Positions 1 through 64,000 of a stretch of 64,000 bases of DNA are shown here, one piece after another. Within the stretch, counting starts at the first letter, position 1; each line of letters begins with the position of its first letter. Location of the stretch: assembly GCA_037379345.1 (NCBI GenBank), contig CM074511.1, positions 12,524,001-12,588,000 on the forward strand, read 5' to 3'. Position numbers and translations under genes: made by a program. This DNA comes from Perna viridis (Eukaryota). The notes beneath the pieces were generated by a model that was given only the letters and a program-made list of their open reading frames with translations, was not told the origin of the DNA and made no database searches.

Positions 1-1902
1 GTAACTCTAGAACATGAAACTCTTAAGTCAGGTGGTTTAATCATCTGAGTCACAATGACCAGGAGGATTGTAGTGACATGGAACTCAGGAGAAAGCAAGC
101 TTCATTTAGAAAATGTATCATGAAAGCAAATAACTCATCAAGCCAGGAACTGAACAAAACACCTGAGCCCCGTAATTTAAATTTATCCTAATTATATATT
201 GTGACATATAAACTGCCTGAGTTAACATTTGATATCCCTGGGGAGAAGGCTGTGTTGACAGATATGTGTCCTGTTCACATGTTACATTTAGATCAGTTCA
301 TAGCATTAAAAATCCATTCAAACACCATGTTTTTTTTGTTTTTTTTTAATATTTTTTTTGGTTAAATCTATGATCTACAGCAAGAGAAAAATCAATGCCA
401 CAATATAAAATGAGTTTTTTATAAACCTGAGTAATTGAATTTATTTTTTTTATTATTGGAAGTCTATACAAGCTTCTTAATGTATGTTAAGACATCTACC
501 ATACATCAGTATAGTAATCGTTTCGTTTCGTGACAGTAAAAACAGATGGTTTTGGAAAATGTTCCAAAGCTTTATTCCTTTACCATACCATTCTATTTAG
601 TTATCCAAGGTTAATAGCCTATGATTTAATTATTTTGTCAAGTATTTTTTTTTAGGGTAGGAAAGTTGTAAGCATTAAAAATGTCCTAGGTTTTAGTATG
701 GGATTAATAAGTTCCAATGATGAAACATAACCTGTTACAGATAGTAAATCATCTGTGTCAAGTTTTTAATCAACTGCATGCTGAGCAGATTACTTTTAAT
801 GCAGTATTTTTTATACAAATAAACACACTCTTGATCAGATCGGTAGACATAAGCTGATGATGGTAATTTCTAGCAGTATCAAGAGCATATACTGACACAT
901 GAAAATCTAGAAAATTGGAAAACAGTACCATATAGACCAGTTTTCCAAGAAAAAATAAAACAAAAGAGATAACCATCTTTCATTACACAACAAATAATCA
1001 GCAATGCTCAGTCATACAAAACCATTCTGTAAAATCTAATCAAGATCTATCACACATTGTAACTGTCTTATGGGATTTGAATACATTTTAATGTTCCCAT
1101 TATAACTATTCTGAAAATGATTTGTTTAAAGAAGCAGGAAGAAGAGAACGCTCTGACACCAATTTGTTTGCAGTTCACACCTAATTTCGACTATAAAGCT
1201 ACACTGTCAATAATCTTAATGTTAAAATGTAAATGACACTTAAACATCAGTTGTCTGAGTAGTTTTGACATGAAAGTCTTTAAAAGAAAAACAAACTCTC
1301 ACACATGATGCTAATATAACACTATCAATGCCAGATTAAAATTGGGCTAGAAAAAGAATTGGGAATCTTCTTATAACTGTTTTCTCGACAGCTTGTTAAG
1401 ATGAATATATTGGTGACTAAAAATTTCTTACCAGATATTTCAAACATAACAATTCTGAAACTAAAACTTGTCAGTCACATCATCATATATTTAATAATTT
1501 TAATTCACATTCATATGATAAATTTTACATCATTAAATTACTTTACAATATAAGGTATGTATTAAGCCTGTTACCATAAGTTTCTTACGATCATATCTGT
1601 GGATATGGAGATCTTTTACATCTGAAATACAAAAGTACACCCTAGGGTGTAGCAGAAGGGTGTGCAGGGTACTGAAAGTGTAAAAGAATTTCCATTATCT
1701 AGGATATGAATGTATGTAACTAATTTATCATTGATATTAGCCTATTAATGTCTATTTTACACTCAGAGATCCAAAGTGAAGCAACATAAAAGCAACTTTT
1801 TTTTACATGAATTTTGATATTATTACAAATTTGAGAAAATTGAGTAATCTTTACTCAAGTGTAGGGATCTACCTTTGGTATGTTGATGATACAATGTTCA
1901 TA

Positions 1903-2422
1903 ACTTACCTCAAACTTGACAATATCAGGCTCATATCTAACCTGATACTTTACAATATCAGGCTCATATTTTACCTGATATTTTACAATATCAGGCTCAT
2001 ATCTTATCTGATACTTTACAATATCAAGCCCACATCTTACCTGATACTGTTAAATATCAGGCTCATATCTTACATGATACTTTACAATATCGGCTCATAT
2101 CTTACCTGATACTTGATAATATGAGGCCTATATCTTACCTGATATGTTACAATAGCAGGCCCATATCTAACTTGATACTTTACAATACTAAGCCAACATC
2201 TAACTTGATACTTTACAATATTAAGCCAACATCTTACCTGATACTTTAAATATCAGACCCATATCTACCTGAAACTTACAATATCATGTCGTATCTTACC
2301 ACATACTTTACAATATCAGGCTCACATCTGACCTGTTACTTAACAACAGCAGGTACATATCTAACCTGATACTTTACAATATCAAGTTTATATCCTACCT
2401 GATACTTTAAATATTAGGCTGA
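1903..2422. repeat. 33-bp minisatellite, ~15-16 copies
   Basis: Unit caatatcaggctcatatcttacctgatacttta with an internal inverted pair tatcagg/cctgata. Confidence 0.95.
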
Positions 2423-2662
2423 CATGTTCTTATAATGCTGTAACTATACAAGGAATTATCCAGTCAAAAACATTCTACCGGTTTATCTTAGGATTACACT
2501 TTTATAAATTATAATACATTGCCAGATCTACAACAATAAAGTACAGCCAATAATCTGTCTAAGCATTCTCTGACCAGTTAATGACATAAACTAAATAACC
2601 AGTTTATCAAGTTGACAATCTGATAAAAACATCTTTAGTCTTAGGTCAAAATCAATTTATAA

Positions 2663-2743
2663 CGGAAGATCCGTTTTATGGGAGAAAATTCAAGCTTAAG
2701 GCGGAAGATCCATTTTATGGGAGAAAATTCAAGCTTAAGGCGG
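2663..2743. repeat. 39-bp tandem duplication
   Basis: cggaagatccRttttatgggagaaaattcaagcttaagg twice, one mismatch. Confidence 0.95.
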
Positions 2744-3014
2744 TGACCCCTTTATGTCTGTCACAAGTTTTATATAGAAATTGTGATTATAGGAAGATTT
2801 ACATTCTCTTTGTTGATATCATAATTACACCAGCCTAGAATATGTCAAGGAGTTAAAAAGATCTATTAAAATGAGAGACAAATGTTTAACAAACCTTTCT
2901 GTATTTATCTCACTAAGAATAGGAAAGAGATTGCACACAGTTGCAAGTGTAAAATATATTTGAGAGTTTAGACATCACAGAGAAAAACATATTGTGACAT
3001 CAAAAGTTTTGATA

Positions 3015-3219
3015 TACTATGAAAGTATTATTATTCGTGGGGTGCTAATATTCATTGTTTTCATAGGTAGACCAAACCACAAAATTTGGTTCCCAACGAA
3101 AAGAACATTCTCATTGATGGGTAATCTGAAAACATAAAACCCATGAATTCAAGAATCCACAAACTTTCTTACATAATCCAGAAAAATTGGTATCCACGAA
3201 TTAAAGTGCTTTCACAGTA
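3015..3219. mobile_element. ~200-bp MITE, TA-flanked
   Basis: Imperfect ~35-bp TIRs: tactatgaaagtattattattcgtggggtgctaat versus attggtatccacgaattaaagtgctttcacagta. Confidence 0.75.
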
Positions 3220-6200
3220 TTTTACTTTGACTTCGACCTCAACAAGTTGTTCTCCATCTTACTCTTGTTTTGCTGATTTTTTTCAACTGTTTCTTCCAGA
3301 TACCAAGTAGCCATCCTTGTCTTCTTTTCACTTAACGGTTACAATCAAGTGCTGAGTATGTCTAGTTCAACTACTTGATGATTTTCTGTAGGTATGGCCA
3401 ATTTATGGCAATGTCTGTTTCATTATTTGCTGTTCTGTTTTCTCTACGTATTGTCAATTTGGTGAAACTGAATTCATATATATATATATGTTTCCAGGTT
3501 TGGCCATTGATCTTTACTGTCTATTTTTCCAGGACAAAAACAATACATACGTGTCATGTAGATTAGTTTTGAAAACCTAAACAAGGTTATAGTCATGTCA
3601 CTAGTCTGAATGTTTTGCATCCACAGAAAAACACTGATATCATATAGTATTAAATATTTTTATTTCTGTGTTTTCTCTTAGGACATTTGATTTTACCTGG
3701 CTTTGACACAGCAAAGGCTTAACCAAGGCCCAGTTTTATAAAACATCTAAATCTGAGGAAATTCTGATTTTTTTTTTATGAAATCCAGGCCAGGTTTATT
3801 TATTCTAGTTTTCATGTCCTCATCAGCTCTACAAATTTTACACTTACAACTCTTGGTGAAACTGTATTCATGTATTTATACTTAAAAGTAGGTCTACATG
3901 ACCATAGCTAAGTCCACAAATTACCCCACCACTTAGCAAAAGTGACAGTTATAAAAGTTCCACTTGGTATCTTGAATCAAGAAAGTAACTGCATTTTCAT
4001 GTACATTTCCATCAATCTGAAGTTAGCAAGGGAATTAAATATATATACGAATATAAGAATATACTTTAATGAAATAAATGTAAAATATTTTCCTAAAGCC
4101 TTTGTTCTTTAATGTAGGATTACCTTTCTCAATATTAAAATGAAATTTCATCATGACATTAATACATTTCTTTCATATCTAGAGACAGAATCGGGATAAA
4201 AAGAATAGCTTAAAGAGGCATCACTGATAAGAGCATTAGGACTTAAGGCCTTTCAAAAAGGATATAAGACTTTACTGTAACCTGCGTCAAGGAAGACAGA
4301 AATATGGCTTCCTTCATTTGAGAAGATATTTTAATAGACTAAAATTCCTCCTTGATGTCATAAAAACAATTCTTGCCCTTAGTGTCTTAGAAATCAGCTT
4401 TACTTGTTATTTTACTCAGTACAAAAAGGCAACAATTGTAACATAATGACATGAAGTGACAAGTTTTATAGCATTGTCTTTAGCAATGGTAGTATATATG
4501 TCATGTTTGTCCAATGAAAAAAATCTCTCAAGCTTCAAGACAATGGTATATTAAGAAAGAATTATAATTTTAGAAGCTCTGTTATAGTTTCTTTAAAGGT
4601 AAGGGAAAGTACATGGACAAACTTGAAACAAGACTTTTTTCTTGTTTAAAAGTTTAAATTTGAGTTTAGAACAAAGACCCTTTTGGACATGTAGAACAAT
4701 CTTCCGTTATTTTTTAAACATCAGACATTTTTTTAATAAATAAAATGTCTGATCTGGATGAAAAATATCAGACATCTGCCAAATCATCCCAGCAAATCTT
4801 CCATAACAAAATTATCACCAAACATTAATGAGTTGGTCTATCCAATGACCACAAAAACTATTCTAGTCTAAATTTCTAATATCTTCATCATTTACTCAGT
4901 AATTTGAATACAAAAGATAGGCCATTATATTCCACTGTCTGAGCACCTAGCAATAATGACACATCCAGCTATAATCACAGTCATTATACTGGTAAAATCA
5001 TGTCCAATTTGGTCCTATAAGGTTTTCTTGAGATTATACTAACTACCTATGAATATTTCACCGTGTATAATTTAATAAAGAACTCTGATATCATATGAAG
5101 TTAGGATGATCTAGCAATTAATCTTTAAAACACATTTCATAAATAAAATAAAACCTGCACTGTCAAGGCAAAAGCCAAGGATATAAATACATTACCTTAA
5201 ATAATTCTTTTAAAGTAGGAAATATCTTAAATTATTATAGTGAGTAAGATAATTAACTTCAGGGAATAGAGTAAGAAATTTAAACTATCTATCAAACATA
5301 TATTAGATATGAAATAATAGAAAGTTGAAAATTTCCTTGCTGATTGTCCAGTCAACCAACTAAAACAATGCATCAAGTAATTGTCATTCAATATAGGGGA
5401 GGACCAACTCTATTACCTGAAGTCAACTATGTTATTTGCTGTAAGAAATTTACCATACTTTGAGGTGTATTTTATAACAACCTTAATCTTTATTCCTATT
5501 TTATTGATCAGAATCAAGAATCATCTAAGCTACTCATGCAGACCTCAGGTAAATAGAATTCACATGTAGGTGCACTTTAATAATTTAATTTACAAATATA
5601 TCAAAACAACATGTTACAGTGTTTGGGTATATTTCCCTGTATTCCAGGCAAAATTTGGTTTACTGCAAGTAAATTTCCTAATAAAAAAAGCTGTATTAAA
5701 TATCATAAATCTAAATACAAAAAGAGAAACTGTCTATCTATCCAAATGTCACAAACCTCTCATGGCAAATAAAAAAGAAGTGATTTTGTCTACTAGGAGT
5801 TGATGTTATAATATTTTGACAGAACATAAAGCCATTATTGATGATACACAGAAGTTCAAACACGCCTACTTTTAGTACTGAGCCACTTCAAAGCACTTTA
5901 TGCACTGAACACCTACATGTAATCTTTGCCAACCAAACATGCAACTTTTCATACTTTAATATCAAAACCTTATACTTTCTTCTACTTTTTCTAGAATAGT
6001 TAACCTGGTATTTAAATAAACACCTTTAAGGGAATAGCATGCAAATGAAACATTTTTTTGACAAAACTGTATAACAATAAATTACGTTCTTTAAAACTTT
6101 AATGCTGCCAGAACTTATTCATTGGCCTGTAAAGGTCTGAGAGTCACTGCTGGATATCCTCTATAATTGCAACATTTTCCAATTATGTCAATGGGCAATA

Positions 6201-9200
6201 TAACACAAGTTAAATCAATTGCTGATTACCATATAGCCTCCTTTGAAATTCATCCAGCCTACATAATTTTATTTTTTCAGAATCTGTATCTTTTATATAA
6301 AACAAAATGTAGAAAACTCTTTTATTCTTATATTTCACAAGTTCTTTCATTGAAAATTGTTCTTAGATGGTCAGTACTCCTAGCATTATTGAAGTCTTTA
6401 TTTAACTGTAAGATTAAAAATTATTGATTTTTTTTATTGCCAAAAAAAAAAAAAAATATAAAGACTTTCAATTGCAAAATGCAAATTGCAATATTGCTTG
6501 AATGTAATGTTCTTGAAGTTGCAAATATTTTACCTTTAAACTTCAATACTCAAAACACAAAACAAACACAAGTACATATTATACCAGTTCCTGAAACTCT
6601 TTTAAATTTCTAGTTTCTATAAATACATTGTAAATAAAAACAGTTATTGCAGACCGAAGACTTGAAGAGCATCAGTTCTTAATCTCTCAGATCTTATTCT
6701 TCTTATCATCTTTCAACATAACATTTCCCAGGAAATCAGGATGAACATATCCCATTTCTCAGGAAATCAGGACGCCATTTAGACAAGGAAAAAGGCATAA
6801 AAACTTTAATGAAGAAATTTCTTGAAACATCATCTGACAAGAGGTAAAAATAAAACTTATTCCATCAGAAGTTAATGAACCTATCCCAGGAAAACACAAT
6901 ATGTCAGAAGTCAGTTCTACAGTTTTACTAAGTCAACAGTCTTCCTCAGGTAGAAAAGTACTTCAAATTGCTTAATTATCTTCCTGGTTTGTAATGCTTG
7001 ATCTAGAAAATCAGACAATCACCTGTTGTCTTTCAATGAATAACATTGCAAAATAAAATTTCTCAAAATGTAGGTTAGTTGCTCAAAGCTTGATATGATA
7101 TTTATTACACAAATGACTTAACAAAAATTGTTTATTGAATAAAATTTCACAGGATTATCTGGACAATTGGGTAGAAAACCTAAACTTTCTATCAAATACA
7201 GATTAAAATACCAATGGAGTAATAAAGAGAGTCAAAACCTTCTTGGTGTCATTATAACTACCTAGGGAACTTCATCAGGTAATACCCATTCAAACAAGAG
7301 AAAACTTTATTCCATGAAGTTATCTATTTCTTGTGCTATAAAATAATTACATGGCCAAAACACAAGTCAAATATGATAGGCATGCAATAAGTCAAAATGT
7401 AGGTCACACAGGCAGGAACAAGAACAAGCAGTTCCAAAGAGCATGACTTGCTGACCTGGAAAATTTGAATGAAGTGGTTGTACCATTTGATCCAGTGGGA
7501 TAAAAGGAACATCCTTTAAAGAGGTCCGTTTCTGTACATCATTCCTGTACAGAAAGTATGTCCTTTGATGAGGGTACTGAGGTCAATAACCCTATCAAAT
7601 TTCAGGGCATTGGAACCTGTAGTAATAGTTGATCATCAAAATTTGCCAGGCAAATGCTTGCATAGCATCTGGCAGAAGAAGAATCAAAATTGTAATAGGA
7701 GGTCTCCCTTTGTTATCATTTCGTCAAGTTTTGGGTACCACTGGCTCAGTGTAAGCAGACATATAAGCCAAAATGTCAATGACAATAGTGAGTAGCTGCA
7801 GCCACCAAAAGTGGATAATTTGAAGAGGGTACTGAATGCAAACACTCTTCTAAGTTTTAAAACATTGGCACATGTGGTTTCAGAAGAGTTGATCTTTGAA
7901 AATTGGCCAATCAAAAACTGAGAAAACCGCTAGCAACCTTCCTGTTAGGTGGAATGGAACTTAAAGTGGGATGTATCAGGTCTGCCAAGTTTGGTTAAAG
8001 TTTGTTCATTTTTTCTTGAAATTGAGCAACATGGGAAAAATTAATGAACAACAGATCATAAACTCACTTGGAACCAGGTATTAAAGACAAAAAAATAATG
8101 AATTCTCCTATTATAAGCACATCATTATATGTCATGAATTCTACCTCCCTATGACATCTTCTTCATAGGCCCATAAACAGATTCACAGTATGGTGTTCCT
8201 TAATTGGTCTCAGATAACCAAGTAGACACAGTAGCTTGAAGCTGGAATTCAAACAAAGTCAGTTCTGAGATCATTATATGAGGAAGTTATTATCATTATT
8301 TCTATGAAAATTCAATAACTTAAATTTGATTGCTTTGCAGTTATAAGGTTCTTCACATGTACGCCCAGTTGCATAGTAGAGAAATCCTCTAGTTCTAAAC
8401 ATATTAACTTCATTCAAAGAATAATGTTTATAGGTCTATAATGTTTGACAAGACTTGTTTTTGTATGATTCTTGTGGAGAATGACTTGTTCAATCAGATT
8501 ATATTTCAGTAAGCCATGACATTTATTAAGTCAGTTTAGATGATACATGATGGCAAGTTTCACACCATTCTGTCATGATACTCTCTCAATTTTCTACACT
8601 ATTGTATTATAGTCAGTCTTCAACTTAGCATATTTCAACACAAAAAAGCACCACCTTACAAAACATGTTATTCTGGATTATACTCAAATAAATAGGTGAA
8701 TATATTTAAGAATGTTTTCCAAATCAATTCCACAGCCCTACCTAGTTCAGACACCATACGTTATTTTCACATTTCTTGTCTCTCAATACTGTCTACACAT
8801 CCCATTGCAAAGTTAGATTTAAATCAATCAGACTGCCAAGCATCTTCTATATTGCTTCCTGTACATGGAGGATTTTCTTGGAAAATTCTTTTGTCATTCC
8901 GTCAGTCACAGTCATTGCATCATTTCTAAATAAAGAATTATGACAGTGCAGATTGATAAGTGATCAGAAACGCAGACAGAATGTAGACAGCTTAGTCAAA
9001 AACTATTTCATTTAGAATTACCATCAAAGGTACTAGAAGTCTGCTGACTTGTAGTAATTGTGACCAACGCCAATGGAACAAAAAAAATTAAAATATCCTG
9101 CTAAAAATTGACAAGTAACAATGATTGTGGCACAATGATATAGACCTATCCTGCCACAGAATGACAAGTAAGGATGAACTATTGAATGTAAAATAAAAGA

Positions 9201-12198
9201 CTGGTTCAATAACTACCTCTTTTATATGACCTCGACTATATTGCAAATAGAACTTTAAACAAACTGAATTAAGAACAATGCCATCACAATCAGTAAGCAT
9301 TTACTGTCTAAAGTTTCAAGCTAAACTGGTCCTAAATTAGTTTGTTTTTTGTTTGTTTTTATTTTGGCTTACACACGATTTAGCAGGGATTTTCTGTTTT
9401 TTTTTTGTTTTGCTTTGTTGTCAATGCAAAAGGAAAGTAAATGGAAACAAGGAAAGACAACTTGCATAAACGTAAAATGCAACTTATATTGTAATGGCTC
9501 ATTAGATAAAACGTCAGAGTCCACATCTGATTGTCCATTATTTTAGGCACTTTCAAAGAAAATGTTCAAAGTTCTATGCTACAGTTGTATTAAGATAGAG
9601 AATAGAAGACTTCTTGCTGTCATTCTTAAATTGACATGTGGTCAGTAGATTAAATTTACATCCACTAAATTCATGCTTTACACTTCCAAATAATCTCCTA
9701 TTGCATTATTTGAAAGTTTTAAGCAATAATAATTAGATGAACACTTTTATAAAGGGAAAAATATTGGCACCATTGAAAAATATATGTAATTTGGTATCCC
9801 CATGAAAGTTACTATGTAAAATATGGAAGCTTGCAACGACCATGACCAACTTAGTTAACCAGGTTAGACAAAATGTTTTGACGGCTTCTTTTTCTATGAC
9901 TTAATTTTTAACTAATCTTTACAACAACAAAATTTATGTTGTGGAAAAGCAAATTAAAGTAATTGAGCAAATAATTGAAAATTTTTCCACCATGATCAAC
10001 TTGTCAATATGCATATTTCAATTTGTGTTTTATGTTGCAATTTTTGTTTGAAATACAGTTTCATTGAAATAGTTCCTTTTGTAACACAACCTTAAAATTA
10101 AGCAAGCACACAGCGGAATACTAATAGAAACTAAATCAGGCTCATGGCAGAATACAGATAGGAATTGAAGTTACAAGTAATTTTATCAGCTAGTGTTTCA
10201 TAGCTTTCACAATCAGTCTCTAGAGAAGGTGCTTCCTGGAAAGACAAAATCTTGACAAATTTAATTGGTATATGGACATTCAGTCTGATATAACTTTGTA
10301 GTAGTTAGACCAAATGCAACAAACAATTATGTCCCCTCATCTTATAGAGCTTTGAAGACATCCTTTCAACAAGTCATCTATATTTTGTACTTTTGTGTTT
10401 TTGGATATCAGAAGTAAATAGGTTTGTTAGGAAAGCCTTCTACATGTAAGTATCTTTTTTCTTTACATGTAAGAATTCACAAGTATTTATTTTATTGTTT
10501 TCTACATGATCAATCTATGTTAGGTAGAATAAACTGCTCCAATAAAGTTAATCACACACATAAATCCCATTATCATTGGTATACAAAATCCTATATATAA
10601 ATAATACATAGAAGAAATGTCTCCATAGGACATAGATGCCCTCACCATTCTTAAAAATCAAAGGAACATTACACAAAAACTGGAACCAGCACTAAACCAA
10701 AAGTCTCCCACATGATCAATAATGCTAAAGATTTAGACTAAAGTTTGAAAGCATTCAACATCTCATGAAGGTATGCGGAGATATTAGTAATGAAAAATTA
10801 AAAAAAAACTCTTCAAAAACAACAAAAAACAAAAAAGTTGTTGCCAAAACCAAGCTCAAAAGATTACATATGGTACAACCCATCAAACTGAAGCTGCATA
10901 CCAAATTTCAAATTGTTCACATGAAGTGTTGCTGAGCTTTTTGCATCAAAATGGGACTAGACATGTATAGGTATAGGAATCAGAACAGAGAAATGGGGGG
11001 GGGGGGGGTCAAAACATCACATCACATCACTGTATCTATTTTTTCTGATGAATGTGACCTTAACAGCATGGAAAAAAAGCTCCTAGACCATATTAATATC
11101 AAACCTGAGGCAAGGAAGACAAACAGAGAACCAGACAAATTCTCAACAAATATATATTTTTTTATGTCTCAAACTTAATATATAGAGCCTTGAAATATCT
11201 AGGTCTTACTTCCTATTGGTATTTCTTACAGATGTTACCAATCAAACTTTGCCAATTGTTATACATACATAATAGTAAATCATTTTGTTGCCAGACACAA
11301 GCTAATTCTGTAGGACTATCTCACAAAGCCAGATCATGGTGTCAACTTAAGTATTATGTCTATATAAGATGCCAAGGTATTGAACTTTATTTTTAACATT
11401 TAAGGACATTCACACTACATTAATTGATAAAACATAATTAATTGATAAATATAAATGAAGATATTAATTATCAAATGATTAAAAATATAACTGTTGCCAA
11501 CATCAAAAGAGAAATATTACCACAAAATAAATCAAACATACAACTGACTGTTCATTCAAATATCAAAGATCGCATTGATTGAAAAGAAGACAGCAAATGC
11601 AAGCCAAAACTCTGAATAAAATCAATCATTTAGAAAAGAAATTTCAATTAAATTTGATACAAAAAATTGATTCTGTATCAGTAATTACCAGATAGTCAAT
11701 AAATAAATTATGTACAGATAAATCAAATTTTACCCTAATGAAATAAAATATGCTAATCAAAAAATTTCCCTGCAGGGAGAGAAGAAATAGAACTCCTACT
11801 CATATCTAACACATTAAAATTCAATTTCATCAAAATATTTCCTAGAGCATGTCTGGTAAATGTCCATAAATAAACTGTAACACATGCCCAATACAGTAAA
11901 TATACTATAAAGATTAGACTTTAATGCAAGTTGTGTCCCTTTAATTTTACCTTTTTTTTCTCCCATCAAATAAATGTATCATAGCAAAACATACATGTTT
12001 TCAATGTTTTGGTCCAAATAGGAATCAGGAATAGGCTGCTATTGTGACAAGTAGGAGATATCAGATAAGACCATTTTTTGCTGCTAACCTTTACAAATGT
12101 GCTGTGTGTAGCTCTTTTGTTAAATGATAAATTTTCACACATAAAATATAAAGGTCTACAACTTTTACTAACACACTGTTTAAATGGTCAAATTGGTT

Positions 12199-12510
12199 CA
12201 ACAAGAAAAAACAAGGGGCATTAATGCTATATTAAGTGATACCTTGCTACATAATGGTGAAAAAAGGGGGATAGCAAAATGTTCAAAATAGCATAACTTT
12301 AAAACCACAATTTGGATTTCACTGACAAATGATCGTAACATGTAATTTATAGTACTCAACAACTGTGTGCAAAGTCATTGATCCATTCTGAAGTTATCAT
12401 CTAGAAACCATCGGGGGACAGGCAGACATATGAAAGGATGAACATGCAGCTTTTTGGAGGGTATCACTATCACATAATACCTCTCCACTTCAAAAGGCAA
12501 GGTATAAAAA
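12199..12510 (+). mobile_element. Degenerate HINE-like element
   Basis: aacaag start, decayed GGAC/AGAC run near 12416-12445 and terminal hairpin atacc...ggtat followed by an A run. Confidence 0.35.
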
Positions 12511-13368
12511 GGCTCTCTGTAGCATACACCCAGGAGTCACTTTTTGTGGAAAGTGTCTTTTCTATTTTTAATAAGCTCCAAGGTATATTTTCCCCAGAAC
12601 TGGTATTGGAGTTCAGTTCAAGACTTCTAAATGGGCCAAAATGCTATTGGACATTCCTTAGCTCATGGCTTACGTAACAACTTTAATATCACAGACAGCT
12701 CTCATTGTTTACACTACGTCAGTCACTTTGCTGAAGATTGACAGAAAAGAAAGTAGATCTTGTCAAGGATTACTAATCACCAAAGATTAATTAGTCAATC
12801 AACAACAAGGGCAATAACCCTGCATTGGGGAAGGTGACGATAACTTGATAATCAAATAGGTACTTCTTACTGATAATTACATAACATTGCTACATTTCTT
12901 GTATTTGTATGGTCAATACAACATCTTTTATGATAGTGTTTTGACTCTGTAAAATTTAAAGTGGGCGGCCTTTCAATGGCTTCTTGAGAGTTGTCTTTAT
13001 ACTTATAACATTCTTCTCAAAAGAATCCAAGTAGTAGCACACAATAACATATCTACAGCAATTAACATCAATGCCTGGAATTCATTTCACTGAAGGTCGT
13101 AAGTCCTAGGTTAGATGAGTTTTAGCACACTATAGCTCCCTCTCTTTGGATAACAAGTTATGACCAATCAACAAGCCAGAATACACTGACTGATTTAAAA
13201 CATTGCAAATATTCACCTCTGAATCTAAATCTGTGTCTTCACAATTTTTTCTGTCAAAAAGTACATATAACTGCAATTTGTGCCTGTGATATTAGCAAGG
13301 ACATTGATATTTTAAAGGATTTTCTTAATCAATGTAGTAACAGAATCCATCCACATCATCAAACTTAC

Positions 13369-13446
13369 CATCCTTGTAATCATCTCAATGATGGTCTTCT
13401 GTGTAGTCAATTGTCCTTTATAATCATACGGGGATTATGGCCAAAT
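13369..13446 (-). other. Candidate 78-nt antisense-strand exon, not open through any frame
   Basis: Minus strand reads tttgttttctttatgttttgcag|ATTTGG...AGGATG|gtaagt. All three frames contain stops. Confidence 0.5.
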
Positions 13447-16298
13447 CTGCAAAACATAAAGAAAACAAATTTTGTACAGAAACAAATTCTCTGATCACAT
13501 GTCTAGCACTGTAACCAAATAAAATCCCCTGTCATCAGTCCATGACAGCCAATGGTTAATATGAAGGGGTCAACTAGTCAATGGTCACCAACAGTATTAT
13601 ACAAATCTCAGCTCTGGTCCAATAAATGAACTTTTTCTCAACTCACAAAACACTTAAAGTATGAATGATGAAGGTTAGTTATTGACAGAATTGATCCTTT
13701 TGTTCACATGATACATTTTGGTTAATTATCATGCATTCTATAGAATTGTCATGTAATACTTATTCAGGCCCTATATTGGCATTATTTCAACTAAGAAATA
13801 TCATATCTAGCAGTCGTAACTGGATTATTATTGTTAGGACATCATTATAGAATATTGTCTGGTGTGTGTACTTTAAAATAACTTTTTTTTAAAGAGGATT
13901 TCAACATTCCATTATCAATGGTACAGTGAGCATAGTTAACATCACAGGAGAGAGTTGGTTTTTCCTTGATTGAATGACCATTGCTAAATGAGAAGCAGTT
14001 TTGAACTTGACAATTAACAAGGAAATTGAACCTCTCTAAATCTTAATCAAAGCAAGATTTTCTAGTCAATTCAAGAAAAAATTCATGGAGGATATGGTGT
14101 TGTAGTCATTTAGATATGGGCTGGGACTTAAAATTAGATTATTTTATACCAAACCTTAGCCAGGTATAAAATACAAATAAAGAGGTCAACAAATGTGTAA
14201 ATAAGTACAACATCATACCTAATATAAATTATTTCTATTCTAATATGACAAAAATGTCTGAGTCACACTGGGTTAGATAAATTGGTTAATTCATTATTTG
14301 ATGTTTGTAGGACATCACATTAGAATTTCCATTTAACTGCCTGAGAAAGTTCATCAGGTAATGGTCATCCCATCAAGGGAAGACCAACACCATACCCTAA
14401 AGTAAACTATTTTACTGGCTGTACTTAAAATCATACTACTAGTAGTAATGCATTGTTCCATCTATAATTATACAGGGATGTACATGTATCTCCAAGATCG
14501 TTCTACTATTACTTCAAAATGCAGAATGAATTCAGTCAACTTATTCCTGGCCAAGAAGCTCTATCAAACAACAATTCATGACTAGATACAGAATAAAATG
14601 CCTTGCTTAATATGGAAAACAATAACATTTTAGAATACAACATATTGCCACTTGTATAAAAGTTCAAACCCATGCCATTTCAATATTTCAAAACAACAAA
14701 AAATGATATTTTTTGAAAATGAAAAACAATTTTCCAAAAGTACATCAGACAGAATTTCTGTAATCATGTAAGTGAAAGGTATTATAAACAACATAGCAGT
14801 ACTGAACTTTTATCAATTTTTAGTCTTCTCGCCAAAGCGTATAATAAATACACATGATTAACTATTTGACAGGCAATATTGTAATTTGAGGAAGAATCAT
14901 TATCTGTAAGATAATAAAAAAAAAGTAATTTAAGATTTATTTTCTTTCTAAAAGATTTGGATAAGTCAATCAAATTTAAAACAATTCAGATAAAAGTTGA
15001 TCTTATTCTCTTCATTTAATTAATTATCATCTATTTCACAGTTTCAGTTACCTACAATACTTTGATGAAATATTTTCAGAATGATCTAATTTGGCAGCTA
15101 TAGACAAAACATCAATTTGAAAAGACTAAAACAGACCCCAGAAAAAACATGAAGATGCATTTAACTTTTACAATGCCTTTATCTGGGACCTATATTTCTA
15201 TAAACATAGGTGCAGTTATGAAAAAAATATTGTTAATTCAACACTAACTCAAGATGTTACAAATAGGTACAGACTTAATTGTCCCAACATTCCAATAATT
15301 GTTGTTGGGGGAAATTTCTTTCTTTCAGCACACAAAGCATTGATTGTAGTTTTTCTTGTTGTCAGTATAGCTTAACAATAGAAATTTTATAGGATAAAAA
15401 ATAAAGACTCTAGATCACAAATAGTTTACTTAGAATTGAGTAAACTTTACTCAAATCAAAGGTAATGTAAAGAATTTCTTGTACAAATATTGACAGTTAA
15501 TAAGCAACAACTGTTTATTGAATTTTATAGTAACTGAGAAACTTAGAAAATCCAGAGGTTTTAAGGTACAGTCCAGTGAATCTTAACAAGGATTGATTCT
15601 GTAGAATTATTCATTTTGTAAATTGGCACAATCTGGCAATACAAATTGTTTGGTAGACAGGACTCAAGAATATGATATACAACTGCATCAATGAAAAAAT
15701 GGTGCTGCTATATTGCTTCCATCCATTTCTTAAATTCCCCATCCTTAATAAGTCTATAATGACAGAAGATGATTTATCAGTTGCAAAACTTAAATGTAAA
15801 CACCAGTCCTAGTAGACTGTAAACTATAAAATCATTTCTACCTGCTCTTCCAAAAAGTTCCAAAAATACAAATCTATTTAAGAATTTAAAGGAATAACGC
15901 TTACATGTTCAAATTCAAATACACTAAGGAAATCCAATCAAATTTAACCAATCAATTTGAAACCATTTAAAAGTCACAAGGGACAGATACCACTGCTCTA
16001 AAAATGTCTAAATTACATGTGAAAATGAGGATTAAAGAAATTTGTTTCTAACTGAATAAATTTATGCAACCAATGAAAATTATATAAATGTCAATTAGAT
16101 TGCATCCTGGTATCTATTGAGGGATTACAATAGACAATAAAATATTTACTAGTCTAAGTAACTATTTTTATGCAGCATGCAGTTTTCTAATTACCCAATA
16201 ACAGTGTGGCATTAAAACCTGTTATATCTTAACTCAGAGTAACTCATTAAGAGTTGTCAGCTATTTTTAGCTGCTTTTGTAGCTGCTTGTTATACATT

Positions 16299-16737
16299 TA
16301 GTGAGTATACTGATGACCTTCACCGTGCTACTGTGAATAGTGAATATACTGATAATACATCTACCTTCACCTTGCTACTGTGATTAGTGAGTATACTGAT
16401 GACCTTCACCTTGCTACTGTGAATAGTGAATATACTGATGATACATCTACCTTCACCATGCTACTGTGATTAGTGAGTATACTGATGACCTTCACCTTGC
16501 CACTGTGAATAGTGAGTATACTGATAATACATCTACCTTCACCTTGCTACTGTGAATAGTGAGTATACTGATGGTACATCTACCTTCAACTTGCTACTGT
16601 GAATAGTGAGTATACTGATGGTACATCTATGTTCACCTTACTACTGTAAATAGTGAGTATACTAATGACCTTCACCTTGCCACTGTGAATAGTGAGTATA
16701 CTGATGGTACATCTATCTTCACCTTGCTACTGTGAAT
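16299..16737. repeat. Compound 39/47-bp minisatellite, 10 units
   Basis: A = tagtgagtatactgatgaccttcaccttgctactgtgaa (39 bp). B carries an 8-bp longer core (..ctgatRRtacatctacc.., 47 bp). Order ABABABBBAB. Confidence 0.95.
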
Positions 16738-16782
16738 AAACATCTAGTATTTTTACTTTTTGTAGAACTTTAAATAATGCCA

Positions 16783-17135
16783 ATTTGTTTAGAACCAAAT
16801 ATTGTCTCTTTGTCTAGAACCAAATACTGACTCTTTGTTTAGAGCCAAATAATGGCATTTTGTTTAGAACCAAATATTATCTTTCTGTTTAGAACCGAAA
16901 AAATTTGCATCTTTATTTAGTAACAAATATTGCCACTTACTAAAGAACAAAATATAGTCAGTTTGTATAGTTCCAAATATTGCCATTTTTTATAGAACCA
17001 AGTATTGCCTTTTTGGTTTATAACCGTAAGCTGCCTTTTTTGTATTTAACAAAAAAATGTCCAATTACTAATGTTACAAATATATCTTTTTGATAGAATA
17101 CCCAATATTAGCACTGCTCATAAAACCCATAATGT
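16783..17135. repeat. Degenerate 25-bp tandem repeat
   Basis: tttgtttagaaccaaatattg-like unit, decaying to the right. Confidence 0.8.
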
Positions 17136-17146
17136 AGTCATTTTTT

Positions 17147-17411
17147 CAGGTGTTACTCTCCAACTTTTGAAAAGAACCTTCCAATCTTTCATGAGAAATT
17201 CAACAATCTCAGGCTTATGTGCCAATGTCAAAGTGGGGGACCTTGCCAGATTTTGCGGAAATTTCTCACTTCTTATTTGAAATTTCATCTTTCAATCAGA
17301 ATAAATTACTCCAATTCTTGTGGAACATGTGATAAAAACAAACATTTTGCTATTCTCTGATTTTGAGAAAATGTTAAGAGGGAGATCTCCCACTTCAAAG
17401 ATTAACACCTA
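17147..17411. mobile_element. Degenerate TIR element (hAT-like CAGG end) inserted in the 25-bp array
   Basis: aggtgttactctccaa versus ttcaaagattaacacct. Array-like sequence (tttgcatagaacctcaatattgc) resumes after it. No clean TSD. Confidence 0.4.
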
Positions 17412-20400
17412 TGTGTTTTGCCCAATACTCTCACTTTGCATAGAACCTCAATATTGCTAATTCTTAAAAAAGAAAGAAAACCAAAGAGAAATTCTTCTAA
17501 ATTTTCAAGATTTAATTTTTTTCATTAGATCTTTTGTATTGACTGTAAAAGATACATCTCTAGTATTATTCTCTTTACTCCATTGTGTTATATATAACTT
17601 TTGAGTTGATGGTATGATTATCAGATGTTATAAGAGAATAATCATAGGATTGTGATAACAAATCCATTTCTCTTCAGTTTTCATCAACAAAGTTTTAAAA
17701 ACATAAATACAACTGCATGACTTATTACTCTACATTCAACAATTATGCCATCATAATTTCATAACACTGACATAAATAAAAGCATTCTATAAGGTTACTG
17801 ACTACTAGACTACCACCCGAATGGTGGGAAAAAAATAAGATAGATATACATATATAAGTTTATCACATTTTACACAACATAACGTTATTCAAAAGTACAG
17901 ATATCATCTAGATAACTTTGACATCATGATAGCTTCTGACATTAAGAACAAATGCTTCCATTCATCTCAGCTAAAGGATAAATACTAGAGCTTTGATTAT
18001 TTAATGAGCTAGGGCAACATGAACTTGATCAAATTCCCAACATGATAAGATGATATGATAGTGCATAGTTTTAATTTGTTTTGACAAAAGTGGGTTTGTA
18101 CTAGCTAAAAGTAATATGGTAACAAGAGTCAGGTGAACTTCGAAACTCTTGTAAAATACATAATTTTGTATATGACTAAGGTTTATAGGATAGATTTGGT
18201 AGCATTGAGCCCCTTTCATGAATATCTGTAATTGATGTTTTCCTAGAATCATCTCTTAACTTGAAATTTCATCCAATTGGTCACTTGAAAATGAAAATTT
18301 AGAGGAAATCAAAATTTCAGATATTTTTTGTAAACCTAGGTCTGAACTGCATATTAAAAGGTCTGCCAATACTGTACTTACTGTATTCAGAGGAATGACC
18401 TCATTTTCCTACTGACAAACTGGTTCCCTAAACTACATTTTTACCAGTTTAAGTGTAAACATTTCAACAAGAGAAACTTTTTGCACAATGCTCATTCAGG
18501 CTTCTAAATGCCAATGAACAACTCCTGTTAATTATGCCTGATTTTTAGGTGGAGTAATAACAGTACTAACCAATTGACAAATACCATTAAACCAGATATA
18601 AAAGTTCATCAACTTCAATGAAATTAGAATTTGGTAGGGTACAGCCAAACCTCAGGTTACAGGTTCAGATATGAAACTTACAACAACCAGATGGAGAACT
18701 TGTATAGATAACCAATCATGTAAGATTGAAGGATGTTTGTAATGTTATAAAATTCTTTCAACAGTACCAAACTTGTATGAATGAATACACATTATGGGGA
18801 TTGAGGCATCAGCTATAGAAAATGGAGTAGTAGTAATATTATAAGAATAGGATGTTTATAATACAAAAATAAACTAGAGAAAGTTTATCAGGAGATCACA
18901 GTTATACCCTTGAATTTCTCATCTCAAAGTGAAAAAATGAATGGCAATTCAATGTTAACTATAATTGATCTTATGGTCCAAAAGCATTGTGTTAAAGTTA
19001 GAATAGATTTGTTATTGCGATGGACAGATGAACAAAGTTACAACAGTGAAAATCAATGTATACTCAAAACTTGTCAATTTTGGATATAAATAGAATGGCA
19101 TCCCTTGAATAGCAACCCTTCTAATCATCACAAACAACTTTAGACAACATTCTGAGCACAGCATAAACATTGTTTCAAGCTGTAAATAATAACCCAATTT
19201 GGTAGTTAATGTAATTAGATAAAGAAATAATTCTATACTTTAATTTTATGGGAAAATCAGAAGAAGTGGACTGCAAAGTTTTCAGTCTAAAAATATTGTC
19301 AACCTATTCAACCAGGTCAAAAAGGTAGATTTCAACTGTCCTTGTCAACTTTATACATGTTTAAATACTTTTCTCTATTTATAAATGTCTAAAACAAATT
19401 CTGATTATATGCAGACCTTCATCAAAATCATGCTAGTATTGTGACGTTTATTTTTCATTGAGTAGTATGTATGAAAGTAACTGCAAAGATGAAAGTAAGG
19501 GAAAAACTAACAACTTCAATGAAATTAGAATTTGGAAAAGAATAGAATTTGGAAAGATCAACATCAATTTCCTATTATTGTATGTTCAAAATGTACCCAG
19601 TTATACCAGGGTACATAATATAGGACATAATTGACTTAATTTCTAAGTAGAATTGACATTCGCCAAAGAATGATTATTGTTTCAGCCAAAAAAAGAACAA
19701 TAAAACAGAAGTTACAGAGTACACACATTTATAATCCTCACAAAAAACATTTAACAAAACAACACCTACATATATTGAGGCTAATCAATCATAAAATTAA
19801 GATGACAGAAGTGTCTTGATCTACATTCTGTCTTCAGCCAAAAGCAAATAATGAAATTTCCTGAATGTTTGAAAATATGTCACTAAATCAGACAATGCTG
19901 AAATTTCTTTACAGAAAAATACCTACAGCAATTCTGATAAAAACAGTTAATTTCACAAAAGGTCATGTAATGAACCTTGAGTCTGGATTTGTGAGTAATT
20001 AAGTTTTTATCAGTGACATCCACATTAAAAAATCATGACTTTATTGAATTAACAATATTCCTTACTACAATGTTCTACAAATAAAGGCCTGATGTGATAT
20101 GGTTAAAACAACCATCAACCTCTGCCAACAATGAAGAAGTTGATTTTTTTACAGGAAAAAATGGGATAAAGTCAATGGTAATAGATACTTTACCGTGTTA
20201 CACATGATTTTGCCCTTATATTTTCTTCTGTGTTGTTACTTGCATGTATTTACAGAAAGAATTCATTTTTTCCAAATGCCTAGTAACATGTCAGATAATA
20301 TAGAATCTACAACCATAACAAGTTGATTATGAGAATATATTTCTCCAGGTGTGAGAAATTCCATAATTAATGAACTAAAGTTGTAGACTCTGTTTCTTTT

Positions 20401-22880
20401 AATTTTTCAAACAAAATTTCAGGCATCATTCGAAATCTGTATCATGGCAGAAATTCTAGCTATCGTCTGTCCATGACTTCAACAGTTGTTAACGGAGAAC
20501 AATGTTAGAAACATAATAATGTTGCCTTCGACCGAGGAGAATTTAGACAATCTGATATAATCACACAACAACCAATAGCCTCATTTTATTTCAGGCAATC
20601 AGCTTCTGAGAACTTGAATCTCTCTACATATGAGATATGCTTTTCTCACACCGGTCAAGAAAGATGAAAATCAGTTAAAACTTAGAGAGTTTTATAAAAT
20701 GATAACCTATTGTTAATAAGATATATTGTGCAAGTTTCAGTACTTGTGTCCTCCATGTTGGTGAATTTAAAATAAAAATAGAACAGCAAAACTTCAGTTG
20801 TCCTGAGAAACAATCTATCTAATTTAGTTTTTACTTTATAATTTGATTACCTTTGTCTGAAAAGAAATAAAACTAATGAAAAATCCTCTATCAGTAATGT
20901 TAGAATTCCATAATACAAGGTTAAGATATTGTGAGTGCAATTCAGATGCATTGTTTGCACCAATGAAATCAAAATTTGAGATATACCAATCAGTTAGTCC
21001 TATTCCTTCTTTTATAGTAATACTGTCTGATTTCCCAGTATATAATCAAAGTCCTTGCTTTCTTAAACTTGGTGTGAAACCATCATTAACAACTTAAATT
21101 GTGTCCTGAAAACCAGATAAATCACCAAGCAAGGGAATTATATAACCATTAAAGACCTCCGTTAAATCTCCATGGTTAAATGTCAAAAGAGAAATTCATC
21201 AGGAACCAGGATTCCATGAATCAAATATGCAAATAAGTGACCAATTTCTCATCCAGAACGCAAACAATCAATGCCATCTTGATGACATCAAATCGTTGAG
21301 GAAGTAATGACGTATCAAGGACCAAAACCTTTGATGTGTTTGTTAGTACTACTGCTATCAAGTTTCTAATTTCCTGATTTTTCCAATTTACTGTTTTTTA
21401 ACCATTTAGTGATAAAGAGAGTGGTTTTGAAAAGTGAAAAGAATTCTACCAATTATTATAAATGGGTCAAATGGATGATGTTTGTTTCTGCAAATATTGA
21501 CAAAGTTCAGTATAATGGGTCTTAATAGACCTGCATTCATTCCTCCAATCTATTTGACCAAGGACAATGAAACACATACATTGAATCAGTCTTGTATGGT
21601 AGCATGAAACATTCCGTGACAAAACCCTAGGAGTCCAGAACACTTTTAGAATTTAACAAACAATACCTATCAGAGTAAAGAGAAGCTTTAGGTATATACT
21701 TTGGATATATTGAATGAGTTGCTTCAAGTTTAAAGTAGAAGGTTTCAAATTACTGTTATATTGAAGTGGATTGCAAATTCACATCATAAGATAAGCAAAT
21801 AACACAAATAAATGGACTTCAATTCAAATGAATACCAGAGAATGTGCTGATATGACACTGACTTTACCATTATTCGATAAGAAAGATCTCTGACATTACA
21901 TCATACCACGATGTACATGCTGATAATTATAATTATTTATACATATATTATACCATTTTCATAGTGAAAAAATGCACTGTACATTTTAGGCAATGAATGA
22001 AAAGATGGACATATTTAGTAAAATATATCAGGTTTTACTCAACTAAAATCTGAAAAAAAATTCTAGCCACTTTAAGCCCTCTTATAGTGGGTGAATTTAG
22101 ACACTGTTTGGGTCAAATCAGCCATTATTAATCTTAGCACTAATGTATAAAACTGTACAAAATGTCTATGTAAATTCTGTGTCCCTGTACTAATCAAATC
22201 AGGTTAATTGACCAGATAAAACATATAAAATGTATTAGAGAACAAAATGCCATTGTATCTTTTAATGGTTTGATCAACTCGTGTCACTTTGATGTGGAGA
22301 GATGGAAGTTATTCCATTCCAAACATTAATATTCATTAAAGTAAATAAAATATGCAGTTATATCATAAAAAAATGACAACCCTACCTTATCATAATCGTA
22401 ATTTGATACAGCCTTTAAATTTTTAAATCAAGACATTGAAAGAAGCATAAATCAATGATAAGAGAAAACCTTTGGGAAAACAAGAGTTCTTTAATGGTTT
22501 TCTTGTTGTTTTTTCATTTGAGCAACAAAGTACCTGTTTACATGCAAAAATGTTAACAACTGATTTCAATAAAATCAAATCACCAAATTAAATTACTGGC
22601 ATGGTTCTTAAAAGTAGAAATAGGTGTTCCACATGTAAACTGCTAGTACCATCATTTCTACAATTTGGTTGGATTCACACTCGTTTTTACTTTTGTTTTG
22701 TATTGTTATCATGAAGATGAATTCATCCATTGTCTTATACACACAGAGGAATTTTTTTTAAGAAACCTACAAGAAGGAAGAACTTTACTGGGGTTATGTG
22801 TTTATCATGAATCCATCTACTAGTATTTCAATGAATTTCATTTTTGTTATTACTTTTAAAGTTTGGCCCCTTGTCATTCT

Positions 22881-23257
22881 TTAAGTGTAAGTGTTTGTAA
22901 GAATAAGGCAAATTTGGAAAAATCAGAAACATGCATGTCAAAACCCCACTGATCTGACAATGTAACATCACTCAAGGATAATTTCTCTATTTGAATAGAC
23001 CATTATTTGATCTCTGCATCACTGGCTTTGCTCAGAAATTTTTCAACAGAATCTTAGAAAAATGAGGTTTTTGAAAGAGTTATCTGCCCTTGAAATGTTC
23101 AATGAAATTGTAACTCAATGGTCCAGCACAATGGGGAAAATCTTGTCTATTTTCCTTGATTCTGATGGTGCAAATAGTCAAATTACACTATCAAAATGAT
23201 GCTTTTTTAATACCATGTTTATCCTACTACCTGATTCTTACTGGGACTGACACTTAA
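22881..23257 (+). mobile_element. TTAA-flanked MITE, copy 1 (~370 bp)
   Basis: Ends ttaa|gtgtaagtgtttgtaagaataagg ... cctgattcttactgggactgacac|ttaa. Colinear with the copy at 48914-49303. Confidence 0.8.
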
Positions 23258-26200
23258 TGTAGATAATTTTGTACATACAGAAACATGATTTTTTTTTTAA
23301 TTGAATACATTAATTTATTATCATTACAATGAATTAGAATATGATCTATAAAGTTGTATGTCAGGAAAGCTGGCAAATATGATAGAAATGTCCTTGGAAG
23401 AATCTGCCTGTTAATACTTCTAATGCAACAAATGTTGTGATTGGGAAGACACAATAAACATGTCACTATAGAGGTATTGTTTATACAATGGACTGCAGAG
23501 TTTAATATGCAAGCAGTCTATTGTGTCCAGATAAAAATTACCTCTATCATACTACATTAAATGTATCTACCCAAACAGCTATGTTGTGCTACAGTTCATT
23601 GTATTAGGATATCAGGTGTGGTAAAGTGACCCAGTGTCCCACTAAAATCATAAAGAAAGGTTGTTGGTCATATGTCTATAAAAATGCAACATTTCTTTTG
23701 CTGGTATATTAGGTAACACATTTCTCATAGCTACTTTACACATTGTTTGTTTATAATCTGATCCTGATACTTATTTCTCCAAAGAATCTATGACAAAAAT
23801 TATACTTTTTAAACATCAAATTCTTTACAATTATCTGTGACATTATGAGAGAAAAATGATTATAACCACTGACTTATATGATACCAAAATTTATTTAGAC
23901 CCTATGTAAAAAGTAATATTTAAATAATAACACTTTGTCAAAGTTATGCAAAAAAAGCTCAAGTGGAAAACCAAGAAAATAAAAATTCTGCAAAAATAGA
24001 TTTCCAAATGATAACGTCTGCAAAAGAACCAAAGTTATAGAGACAATTTTAGAGAAATTCATGACATGGAAAAAAATCTGATAGCAAGAAAAAAAGTAAG
24101 AAACAATTACTGAGGAGGAAAAATAAATTGAGAATAATTTCCAAACCAAGCCAGGTAAACATCAATACCTCAAACATCAGTACTGAAGGGTCTATAGAAT
24201 TCTGCAGGAAGTAGTATATGTGGTGAGGATATCGGACTGTTACAGTAATAACTCCTCAGCCAATAAGACTGTTCTACAATAAACATTATAGAGGGGAATA
24301 TTGCTTTACTGGTGTTAGTTCCTAATCAGGTTGTCGCTGACAAGGTGCATAAGACATGGCTTGTAATTTTGTTAACATACGATTCCATATATACTAATCA
24401 GTTTGGATTTATTATTTCTAAAAATATTGTGCTTCTTAAATTAAGGTAAGGAAATTAACTTTTTATTTATTTGTTAATTAAACAAAAGAAATTTGACTGA
24501 ATATTATTCTAATATTGGTAAAAGATTTTAACTATACAATTAGATCCTTTTTTCAATGTGATAAGGACAGGAAATTAAAAATACAGTGATGCTATTTACA
24601 ATTGTAAAAGAATTTGACAATTATAAGTGGGGGTTTTATATGGCTATTTAACTAGTGGAAGTGTAATCATCCTGTTACTGAGGTTGGAAGCCAATCGCAG
24701 GGATGTTAGATAGATAGGTAACATATCAGATTCAGTGTATATCAATATTATTAGATTTACTTCATACATTTACCAGGTGTTGTCCATTTCAGGTAAGACA
24801 AATTTTGAAAAGTAATTCGTATTTTGAAAAATTATGAAATACTTCAGAAATATTGAAAATTTTATTTGATAAGAGGCTAACACCATGCATTATAAACAAG
24901 ATATGTTGCAATGAACTGAATAAATACATTGCAAAAATTAAAAATATTAAATGCTTCTTGGTTTGGCAGAAGAATCCTCATCAATTGGAAAAATAAAATT
25001 AAATTGCTCAGCTGAACACTTTTTTTTTTACTTTCTTTGTTTCCAAGTATAATATACCAACTAGTACAAGATGTACTACTTACAGTGACTAAGTGGGTGT
25101 TATTGTGAAGGAAACGTTTCAATGCTATTTAAGTTTGGTATAATATCACTATCAGTATATTGCTGATTAGTGAGGGGAAGAAAGACAGAGGAGACAAAGG
25201 AAAAGTTAACAATTTATTTGGAGAAAAAAATAGTTATTACTTAACTTGTTTGGATTTATGCAAAACTTCATCGATGTTGAATAATTTAAGGTAAGGCATA
25301 CTCAAGTCTATATTACCTAACGAGTTCCAATACTAATTTGAAAGAGAACTATTGACACTCTAAAATTAAAATGCAAAAATATTTTAATTGAATGGGTTTA
25401 TTATAGATGACATTTAGCTGAAAAATAACTTGTAATGTTGTACAAAATGTAAAGGGAAAGGAAAATAATTTTCATTTCTCTTACTCTAAAAAATCAAAAC
25501 ATGATTCAGTAAGAGTGTAATTTCAGATCAAACTGGTGCTATTTTTGTTTCCAATATATCCTGAAGTGAATTTTTTTTACTGTCATGTTTTACTTGTTTC
25601 AGAAGATAAAAATAAGGTTTGTAATGATCATCTTACATAAATACTACATTTTAGGCTCAAATTTTAAACATTACACTATCTATATGTTTGTTTTGTAATA
25701 ACCCAATTCTGTTACGTGAATGTGAGGAAAATATTCACATAACAAATAAGAACTCATGTTTAATCAAAATAATGTTTATTAAACTATAAGAAGTTTCTAT
25801 AAAATGCAAATTTTGTAATAATCATGGCCTTACTGCTTCTCTTGTGAAGTATTTTTCAACATGGTTTTAGAGTAACATTTAAAACAAGTCAGAACTGAAA
25901 ATGATGTTGTGGTAGTAAGTTAAACAATTATATCATTGCAACTTTCTATATCATCTTAAAAAAACTGAATCCTTAAATGTACTAGTAACACTGATGATTT
26001 AAACAAAAATGGATTTAAAAGTTTCCTATTTAAAATTTTCATCTCATTTATCTTTAAAACTGTTTCACAAAGAAAAAAACAATTTTGTGAACAAATAATC
26101 AAGATGTATTTTATTTCCATTATTTTTTCAAATTCACTATAAAAGAGCAAATAAACCATTGTTTGTAATACATGTAAGTTTGCTTTCAAAATCATTATGG

Positions 26201-29200
26201 TAAGCCTTAGTTAGAGGGCATATCAAATGCATTTCCATTTCTTACAAAAAATAACAGCTGAAAATTAGAAAATATTAGAACTTGTTTCATTCTTCATGCA
26301 TTTATTCCAAACCTTAAGGATTTGTTCTTGTAAATATATGATAAAATTCACCAAAAAGTCTAAGAAGAAAAAGATGATTAAATACCGACAAATTAAAATT
26401 CGGAACTTGATTTAACACCTAATCAAATTGTCTTTAGGAAAAGTGGCTGGATTTCAGAAAGCTTACGCAACGCTTGTTTGAAATGTCAAACTTTAACAAG
26501 GCAATCAGTTTTAGGGAATTACACATAACAAAAGCAATCTAACAAGTTAATCTTCAACAAGATTGAGTTTCCCTTTTGCTCTCTTAAAATTCAAGTTTTC
26601 AGAGCCACCAAGTAAATTAAGCTGAATTGAAGATTTGCATGCAAACAGCAAATTTGTTTTCTTTGTCAGTTTAAAAACTAAACATCAAACAAACAAGTGA
26701 AATACAATGGAATACTACTTGATTTCACAGTATTACTCAACTTTTAGAATGCTTTATGTTCTACTGTACAGACCAATTTCCACTAGGAGGAGGTTCACTC
26801 TTAACAAATTCATTTTTAGTAGAATAATTAACATTTATCAGTAAAAAATGTTTTGAAAATAAACAGACAAAATCATGACCATTTATTCCTGAGTTCTCAA
26901 GAAAAACTGTATCACATTACTGATGATTGATAAATCATGCCATTCTTTACAAAGCTTATCTTGTTTGGATTTTTCTCTATGTTTTTTATTTCATATTTTT
27001 AATGTACTTTACCCGGAGTTATTTGTCCATTACAAATTTGTTTTTTACACCTACTAAAGTCATAAAATCTATGATGCTATCAAATGGTCATCTTTTGGAT
27101 TGGACACAATCTAATGAAGAATGTCTATAATAGGATTACCAAGGGATGTCCGATGATGCAAATGATGAATTATATTACATTTTAAGAAATGTTATAGTCT
27201 AAAAAAGTCCATACAATCAAAGGCCTACACATCTGCACTTCAAAGAAAGCTTTATTTGTGGGAAGTTTTTTTATGTCCCATGGTGACACTTATCAAATAC
27301 TGTCAGAGTTTCAGTTTTTCAGGTCTTGGAATATTCATACGTTCCACTATGACTCAAATAATGTACAACAGATTTCTGATGCTACAAAACAGTTTCATAG
27401 TATAATGCCTAAATAGTGAAGTCAAGTCAAGTCCAGTGACCAAGAATTAAGAGTTATCTCCCTTTTAAATCTTCAAATTTGTTCCAGTATTCATCCCTCG
27501 TACTCAATACTTTGAATGGGTAATGGAAAATAAAACATCACCTGGACACTGAAAGATTAGATACAAATTAATAAAGGAAGTCTATAATAGAATTACTGAG
27601 AGAAGTCTGACAGCCTGACCACAAATATTTTTACATCTAGGAAGTAATTTTGGACTTCTATTTTAGACTATGGTGCCATTATCAATGACAAATCAAGTAA
27701 TATGATTACTGCCTAGAAAATAGATCAAAATGAATTGGATGGATTCTTCCTGTCTGAGTATATTGTTTATTGCCCTGTAAGAATCAAACAGGAAAAGGTG
27801 TGAAAACGATGGCAATGTTGTCAAATGATGAAGGCAACATAGAATGAGTTAAATATATCCCATGTCTCTGACATACTGAGCAATCACAAGGCTTGGCAAT
27901 CAGACTTCCTTAGACCTTTAGATTCTGTAAATGGAAAGTTAACTGAGAAAAAAAAAAACTTCCTTAGTATGTCCCTCACATGTAAATAGAGATCAGAAGC
28001 CTAGAAATATTAAGTAAATCTTAAAAGAAATAGGATAGGAGTCATTGTATCATTTATATTCACTCTTAATAATGTTCCTTGTTTGTTTGATTACAAGATC
28101 AAACATGACAAATCCTCCAAAGAACTTCAGTTGTTATTACACAAAAGTACTTAAACACCACCACACTTTCAGCACATATTCAAAGTCAGGAGTTTCTAGC
28201 CTATGTATGTCTTGTTTCGTTTGCATCTTTAGTTTACTTTTATGTTACTTGAGTATATAGAGGCAATTATTTCGCTGTACCTGTGTATAATGTTGTTTTG
28301 GGGCCAGCTGCAGCCTGCCCTGTGGTTTGAGGGTTTCTTCATTCATTGAAGACCAACAGGTAACTCTTTGACATATTCACTATACCTATTCTTGTTATAA
28401 TTATTAAGTTTCATAATTTATTGTAAACATAAGCTTTTGTAACTTGTATTTCTTTTGGAGAATATTATAATTCTGGCAATGCTTTAAGATACAAAGATGT
28501 ATGAAAAGGAAAGGGAAGAGAGAAAAATAATTAAAATAGTGTTCTACAGGTACAACTAACTAAGCAAGTCTGATATAAACATTTAAAAATAACTGTAGCA
28601 TACTGAAAAACTGTAAGCTAAAACATTGAGCTCAGTTATATACCTCAGAAATTCAGGTGATTATTTCCATCTATTTCTATCGGGTACTTCAGAATAATTA
28701 ATAAAGAAGGAACTTAATACTTTTGTTGTCCATGGGAAATTAGCTGATAAATAAACATGATAGACCATATGTACAAACAATTGTACAATTCTATTAGTAA
28801 CATAGCCAGTGTTTACGCTCTCTTTCTCCTTGCCAATTTTACACCTATTTCATGCAATAATCTGCTTCATGTAAAACGATTAAGGCAAGAAATTTTTTTG
28901 AATGAATTGAATTCATCCATTAATGATTCACCTTCGTTATGGTTGAGGTAAATACAAAAAAAAAATTAATGTCCATAAAATGGCTGTGGTATTTTTTTCT
29001 GTAGTGAAGTCAATATGTTGTGATTCTTTTTTTTTTCTGTTACAGTTGACTTGATTGTTTGATAGATCAAGTTTTGTTATCCATTATGTCTATTATTACA
29101 GTTGTTTTATGAATCAAAGAGTAAAAGTTTGCTTCCTGTAGAATTCAGTAATCTAATTTAGAATAACTGTTGTGAATCTTTGACAAGGTTTCAAGCACCA

Positions 29201-30936
29201 TGACACTGTTTTATGTATTTGTACAATAGCAGATTTTATCTTTTTTATATATCACATTTTTTTTGCTAAACATAGCCTATAACAATTACTTTCTGTTTTT
29301 GAATAGTTTTATTTCTCACAACTTTGACTCATTATCCTGTTCTGACTATATATACACTGTGTTTATGGAAACATTTATACCAAAAGTGTCTTTCTTTTTA
29401 TAAAATTCATCATGGAATAAGTTTCATTAGCAATAATTTACATACTACAATTATTATTAATCAGATAATGTCATTATTACTATGAAGAATCACAATACAA
29501 TGAAATGAGAACAAATACTTCATTTCAAATTGGTGTTTGTCATGAATTATCAAAATCTATTGGGGAAAAATGTAAAAATACACCATGCTTTAGGTGGACA
29601 GAAGTTTGGATGGGATAAGTAATTTGATCTTAATGTACATGGTATTAACGGATTCTGTGAAAACATTAAAAGGATAACAAGTAAAACTTTAAAAATAAAA
29701 AAAATATTTAGATAAATCTAATGTTATAATAGTTCACCACTGTGTAAAAATTGTACATATGTATTTAAAATAGTGGCTCTGATGTAAAAAGGGAAATTAT
29801 TGACAATAATAATATTCCTATGTCATGTATAACTATACTTTTTAAAATTATTCCTACCAAGATTTCAAAAGCAAAAAATTATCAAGATAATATGTCCCTA
29901 AACAATATCTCTAAAACAGACAATTATACAGAATAGGACAGTATATCATACATCTAAACCAATAACTGTTATCACAATTATCAACATTATTGTTTATAAT
30001 ATAGAAATGTTTTAGGAGGCTCATAGTCTGCCTCTAAAGTTATATTATCTCTTAATTAATACCAATATCAAGACAAAAATGTCATACATCTGATTTCCAT
30101 ACCACTTTTATACAAAAGGTAAAGACCTAAAATCTCAATGGACTTCATATTATGGTAAAATCTACCATTAAAGCGCTTATGATTATGCAATGCAAACATT
30201 GAAATGGTTTCTATTGTGTCATCACTTCATTATTATGTCCCAAAAGTTTGTCATCAATTGTGAATTTTTTATAAGTCATGTCTACTATTGATAAGTTTCC
30301 CAAGACAGTCATGATAAATCTGTACATTACATGTATATACAAAAAAAAACAACACCAGTTATTAGTATGAATTTTCTGTTGTGTAAAAAATGATTGTTTC
30401 AATTTAAAAACTGAGACCCTGAATATCTATATGGGTTTAAGAAAAAACAGTCCAGAAAACTGTTAGTTACAGAAGATCATACATGAAACACTAAAAGAAG
30501 AGATAAAGGCATTAAGAAAGATTTAAAAATACAGAACCCCTTTACATCTGGCAAAACAGAAGTAGAAAATAAGCATCACTATTTCATATCATGTTGGTTA
30601 TAACTGGGTCACATATCTAACAAAATTTCTACAGAACATGGCTGCTAACTTTAAGTATCAGTTTAAAACAGGATTATATGAAGGAAACAGGATATACATA
30701 CTATGAGTTCATTGTCATTTTTTTTTTATATGTTCCATATACTTACATATATTTAAGTAGAGTACTGAAGCATGTATGATAAAGCAAAGATAGAGCATTT
30801 TTCTCTACAAAGTCACAATAATCAAATATAAATTGTCTATTATAGAGCATATATTTCCTTGCTAACCTAGAACAAGGTACACATTTAAGTTGTCAGCAGT
30901 GAACAAGGTATGTTTTCAAATATTTTCTGGTTTTAA

Positions 30937-31001
30937 TGTTTGTTTGTTTGTTTGTTGGGGTTTAACGTCCGAGCAGCAATATTTCAGCTAAATTCAGACG
31001 A
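30937..31001 (-). mobile_element. Very short retroposon (SINE/LINE 3' stem-loop plus (AAAC)n tail), 12-bp TSD
   Basis: TSD ttctggttttaa at 30925-30936 and 31002-31013. Insert on the minus strand: tcgtctgaatttagctgaaatattgctgctcggacgttaaacccc aac(aaac)n. Confidence 0.85.
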
Positions 31002-33639
31002 TTCTGGTTTTAAACATGGTATGATTTGGCCAGTGCTATCAGCATAGTTTAACCCAAATAATTTTCAGATGCCATAAGGAGCTGCCTCTGCCTTACAAAA
31101 ATGAATGTCCTTGTGCGATTATCATGTGACCTATATGCAAATCTAAACATATACTGCACCAATTTTGAGAAAACCAAACTGAGAAAGCGTATTCACTCAA
31201 AGTAAACCATTTCTTTTCATTTATAAAAAGTAGGTTTGTCAAAAAGCTGTATAAATCTGTGTCTACAATAATACCTCTAATGAATGACACATGTAATCAC
31301 TGACAAGAGCTCTATAATTGGTTCCTAGTTAAAGTACACAGAAACTGCTAACTGATATATTGTTGAAATTGACATTTTTCTTAAGAGACTAAATGGGCAA
31401 ACATAAGTGAAAAAAAAAAGAAACAGTAATTGAAGAAAGTCAACAACAGGCTGACTGAAAAGAACCAGAAAAGTCTTAACAAGCTATTCATATCAGACAT
31501 TCTGTATGAATTAACACATTTCTTAAGAACTTGACATACTTTAAATACATGACTGGAATAGGTGATATAGAATACTTTGTGAAAGGTTTAGGGTCATAAT
31601 TTCTGCTTCAAGACTTGAAATAGTGAAATATGAAGGTCACAAAACTTTTCTAAAGAGTAATATTCAATTTTAAAAGTTAAATAGAATCATTGGTAAATTT
31701 TTATCAGTCACTAGTCATTGTGATCTTATCAATAAGTATGCATGAAATGGAAAAGGAGCACTTGGATATGAGCAAAATGGTTCTGCAATTTTTACAACCT
31801 CCCCATGCTAAATGAAAATCAAACCCTGAAGTGTAAACAGACAGACAGATACATTTAAATGACAAAAAACTTTGTTAGCTTGGCATTAGTAAGCAACTAA
31901 AACACTTATATCTTCCAGACCTAAGTTAACTCATGGACATCATTTGAAAAAGGTAAATCAAGACGTATAGAGAGAATATTGTGTCTCAAATATGAATCAG
32001 CTGAATGCATTGTTTCTATAAGACACATAGTCAGAGTTGACAGTTTTCTCTGAGGACAGTAAGAAAATTGTAGTAATAAGTAAATTAGACTTAATTCACA
32101 TTAATTCACAATGGTAGTGACATATCAAAGTGGTCCAAAGTCAAAAGAAACACATGAAGATTTCAATTTACATCATTTAGTGGTCTGGTAATAATTATAT
32201 TTACGAGGAGTCAGATTGGAGAGATCTAATTCCCGTCCCTACCAGATGAATAGTTTCTCTGCACAAATACAATAGAAAGTTATCTTGTGAGTGTTTGGAG
32301 TGGTTGTGTCTAGAATTATTCAGAAGTTTATCACAGATACACCATTACAGTGAGAATTTTTGTAATTTAATTCAAGTCAAAATGGATAACACATTTTCTA
32401 GGATGAATTTCCCACACAATAAAGATTAAAAAAAACAAGTTTAAACCAGAACATTTCTTTACCAGTAATTTGATGTTTTCAAATTTATTTACATGTAAGT
32501 TTTAACCAATGTAAAGTTCAGAATGCCACTTAGCTGAATATTTAACTAGCAATTATCAACATGAAATTGAGTGATTGAAAACAACAAACCGCCAATGAAA
32601 ATTGTTTGCTGCATAAAAAATTGGCAGTGATTTTTACGTGTTCCTGTAATCAATGTCCGTCACTGTAACGCTTCTGATTTCCCCAAGGAAACATGGTGGC
32701 GCTGATGTAATTGATTCAGTTTAGAAGATTGTTGAAGTGAAAAGTCACAATGAAAGAGCTTTTAATGTCAGTACAGGAATTTTTACATCATTGTAAGATT
32801 GTAATAAAAAACATTTTGTCAGCATCAGCCAAATCCATAAATAGATATAGATGTACCCATTATGGTAGAAATAATCACTTTTGTTTCACTATCAGATCTC
32901 AGAGGAATCACTGGCCACTGTAATCAAATCTTTTTCCATTAAATACTGATAAAGCAATTCATATATACAGAAGAATCCGAAACCTTCTTTCTTTGCCAGT
33001 CTCCAAGGGACTTCCAAAAGGTACACATAATTATCATTCTTGTTTTAAATAAAAAAATCATTCATTTCTGGATGGGTGAAAGCCCCTACAATTGGCCAAA
33101 ATTTTAATGAATACAGCAAACTTTTTAATGTCAAGACCAAAGTGACAATGCTCAACTCTATCTTTTATTGTTGAAAGTTTTTTTTCTGAATTTTAACATG
33201 TTTTCACTTGCTCAAACACTTTCCAATCAGAAAAATAAAAAGGCAAGCATTTATAAACATTCATATGTCAAGATAATCACATGACCAAATAATATAATAG
33301 TGTATCAGACAGACAGAAAGACATACATATAGACAAAAGCTTTATTGAAGGGGAATAAGTGTAATTTTAACAATATCAGTAACACCAATAGTCTGTAATA
33401 TAAAGCCAACAGACCTAACCCAAGCACAGCTTAAAAAAATAATTGTCATCATCACTTTAATACAGCATACCAATGTTATTTTCTTAATCTAGAGAATATT
33501 GTTCTTCGTAGCTTCAATGTTTCTTCTCTTACCATTTAATTGTTTATTGAATGAGGATTACAAGCCTTATATCATAGTATAAGGAATCAGAAATATTTGA
33601 TGGGTTGTTCATCTCAGAACATAGAAATAACAATAACAG

Positions 33640-35667
33640 TAAGGTCTCTTGGAATTTCCATTGGATATTGTATGTAAACTTAAGGCTTCTTGGAATTTAC
33701 AGTGGATATCATATGTATACCTTAATGCCTCTTGAAATTTCCATTGGATATTGTGTGTATACCTTAAGGCCTCTTGGAATTTCCATTGGATATTGTATGT
33801 ATACCTTTGGCCTCTTGGAATTACCTGAGGATATTGTATGTATACTTTAAGGCCCCTTGGAATTTCCATTGGATATTGTATGTATACCTTAAGGCCTCTT
33901 GGAATTTCCATTGGATATTGTATGTATACCTTAAGGCCTATTGGAATTTCCATTGGATATTGCATGTATACCTTAAGGCCTCTTGGAATTTCCATTAGTT
34001 GTATGTATACCTTGAGGCCTTTTGGAATTTCCATTGGATATTGTATGTATACCTTAAGCATCTTGAAATTTCCATTGGATATTGTATGTATACCTCAAGG
34101 CCTCTTGGAATTTCCATTGGATATTGTATGTATACCTTAAGGCCTCTTGAAATTTCCATTAGTTTTATGTATACCTTAAGGCCTTTTGGAATTTCCATTG
34201 GATATTGTATGTATGTTAGGCCTCTTGGAATTTCCAGTGGATATCAAATGTATACCTTAAGGCCTCTTGGAATTTCCATTGGATATTGTATGTATACCTT
34301 AAGGCCTCTTGGAATTTCCATTACTTGTACGTATACCTTAAGGCCTCTTGGAATTTCCATTGGATATTGTATGTATACCTTAAGGCCTCTTGGAATTTCC
34401 ATTACTTGTATGTATACCTTGAGGCCTTTTGGAATTTCTATTGGATATTGTATCTATACCTTAAGGCCTCTTGGAATTTCCTGAGGATATGGTATGTATA
34501 CTTTAAGGCTTCTTGGAATTTCCAGTGTATATCATATGTACACCTTAAGGCCTCCTGGAATTTCCATTGGATATTGTGTGTATACCGTAAGGTCACTTGG
34601 AATTTCCATTGGATATTGTAAGTATACCTTAAGGCCTCTTGGAATTTCCACTGGATATTGAATGTATACCTAAATGCCTCCTGGAATTTCCATTGGATAT
34701 TGTATGAATACCTTAAGGCCTCTTGGAATTTCCATTAGTTGTATGTATACCTTTAGGCCTCTTGGAATTACCATTGGATATTGAATGTATACCTAAATGC
34801 CTCCTGGAATTTCCATTGGATATTGTATGTATACCTTAAGGCCTCTTGGAATTTCAATTGGATATTGTATGTATACCTTAAGGCCTCTTGGAATTTCTAG
34901 TGTATATCATATGTATACCTAAAGCCTCTTGAAAGTTCAATAGGATATTGTATGTATACATTAATGCTTCCTGGAATTTCCATTGGATATTGTATGTATA
35001 CCTTAAAATCTCTTGGAATTTCCATTGGATATGGTATGTATACCTTAATGCCTCCTGGAATTTCCATTGAATATTGTATGTATACCTTAAGGTCTCTTGG
35101 AATTTCAATTGGATATGGTATGTATACCTTAAGGTCTCTTGGAATTTCCATTGGATATTGTATGTATACCTTAAGGCTTCTTGGAATTTCCATTGGATAT
35201 GGTTTGTATACCTTAAGGTTTCTTGGAATTTCCATTGGATATTGTGTGTATACCTTGTGGCCTTTTGGAATTTCCTTTGGATATTGTATGTATACCTTTA
35301 GGCCTCTTGGAATTTCCATTGGATATTGTATGTATACCTTTAAGCCTCTTGGAATTTCCAGTGGATATCACATGTATACCTTAAGGCCTCTTGGAATTTT
35401 CATTAGATGTATGTATACCTTGAGGCCTTTTAGAATTTCCATTGGATATTGTATGTATACCTTTAGGCCTCTTGGAATTTCCAGTGGATATCACATGTAT
35501 ACCTTAAGGCCTCTTGGAAGTTCCATTAGATGTATGTATACCTTGATGAGGCCTTTTAGAATTTCCATTGGATATTGTATGTATACCTTTGGCCTCTTGG
35601 AATTTCCTGTGGATATTGTATGTATACCTTTGGCCTCTTGGAATTTCCTGAGGATATTGTATGTATA
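33640..35667. repeat. 42-bp minisatellite, ~48 copies (2 kb), with 39-bp variants
   Basis: Unit ccttaaggcctcttggaatttccattggatattgtatgtata. It explains all LRPLGISIGYCMYT-type ORFs. Confidence 0.98.
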
Positions 35668-36665
35668 GCAAACTGTAAGAGGATTACACAAGATAAAAAT
35701 GAAAATAACAGAACCAAGACATTTTTATGTCTTATTACATATCCATTTATTCCTGGTGCATCTATCCCAGATTCATTTAATTCATCTTTACATTCCATGT
35801 AATCCATGAATTCAAGTCAAAGCAAGAAATCAAGTCTATAAATCAACTGGGTCACAGTTACACCAAGCTCAAGTTTGAATGATAACACATTTTATTGACA
35901 CAATGAAAGGACATATAAGGTTTGAGGCAATGTACTCTCTACTAACAAGCAATTTTAAGATGAAGAGCAAATGAGGCTTTCATTCTCCTTCATCAGAGTA
36001 CAAAAGCATGAAATTTCTGTGTATCAGACTTCAGTAGGAAGAAGAAAAGAAACCCCAAGAACTGGACCAATTAATCTATTTTTATGGGAAACCATCTCAT
36101 TTACTATTATCATTTCTGAATGGCATTTCACCAAGAAAACAGCTTCATAGTATAATACCAAATTTGACTTATAATTTACGGCACATTTCAATATTCCCTT
36201 ATTAGTTAATTATTCGTATAAAAGACATAATCCAGAAACCATAATTGTAGTTTTCACATGTTGAGTTAGAACTGGGCAAATTGACACTGTTATACAAACC
36301 ACTGAGAACTAATTGACTATTCTACAACTCCCTTGTCAGTAGTGCACTATGTCAAAATTAGCACTTACTACAGGCAACTATTGTCTTCTATGGCATACTG
36401 CAATATATTGTATGGAATGGTTTCAAGGATTGGTATACTAGATGATTCAGTATAAAGCATAGCATAAGGCTTTTCATACAACATAATAATCCTACCATCC
36501 ACCATACAATAATTGACAATTTGCTTGTATTTCAAAAGGACTCATATCACCAAAATGTATTTGTAAAATATAGTAGAAATGAGACTAGTTTGTTGCAGTA
36601 AATGTAATATATTGTTAATGAGGTTTTGCAGATTGAGCTAAATTGATGATTTTATTCTATTTCAG

Positions 36666-36741
36666 AAGCACTTTATTACAAGTCAAGACCCTACAGACAA
36701 ACAAGTTCTCAAATTAATCACCTGGAACAAATCAAAAACAG
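36666..36741 (+). other. Candidate 76-nt internal exon, possibly GPCR 5' UTR
   Basis: ttttattctatttcag|AAGCAC...AAACAG|gtaggt. The exon has no ATG. Confidence 0.4.
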
Positions 36742-37350
36742 GTAGGTAACTCTCAAATCTTTATTCTTTTTTTATTTCAATATAAAATGCTCTGCATAGT
36801 GATTCAAATATTGACAAGTAAGAGATCAGTTATGTCAGTATCTCCCTTAGAATTGAAGTATTCCTTGTCTGTATCCAGCAACTATAATCAGCATGAACTT
36901 GTAATTACCCAGTTATATACCTCTGATATACAATTTTCCACCATCTACATCATCTTATCAGTTAATTCACTACAAACAAAAGTTAATGAAGTCTAATGAC
37001 CACCTATGTAAACCATGCCTGCTATGTGCAACCAGAACAGCATTTAACAACATACTACATGCATGATCTTTATAAAGCTGATTTAAATTTTAAAGAACAC
37101 CATGATGTATACAAAATGTTCTAACCTGAATTTTATTTGTTTAAAAGGTGTGAACTAATGTTTACTCTATAATCAGGTTACTAGGTACTTACTTTCTAAG
37201 AAAAACATTTCACAGAAAATTGCTGTGAAAAACACCCAACCCAAAAGTAATAAAAAACAATTCTTAAAGTTGTCGATTTATTAGATTTGTATTCAGTTGT
37301 TAGGAGACAAAAAAACATCAAAATATAGATACAGCTGTAAAACATCAAAA

Positions 37351-37420
37351 TATAGGTACAGGTGTAGCTGAAGTATAGGTACAGGTGTAGCTGAAGTATA
37401 GGTATAGGTGTAGCTTAAGT
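37351..37420. repeat. 23-bp tandem repeat x3
   Basis: tataggtacaggtgtagctgaag. Confidence 0.85.
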
Positions 37421-40237
37421 TTTATCCACAGATTCTCACAAGAAATAAGACCAAAACAGGGTTGATCACTATATTGTGTTCAGTTCATCTAAACAGATAA
37501 TCTACTTAACCTACTGTTACAAGCCCTTTATCCCATGATTATAAACCCAAATGGCTAATATATAAACATCATTATGCTCCACAAAAGTTATTTTTTTCTT
37601 CAGCAGTTTGAACATCAATCTTTTAAAAGAAGGTTGTCATGGAACCCCATTACTTATTTTGTCTATCATTCAAATTGAAATCAGTTTAAATTTTCACTAA
37701 CACATAATGAAATAGACTAGGTTTTGTTACCATCAATAATGTATAAAATTTTAGAAATCTCACTCTTTGCCAGGCACTGTAAAAAAAAAAGCAGAACAAC
37801 TTCTAAAAACCCCTGCTGATTTATACAAGGTTGGAACCTTGAACATGGTTCAATCTGCTACCATTGTGAAAGTTTTTAACAGCTTAAATTGGAAAATCAA
37901 ATGATGAATTATTTTTGTATCAAACACTCCCCATGCACTAATTTGCAAAATGTCATGCTGATGGCACTTCATTCTACATAGTGTGAGATTTTCATTAAGA
38001 TATTTATAAGCCAATATCTACCAACTACTGTGTTTATAGCTATTTACTGAAGAATGGTTGCACTACCAATTCTAATTTCAAGTTTGTTTCTGCCTTCAAG
38101 ATTATATAATCTGCTCAATTGTTAATGTTGAAAGATAAAGATTAAGCAAGGATGACACATATTCAATCTACTATGGAATTGATTCTTCTCATTCGTCAAT
38201 GTGTGAAGCTTTACCATTATACAGATATAAAACAGCTAAACTCATTGATTCATGTGGAAAATTGAAACAAAAAATGGAAATTAATTTAAAATTTCATGTA
38301 TGTCAAGGAGATTTCCCTATACAACAAATTCATTTGTATTTTTTTAGACTAATAGCACACAGAGCTTTTTTGTTGACATATTCATTAATTCATTTACATC
38401 AAAAATAAAGATGGTGGGGGTCCTGAGAATTGAATCAGTAAAATCTTTTGACATTCTGAAGTATGATTTAATTATCAGGGTATGTATATATAAGGTTGAG
38501 ACAAGACCTTACAGTATATCTCATATTATCAGGAATGTCCTTAATACAAAGCTGTGAAAATGGGATTTTGTTTGTATAAAACCATAGGACAGCCCTATTT
38601 TTTATTCATTTTTTATTGGGGGGGGGTTTAATTATTAATTTTTGTTTTTGTTTTTGGCTGGCTATCCATAAATTATACCGGTATTTGTATTGTACATTGT
38701 AGCAAAATCATCACTTGAACTTTAGAATAAATGAAACAGCAAATTCCCAGTTCACAAGACTTAGTCTATCAGTTTTAACCCTGGATAATGTCATTTGTTC
38801 TGTAGCAGGACAATAATGTGAGGATGGTCAACATAATAATAATGTTTACACCTCTCAACATCCTATTATATTGAGTATAACCAGACCATCTCTATATCCC
38901 TAAAGCTAAAGTATCCTACTAACAAATTCATTAATTCACAAGTTGCTCAACAAAGATTTCATCTTTCTTTTCTAATTCATCTATTAAGATGACTTCAGCT
39001 CCCAGCAATAGAGTTATTTCCCTTTAAACACACTTTCTTAGATATCTTTAAGGTGTTAAGTTAATCAATATTTGACAACATATTGAATAATTTTCAATTA
39101 AACCAATTTTGAACATCTGTTAAATGAAACAGATGTTTATGTTAATATCAATTTCATTCCTTATGAAATCAACCAATGAAATACAATTTCCTTGTAAGGA
39201 ATATTTTAAAGGAATACTTGACAATAGTACTTTTACACTACCTCAGCAGATGAAGCTTTCAAAGACAGAGATCTCTAGTGATACCAAAAGGACATATGAC
39301 ATAGAGTCCTTCCATTAATTACTTTCAGTAATAGAAGCAAACCGCATACTCATTAACATTCTGTCTGCAGCAGCTGATTAATTACATCATAATTACAATG
39401 TCACTCATTCTTCCTATTGGAAAATATTGCAGACCATCAGCTTTCAGGAAAGAAAAAAATTAAGTGAAAATTTGAGAGATTTAATCAGGGAGTAAATCAT
39501 AACACATGTCTACAAATAAATTCACAACCAAAAGTCAAAAGTAAAAAAAAAAAATTGGAGGTACATGTATTCTGTTTTTTGTTTGTGTTTTTTTCTGGTT
39601 ATTTAATCATTGAGTTTGTTTTAATTACTTACTTATGAACAAACTAGTTTAACATTCATTATGTAAATGTCCAGACCTAACACATGGGACTAGATGCTGA
39701 AACAAGTGTAATCAAAGCTGTTATCTGTGACAAAAATCATCTACAAAAACCTTTATTGTAATTACTATCATGCTAAAGTCCCATAAACCAGTTTTAAATA
39801 GGCCATCTTAATCTGCCATCATATTGGAATGAGTTAACAAACAAGACTATCCCTAAACTACCAAAGATAAGAGATAAGTACAAAAAGTTTTAACATGTGA
39901 AGCATCCCCTTTACATCAATATACCTTTTTAAGTTGTACCAATGAATTTAGATTGACACAGAAATTAATCTAACTAGAATAGCAGTGAGCCCGATGGGAT
40001 GGGACAAGATATTGTTTTTAATATCCTTGACTATCCTGTCTGGTCTCACATGAAGATTTTGTCAAGAGTCACGAATGGTGTTGTCCTTTTTTTAATTATG
40101 TCACATTTCAATCGAAATAAATTATAATGTCCATGAATGTGTGCAGTCACATGGTCTTGAAAATAACACACAGGTACAAACCATCTGCATGAATGAAAGA
40201 ATCATTCATAATTAAAAAAATAAAGCTGCTGGTTCTA

Positions 40238-40540
40238 AAAGTAATCAAGAGAACCAAGATTCTAGCAGAAATCAAAAGAATGTAATCCAGGGACAAAGAC
40301 CAGACATGGAAAACAGACATGCACAACAAAGAACATAAAGTAACTAAATAAAATCATACATACAAAGTAACAAAAGTAAATGAGCAACTCAGACTCCACT
40401 AAAAACTGGGAGCATGGACCAGGTGCACCGGTAGAGTAAGTGTCCTCTGCTTTTCTAGAAACACCGGCTGAATTGCTCATAAAAAGTCAAGTCCGGGGTA
40501 GACGAAAGAGGAAAAGAAAACTATGACATGTTGAACAAAT
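40238..40540 (-). mobile_element. Second, shorter copy of the Penelope-like element 3' end
   Basis: The reverse complement aligns to ~54512-54812, from the last RT codons (ttcaac.tgtcatag) through the whole 3' region. It gives the same spurious ORF MSNSAGVSRKAED. Confidence 0.9.
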
Positions 40541-41188
40541 ACGACACTTTGTGATTATAAGGTAACATAGTCAGTGATTATGTAAAAAGACTTCAGACTT
40601 GAATTAACTGCAATGCTGACTAACTGACAGTACATTCTGAAAGAGAATGGAGTCCTTATATCTGCAGATCTGGGATTTCTTTTGTTGTGTAAAAATATTA
40701 GTTTTTTTTTCACTGGTTAAATCCAACAGAGACAGTAACAGTGACAAGATCATGTTGTTTTAGACTAAGAAAGTCCATATATTACATCTTCACTCCTTTC
40801 TTGAATCAGTGAGTAAACAGAAATACTTCTAATTCCTGATGATTATTGGATTATCAAATAAAACTTCTTCATCTGTCAAAAAGAAAATAAAATAATTCTT
40901 ATGTATATCTCTAATGGTATTGATATTTCTGTCAGGACCGTGCAACTACAAGTGGATTTTAATGAAAATCGATGCAGTAATCAAAGTTTATGGTGATGTA
41001 TCTAGAATTCAATCAACAATATCTAAGTATAAAAGTACACCCTCAAACAATGTCTTACATTTTATTGTCAATAATACAAATATTGACTGTTTAAAGAATA
41101 AAGCAAATTAAATTTGAATTTTCAAGACTTCATGAATTTGAATCAACTCAAAATACTGGACCTGAACTTTAACCTGAACTTTAACCTG

Positions 41189-41411
41189 TTTAGTTGGATT
41201 ATCTCAGTTTGTCAACTGTGAAAACCCCTTTAGTTGGATTATCTCAGTTTATTAACTGTGAAAACCCCTTTAGGTGGATTATCTCAATTTGTTAACTGTG
41301 AAAACCCCTTTAGTTTGGATTATATCAGTTTGTTAAATGTGATAACACCTTTAGTTGGATTATCTCAGTTTGTTAACTGTGAAAACCCCTTTAGTTGGAT
41401 TATCTCAGTTG
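41189..41411. repeat. 40-bp minisatellite, ~5.5 copies
   Basis: tttagttggattatctcagtttgttaactgtgaaaacccc. Confidence 0.95.
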
Positions 41412-42897
41412 GTAAGCATACAAATATCAGAACTAAACTTCATCCATATCATTCTCACATAAATCCATTGATAAGTTTAAAGTTACGCACACCGGGGTAC
41501 AGGAAATTTTCACTCACAGAAAAATATGAATCAACTGACTGTTGCAAGCAATTTATTTCCCCTTATTCCACATGCAAGAATAAATCACAAGAATAAATTA
41601 CAGTGTTACAGAACAGATGTTAGACATAGAGTAAGTTGTGAAAATAAACATTAGCCAACTTGACATCCTGACACATGTCCTGTTGGTGATTTCATCAACC
41701 CTGGCAAGGCTTCCAATCTATCATGTATTTTAATATTCAGCTTTTAACTTGATGACATCACAATTCATATGACATCACACAACACATATTTCTAAAATAA
41801 ATTTAAGTAGGAGTCCTGTAATATTGAGTAAAGCTCAAAATATATGGTATTAAGAAAATTATATTAAGTGTCTCCTATTACATCCCAGACACATCTCTAG
41901 GCAATAGAAGTAAGAAAATTTCATTAAAGAAATGAACACAGGAGTTATTGCATGATTTTTCATGAAACCGGAAAAGAGCATCAACTCAAATATTGCATAT
42001 GTTTAAAGGGAATTCAATAAGATTTTTCAAAAGTTAAAATATTTAATTTGATGTTTCAGGTTCTGTCTTTTCTGACTTTGTCTGGAATCAATGACTTCAA
42101 TGTCAAGTGTTTCCTTATATTTAGTAGAATGTCTTCCCCAATGCCTTGTCTTAACAACTACTTCAAGCCTATATCATTATCAAATTTTTTAAGGAATTTC
42201 ATAGAAATATATGAAAAAAGTTAGTATTTACAGTGTGAAATGATCTGATAAAAATTAAAATAAAAAAATGACGGAATCTTTAAAGAGACTTGTATAATGA
42301 CAAGTATTCCATATAACAGGGTTTGTGTCAAGTATCAGCTCAATAGACTCATTTTAAAATCATTAAATGTGTTAAGGAAGTCTCAAGTTATCTCAAATGA
42401 AATAATCTATATCAATCTACAGTGAACAAATATGTTCCAAAACCATTCAATGTACTGAGAACATTCTTATCACCTACTGGTAAGACATATCTCATTGAGT
42501 GGACACATTCTTACTCCTTTACAGGACAGAAAACATGTCAAATGGACTGGACTGACTAACACACATCCTATCTTTTAGAAATAAACCTACAAAATTGACA
42601 TATCCCATAGATCAATGCAACACTAGGAACTGAGAACATCAAACAAATAACCCCAGACATATCTATCAATTTTAACGAATTCTTCCAGTCACATTCTAAA
42701 TAATGTTTTTGTTTTTTTTCCTGGATAAACTTCTATCTTTGGTCCTTTGTATATCAGTTCTTTCGAAAAAAGAGGTCAATCTAAAAGAGTGAGAAATTAG
42801 AGACATTTACTACAAGTCAAAGTTGGTGACAATTTATAGTGTTCAATATTACATGTGTTTGTTAATCTATTCACAATAATGTCACCTACAACAGTGG

Positions 42898-43343
42898 ATA
42901 CTGGCTTCAATGAGTAAATATCCCATGGTGTCACAGTATACTGGCTTCACTGTGTAAATATCCAATGGTGTCACAGTATGGACAACCAATGGAGCAACTG
43001 TCTTAACTTCTAATGGAGTCACTGTCTGGACTTCCAATAAAACCCCTATCTGGGTTTCCAATGGACCCACTATCTGGCCTCCCAATGAAGCCATTATCTG
43101 GGTTTCCAATGGAGCCACTGTCTGAAATTCAAATGGAACCACAGTCTGGACTTCAAATGGTGTCAGTGTCGGAACTTCTAATGAAGCCACTCTATGGACA
43201 TTCAATGGAGTCACTATCTGGGTTTCCAAAGAAGCCACAGTCTGGACTTCCAATGGAGCCACTGTCTGGACTCACAATGGAGCCACTGTCTGGACATCTG
43301 ATTGAGCCACTGTCTGGACTTCTAATGGTGCTACTGTCTGGAC
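42898..43343. repeat. 24-bp minisatellite (~15 copies) preceded by a related 40-bp duplication
   Basis: Unit caatggagccactgtctggacttc. The 40-mer atactggcttcaMtgWgtaaatatccMatggtgtcacagt occurs twice at 42898-42977. Confidence 0.9.
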
Positions 43344-43429
43344 TAATATCCTTTATGTGATTTTTTTTCATCTTTGGCTCTAATACTCATATGCATATTG
43401 GTTATCATTACAAGACTCAATCTACATAC

Positions 43430-43475
43430 CTTAAGCTCACACTGGCCCAGTTTCTTTTGATCTTCAAAATCCCAT
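43430..43475 (-). other. Candidate 46-nt antisense-strand exon
   Basis: Minus strand reads gttattttttttttcag|ATGGGA...CTTAAG|gtatgt. Two frames are open (WDFEDQKKLGQCELK or GILKIKRNWASVSL). Confidence 0.45.
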
Positions 43476-43877
43476 CTGAAAAAAAAAATAACACAACATA
43501 ATATCTCACTTAAAAACACAATCTTCTATATTTCTTGAAACTCATGAACCTGACAATCAGATTTCTGGTTACATAGATATAACAACATTCATGATATATG
43601 TATCAACAACTAAACAAGTATTGAATCAAACAAATCCCATTTTTGTTACCACAGCAACATGAATTTGTATTAATTGATACTGACATTAAATGACTGATAA
43701 AAATCGCAATCAAAATCTTTTACTTAAAGCATTCTAATGAAACATTAGCATTGCAGCTGCTTTTCATTCACTGTGAGAAAAAATATAACAATCATTACAA
43801 CTCTTTTCCCCAAGACACAGTTTGTTTCAGTACTTTAATCTCATTAATGATAATTTATAAATGATTCCTTGGGCATC

Positions 43878-44820
43878 AGGGACCAATATTTCTAGCCATA
43901 TTCTACAGTAGGAAGCAGGGTCTAATATTTCTTACCATGGGGACCTATACTTCTTGCTATAATCTCTAACAGGAATTGGGAACAAATATTTCTCATTACA
44001 TTCTCTAGTAGGAAATGGTGACCAATATTTCTTGAAATATTCTCTCACAGAAATCAGGGACCTATATTTCTTGCCATATTCTCCAACAAGAATTGGGGAC
44101 CAACTTTTCTTGTATTATACTTTCACATGAGGTATGGATTGGTATTTCTTGCTATATACTCCAACAGGAATTGGGAACCAACATTTCTTGCCATATTCTC
44201 TAACAGAATATTGGAACTGATATTACTTGCCATATTCTCCAACAGGAATTGGGGACCAACATTTCTTGCCAGATTCTTTCTTGCCGTATTCTCTAACAGG
44301 CATTGGGGACCACCAACAGTTCTTGCCATATTCTCTAACAGGCATTGGGAACCAACATTTCTTGCATTATTCTCCAACAGGATTTTGGGACTGATATTAC
44401 TTGCTATATTCTCTAACAGGAATTGGGACCAACATTTCTTGCCATATTCTCTAAAAGGCATTGGGGACTTATATTACTTGCCATATTCTGTGACAGGAAT
44501 TGGGGACCAACATTTCATGCTATATACTCCAACAGGCATTGGGAACCAACATTTCTTGCTATATTCTCTAACAGGACTTTGGGGCTGATATTATTTGCCA
44601 TATTCTCTAACATGAATTGGGGACCAACATTTCTTGCCATATTCTCTAACAGGAATTGGGGACCAACATTTCTTGCCATATTCTCTAACAGGCATTGGGG
44701 ACCACCAACAGTTCTTGCCATATTCTCTAACAGGCATTGGGAACCAACATTTCTTGCCATATTCTCTAACAGGATTTTACCTGTGATATCCTCGAACAGG
44801 CATTGGGGACCAATATTTCA
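43878..44820. repeat. 39-bp minisatellite, ~24 copies
   Basis: Unit ccaacatttcttgccatattctctaacaggaattgggga, more diverged at the left end. Confidence 0.95.
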
Positions 44821-45737
44821 GCATAACTACACTAATACAAATGACATGTAATCGTGTAAACTATTTTTTACAATTCATTATTTATACTAATGCATAAGAC
44901 TTAACTTGATACACATGTCATTTTACCAGTGTAATTATTATCCCATTAAACATTGTACAAGAAGCAATAAACCTTGAATTTCTATGTTGACAGGAGTTAT
45001 TCTCAATCATTATTCATTCATACAACCTTCTTTGCTGAAATGCATTGAATTATGGTTGCAAAGAATAGGGGTTAATGCCCCAAAATTTAAATTTGCTGAA
45101 CCTAGGAAATTGGAATTCATACAGAAAAAGGCAATTTTGTTTTCTTAATGAAGCCCTATTTATTTGGTGTGCAATATTCACCAGTCCTAGTAGTATGGTA
45201 AAGCAGAATTGATGTAATTGAATATGACATCTTGGTGTGAAGAAAATCGGGAAGATAAGTTCCATCAATAGTTCTTCATTACCAAAAGAAGAAGATTTTT
45301 TATTCTCTGACAAATTACATAATAATGGTGAGAAGTAATGGCCGTTATAAATTACACCTTAGTTACAGACTAGAGAGATTCTATCTTTTATTCTTGATAG
45401 TCATACCAATCTCAAGGGAATCTGACCTTTATTCTCATAGTGGACACATATGGTCCTTCATTTCTCTCTATTTATTGTCTAAAGTCTGTCTCTACTAATA
45501 TGGAAACTTGTTGTCTTCAAGTGTAAATAATCAGAAATCTAATAAAATCTTTGACTTCCGCCAACTTAACACTCTTCAAACCATGGAAATAGATGACCAT
45601 AGATTTCCTGTACTAACCCTTGTTTACACAATTTTGCAATTTAATCAGGACAATAATATAGATCTTTCAACTTGTTACACTACTTCCTGAACAAACAAGT
45701 AGTCTAGTTCTGTTGATACTCTACAATTTAATTAATT

Positions 45738-45998
45738 ACAAGCAACCCATTACAGTCATATGTCCCCCGCCACCATGAAAAAAAAAAAAGAAATGAAAAA
45801 TTCCATAATTCCAGTAAAATTTATCAAATCAAAAAGGTGATGCAATATGATCAGCTGCAAAAAGTGACTATCAATCTGCAAAATCTTAACAAAATCTATC
45901 AAGCAGTTTCCAAAGAGTCCACAGTGTGACCGGACGGACAGATGGACGGACTGACAACTTTATTTCTTTATCCCTATCCACGTAGCAGCTGGATACAA
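45738..45998 (+). mobile_element. DINE-1/Helentron-associated (HINE)-like non-autonomous element
   Basis: ACAAG start, subterminal tatgtcccc, GGAC/AGAC microsatellite (45931-45955) and a 3' hairpin tatcca-N9-tggata. Confidence 0.55.
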
Positions 45999-46174
45999 CA
46001 AGCATTAAAATAACTCTGAATTGATATTTTGTTCAGCAACTACTATCTTTGTTTAAAGATTAATAAAACTACATGAAAGTTTTAAGTATTACATGTTAGA
46101 TGCTTAATAGGAGCCCAAGTCTTTACAATTCAAAAATTTTGAAAAAAAATCAGTGAGATATATAATTATGAAAA

Positions 46175-46305
46175 AAGATAAGAACTAAGTCCTAAAACAA
46201 TCACTTAACAAAGATGAGAAATCCCCAAAACAATCAGTTAACAGAGATGATAAGTCCCAAAGGCAATCAGTTAACAGAGATGATAAGTCCCAAAGGCAAT
46301 CAGTT
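46175..46305. repeat. 33-bp tandem repeat, ~4 copies
   Basis: caatcagttaacagagatgataagtcccaaagg. Confidence 0.8.
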
Positions 46306-46892
46306 AGTAAAAACAAGGAAAAGGCTTATCACTAGAAATAAAATGGTTGCACCAAGAGTTAAACATATCTTTTAAAAACATGTTATGAAGCAGAAAATTT
46401 CATTTGGTATTTTTTTCATATTAGTATAAAAGAACTATGAATATTAACTTTGCATGTAACTTTTCATCTCAAGAAAACCAAGAACCTATATAAAAGAATA
46501 ATGATCTCATGCCTTTATAACTAAGGGCAATAATTCTACAAGATATGACAGTACAAATTTTCTAATTTGATCTAGAGGCCATCAAAACCCTTCATCTATA
46601 TCAGTTTGATAAAAATCAATACATGAACTAGATAAAACTGTGTGCCAAGCCAACCATTCTCTACCCCAATACAATCACATGGTCAAAATATAAACATGAA
46701 GTTGATATTGCTCGAGTCAGAATTTTAATCTCTTAAAATAGCCTACCCATGTAAAGATTCTGTCAAAATAAGTAGTTGCATAGTAGTTACAGAGGAACTT
46801 GCGATCAACAAGTTGTGGGCAGACAAGGACTGACACCATGATCCCACAATATAGGTGATAAAATTTAGGTGTGAGAACACTGATAATGTTGG

Positions 46893-46952
46893 TTGTCTGA
46901 ATATAGCTGAAATATTGCTGCTTGGACGTTAAACCCTAACAAGCAAAAAAAA
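46893..46952 (+). mobile_element. Second copy of the very short retroposon, 14-bp TSD
   Basis: TSD actgataatgttgg at 46879-46892 and 46953-46966. Insert: ttgtctgaatatagctgaaatattgctgcttggacgttaaaccctaacaagc plus A tail. Confidence 0.85.
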
Positions 46953-47954
46953 ACTGATAATGTTGGACTGATATACAGAGGCAAACATGGATGTGCTGTA
47001 TTTCAGTGTCAATGCACCTTCCTACAGTGGGGACAAAAATTAAAATGAATTATGTCCTTTTAACTTAAGAACAATAAGATGGGTTGGATAAAATGGAATT
47101 ATAAAGTACAACAAATGCAATAATTGTCTGTGCACTAGTCTGAATAAACAAAACCATCTAAATATAGAACTTTACCATTTCATTCTTTTATTCTGAGCTC
47201 AACACCAAGGACCACTGTAAACCATGATAAAGCTCTTCACATTACAAACAACCAAGATATACTAATCCCTCAATAAACCAAATGTACTACATCAACATTG
47301 AATACAATTAGGTCAAAGACCTGTTTCTATGGCATACAAATCCAGCTAAGATCTTATTCTTACAACAGTGAGGATTTATACCTAAGATCCACATGACAAA
47401 AGGACAATGTTAGACATAACTCTCTCAATGTTAAACCCAAAATAGATATGTTTCAAATGACAACAGACTATCCTGAACTGTCTTGTCTTAGGTTTTTTTA
47501 ACATCTTAAAAAAAAACCAAAAACAGATATTTTAATGTACTTTTTTATCATCTAATCCTTTAATGTGTGCATTGACTTAACATATACAAAATGTTTCCAG
47601 GCTTTAACCACTGGTTTAATTATTTATATAGTAAATCAAAGACATGGGGGAATACCATTTCAATGTGTATTAGTATTTTGAATCTTATTGGACTTTTTAA
47701 CATAGAACCAGGGTATAAAAATAAGTTGAATCATGTTTTAAAGTGCATAAAATAATTTACTTCGGGGAATAAAGTTGGTTTTGCTTTGATTGAATGAGTA
47801 TTACCTGATGAAGTTCTATAAAAGTTAACATAAAGATTCCATAGGTGACACAGACCTCTGACCTTGTTGAACTGCAGTAGCCCAAGATTAATACCAGTTT
47901 TGATATAGAGTTAGTATTTCAGTTCAAAAAGGTCAGATAATTAGGTAAGCTCAC

Positions 47955-48364
47955 TTTACAACAAGTTGAAATGGACCAGTTCCAATTTCAATACAAATTT
48001 AGGTAGGCTAATGAGTAATTTAAATAGCTGTTTAGGTAAAAATCTGGCCCACAATATACCAATGTGTCCTTCCTAACTATAACAGAACACCTGTGTGATC
48101 TTTTGGATACTGCATTTATAATTTGAATAGCTGTCAATTATGATGGTGGATGGCAAATTTAAAGGTTAAGGTCATCATAATTGACAGCTATTCAAAATTA
48201 AAAGACAGTGTCCAAAAGATCACACAGGTGTTCTGTGGTAGTTAAGTAGGACACATTGGTAAAATGTAGAGCAGATTTCTACCTAAAGAGCTATTCAAAT
48301 TACTCACTAAAGCACGCTAGATTTAAGTTTGAATTGGAACTGGTATATTTCAACTTGCTGTAAA
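47955..48364. mobile_element. Foldback element: ~190-bp inverted arms, 27-bp spacer, Tc1/mariner-like TA|CA...TG|TA ends
   Basis: Arm 47955-48145 is the diverged reverse complement of 48173-48364. Examples: acagaacacctgtgtgatcttttgga / tccaaaagatcacacaggtgttctgt and gaatagctgtcaattatgatg / catcataattgacagctattc. Confidence 0.85.
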
Positions 48365-48913
48365 TGTATCTTGTAGTGAATGAAAAAGAGGTATCTACAT
48401 GTGAAACATGGTGTAAACAATATATCATTTGGTGAAAAAAGACCTGTAGATAGTGGGACAAGGAAAACTTGGACAAACACAAATATTGGTCTATTGCTCT
48501 TCCTGTATGGTCTACCTCAGTTTCCTGTGTTATTTAAATATAAATGTCATTGTTATATTTACTTCTGACTTTCATGTCAATTGTCAACAGAGTAAGGTCA
48601 ATTTTAATTGTCATGACTGAAAGTATCGCTATATAGTACAATGCATCTTCTTGCTTTATCTGAGCTGGCTCACTGCTACAGAAATGTTCTTGATCTCTGA
48701 CATAACATATCTACTTAGCTTAACATTCACACCTCCTGATTAGTGTGAAAAAATATGTTCTCATTTCTAGGCATTTTTTTTGTTTTCAGCAGATGTTAGA
48801 ATTCCATTGTAATTTATCAGTATATGTTGTATTGCTGACAATACCCACGAAGTACAGATGCCAAAATAAGTGATATGTGAAGATAAAACGTGACATACAT
48901 AATATTACCATTG

Positions 48914-49303
48914 TTAAGTGTAAGTTTTTGTGAGAGTCAGATGAAATGGGAAAAATCAGAAACATGCATGTCAAAACCCCATCGATCTGACAATATAATT
49001 TCACTCCATGATGCTTTCTCTATTTGAAAAAATTATTATTTGATCTCTGTATCACTGGATTTGCAAATATTTTTTTTTCAATAGAATGTTAGAAAATGAG
49101 GTTTTGACAGAGTTATCTGAACTTGAAATGTTCAATTTCAGTGCATTTCAATAAATTTGCAATCCAGTTTAGCAAAATGATGTGCAAAATCATGTCTTTT
49201 TTTCTTTAATTCTGATAGTGTAAACAGTTAAACTTTCAAAATGGTGGATTTTTTCATACCATGTTTCATTCACTGCCTGATTCTTACAGAGACTGACTCT
49301 TAA
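48914..49303 (+). mobile_element. TTAA-flanked MITE, copy 2
   Basis: Same ends and interior as 22881-23257 (e.g. ggaaaaatcagaaacatgcatgtcaaaacccca), with unrelated flanks. Confidence 0.8.
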
Positions 49304-51727
49304 ATTTTCAATTTCAAATCATTAAGAAAGCCTTGTGCATAGATTTAAAATTTAACTATCTCTACTGTAGAAATGCCATATTTAACACCAGATGCAGAGT
49401 AAGATTCAGTATTTTTATAACTAAAAGATAGGATGATAATTTATACTAAAGGGTCTTCATCTGAAAAAGATTTCTATATTGTACATTTGTAAAGAAAATT
49501 TCTGAGTCTGCAAATGCAGCTTATTCATTTGTAGAAAATTTTTCTCAATAATTGTTTGCAACAGTGATCTTCCACAAGATCTAAAACAAATCAGTATATC
49601 TCAAAACCACTGCAGAAAATGATGGAAATAAAAATAATTTCGTACAATTAAATCCTTTTCCTGTGGTTACCCAAAGTTGTAGAAAATTAGCAATGGAAGC
49701 TCAATTATGAGCAACTAAGCTTTCTACTATATATAGATCAAATGGTCTTTCTGATCAATAGATCATTTTTCACCTTAAATGGCACCTTAAGGCCATGAAA
49801 GCTTCATATGAATACATCCAGAAACGCAAAGGTAATTTGTCTTCAATACTAATACTACACTCAATCTGGTCTGAGAATACAGCTTAAGGAGAAATCTCAT
49901 GACAAAGCACTATAGAATATTTCTTTCCAACATTTTTCAAGATTTTTTTTGTCATTAAGAAAACATGAGACCAAGAAAATAGCAAATCATTTACATATTA
50001 GTACAATAACAGTATTGTTTATTGGTAGGTGTGCCAGTTTGGTTTCTTGATTAAACATTTAAATATTTAACTAGATAATAGGATACCTCCACTACCTCTG
50101 ATAAACCATATTGTCAAAATATAAGCATAGTCCTGTCTAATGACACTCAAGTTTAAATCATATCCCATGGTACAGCCTTTCTATATAAAGCTTAAAAAAT
50201 ACCAAGTACATGTAGATGTAATAAGTAGTTGCCGAAAAAATCTGTTTCCCTTAAGTTGAAGAATAACATGTTCATATCTTGTACCATGGAACACTAAAAA
50301 TTATAATGGAAAAAAATATGTATATAAGTTTCAAAGAAATCCATTCAGAAATTTTGAAGAGATGATCTTCCATTGGTCAATGAATGACATGTTTTGCATC
50401 TGGAAACCTTATAAGTCATTCCAATGGAAATTTAAAACAGGTGGTGCTAAATTGCATACAGTGATGAAGAACGAGTGCAAATTTCATTGAATGCATTTAC
50501 TGTATTAAAGATGAGTCGTAGGTTTGAAGTTGGTCCCCTGAAGTGTATGTTTTGTATCAAGAAACAACATAATTCATTCAGATAGAAATGCAAAATAGGA
50601 GGATCATATTGCATTTGAAAGCTACTGCAATATGACATCTGTACAGGACAATATTCACCAATATAAATGCAATAACCCTTTTATCATATAGCTATGAATA
50701 TTTGAGACATCCTTTTGTGCCTGTATTATGTATCATATTCATATGTTATATATTCATGAATATAAACTGATCACATCCTCTGACTAATGTAAAATAAAAT
50801 ACAACCAGTGCTTTTATTATTAATATTTAAGAAAAAATTTCGGATTATAAAGGAAGAGGTCTCATAAATATGTTCTGTGCTTATAAATATTTGAGTTAAT
50901 ATCAGTAAAAGAAAGAAAATGTAATAGTTTTCATGTATCTAGACACCATATAAAATATATAATACTTATTTGCTAATCATAAACCAGAGAACAGTATATC
51001 TGACTATAGATTTATTGAATATCACAGAAAATTACATAAATTCAGCAAATCAAATGTTGACCAATATTATCTCACATCTACCATGCAGACAACAGGGTTA
51101 AAATCATCCCAGACATAAAAGAGATAAAATTGAAATAAATATCAGCAAATGGGAATATCTGCCACAATTTGCTGACTGACTAAGGGGGTTTTTAAGGCCC
51201 TGTCTCACAGGACAGTTTGCTGGTTTGTTGTTTAAAACTCATAAAATAGACCTATCTTATATTTAACTGTATTATTCAGAAATTACTTATGTCAGGAGTA
51301 TCTGCAGTAGAGCAGTTTAGTTTAGACAAATTTAAGTATTTCAGAACATAACAATAAAAACATAACTGAAATGATCTGGAAAAAAGCTTCACCTCTTTTA
51401 CATGTCCATCTCCTGCGGCAGACCAGTATAACCAGACAAAATTTAAGACTTTATAAAAATCATGATTTTGTCTGGTTTTCCTGTCTTCAAGTTGGCTTAA
51501 AGAACCCTTTCTTCACCAAACTACTTTGGGTAGAATATTTTGTTTGGTTGTGTGAGTGTTTTGTACACACAGGTTTAGACTGAATAGAAAATGCTTAGAA
51601 GAGATGTTTGTACTTGGGACAGTTTAGGCAGGTTTACAGCTTATTTTTAGATTTGTTTATACAGGTTCCAAATTAATTCTAGGTATACCAGTTAAGCTTT
51701 GGTTTGATAGGTTTAAAATTTGATGAA

Positions 51728-52645
51728 GTTTTGATATAGACATGATTCCAGTTTATCCTGGGCTTTATTTAGGTTTGGTATAGACATGATTTCAGCTTAT
51801 CTTAGGCTTTATTTAGGTTTGATATAGACATGATTCAAGCTTACCCTAGGCTTAATTTAGGTTTGGTATAGACAGGATTCCAGCTTATCAAAGCCTTTAT
51901 TTAGGTGAGATATAGACATGATTCCAGCTTATCTTAGGCTTTATTTAGGTTTGGTATAGATATGATTCCAGCTTACCCTAGGTTTTATTTAGGTTTGGTA
52001 TAGACATGATTCCAGCTTATCCTAGGTTTTATTTAGGTTTGGTACCGACATGATTCCAGCTTATCCTAGGCTTTATTTAGGTTTGGTATAGATATGATTC
52101 CAGCTTACCCTAGGTTTTATTTAGGTTTGGTATAGACATGATTCCAGCTTATCCTAGCCTTTATTTAGGTTTGGTATAGACATCATTCAAGCTTACCCTA
52201 GGTTTTATTTAGGGTTGGTATAGACAGGATTCCAGCTTATCTAAGCCTTTATTTAGGTGAGATATAGACATGATTCCAGCTTATCTTAGGCTTTATTTAT
52301 GTTCGGTATAGACATGATTCCAGCTTATCCTAGGCTTTATTTAGGTTTGGTATAGATATGATTCCAGCTTACCCTAGGTTTTATTTAGGTTTGGTATGGA
52401 CATGATTCCAGCTTATCCTAGCCTTTATCTAGGTTTGATATAGACATGATTCCAGCTTATCCTAGCCTTTATCTAGGTTTGATATAGACATGATTCCAGC
52501 TTATCCTAGCCTTTATCTAGGTTTGATATAGACATGATTCCAGCTTATCCAAGACTTTTAGGTTTGGTATAGACATGATTCTAGCTTATCCAAGACTTTT
52601 AGGTTTGGTGTAGACATGATTCTAGCTTATCCTAAGCTTTATTTA
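51728..52645. repeat. 44-bp minisatellite, ~21 copies, with a 352-bp higher-order period
   Basis: Unit atgattccagcttatcctaggctttatttaggtttggtatagac. Confidence 0.97.
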
Positions 52646-54137
52646 TATAGCATTCCTGTTTAGTTTTGTTTTCATAGGTTTTGAATTCAATCCAAGTTAG
52701 CTGTACTGTAAATCTTTTAGATTTATAAAAATTGTTTAGACAGCCATGTATCCATGTAACTTTTTGTATGCAGTCATGGACAGTAACAGATACCTATCCA
52801 AATTTTAAAATGCTTCAAATATATTGATATTTCTTGATCACTAGTCATAAAATCTACATTAAGTGGCATTCAAACATGGTATTGATTTGCATTTGTTATG
52901 GTCAGTTAACTAGACTGGCATCAATTAATCCTATAAAGGGGCGGGTATTAATATCAGAACAAATTATAATTATTACTGAACATTATGTCAATAGAACCTT
53001 CTGGTCAATTGTAAAGTTCGTACTTTTATACTGATGTTCCATGCAACGTAGGTCATCTGTCTTATTTTACGATCTACTTCATTATGTCGTATTGACACCA
53101 TGCCATGCACTAGTGGATAAAACCTTATAAAACATCATATCAGTATTTTTGCTTGTTAATTCCAGTATGGAATATATATATATTAGGAGAGCTATGTAAG
53201 AATTGGAGAATAGGAAATAAATAATTAATATTGATTTCTCTATAGGGGTAAGTAGTGTAATTAAACATTTAAGAGAATGGATGGATTTGACACAAAACAA
53301 GTTTTTTTTCAAGTATTACACTAATTTAACAAGTGGAAAATATTTCTTTTCCAGTTAATCAAAATTTAATTTTCTTAAAGTACAGCTACTTAGCTCATGG
53401 GTTCTTTGGTACTGCTATCATTTTTAAAGTTAAATATTTTGCAGGATTGAAATGGTGTTTACTAAAGAATTTATGCATTTATATATCTACTGATTGATTT
53501 TTGTAAGAATTATTGTATAATTAATGTTAAACTAAGTTTTCTATACATTCGCAGTGATTTTGATAAAGACTTAAGGAACAGACCATATTTAATGGTTATC
53601 AGAACTTCTTTTAAGTAGATATTTAATATTTCCTACATGGGACATGTTTAGTTTGAATGAGATAAATGGTCCCATCTTATCCCAAACACTACATTCAGGA
53701 ATTTATTTTTTTTTTATCACTTTACTTTCTCAGGCAAAAATAAAACCTTTCATAAATATGAATTATTTTGGACTCCATAAGTTTAACTAAAAAGCAGAGT
53801 ATGTAAAAGAGTACGCCATGATATATTACAAAAGCATCAAATGCCAATAAAAATCTTTGGTTGATAAAATATGTAGATTTTACCATTATTGACCACATAT
53901 AGCCTGGTACATGTACTACATCCAAGCTTCAACAAGAGTTCATCAGATGGGTTGGCAGAAAAAGTACTAATTATATATAAAAAAAAAAATCAAAGAAAAA
54001 AAACCACTTAAATTCATTTCACCAGTTAGTATTGTTTAACTTTCAATTCGATCTTTGAAATTAATAATAGTATTGTTCTATGTAGGGAAATTTTATCAGA
54101 AACCCATTCTTATAATTAATTTATGTCACTGGTGAGA

Positions 54138-54924
54138 ATAGACCCTTTTGTGGTAAGTTAGTGAGCATGCTCAATATACACTTCTGTAAAAAATCGATGG
54201 TAAAGGAAAACTATTGACCAAACTTTACGACAAACGTGATGACTTTTCATTCAGAATTGTCAACTTTCCTTTCATCTGTGGCAACATCCCTTCAGCTCCT
54301 GCGTATGGAGTGTTCATATAACAACTCATACGTTATGCCAGAGCTTGCCGAAACTACGCAGACTTTTTGTATCGCGCTAGAACTCTAACATATAGGCTTC
54401 TGGAACAGAGTTATGTTGCTACAAGATTGAAGTCATCACTACAGAAGTTTTATGGCCGTTATCATGAACTTGTGGATCGTTATGGTGTATCCATCAGCAC
54501 CATGAAAACTGATTTATTCAACGGGTCATAGTTTTCCTTTCCTCGTTTGTCTACCCCGGACTTGACTTTTTATGAGCAACTCAGCGGGTGTTTCTAGAAA
54601 AGCAGAGGACACTTACCCTACCGGTGCACCTGGTCCATGCTCCCAGTTTTTAGTGGAGTCCAAGTTGCTCATTTACTTTTGTTACTTTGTATGTATGATT
54701 TTAGTTACTTTATGTTCTTTGTTGTGTATGTCTGTTTTCCATGTCTGGTCTTTGTCCCTGGATTACATTCTTTTGATTACCGCTGTAACCTTGGTTCCTT
54801 TGATTTTTTCTTTCTGCAAGGTAGGGCTTGGGTAGAACAAAATAATTTTCCTCGCAGAAACGTATATTGAGCAAGCTCTACGCATGCTCATCGACTACCC
54901 CAACATTAGCACAAAAGGGTCTAT
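54138..54924. mobile_element. Non-autonomous TIR element interrupted by the Penelope-like insertion
   Basis: Left end atagacccttttgtggtaagtt matches right end aacattagcacaaaagggtctat in inverted orientation. A second inverted pair is gagcatgctcaatatacacttctg / cagaaacgtatattgagcaagctc. Confidence 0.75.
54193..54815 (+). mobile_element. 5'-truncated Penelope-like retroelement (probably Naiad/Chlamys-type): RT C-terminus plus 3' non-coding region
   Basis: Frame 54193-54531 reads IDGKGKLLTKLYDKRDDFSFRIVNFPFICGNIPSAPAYGVFI*QLIRYARAC...KFYGRYHELVDRY...GS*. This resembles a PLE RT thumb region, with one premature TAA at 54319-54321. The ORF ends with no C-terminal GIY-YIG domain. Confidence 0.85.
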
Positions 54925-54980
54925 AGCCATACTCAAAGTTCACTGACCACTACTAAAGTTGACAAACTTATGATATAACA

Positions 54981-55049
54981 AGACATGTAATGACCTACTT
55001 GGCTGAAGTCTCCAGACATGTAATGACCTACTTGGCTGAAGTCTCCAGA
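54981..55049. repeat. 33-bp perfect tandem duplication
   Basis: agacatgtaatgacctacttggctgaagtctcc twice. Confidence 0.9.
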
Positions 55050-56604
55050 ATGTTGGCTGTACCTGTATTCTGGTAATACTGTTTGTAGGGTCAGAGTTAT
55101 CATAAGTTTCTTTGGTTCCATTTGGCTGAAATTTTTCATATATATTTTTGCCTTCATTTTCTACATTTTGCCATAATTGCAAAAAAATATTGACTGAAAC
55201 ATCTCACATAGTATAACTTTGAAAAATATTTTATATAACATTGATGTTAATCCTCTTTGAAGCCTAGACAGTAATACTGGTTACAAGAACAACTAAATAC
55301 ATGTACTTCTTTAAATCAAAATGATTCCAACTTTTCCCATACTACATCACAATGATTATTGTTATCAAAGATAAGGCAGAAATCTCATTAGAATAGAAAC
55401 CCTGTTGTAACCAAATTGCTTTCCCGTAATGCTGATCAAGAAGCATTATAAGAGCATTTACTACTATCAATTCATCTAAAAATTATGTTCTATAATGACT
55501 CATACAAATGAACTGTCTTTTTCATCTTAAAAACAAACAGAAGCATTTTAAATCTCTAAATGCAATGCTTTAGAATGTACAGATGATAAACTTCCAAATG
55601 CTCCAATAGATGCAAGATACAAAGATAATGCTAAATAGAGACTGGAAAATTCCATCAGCAATACTTAATAATGGATTTCAGGATTAAATATTCAAATTCC
55701 TAATACAAGATATAGCAAATTTTACCAAATTATGCAACAATAAAATTTGGTAATCCTGTAATTGGCAGTAGCTGCTTAGAAAGGCAGAAGTATTACATAC
55801 ATGTTTCATTTTGATAGGATTAAATATCTGATTATATTCAACAAGATTTTGATCAAGAACTATTGCCTGTCCAAATTATTTTTGATATTAGACATTTGTC
55901 CAGTTTGTTCAGGGTTATGTTGTCTTACACAGTTTTAGTCTGGACAAGATTTATTGCATACTTGAATAAATCAAAATGGAAAAGATATCTTGCATTATGT
56001 ATCATTCCTTCTCCTCAGTACATATATTTATAACTGTCTACAGTACATGTATTCACAACTATGTAACTGTATTTGAGGGAAAGCAGCAAAGCTGTCTTAT
56101 ACATAATCATGTTCTGTATCTAGTAAAATCAGTCACATAGGTTGCACACCCCCAATTCAACCAATGAGCATTTGGAACATAAGCAAAAATAGTACTATGC
56201 AGAAATTATCTCCTGTTCCTCATAGCACCGTGGAAAAGTTCATATTTAAAATTTTTTAAAAAATTTAAAAAATTAAAACTGTTTCTGAAAGGAAAAACAT
56301 TTCTGTACATTTTATAAGTGCATTTTTCTTCTTGCACTGTTAATCCTTATCTCCATATTGATTTCTAAATATACCCTTATTTTGTGAAAACATTGGGATT
56401 TTCCATGCTATTTCTAGGCCCTTCACTTCTGGTGACCAGTGCTGCACTGCAAGTTTTGCATTGACACCTATGGGAAGTGGAATTAGTGGTTTCTAGCCTA
56501 TATTCATTTTCCATTGATGTAGACCTCTGTATACTATATATTTGCCTATAACAACAAAATCTTTAGTCTATACATAGTTTAGTTTTAGACAAAATCAACT
56601 CAAA

Positions 56605-56732
56605 GCAATAAATAAGATAATCATACTCACTCGTAGCAAAAATAAGATAATCGTACTCAGTCTTAGCAAAAAAAAGACAACCATACTGACTCTTTGCAAA
56701 AATAAGATAATCGAACTGAGACTTAGCAAAAA
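56605..56732. repeat. 30-bp tandem repeat x4
   Basis: aataagataatcgtactcagtcttagcaaa. Confidence 0.9.
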
Positions 56733-59700
56733 TGTGTCATTTTATTCATATCTCTACTTGATAAAGGGTTAAAACAATTTTACCTCTAACTATACAAAGA
56801 TTTCTAAGTAATTTCTTCTGAGGCAATGTAATTAAATGTTCGACTGCTGTGCAATAGACTTTCACTTAATATGACATGTAACACTGTTTTCATTCCCCAA
56901 ATTCATTCAGTACAAAAACTATTCTTTAACAACAGCAATCTAATACTATAAATCAGTAGTTTGTGGAATGAATACAGATACATGATTTTGGCTGCCAGAG
57001 ATCAATTGAAAATAAGTGCTTAGCTTAAATTTCGACAATAATTTATTGTCCCAATATTAATTACGTTCATAGTTTTATTCAATCATGCAACGATCATTGC
57101 AGAAAAGTTAATTTAAGGAGCAACAATCAAATTCATGGATTGAAGGAAACTACATTCTATGTAGTTTAATATAAAGTACTATGTTGTGCTCTGTTTATGT
57201 TCAGGGACGAACAAATGGAATATCCAAACTAATTAATCTGGCTGGGAAAACTGGTTCTATGTTAAATTACAACTGAAGTTGTTCTTCATTGAATTCAATT
57301 TTCACTGTGTGATAATGCCCAATGGACCAATAAAGGAAACAGTGTCAATTGTCCAGTATACCACAGAAACACTGTGTCTAGCAATAAATATAAAATGGCT
57401 ATAAATAGAACATGATCATTACAATCCTATACATATTGATGTATTTATATTTTTACAACATGATCATAAAATTCTCACAAATATGTCATTAATAAGAATT
57501 TTCTATGATAGCACAGACGAAAATGCTCTCTGAAGGTACAGCATTCAAGTAAAATAAAATAAGTTTAATCTTCTCATGAACAATTCTAAATTCTAAGTCT
57601 CATTTCTTTACTAACACTCCTATCAAAATTCTCCAGCAAAACCATTATTATTGTACCCTCTTCCCATTAATGTTTAAACACATTTCCATTGCCAAATCAT
57701 TTTTTCAGCTTTTATCAGAAAGAAAAACAAGTTTCCACTCAACATGATAAACCGTTTGCAGAATTGGAACAAAACAAAACCCATTTGCTCCTACATAAAT
57801 GCATACAAAATGTGCATACATAATTTTGTGTTTTCTTCTCCTAATCTCATTAAACCATGCCCTATTAATGCATTGTTGCGAAAAAATAAGGGAGGACATT
57901 ACATTGTATTTGCATCATTAAGTCAACAGCTTTTCCCATTTTTACACGAGACGTAAGATTATTTTCAGCTTTTTTACAAGTCATTTACTGCATACAAATG
58001 TGTATAAAATCCCACTAATTCATGTGCAAGCTCAGCAAATGCTTTAATGATGAAATCTTCCATGTTTTTTAGTTATGTACTTTTATGAAGTAATCTTTCA
58101 TGAAATTTCAGGTAAGGTTTTTTTTCTAATTATGAGCTGTTTTAATGGTAACCCATACACACTATAGTCACATTACTGTTCACATTCTTTCTTAACATTC
58201 AACAAAATTTGAGATAACTAACGAGCGTTTTGTTTTTTTTTTTTATTTTTACTAGTAATTTCAACACATTACTTTTCCGGTTCAGTGAATAAATTCATAA
58301 TAGTAAAAACATCCCAAGTTTTCACGGTATCTATTTCAGTTCTACCTGTGAGGCTTGTTTGTCTTTTTCAAAGACATTAATGAAATTTACCATATATTTG
58401 ACCTTACATTTTTGTCTATTGTGGTTTTTTCTACTATGACAAATCTAATTCCAAAATCTCTACGCAATGTATTTAGAAATCAATCTTTGTAAACAACATT
58501 CAACATGACATTTTTTTCATTTCTACATAATGTTTAAATTAAGATGTCCTGTTACTGTCTGATTCTGTTTGACCAATTACAGGTTTCTTTTTAATTTATT
58601 TGTTTTGACTTAACAATGCACCCACTCACTGAAAACAAACTATAGACCAACAGAGAAATGTTTACAAATCTTGCAAATTTGTTTTTCAATTAAAAATTGG
58701 AAAATTGTCCAGAATGAGTGATTCATTTAAGACTGCCAGAAAAATTAAGATTGAAAGGAATTGTTGTAGAAAAACTTCCATAAATTCAAATTTAATTCTT
58801 TAATTGTTAATTTAAAGAAGATGTTGCTAGAACAGCAACCTTTCTGGATTGAGGATTGAAATATAAGTCAATATGTCGAGACAACACTTAGCCAAATCTG
58901 AACAAACAGAAAAATTCACTTATCAAGTACAGATATAAAGTGCTTTTATGACAACACTGAAATCAAACAAGGACATGTTTAACAGATGATTGTTTCTAGT
59001 TTAAATTCACTGGCAGGTATATCATGCCTTTCATTTAGAACAAATAACCTACCGGTATGTACTAGTATTTGACAAAAGCTTGCTTCCATATCATTACCAG
59101 GCCTATCTTACATTTTGAAATGGAAACCATACAGCAAAACCTGTCTTAATCATACCCTGAATAACCCAGTCTAAACCAGACACTATTGAAATTCATATTA
59201 TATCAATTTAAATATATTTTGAACCTTGTTAAACTGAACACCTGTATAAACCAGACTTTTTTTATGTCAGTTATCAGTTCCAATATATTCTAAACATTTT
59301 TAAACTGAACACATATTGACACTGAAAAAAAAAATCTCCTGTCTGAAAGGAATTCAGTTAATATTGGCCTCAATGCAATAAAATAGGGTGGTACTCAAGC
59401 TAAGGATTCAGTGACTATGAAGTTTACTATAGAAAGATAATGAATATTTAAGATTGGCAGCTAATTAGATGTTTGGAAAAGACAACAAATTCTTGCAACT
59501 TCTCTAATAATTAAATCCTTAAAACCAAGATCCTAGAAATGATTCTAGAACAATAACCTTTAAAGATGATTAGTCAAACTCTAAGAATCTGGCACATTTA
59601 ATGAAAAGTTCAAATTAGTACATATCTTACAGTGGGTTTAATTGCATCCTTAGAAAGGATTTTACACAAAAGGGAAAGATGTTGGTTATAAAATTGCACA

Positions 59701-61358
59701 TGAATTCAAAAGCAAAGTTTGGGTAGTTCATCTTTCGATTCATTTCATCCATGTAAACATGTAAACATGTAAACAATTTGGACTGATGCCCTGCCTGGTT
59801 CTATTACAGAATACAGAAACAATACTTTAAATAACAAAAATAGCACATAGCCTTGAAGACTTCCTCAGTTAAACACTATGTACTGACAAATACAAAGAGT
59901 AACTGTAGTTATTTATAAGATTGATATGAAATAGGGCTACAAAATACCAATTTAAAGAAACCTTTTGACAACAAAGTAGTTTCTAGTTGACAGGTTCATC
60001 CTCCTGGTGCTTTAGAAAACCATTATATTTTTTTTTAAAGTGAGTAAGGCATATTGATGGTGTTAGTAATCTGGTCCAATGGATAACTGTCATTCCTGTG
60101 GTAAGAATTGAAATTATCTACAAAATATTAATGTAGTAATGAGCCATTAATAAGTCATATCTTAATAAAAAAAAAAAGTAAGCTATTTATGTACTGAATT
60201 TCTGAAGTAAAAATATAATGCTAAAGAATAAAAACATAGATAGGAGACAGAGAGAAAACGATTAATTTTTAGAAATAAAGAGCTTTGCAGCTCGCAGCAT
60301 GATACTACTGCAGCATGTTGAACACGTTGATGTAAAAATAGTCACATGCATTTTTAATCATGGGCTTAGAATGGGAGAAAATCTTTTTTTTTTCCATTCT
60401 CCCATTCTAAGTGAATTATTAAAAATGCATGTGACAGGATGGTGATTATGTTTCTTGAAGAGGTTTTCCACTTCCTTACATTTTCCAATCTTCCTACAGA
60501 TTTCATGGGAGAAAGTTATTCTCTTTCAACCAATTCTTGATTCAAACTATTTCTTTACTCTCTGTGGTAAAATAAAGATTTTACACTCTTGAGTGGAGAA
60601 ACAGTTTACACCACTCATTAATGAGTAGAATAGAGAAGAGTTACATCTGATAACTCTACATGGATATTCCAATAGGTTAAACAATAAAAAAAATATTGAA
60701 AAAAATTGATAACTTAAAACACAAGGAAGTAAAAAAACTAAATAACTAAAACACTTCTATACATGTACTTTTAATCTTAAATTCTCCTTTTCCAAGAAAA
60801 AGATTAACATACAAGTCTAATAGACTTCTGTGATATTACATATCTATAAGTATCTATACACTAACACCAAAACTTACTTACAGTGAACTAATATAACTAG
60901 TTTTAGAAAGTGAAATCTAGCATGGCAGTACCACTAACAGATCATCTTCCTACAACAAGTCTATCACTCAATTTAAACATAGAAGGATAACATCAAACTT
61001 TTCTATATTTGGAATGAGTTGTATTTGTTAATGTTAATAGATTTAAGTAGCAGTCTTTAATAAAAATCGAACTGGAGTGATTCATGCATGTCAAAAACCC
61101 AGCTAATTCAATTTTATTTCTTGTTCAGAAACAGTCTCTGACCACATAACCAGTCTTAGTTTTTCATTTGGTTGTTGCTCTTTTTAGATAAAATTTATAT
61201 TTTGCTTGGTTTATGATTTGGTTTTAGTGGGAGAGAAATGTATGATTTTCACAAAAGTGGTGGTCTGTATACAGAAATAATTATTGTTTTGTGAAAATAC
61301 AGCATATATTGACTGAAAAAGCATCATTTGTTTGGTTGGTTTTTCTACACCATGAATA

Positions 61359-61432
61359 ACTTTACCATTGACAGTGTCATAAAACTTTACCATTGGCAGT
61401 GTCATAAAACTTTACCATTGGCAGTGTCATAA
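61359..61432. repeat. 25-bp tandem repeat x3
   Basis: actttaccattgRcagtgtcataaa. Confidence 0.9.
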
Positions 61433-62139
61433 TACTAGTTTCTCATATATAGTTCCTGCATTTAGGTCCAATTTCAATGAAATTACCTTATGAGAAACTG
61501 GATAATTAGCCTAATATCTGTCCTAAATTTTGTAATTATTTTATCACATTCCCACAAAAAGATTGAATTCATAAATTTTTAGTGCTTTTCATATCTTCTT
61601 CAGGCTTTCTTTCCATAAAGATTCAGAAAATCCTCAGACAAGGCAAGGTGTTAAATACATTCATATTATTTATAAGGACACCGTTATCAAGCATAAAAAC
61701 AAAATTTTCAAGGTGCCTTAACTAAAGTAAAGTATTGCTTCACATCTACGAAACATCTTAAAGTGGACTAAAAAATCATCAATTGCTAGAACAAAATAAT
61801 ATAATTGTACAATTTCAACAAATGTCCCAACTTTGGTTTTATTTTACACCATTAATGCAGCACAATTTTTCTTAATAAGAATATCAGACAATTCAATTAT
61901 TTTTCTGCACAGAAGTTGATAAAATTCTTTATATACAATTGAAATACAATACAAATCCCAACAGAAATAAACTTGTGAAAATCAGAATTGATTATGGAAG
62001 GATTTTACTTATCCCTTCAAAGAAGTTACAAACTAAATCAGACACACAGAATTGCAAATAAATTAGAAGTGCATTAATATGCATTATGTCAAGCAAGACG
62101 TCTCTAATAACTCTTTCCCTTCGTCATCAATAACCTATA

Positions 62140-62528
62140 AAACTTTCTTTTTATTCATTTCAGATTACAAGCACCAAGGAGACTAAGTGAAAGCAACCAC
62201 AATTGTGAAAATTGACTTGTCATTCAGCATACGATAGTCCAATCGGATGTCTCATACTTATAACTGTATTCTGAGAGTTATGGCAAGAATGAATGGATTC
62301 CATTCTAAGCAAGAAATTTTCCCTGACCATTTGTTTTTATCTCTTTGTTGTTGTTGACTGTACATTAATCATAAACTGTTGACAGAAATTAATTTATTTT
62401 TTTATATGTCGCATTTGTAATCATCATAACTGTGATTTAGCAAGTGACAACCTGACTATTTCTCTTATTGACAATCAAAAATCATTTAAATTTGTTTATC
62501 TTATGTGCAAAACTTTGTATAGCACAAA
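62140..62528 (+). other. Splice acceptor (cag ending 62163) and ~365-nt 5' UTR part of the GPCR coding exon
   Basis: Polypyrimidine tract aactttctttttattcatttcag lies 365 nt before the ATG. Confidence 0.65.
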
Positions 62529-63620
62529 ATGGAGAGTTTGAATAGTTCTGGAAATAACTTAAGCCAACAAAACCCAATGAACCACAATGAATTTACAATA
62601 TTCAGTGAGCAGTATTCCAAGTATCATGGGTACATCTGCAGCTCCATCTGCATCTTTGGACTGGTGGCAAACATTTTGAATATAATCGTTTTGACAAGGA
62701 AACACATGATCACGCCTACAAATCTGATTTTGACAGCGTTGGCATTAGCGGATGTTATGACAATGTCTGTGTACCTGGTGTATGCCCTGTATTTATATGT
62801 GTTTACAATACCCATTGATACATATGGACATTCTAAAGGATGGATGTATTTTGTAGTTGTAAATAATCATGTGGTTATTACTTGCCATAACATGGCAATG
62901 TGGCTGACAGTCTCATTGGCAGTTTTCCGGTACATATTTGTTTGCCACCATGTAGTGGCAAGTCACCTATGCAGTTTAGAAAGAGCAAAATTGACCATTT
63001 TAATTGTAGTAGGAGCAACTATCTTATTGTGTATACCCAATTATTTCATGTACAAAGTAACGGAAATACAAAGCAATACATCCTTCTACTGGATAGATTT
63101 TAGTGATTTTGCCAAAAAACATGAACTCTATAAATCCATTACGTTCTGGATATATGGAGTCATTATTAAAATAGCTCCATGTGTTTTACTGACAATTCTG
63201 AGTGGATGTTTAATTATGACAATGCATGAAGCCAGTAAGAGGCGACAGAGATTGTTGCAACATGCAGGAAGACACAACGAAGAAACATCTGCTGAGCACA
63301 ACAGGACGACGATGATGCTTGTCACTGTAGTTCTTTTCTTCGTCATCACTGAATTCCCTCAAGGGATTTTAGCAGGAATAAGTGGCTTGAATCCAAACTT
63401 CTTTGTAACTGTATATTCTAAATTAGGGGATATTATGGATCTTTTAGTTCTCCTTAACAGTGCAATTAATTTTATTCTTTACTGTATAATGAGTCAACAG
63501 TTCCGTGATACATTTACCAATCTTTTTGTTTGTAATTTCGTATCGATACGGAATCAACATTCTGCCAAACAAAATGGGATGGCCTATAGCACAGTTAAGA
63601 CTGAAGTAACTCAAGTCTAA
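62529..63620 (+). CDS. Class A neuropeptide GPCR, myosuppressin receptor/DMSR-1-like (lophotrochozoan myomodulin-receptor-like), single coding exon, 363 aa
   Basis: Seven hydrophobic segments. Family motifs: YHGY..ICIFGLVANILNIIVLTR, TN.ILTALA.AD, WLTVSLAVFRY (DRY position), W.YGVIIKIAPC, RTT.MLV.VV.FFVITEFPQGIL, NSAINFILYCIMSQQFR. N-terminal N-glycosylation sequons NSS and NLS. Good start context (aaaATGG). Confidence 0.95.
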   Translation: MESLNSSGNNLSQQNPMNHNEFTIFSEQYSKYHGYICSSICIFGLVANILNIIVLTRKHMITPTNLILTALALADVMTMSVYLVYALYLYVFTIPIDTYGHSKGWMYFVVVNNHVVITCHNMAMWLTVSLAVFRYIFVCHHVVASHLCSLERAKLTILIVVGATILLCIPNYFMYKVTEIQSNTSFYWIDFSDFAKKHELYKSITFWIYGVIIKIAPCVLLTILSGCLIMTMHEASKRRQRLLQHAGRHNEETSAEHNRTTMMLVTVVLFFVITEFPQGILAGISGLNPNFFVTVYSKLGDIMDLLVLLNSAINFILYCIMSQQFRDTFTNLFVCNFVSIRNQHSAKQNGMAYSTVKTEVTQV

Positions 63621-64000
63621 CATTATTTATTACACTGCTAATAATGTTTTATGTTATTTTTGTTTTTTGTTTACTGAAACGTTTCCTATACAAGTCTTTC
63701 AGCCTAGAGGAGCATTTTCTATAAGATTTTTTTTCATATTCTATAATGTATTATAAAAAAAACTTTCTCTTTGTCATAAATCAAATTGATATTATTTGTT
63801 TCATCATGTACTTCAAGCACAATCAGTATTATAAGCTAAACCCTTTAAACCAGTCTTGACAAAACACCTGTCAAGGCCTACAAAAATTTTTTTTTTCAAT
63901 TTGACCTGTTTAGTCAAAACACCTCCCTAATAGAAGCAATTGTTTGGTATAGACAGGTTATGCAGTAAATTACTTGAAATATTTAATACATACTATAGCA

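Follow-up and report, generated by a model that had tools for sequence, protein, structure and literature searches.

The stretch of DNA analyzed here, called the window, comprises 64,000 nucleotides of the Perna viridis genome and carries a 5′-truncated copy of a Naiad, a type of Penelope-like element (PLE). The 3′ untranslated region (UTR) of this copy holds an RNA module that also occurs on the opposite strand.

54192 to 54810, forward strand: Naiad copy, 5′-truncated; the C-terminus of the reverse transcriptase (RT), identified by translation and with one in-frame stop, followed by the 3′ UTR
54529 to 54531, forward strand: RT stop codon (TAG)
54572 to 54672, forward strand: the module
40380 to 40480, reverse strand: second, more decayed copy of the module, inside a short element copy at about 40238-40540

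The original prediction had described a GC-rich block just after the RT stop with a second copy on the minus strand, and this description holds: the module starts 40 nt past the TAG codon and contains 50% GC as compared with 31% across the window. As far as window position 54805, the Naiad copy shares about 97% identity with 39 other copies. The copies scored, which were the best 40 of 6504 candidates from the DNA search, were likewise about 97% identical, indicating a young and very abundant family. A 26-nt stretch of the module has 10,389 exact occurrences in the 723-Mb genome. The assignment to Naiads is supported by near-full-length relatives, which have an endonuclease-like N-terminal GIY-YIG region and the motifs CxC, GPKY and DKA; such an endonuclease region and the CxC, GxKY and DKA motifs are diagnostic Naiad features (PMC8557442). 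Endonuclease-like frames upstream of the RT were recognized by eye in two loci (L284, L287), and DCSC, GPKY and PADKA motifs were found in longer relatives. The element 3′ end is located about 130-145 nt beyond the module, and 108 of 161 pieces in 1 Mb of sampled genome ended 230-249 nt from the module start.

Homologues were collected from metagenome contigs using a pattern in which CGGGTG, CAR, YGCTYACYC and CACCYG were fixed and all else was free, including the pseudoknot positions described below. At least 123 stretches were found. A Naiad RT C-terminus was present just upstream in 38 of the 123 listed stretches, many of which had short flanks. Clustering of 122 listed stretches together with 44 copies from the own genome gave 32 clusters, 26 in AT-rich DNA and six in GC-rich DNA; the latter look like chance bacterial matches. 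The module was also present in at least 12 of the 54 Naiad consensus sequences in the available supplement of PMC8557442, ranging from cnidarians to fish (Chem-1, Chem-2, CGi, Sglo, Olur, Tgra, Pmar, Skow-1, Skow-2, Pfla-1, Pfla-2 and Cmel, with Sglo and Cmel named from file order alone). This count is a lower bound as line breaks in the supplement may mask more cases. The 12 consensus sequences were compared by eye and had been retrieved via terms from stem P1 of the module or by plain reading, without use of the core. Viral contigs gave no matches by pattern or by protein. A protein scan of bacterial genome contigs gave four loci, none with the module; two of these are cut off by the edge of the contig, directly or within 200 nt, one continues into host DNA and the last carries a hammerhead-type core. 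The own genome contains a second, older family (L071-L100) whose copies of the module differ in the sequences of the pseudoknot, palindromes and stems; the DNA immediately upstream of the 30 loci retrieved gave no RT match.

Comparison of these sequences led to the following secondary structure elements, all on the forward strand.

54572 to 54584, forward strand: 5′ strand of the closing stem P0, 13 bp in the family majority
54585 to 54590, forward strand: strand b (CGGGUG), pairing with 54627-54632 (P1) or alternatively with 54614-54618
54591 to 54600, forward strand: palindrome A, 10 nt, predicted to form a helix with a second copy
54606 to 54610, forward strand: pseudoknot 5′ strand, in which 5/5 pairs change on both sides
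54620 to 54625, forward strand: palindrome B, 6 nt, predicted to form a helix with a second copy
54627 to 54632, forward strand: P1 3′ strand (CACCYG)
54633 to 54637, forward strand: 3′ strand of the pseudoknot, located at the P1/P4 junction
54639 to 54659, forward strand: hairpin P4, variable in length and sequence between families
54660 to 54672, forward strand: P0 3′ strand

Evidence for this structure comes from the pseudoknot, in which the five bases preceding G-C-U pair with the five bases following CACCYG. In a set of 17 strand types, drawn from the 26 AT-rich cluster representatives and four hand-added members among the matches listed, 81 of 85 pairs were formed, compared with 51.4 ± 3.5 in a permuted null that reached at most 66 in 100,000 permutations. 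The AT-rich representatives formed 118 of 130 pairs and the six GC-rich ones 11 of 30. Pairing was specific for the register, with 138/150 pairs in the true register and 41-82/150 when the strands were slid. In an alignment of 19 hand-picked, mostly intact representatives, uncorrected for the kinship of its rows, all five pairs varied on both strands. The long closing stem anticipated from the window sequence corresponds to P0, a perfect 13-bp helix in the family majority, and the anticipated ctcc/ggag hairpin is P4. Both stems vary freely in sequence and length yet are formed in most families; the own partner of P0 ranked first in 14 of 23 representatives. Stem P1 of the module is invariant except for one G-U/G-C exchange, and its strand b positions are identical in the 12 published families. 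Since P1 was fixed in the search pattern, covariation gives no test of this stem.

Other parts of the original prediction had to be revised. The proposed inner hairpin cag..cact[..]ggtg..ctg did not covary: it was 79.7% paired as compared with 80.2% after shuffling, and its inner helix was 68% paired. Both this hairpin and the alternative gggtgtttct/agaggacactt fold rely on A54611, a position occupied by G in 69 of 78 sampled copies. A54611 is a CpG-decayed base and the hairpin that rests on it is not supported. The proposed pairing of a UACCC loop with GGGUG was partly right. The complementarity exists in 19/19 rows, but the covarying pseudoknot is the one between 54606-54610 and 54633-54637, which had been missed along with stem P1 and the two palindromes. 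Covariation across divergent families nevertheless sustains the central proposal of a conserved, pseudoknotted, non-hammerhead RNA in the position that a hammerhead occupies in other PLEs.

Folding of single copies was less informative. The window copy folded no better than its shuffles (z = −1.09) and the second copy gave z = −2.54. The beyond-chance evidence is the comparison of families, and we consider the structure real and strongly supported. Cofolding calculations that disregard pseudoknots mostly gave swapping of P0 strands and were set aside as evidence. The reverse strand folded about as well as the forward strand, and palindromes and stems are present on both strands, as would be expected if the structure acts in single-stranded cDNA or in the antisense strand during integration rather than in the sense RNA. 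We regard such a role as very improbable, since P1, the pseudoknot and the alternative helix contain wobble pairs that are G-U on the sense strand but would be A-C oppositions on the other.

The two palindromes suggest that the module operates as a pair. Palindrome A (8-10 nt, following CGGGUG) reached at least 8 nt in 20 of the 27 distinct sequences, against a mean of 0.9 after shuffling, and palindrome B (4-8 nt, preceding CACCYG) reached at least 6 nt in 11 of 22, against a mean of 1.4; these counts are for distinct sequences of the cluster set, among the matches listed. In the 19-row alignment all five pairs of palindrome A, including the central pair, changed on both sides, and the same was found for 3/3 pairs of palindrome B. 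The palindrome sequences are entirely different between families, with self-complementarity retained through their centers. The central tetramer of palindrome A was self-complementary in 17 of 18 hand-picked representatives, which contained eight different tetramers. A tetraloop would need no self-complementary center, so palindrome A points to pairing of two copies, and palindrome B is too short for a fold-back hairpin, which also suggests pairing between two like strands. Pairing of two copies via the palindromes is thus a strong inference from the sequence comparison.

The genomic arrangement of the element would allow such pairing. Copies are 5′-truncated, and partial tandems form pseudo-LTRs. 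In 28 of 30 copies with an intact 5′ end, fetched from the 40 scored, the sequence immediately upstream was the 3′ end of the element itself, and the upstream repeat included a whole module in 19 of the 28; some of these copies are duplicates of one insertion. The partial-tandem layout brings two modules into one read-through unit, so that two-copy pairing is possible. The hammerhead ribozymes of PLEs are described as acting as dimers through palindromic stems (PMC4209133).

The module was compared with known RNA classes. A search of Rfam, proposed earlier as a check for an already characterized motif, gave no relevant family for window 54000-55000 (E up to 10) or for ten homologous loci (E up to 1). 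A hammerhead was rejected, because the CUGANGA and GAAA core, already reported to be missing, is absent from the 3′ UTR of the family copy L006. A SECIS element was dismissed since Rfam gave no SECIS match at E up to 10 and the relatives have stop-free reading frames of 505-729 codons, hence without an in-frame UGA. In HDV-like ribozymes, helix P2 pairs the strand that precedes P3 with the 3′ end that follows the catalytic C; in the module the 3′ strand pairs with P0 instead, and there was no Rfam match. A telomerase-like template was discarded because the likeness of CUUACCCUA is confined to one family. Exonuclease-resistant RNAs bear a resemblance to the module and were rejected because the copies have no sharp 5′ boundary.

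Closer parallels exist among PLE and Naiad RNAs. Like the dimeric minimal hammerheads of canonical PLEs, the module occupies the same pseudo-LTR position and would have its palindromic stems completed by a second copy, whereas it has no CUGANGA/GAAA core, has two palindromes instead of one and contains a pseudoknot (PMC4209133). A different motif was noticed by eye in the 3′ UTR of other Naiads, at L014:1000-1130 (+) and L057:2070-2170 (+) and in the published Naiad_Scon and Naiad_Mmer sequences (available supplement of PMC8557442). It shares with the module the location in a Naiad 3′ UTR, a closing stem, and a 10-nt and a shorter palindrome that stand where the first helix would be, but its core sequence and fold are unrelated. 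In a bacterial assembly, a Naiad-like RT that is likely a host contamination (L298) was followed by CUGAUGA ... GAAA at about 470-570 nt after the RT match.

The unpaired bases that flank the pseudoknot 5′ strand are invariant, with C-A-G before and G-C-U-Y-A-C after it. They form two short strands that resemble the catalytic loop of the twister-sister ribozyme.

54602 to 54605, forward strand: (G)-C-A-G, predicted to be the short strand of a catalytic loop and corresponding to G5 C6 A8 G9 of twister-sister
54611 to 54616, forward strand: G-C-U-Y-A-C, predicted to be the long strand of the same loop, with the predicted cut at 54614/54615

In the twister-sister loop, G5 C6 A7 A8 G9 are opposite to G59 C60 U61 C62/A63 U64, with contacts A8-U61 and G9-C60, a G59 triple and C6·A63; the bases C6, A8, G9, G59, C60 and U61 are termed highly conserved (PMC5660989). 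For these six bases and A63, the module has invariant equivalents that follow one another as in twister-sister in 19/19 rows, where they were fixed by the search pattern and where the window row lacks the G, and in 12/12 of the published families. The C-A-G preceding the pseudoknot strand was likewise found in 19/19 rows and 12/12 published families. This seven-base match is post hoc because several ribozyme classes were compared, pistol first. The pyrimidine at the predicted cut site, equivalent to position 62, is C or U, and in twister-sister C62U and A7U are tolerated while A63U abolishes cleavage (PMC5660989). The pyrimidine-A cut step, predicted for the module, and the C..A-G and G-C-U-Y/A strands with the same possible A-U and G-C pairs are shared with twister-sister and with the human twister-sister-like 'lantern' ribozymes (PMC5660989, PMC11620745).

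The match has several gaps. The equivalent of base 7, the extruded base, is missing, as the C directly adjoins A-G in all rows. The G5 position is occupied by G in 16 of 19 representatives and by A or C in Naiad_Tgra and Naiad-2_Chem, whereas G5A, G5C and G5U mutations nearly abolish twister-sister cleavage (PMC5660989). In twister-sister, G5 lies at the scissile phosphate and is paired with U64. In a two-copy fold, a G of GGGUG might take the role of G5. Position 64 is always C, and the A12C mutation, which is like this change, nearly kills the LINE-1 ribozyme (PMC11620745). No twister-sister P1 forms within one module copy; its place would be taken by the two palindromes, and that of twister-sister P2 by the pseudoknot, with the loop set on the P0/P1/P4 junction. 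The 19-row alignment has no conserved loop corresponding to the SL4 docking loop or a three- or four-way junction; human twister-sister-like ribozymes similarly cleave without a docking loop, by the loop alone (PMC11620745). With a loop base, the docking loop and the lower stem absent, the module does not belong to the twister-sister class. Defining features of twister-sister, pistol, hammerhead, HDV-like and SECIS RNAs are missing in each case, and the module is filed in none of these classes. It most plausibly works like twister-sister.

At window position 54611 the conserved G is replaced by A, from which it follows that the window copy is likely dead. The second copy also has a G>A change at the conserved G, and both window copies are decayed and likely inactive.

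The invariant bases next to the pseudoknot can also be aligned with those of pistol. In that case A-G, the pseudoknot strand and G-C would act as A32 G33..G40 C41, the substrate would be GGGUG with palindrome A of the partner copy, and the cut would be near 54590/54591. The pistol pattern A32 G33, strand, G40 C41 is present as A-G-N5-G-C. The pseudoknot strand of pistol is 6 nt long, against 5 nt in the module. In pistol, the single pair G33-C41 closes the pseudoknot strand and G40, just before the C, forms a triple, a layout that is the same in the module (PMC4604425, PMC6154101, PMC6795133), and YACYC, complementary to GGGUG, could form P3. We nevertheless consider self-cleavage through another core, be it pistol-like or with a chemistry of its own, an unlikely explanation. 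The place of G42, which matters in pistol, is taken by U in 19/19 rows (PMC6154101, PMC6795133); the strict two-base cleavage junction, GU in pistol against 0-1 base in the module, cannot be drawn without opening a covarying pair (PMC4604425), and the strand order is permuted. Furthermore, the invariant C and U are left unexplained, and the Rfam pistol model gave no matches in the own genome, where its control matched nowhere either.

The best reading of the module, to which we assign a probability of about 0.5, is that of a dimer-dependent, twister-sister-like self-cleaving ribozyme; self-cleavage of any kind is probable. The pseudoknotted RNA in the Naiad 3′ UTR would fold with a second copy through both palindromes, and the folded pair would cut itself at Y/A, window position 54614/54615, by means of the twister-sister-like loop. 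As in twister-sister L1, the loop would contain A-U and G-C pairs, a G triple and a C·A pair, with the pseudoknot standing in for twister-sister P2 and the two helices between copies for P1. The complementarity of YACYC to GGGUG would compete with P1 of the module and cover the predicted cut site. This pairing may be an off switch that holds the RNA in an inactive state, or it may account for some of the Y-A conservation without catalysis. The distance of about 130-145 nt from the module to the element 3′ end fits better with a self-cleaving ribozyme than with a template-defining element, the two functions that had been envisaged for the block.

A footprint of cleavage was not found in the DNA or RNA that was inspected. 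The predicted site had 60 copy 5′ ends, fewer than either of two control sites (74 and 84), and of 30 copies inspected that begin at the predicted cut, nine proved to be internal deletions. None of the 28 pseudo-LTRs started at the predicted cut. No pile-up of read ends was present among 22,772 RNA reads from one run, in which both strands were represented, a weak test given the fragmented library and the read-through of copies. A functional PLE hammerhead likewise left no cut-end reads, and the substrate used in vitro was mainly uncut RNA (PMC11167929), which makes these negatives weak but real. A PLE hammerhead also depended on its protein in that work (PMC11167929).

The missing footprint is what would be expected if the module is a non-catalytic scaffold for dimerization and protein binding. 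Naiad RNAs, or the modules of a tandem, would pair via the palindromes, and the invariant bases would be read by the RT/EN protein for template selection or template jumps. Such a role requires nothing beyond the demonstrated pseudoknot and palindromes. One PLE protein is predicted to be dimeric with uncut RNA as its main in vitro substrate (PMC11167929), and the somewhat higher density of copy 5′ ends inside the module is expected from RT stalling at a stable fold. However, a scaffold leaves the in-order match of the invariant bases to a catalytic loop unexplained, the 3′ end of the copies is set about 130-145 nt downstream instead of by the module, and other Naiads hold ribozyme-type motifs in the same slot, such as the hammerhead core of L298. 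We judge this alternative rather unlikely.

If the module is a twister-sister-like ribozyme, cuts at both modules of a tandem transcript might release unit-length RNA that circularizes, and copying of the circle beyond one full turn might produce pseudo-LTRs while leaving no cut footprint in the DNA. This route to the pseudo-LTRs of PLEs is a speculative proposal that we hold to be rather unlikely.

No title or beginning of an abstract describing the motif was found among the open-access papers and preprint main texts searched. The Naiad paper reports searches for hammerhead and SECIS motifs only, describes Naiads as being without canonical hammerheads and still calls the role of PLE ribozymes unclear (PMC8557442). 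The motif can be tested precisely and at low cost, given a predicted cut site and mutations that are predicted to abolish activity. Cleavage would reveal a new wiring of a twister-sister-type active site, across two RNA copies, in animal transposons. It would also suggest that Naiads exchange hammerhead and twister-sister-like cores but keep the two-copy switch, which bears on the formation of tandem repeats by the telomerase-related PLEs. Even without cutting, the module is an RNA structure with strong covariation and no earlier description, carried by a repeat that is among the most abundant in marine invertebrates.

Some other features of the element and the window were observed. The 3′ ends of L005 and L026 and read joints showed that some copies finish with the terminal 27-38 nt of the element repeated in tandem. 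A tandem array at L356-L359 (G000:C6:47134008-47152579) contains four near-identical Naiad 5′ ends about 5.1 kb apart. A conserved stem with CUGCUGGUGGA and CCCCGAGG is formed by the first 60 nt of the element (L284:2764-2830 and the beginning of several Naiad consensus sequences from the literature); it is common to molluscs and hemichordates and is a candidate RT start signal. The window further contains minisatellite arrays with units of about 30-45 nt at 51740-52640, 33600-35670, 42900-43330 and 44020-44850, and at 62523-63620 on the forward strand a single-exon frame of 365 codons that, by eye, resembles a rhodopsin-type peptide GPCR.
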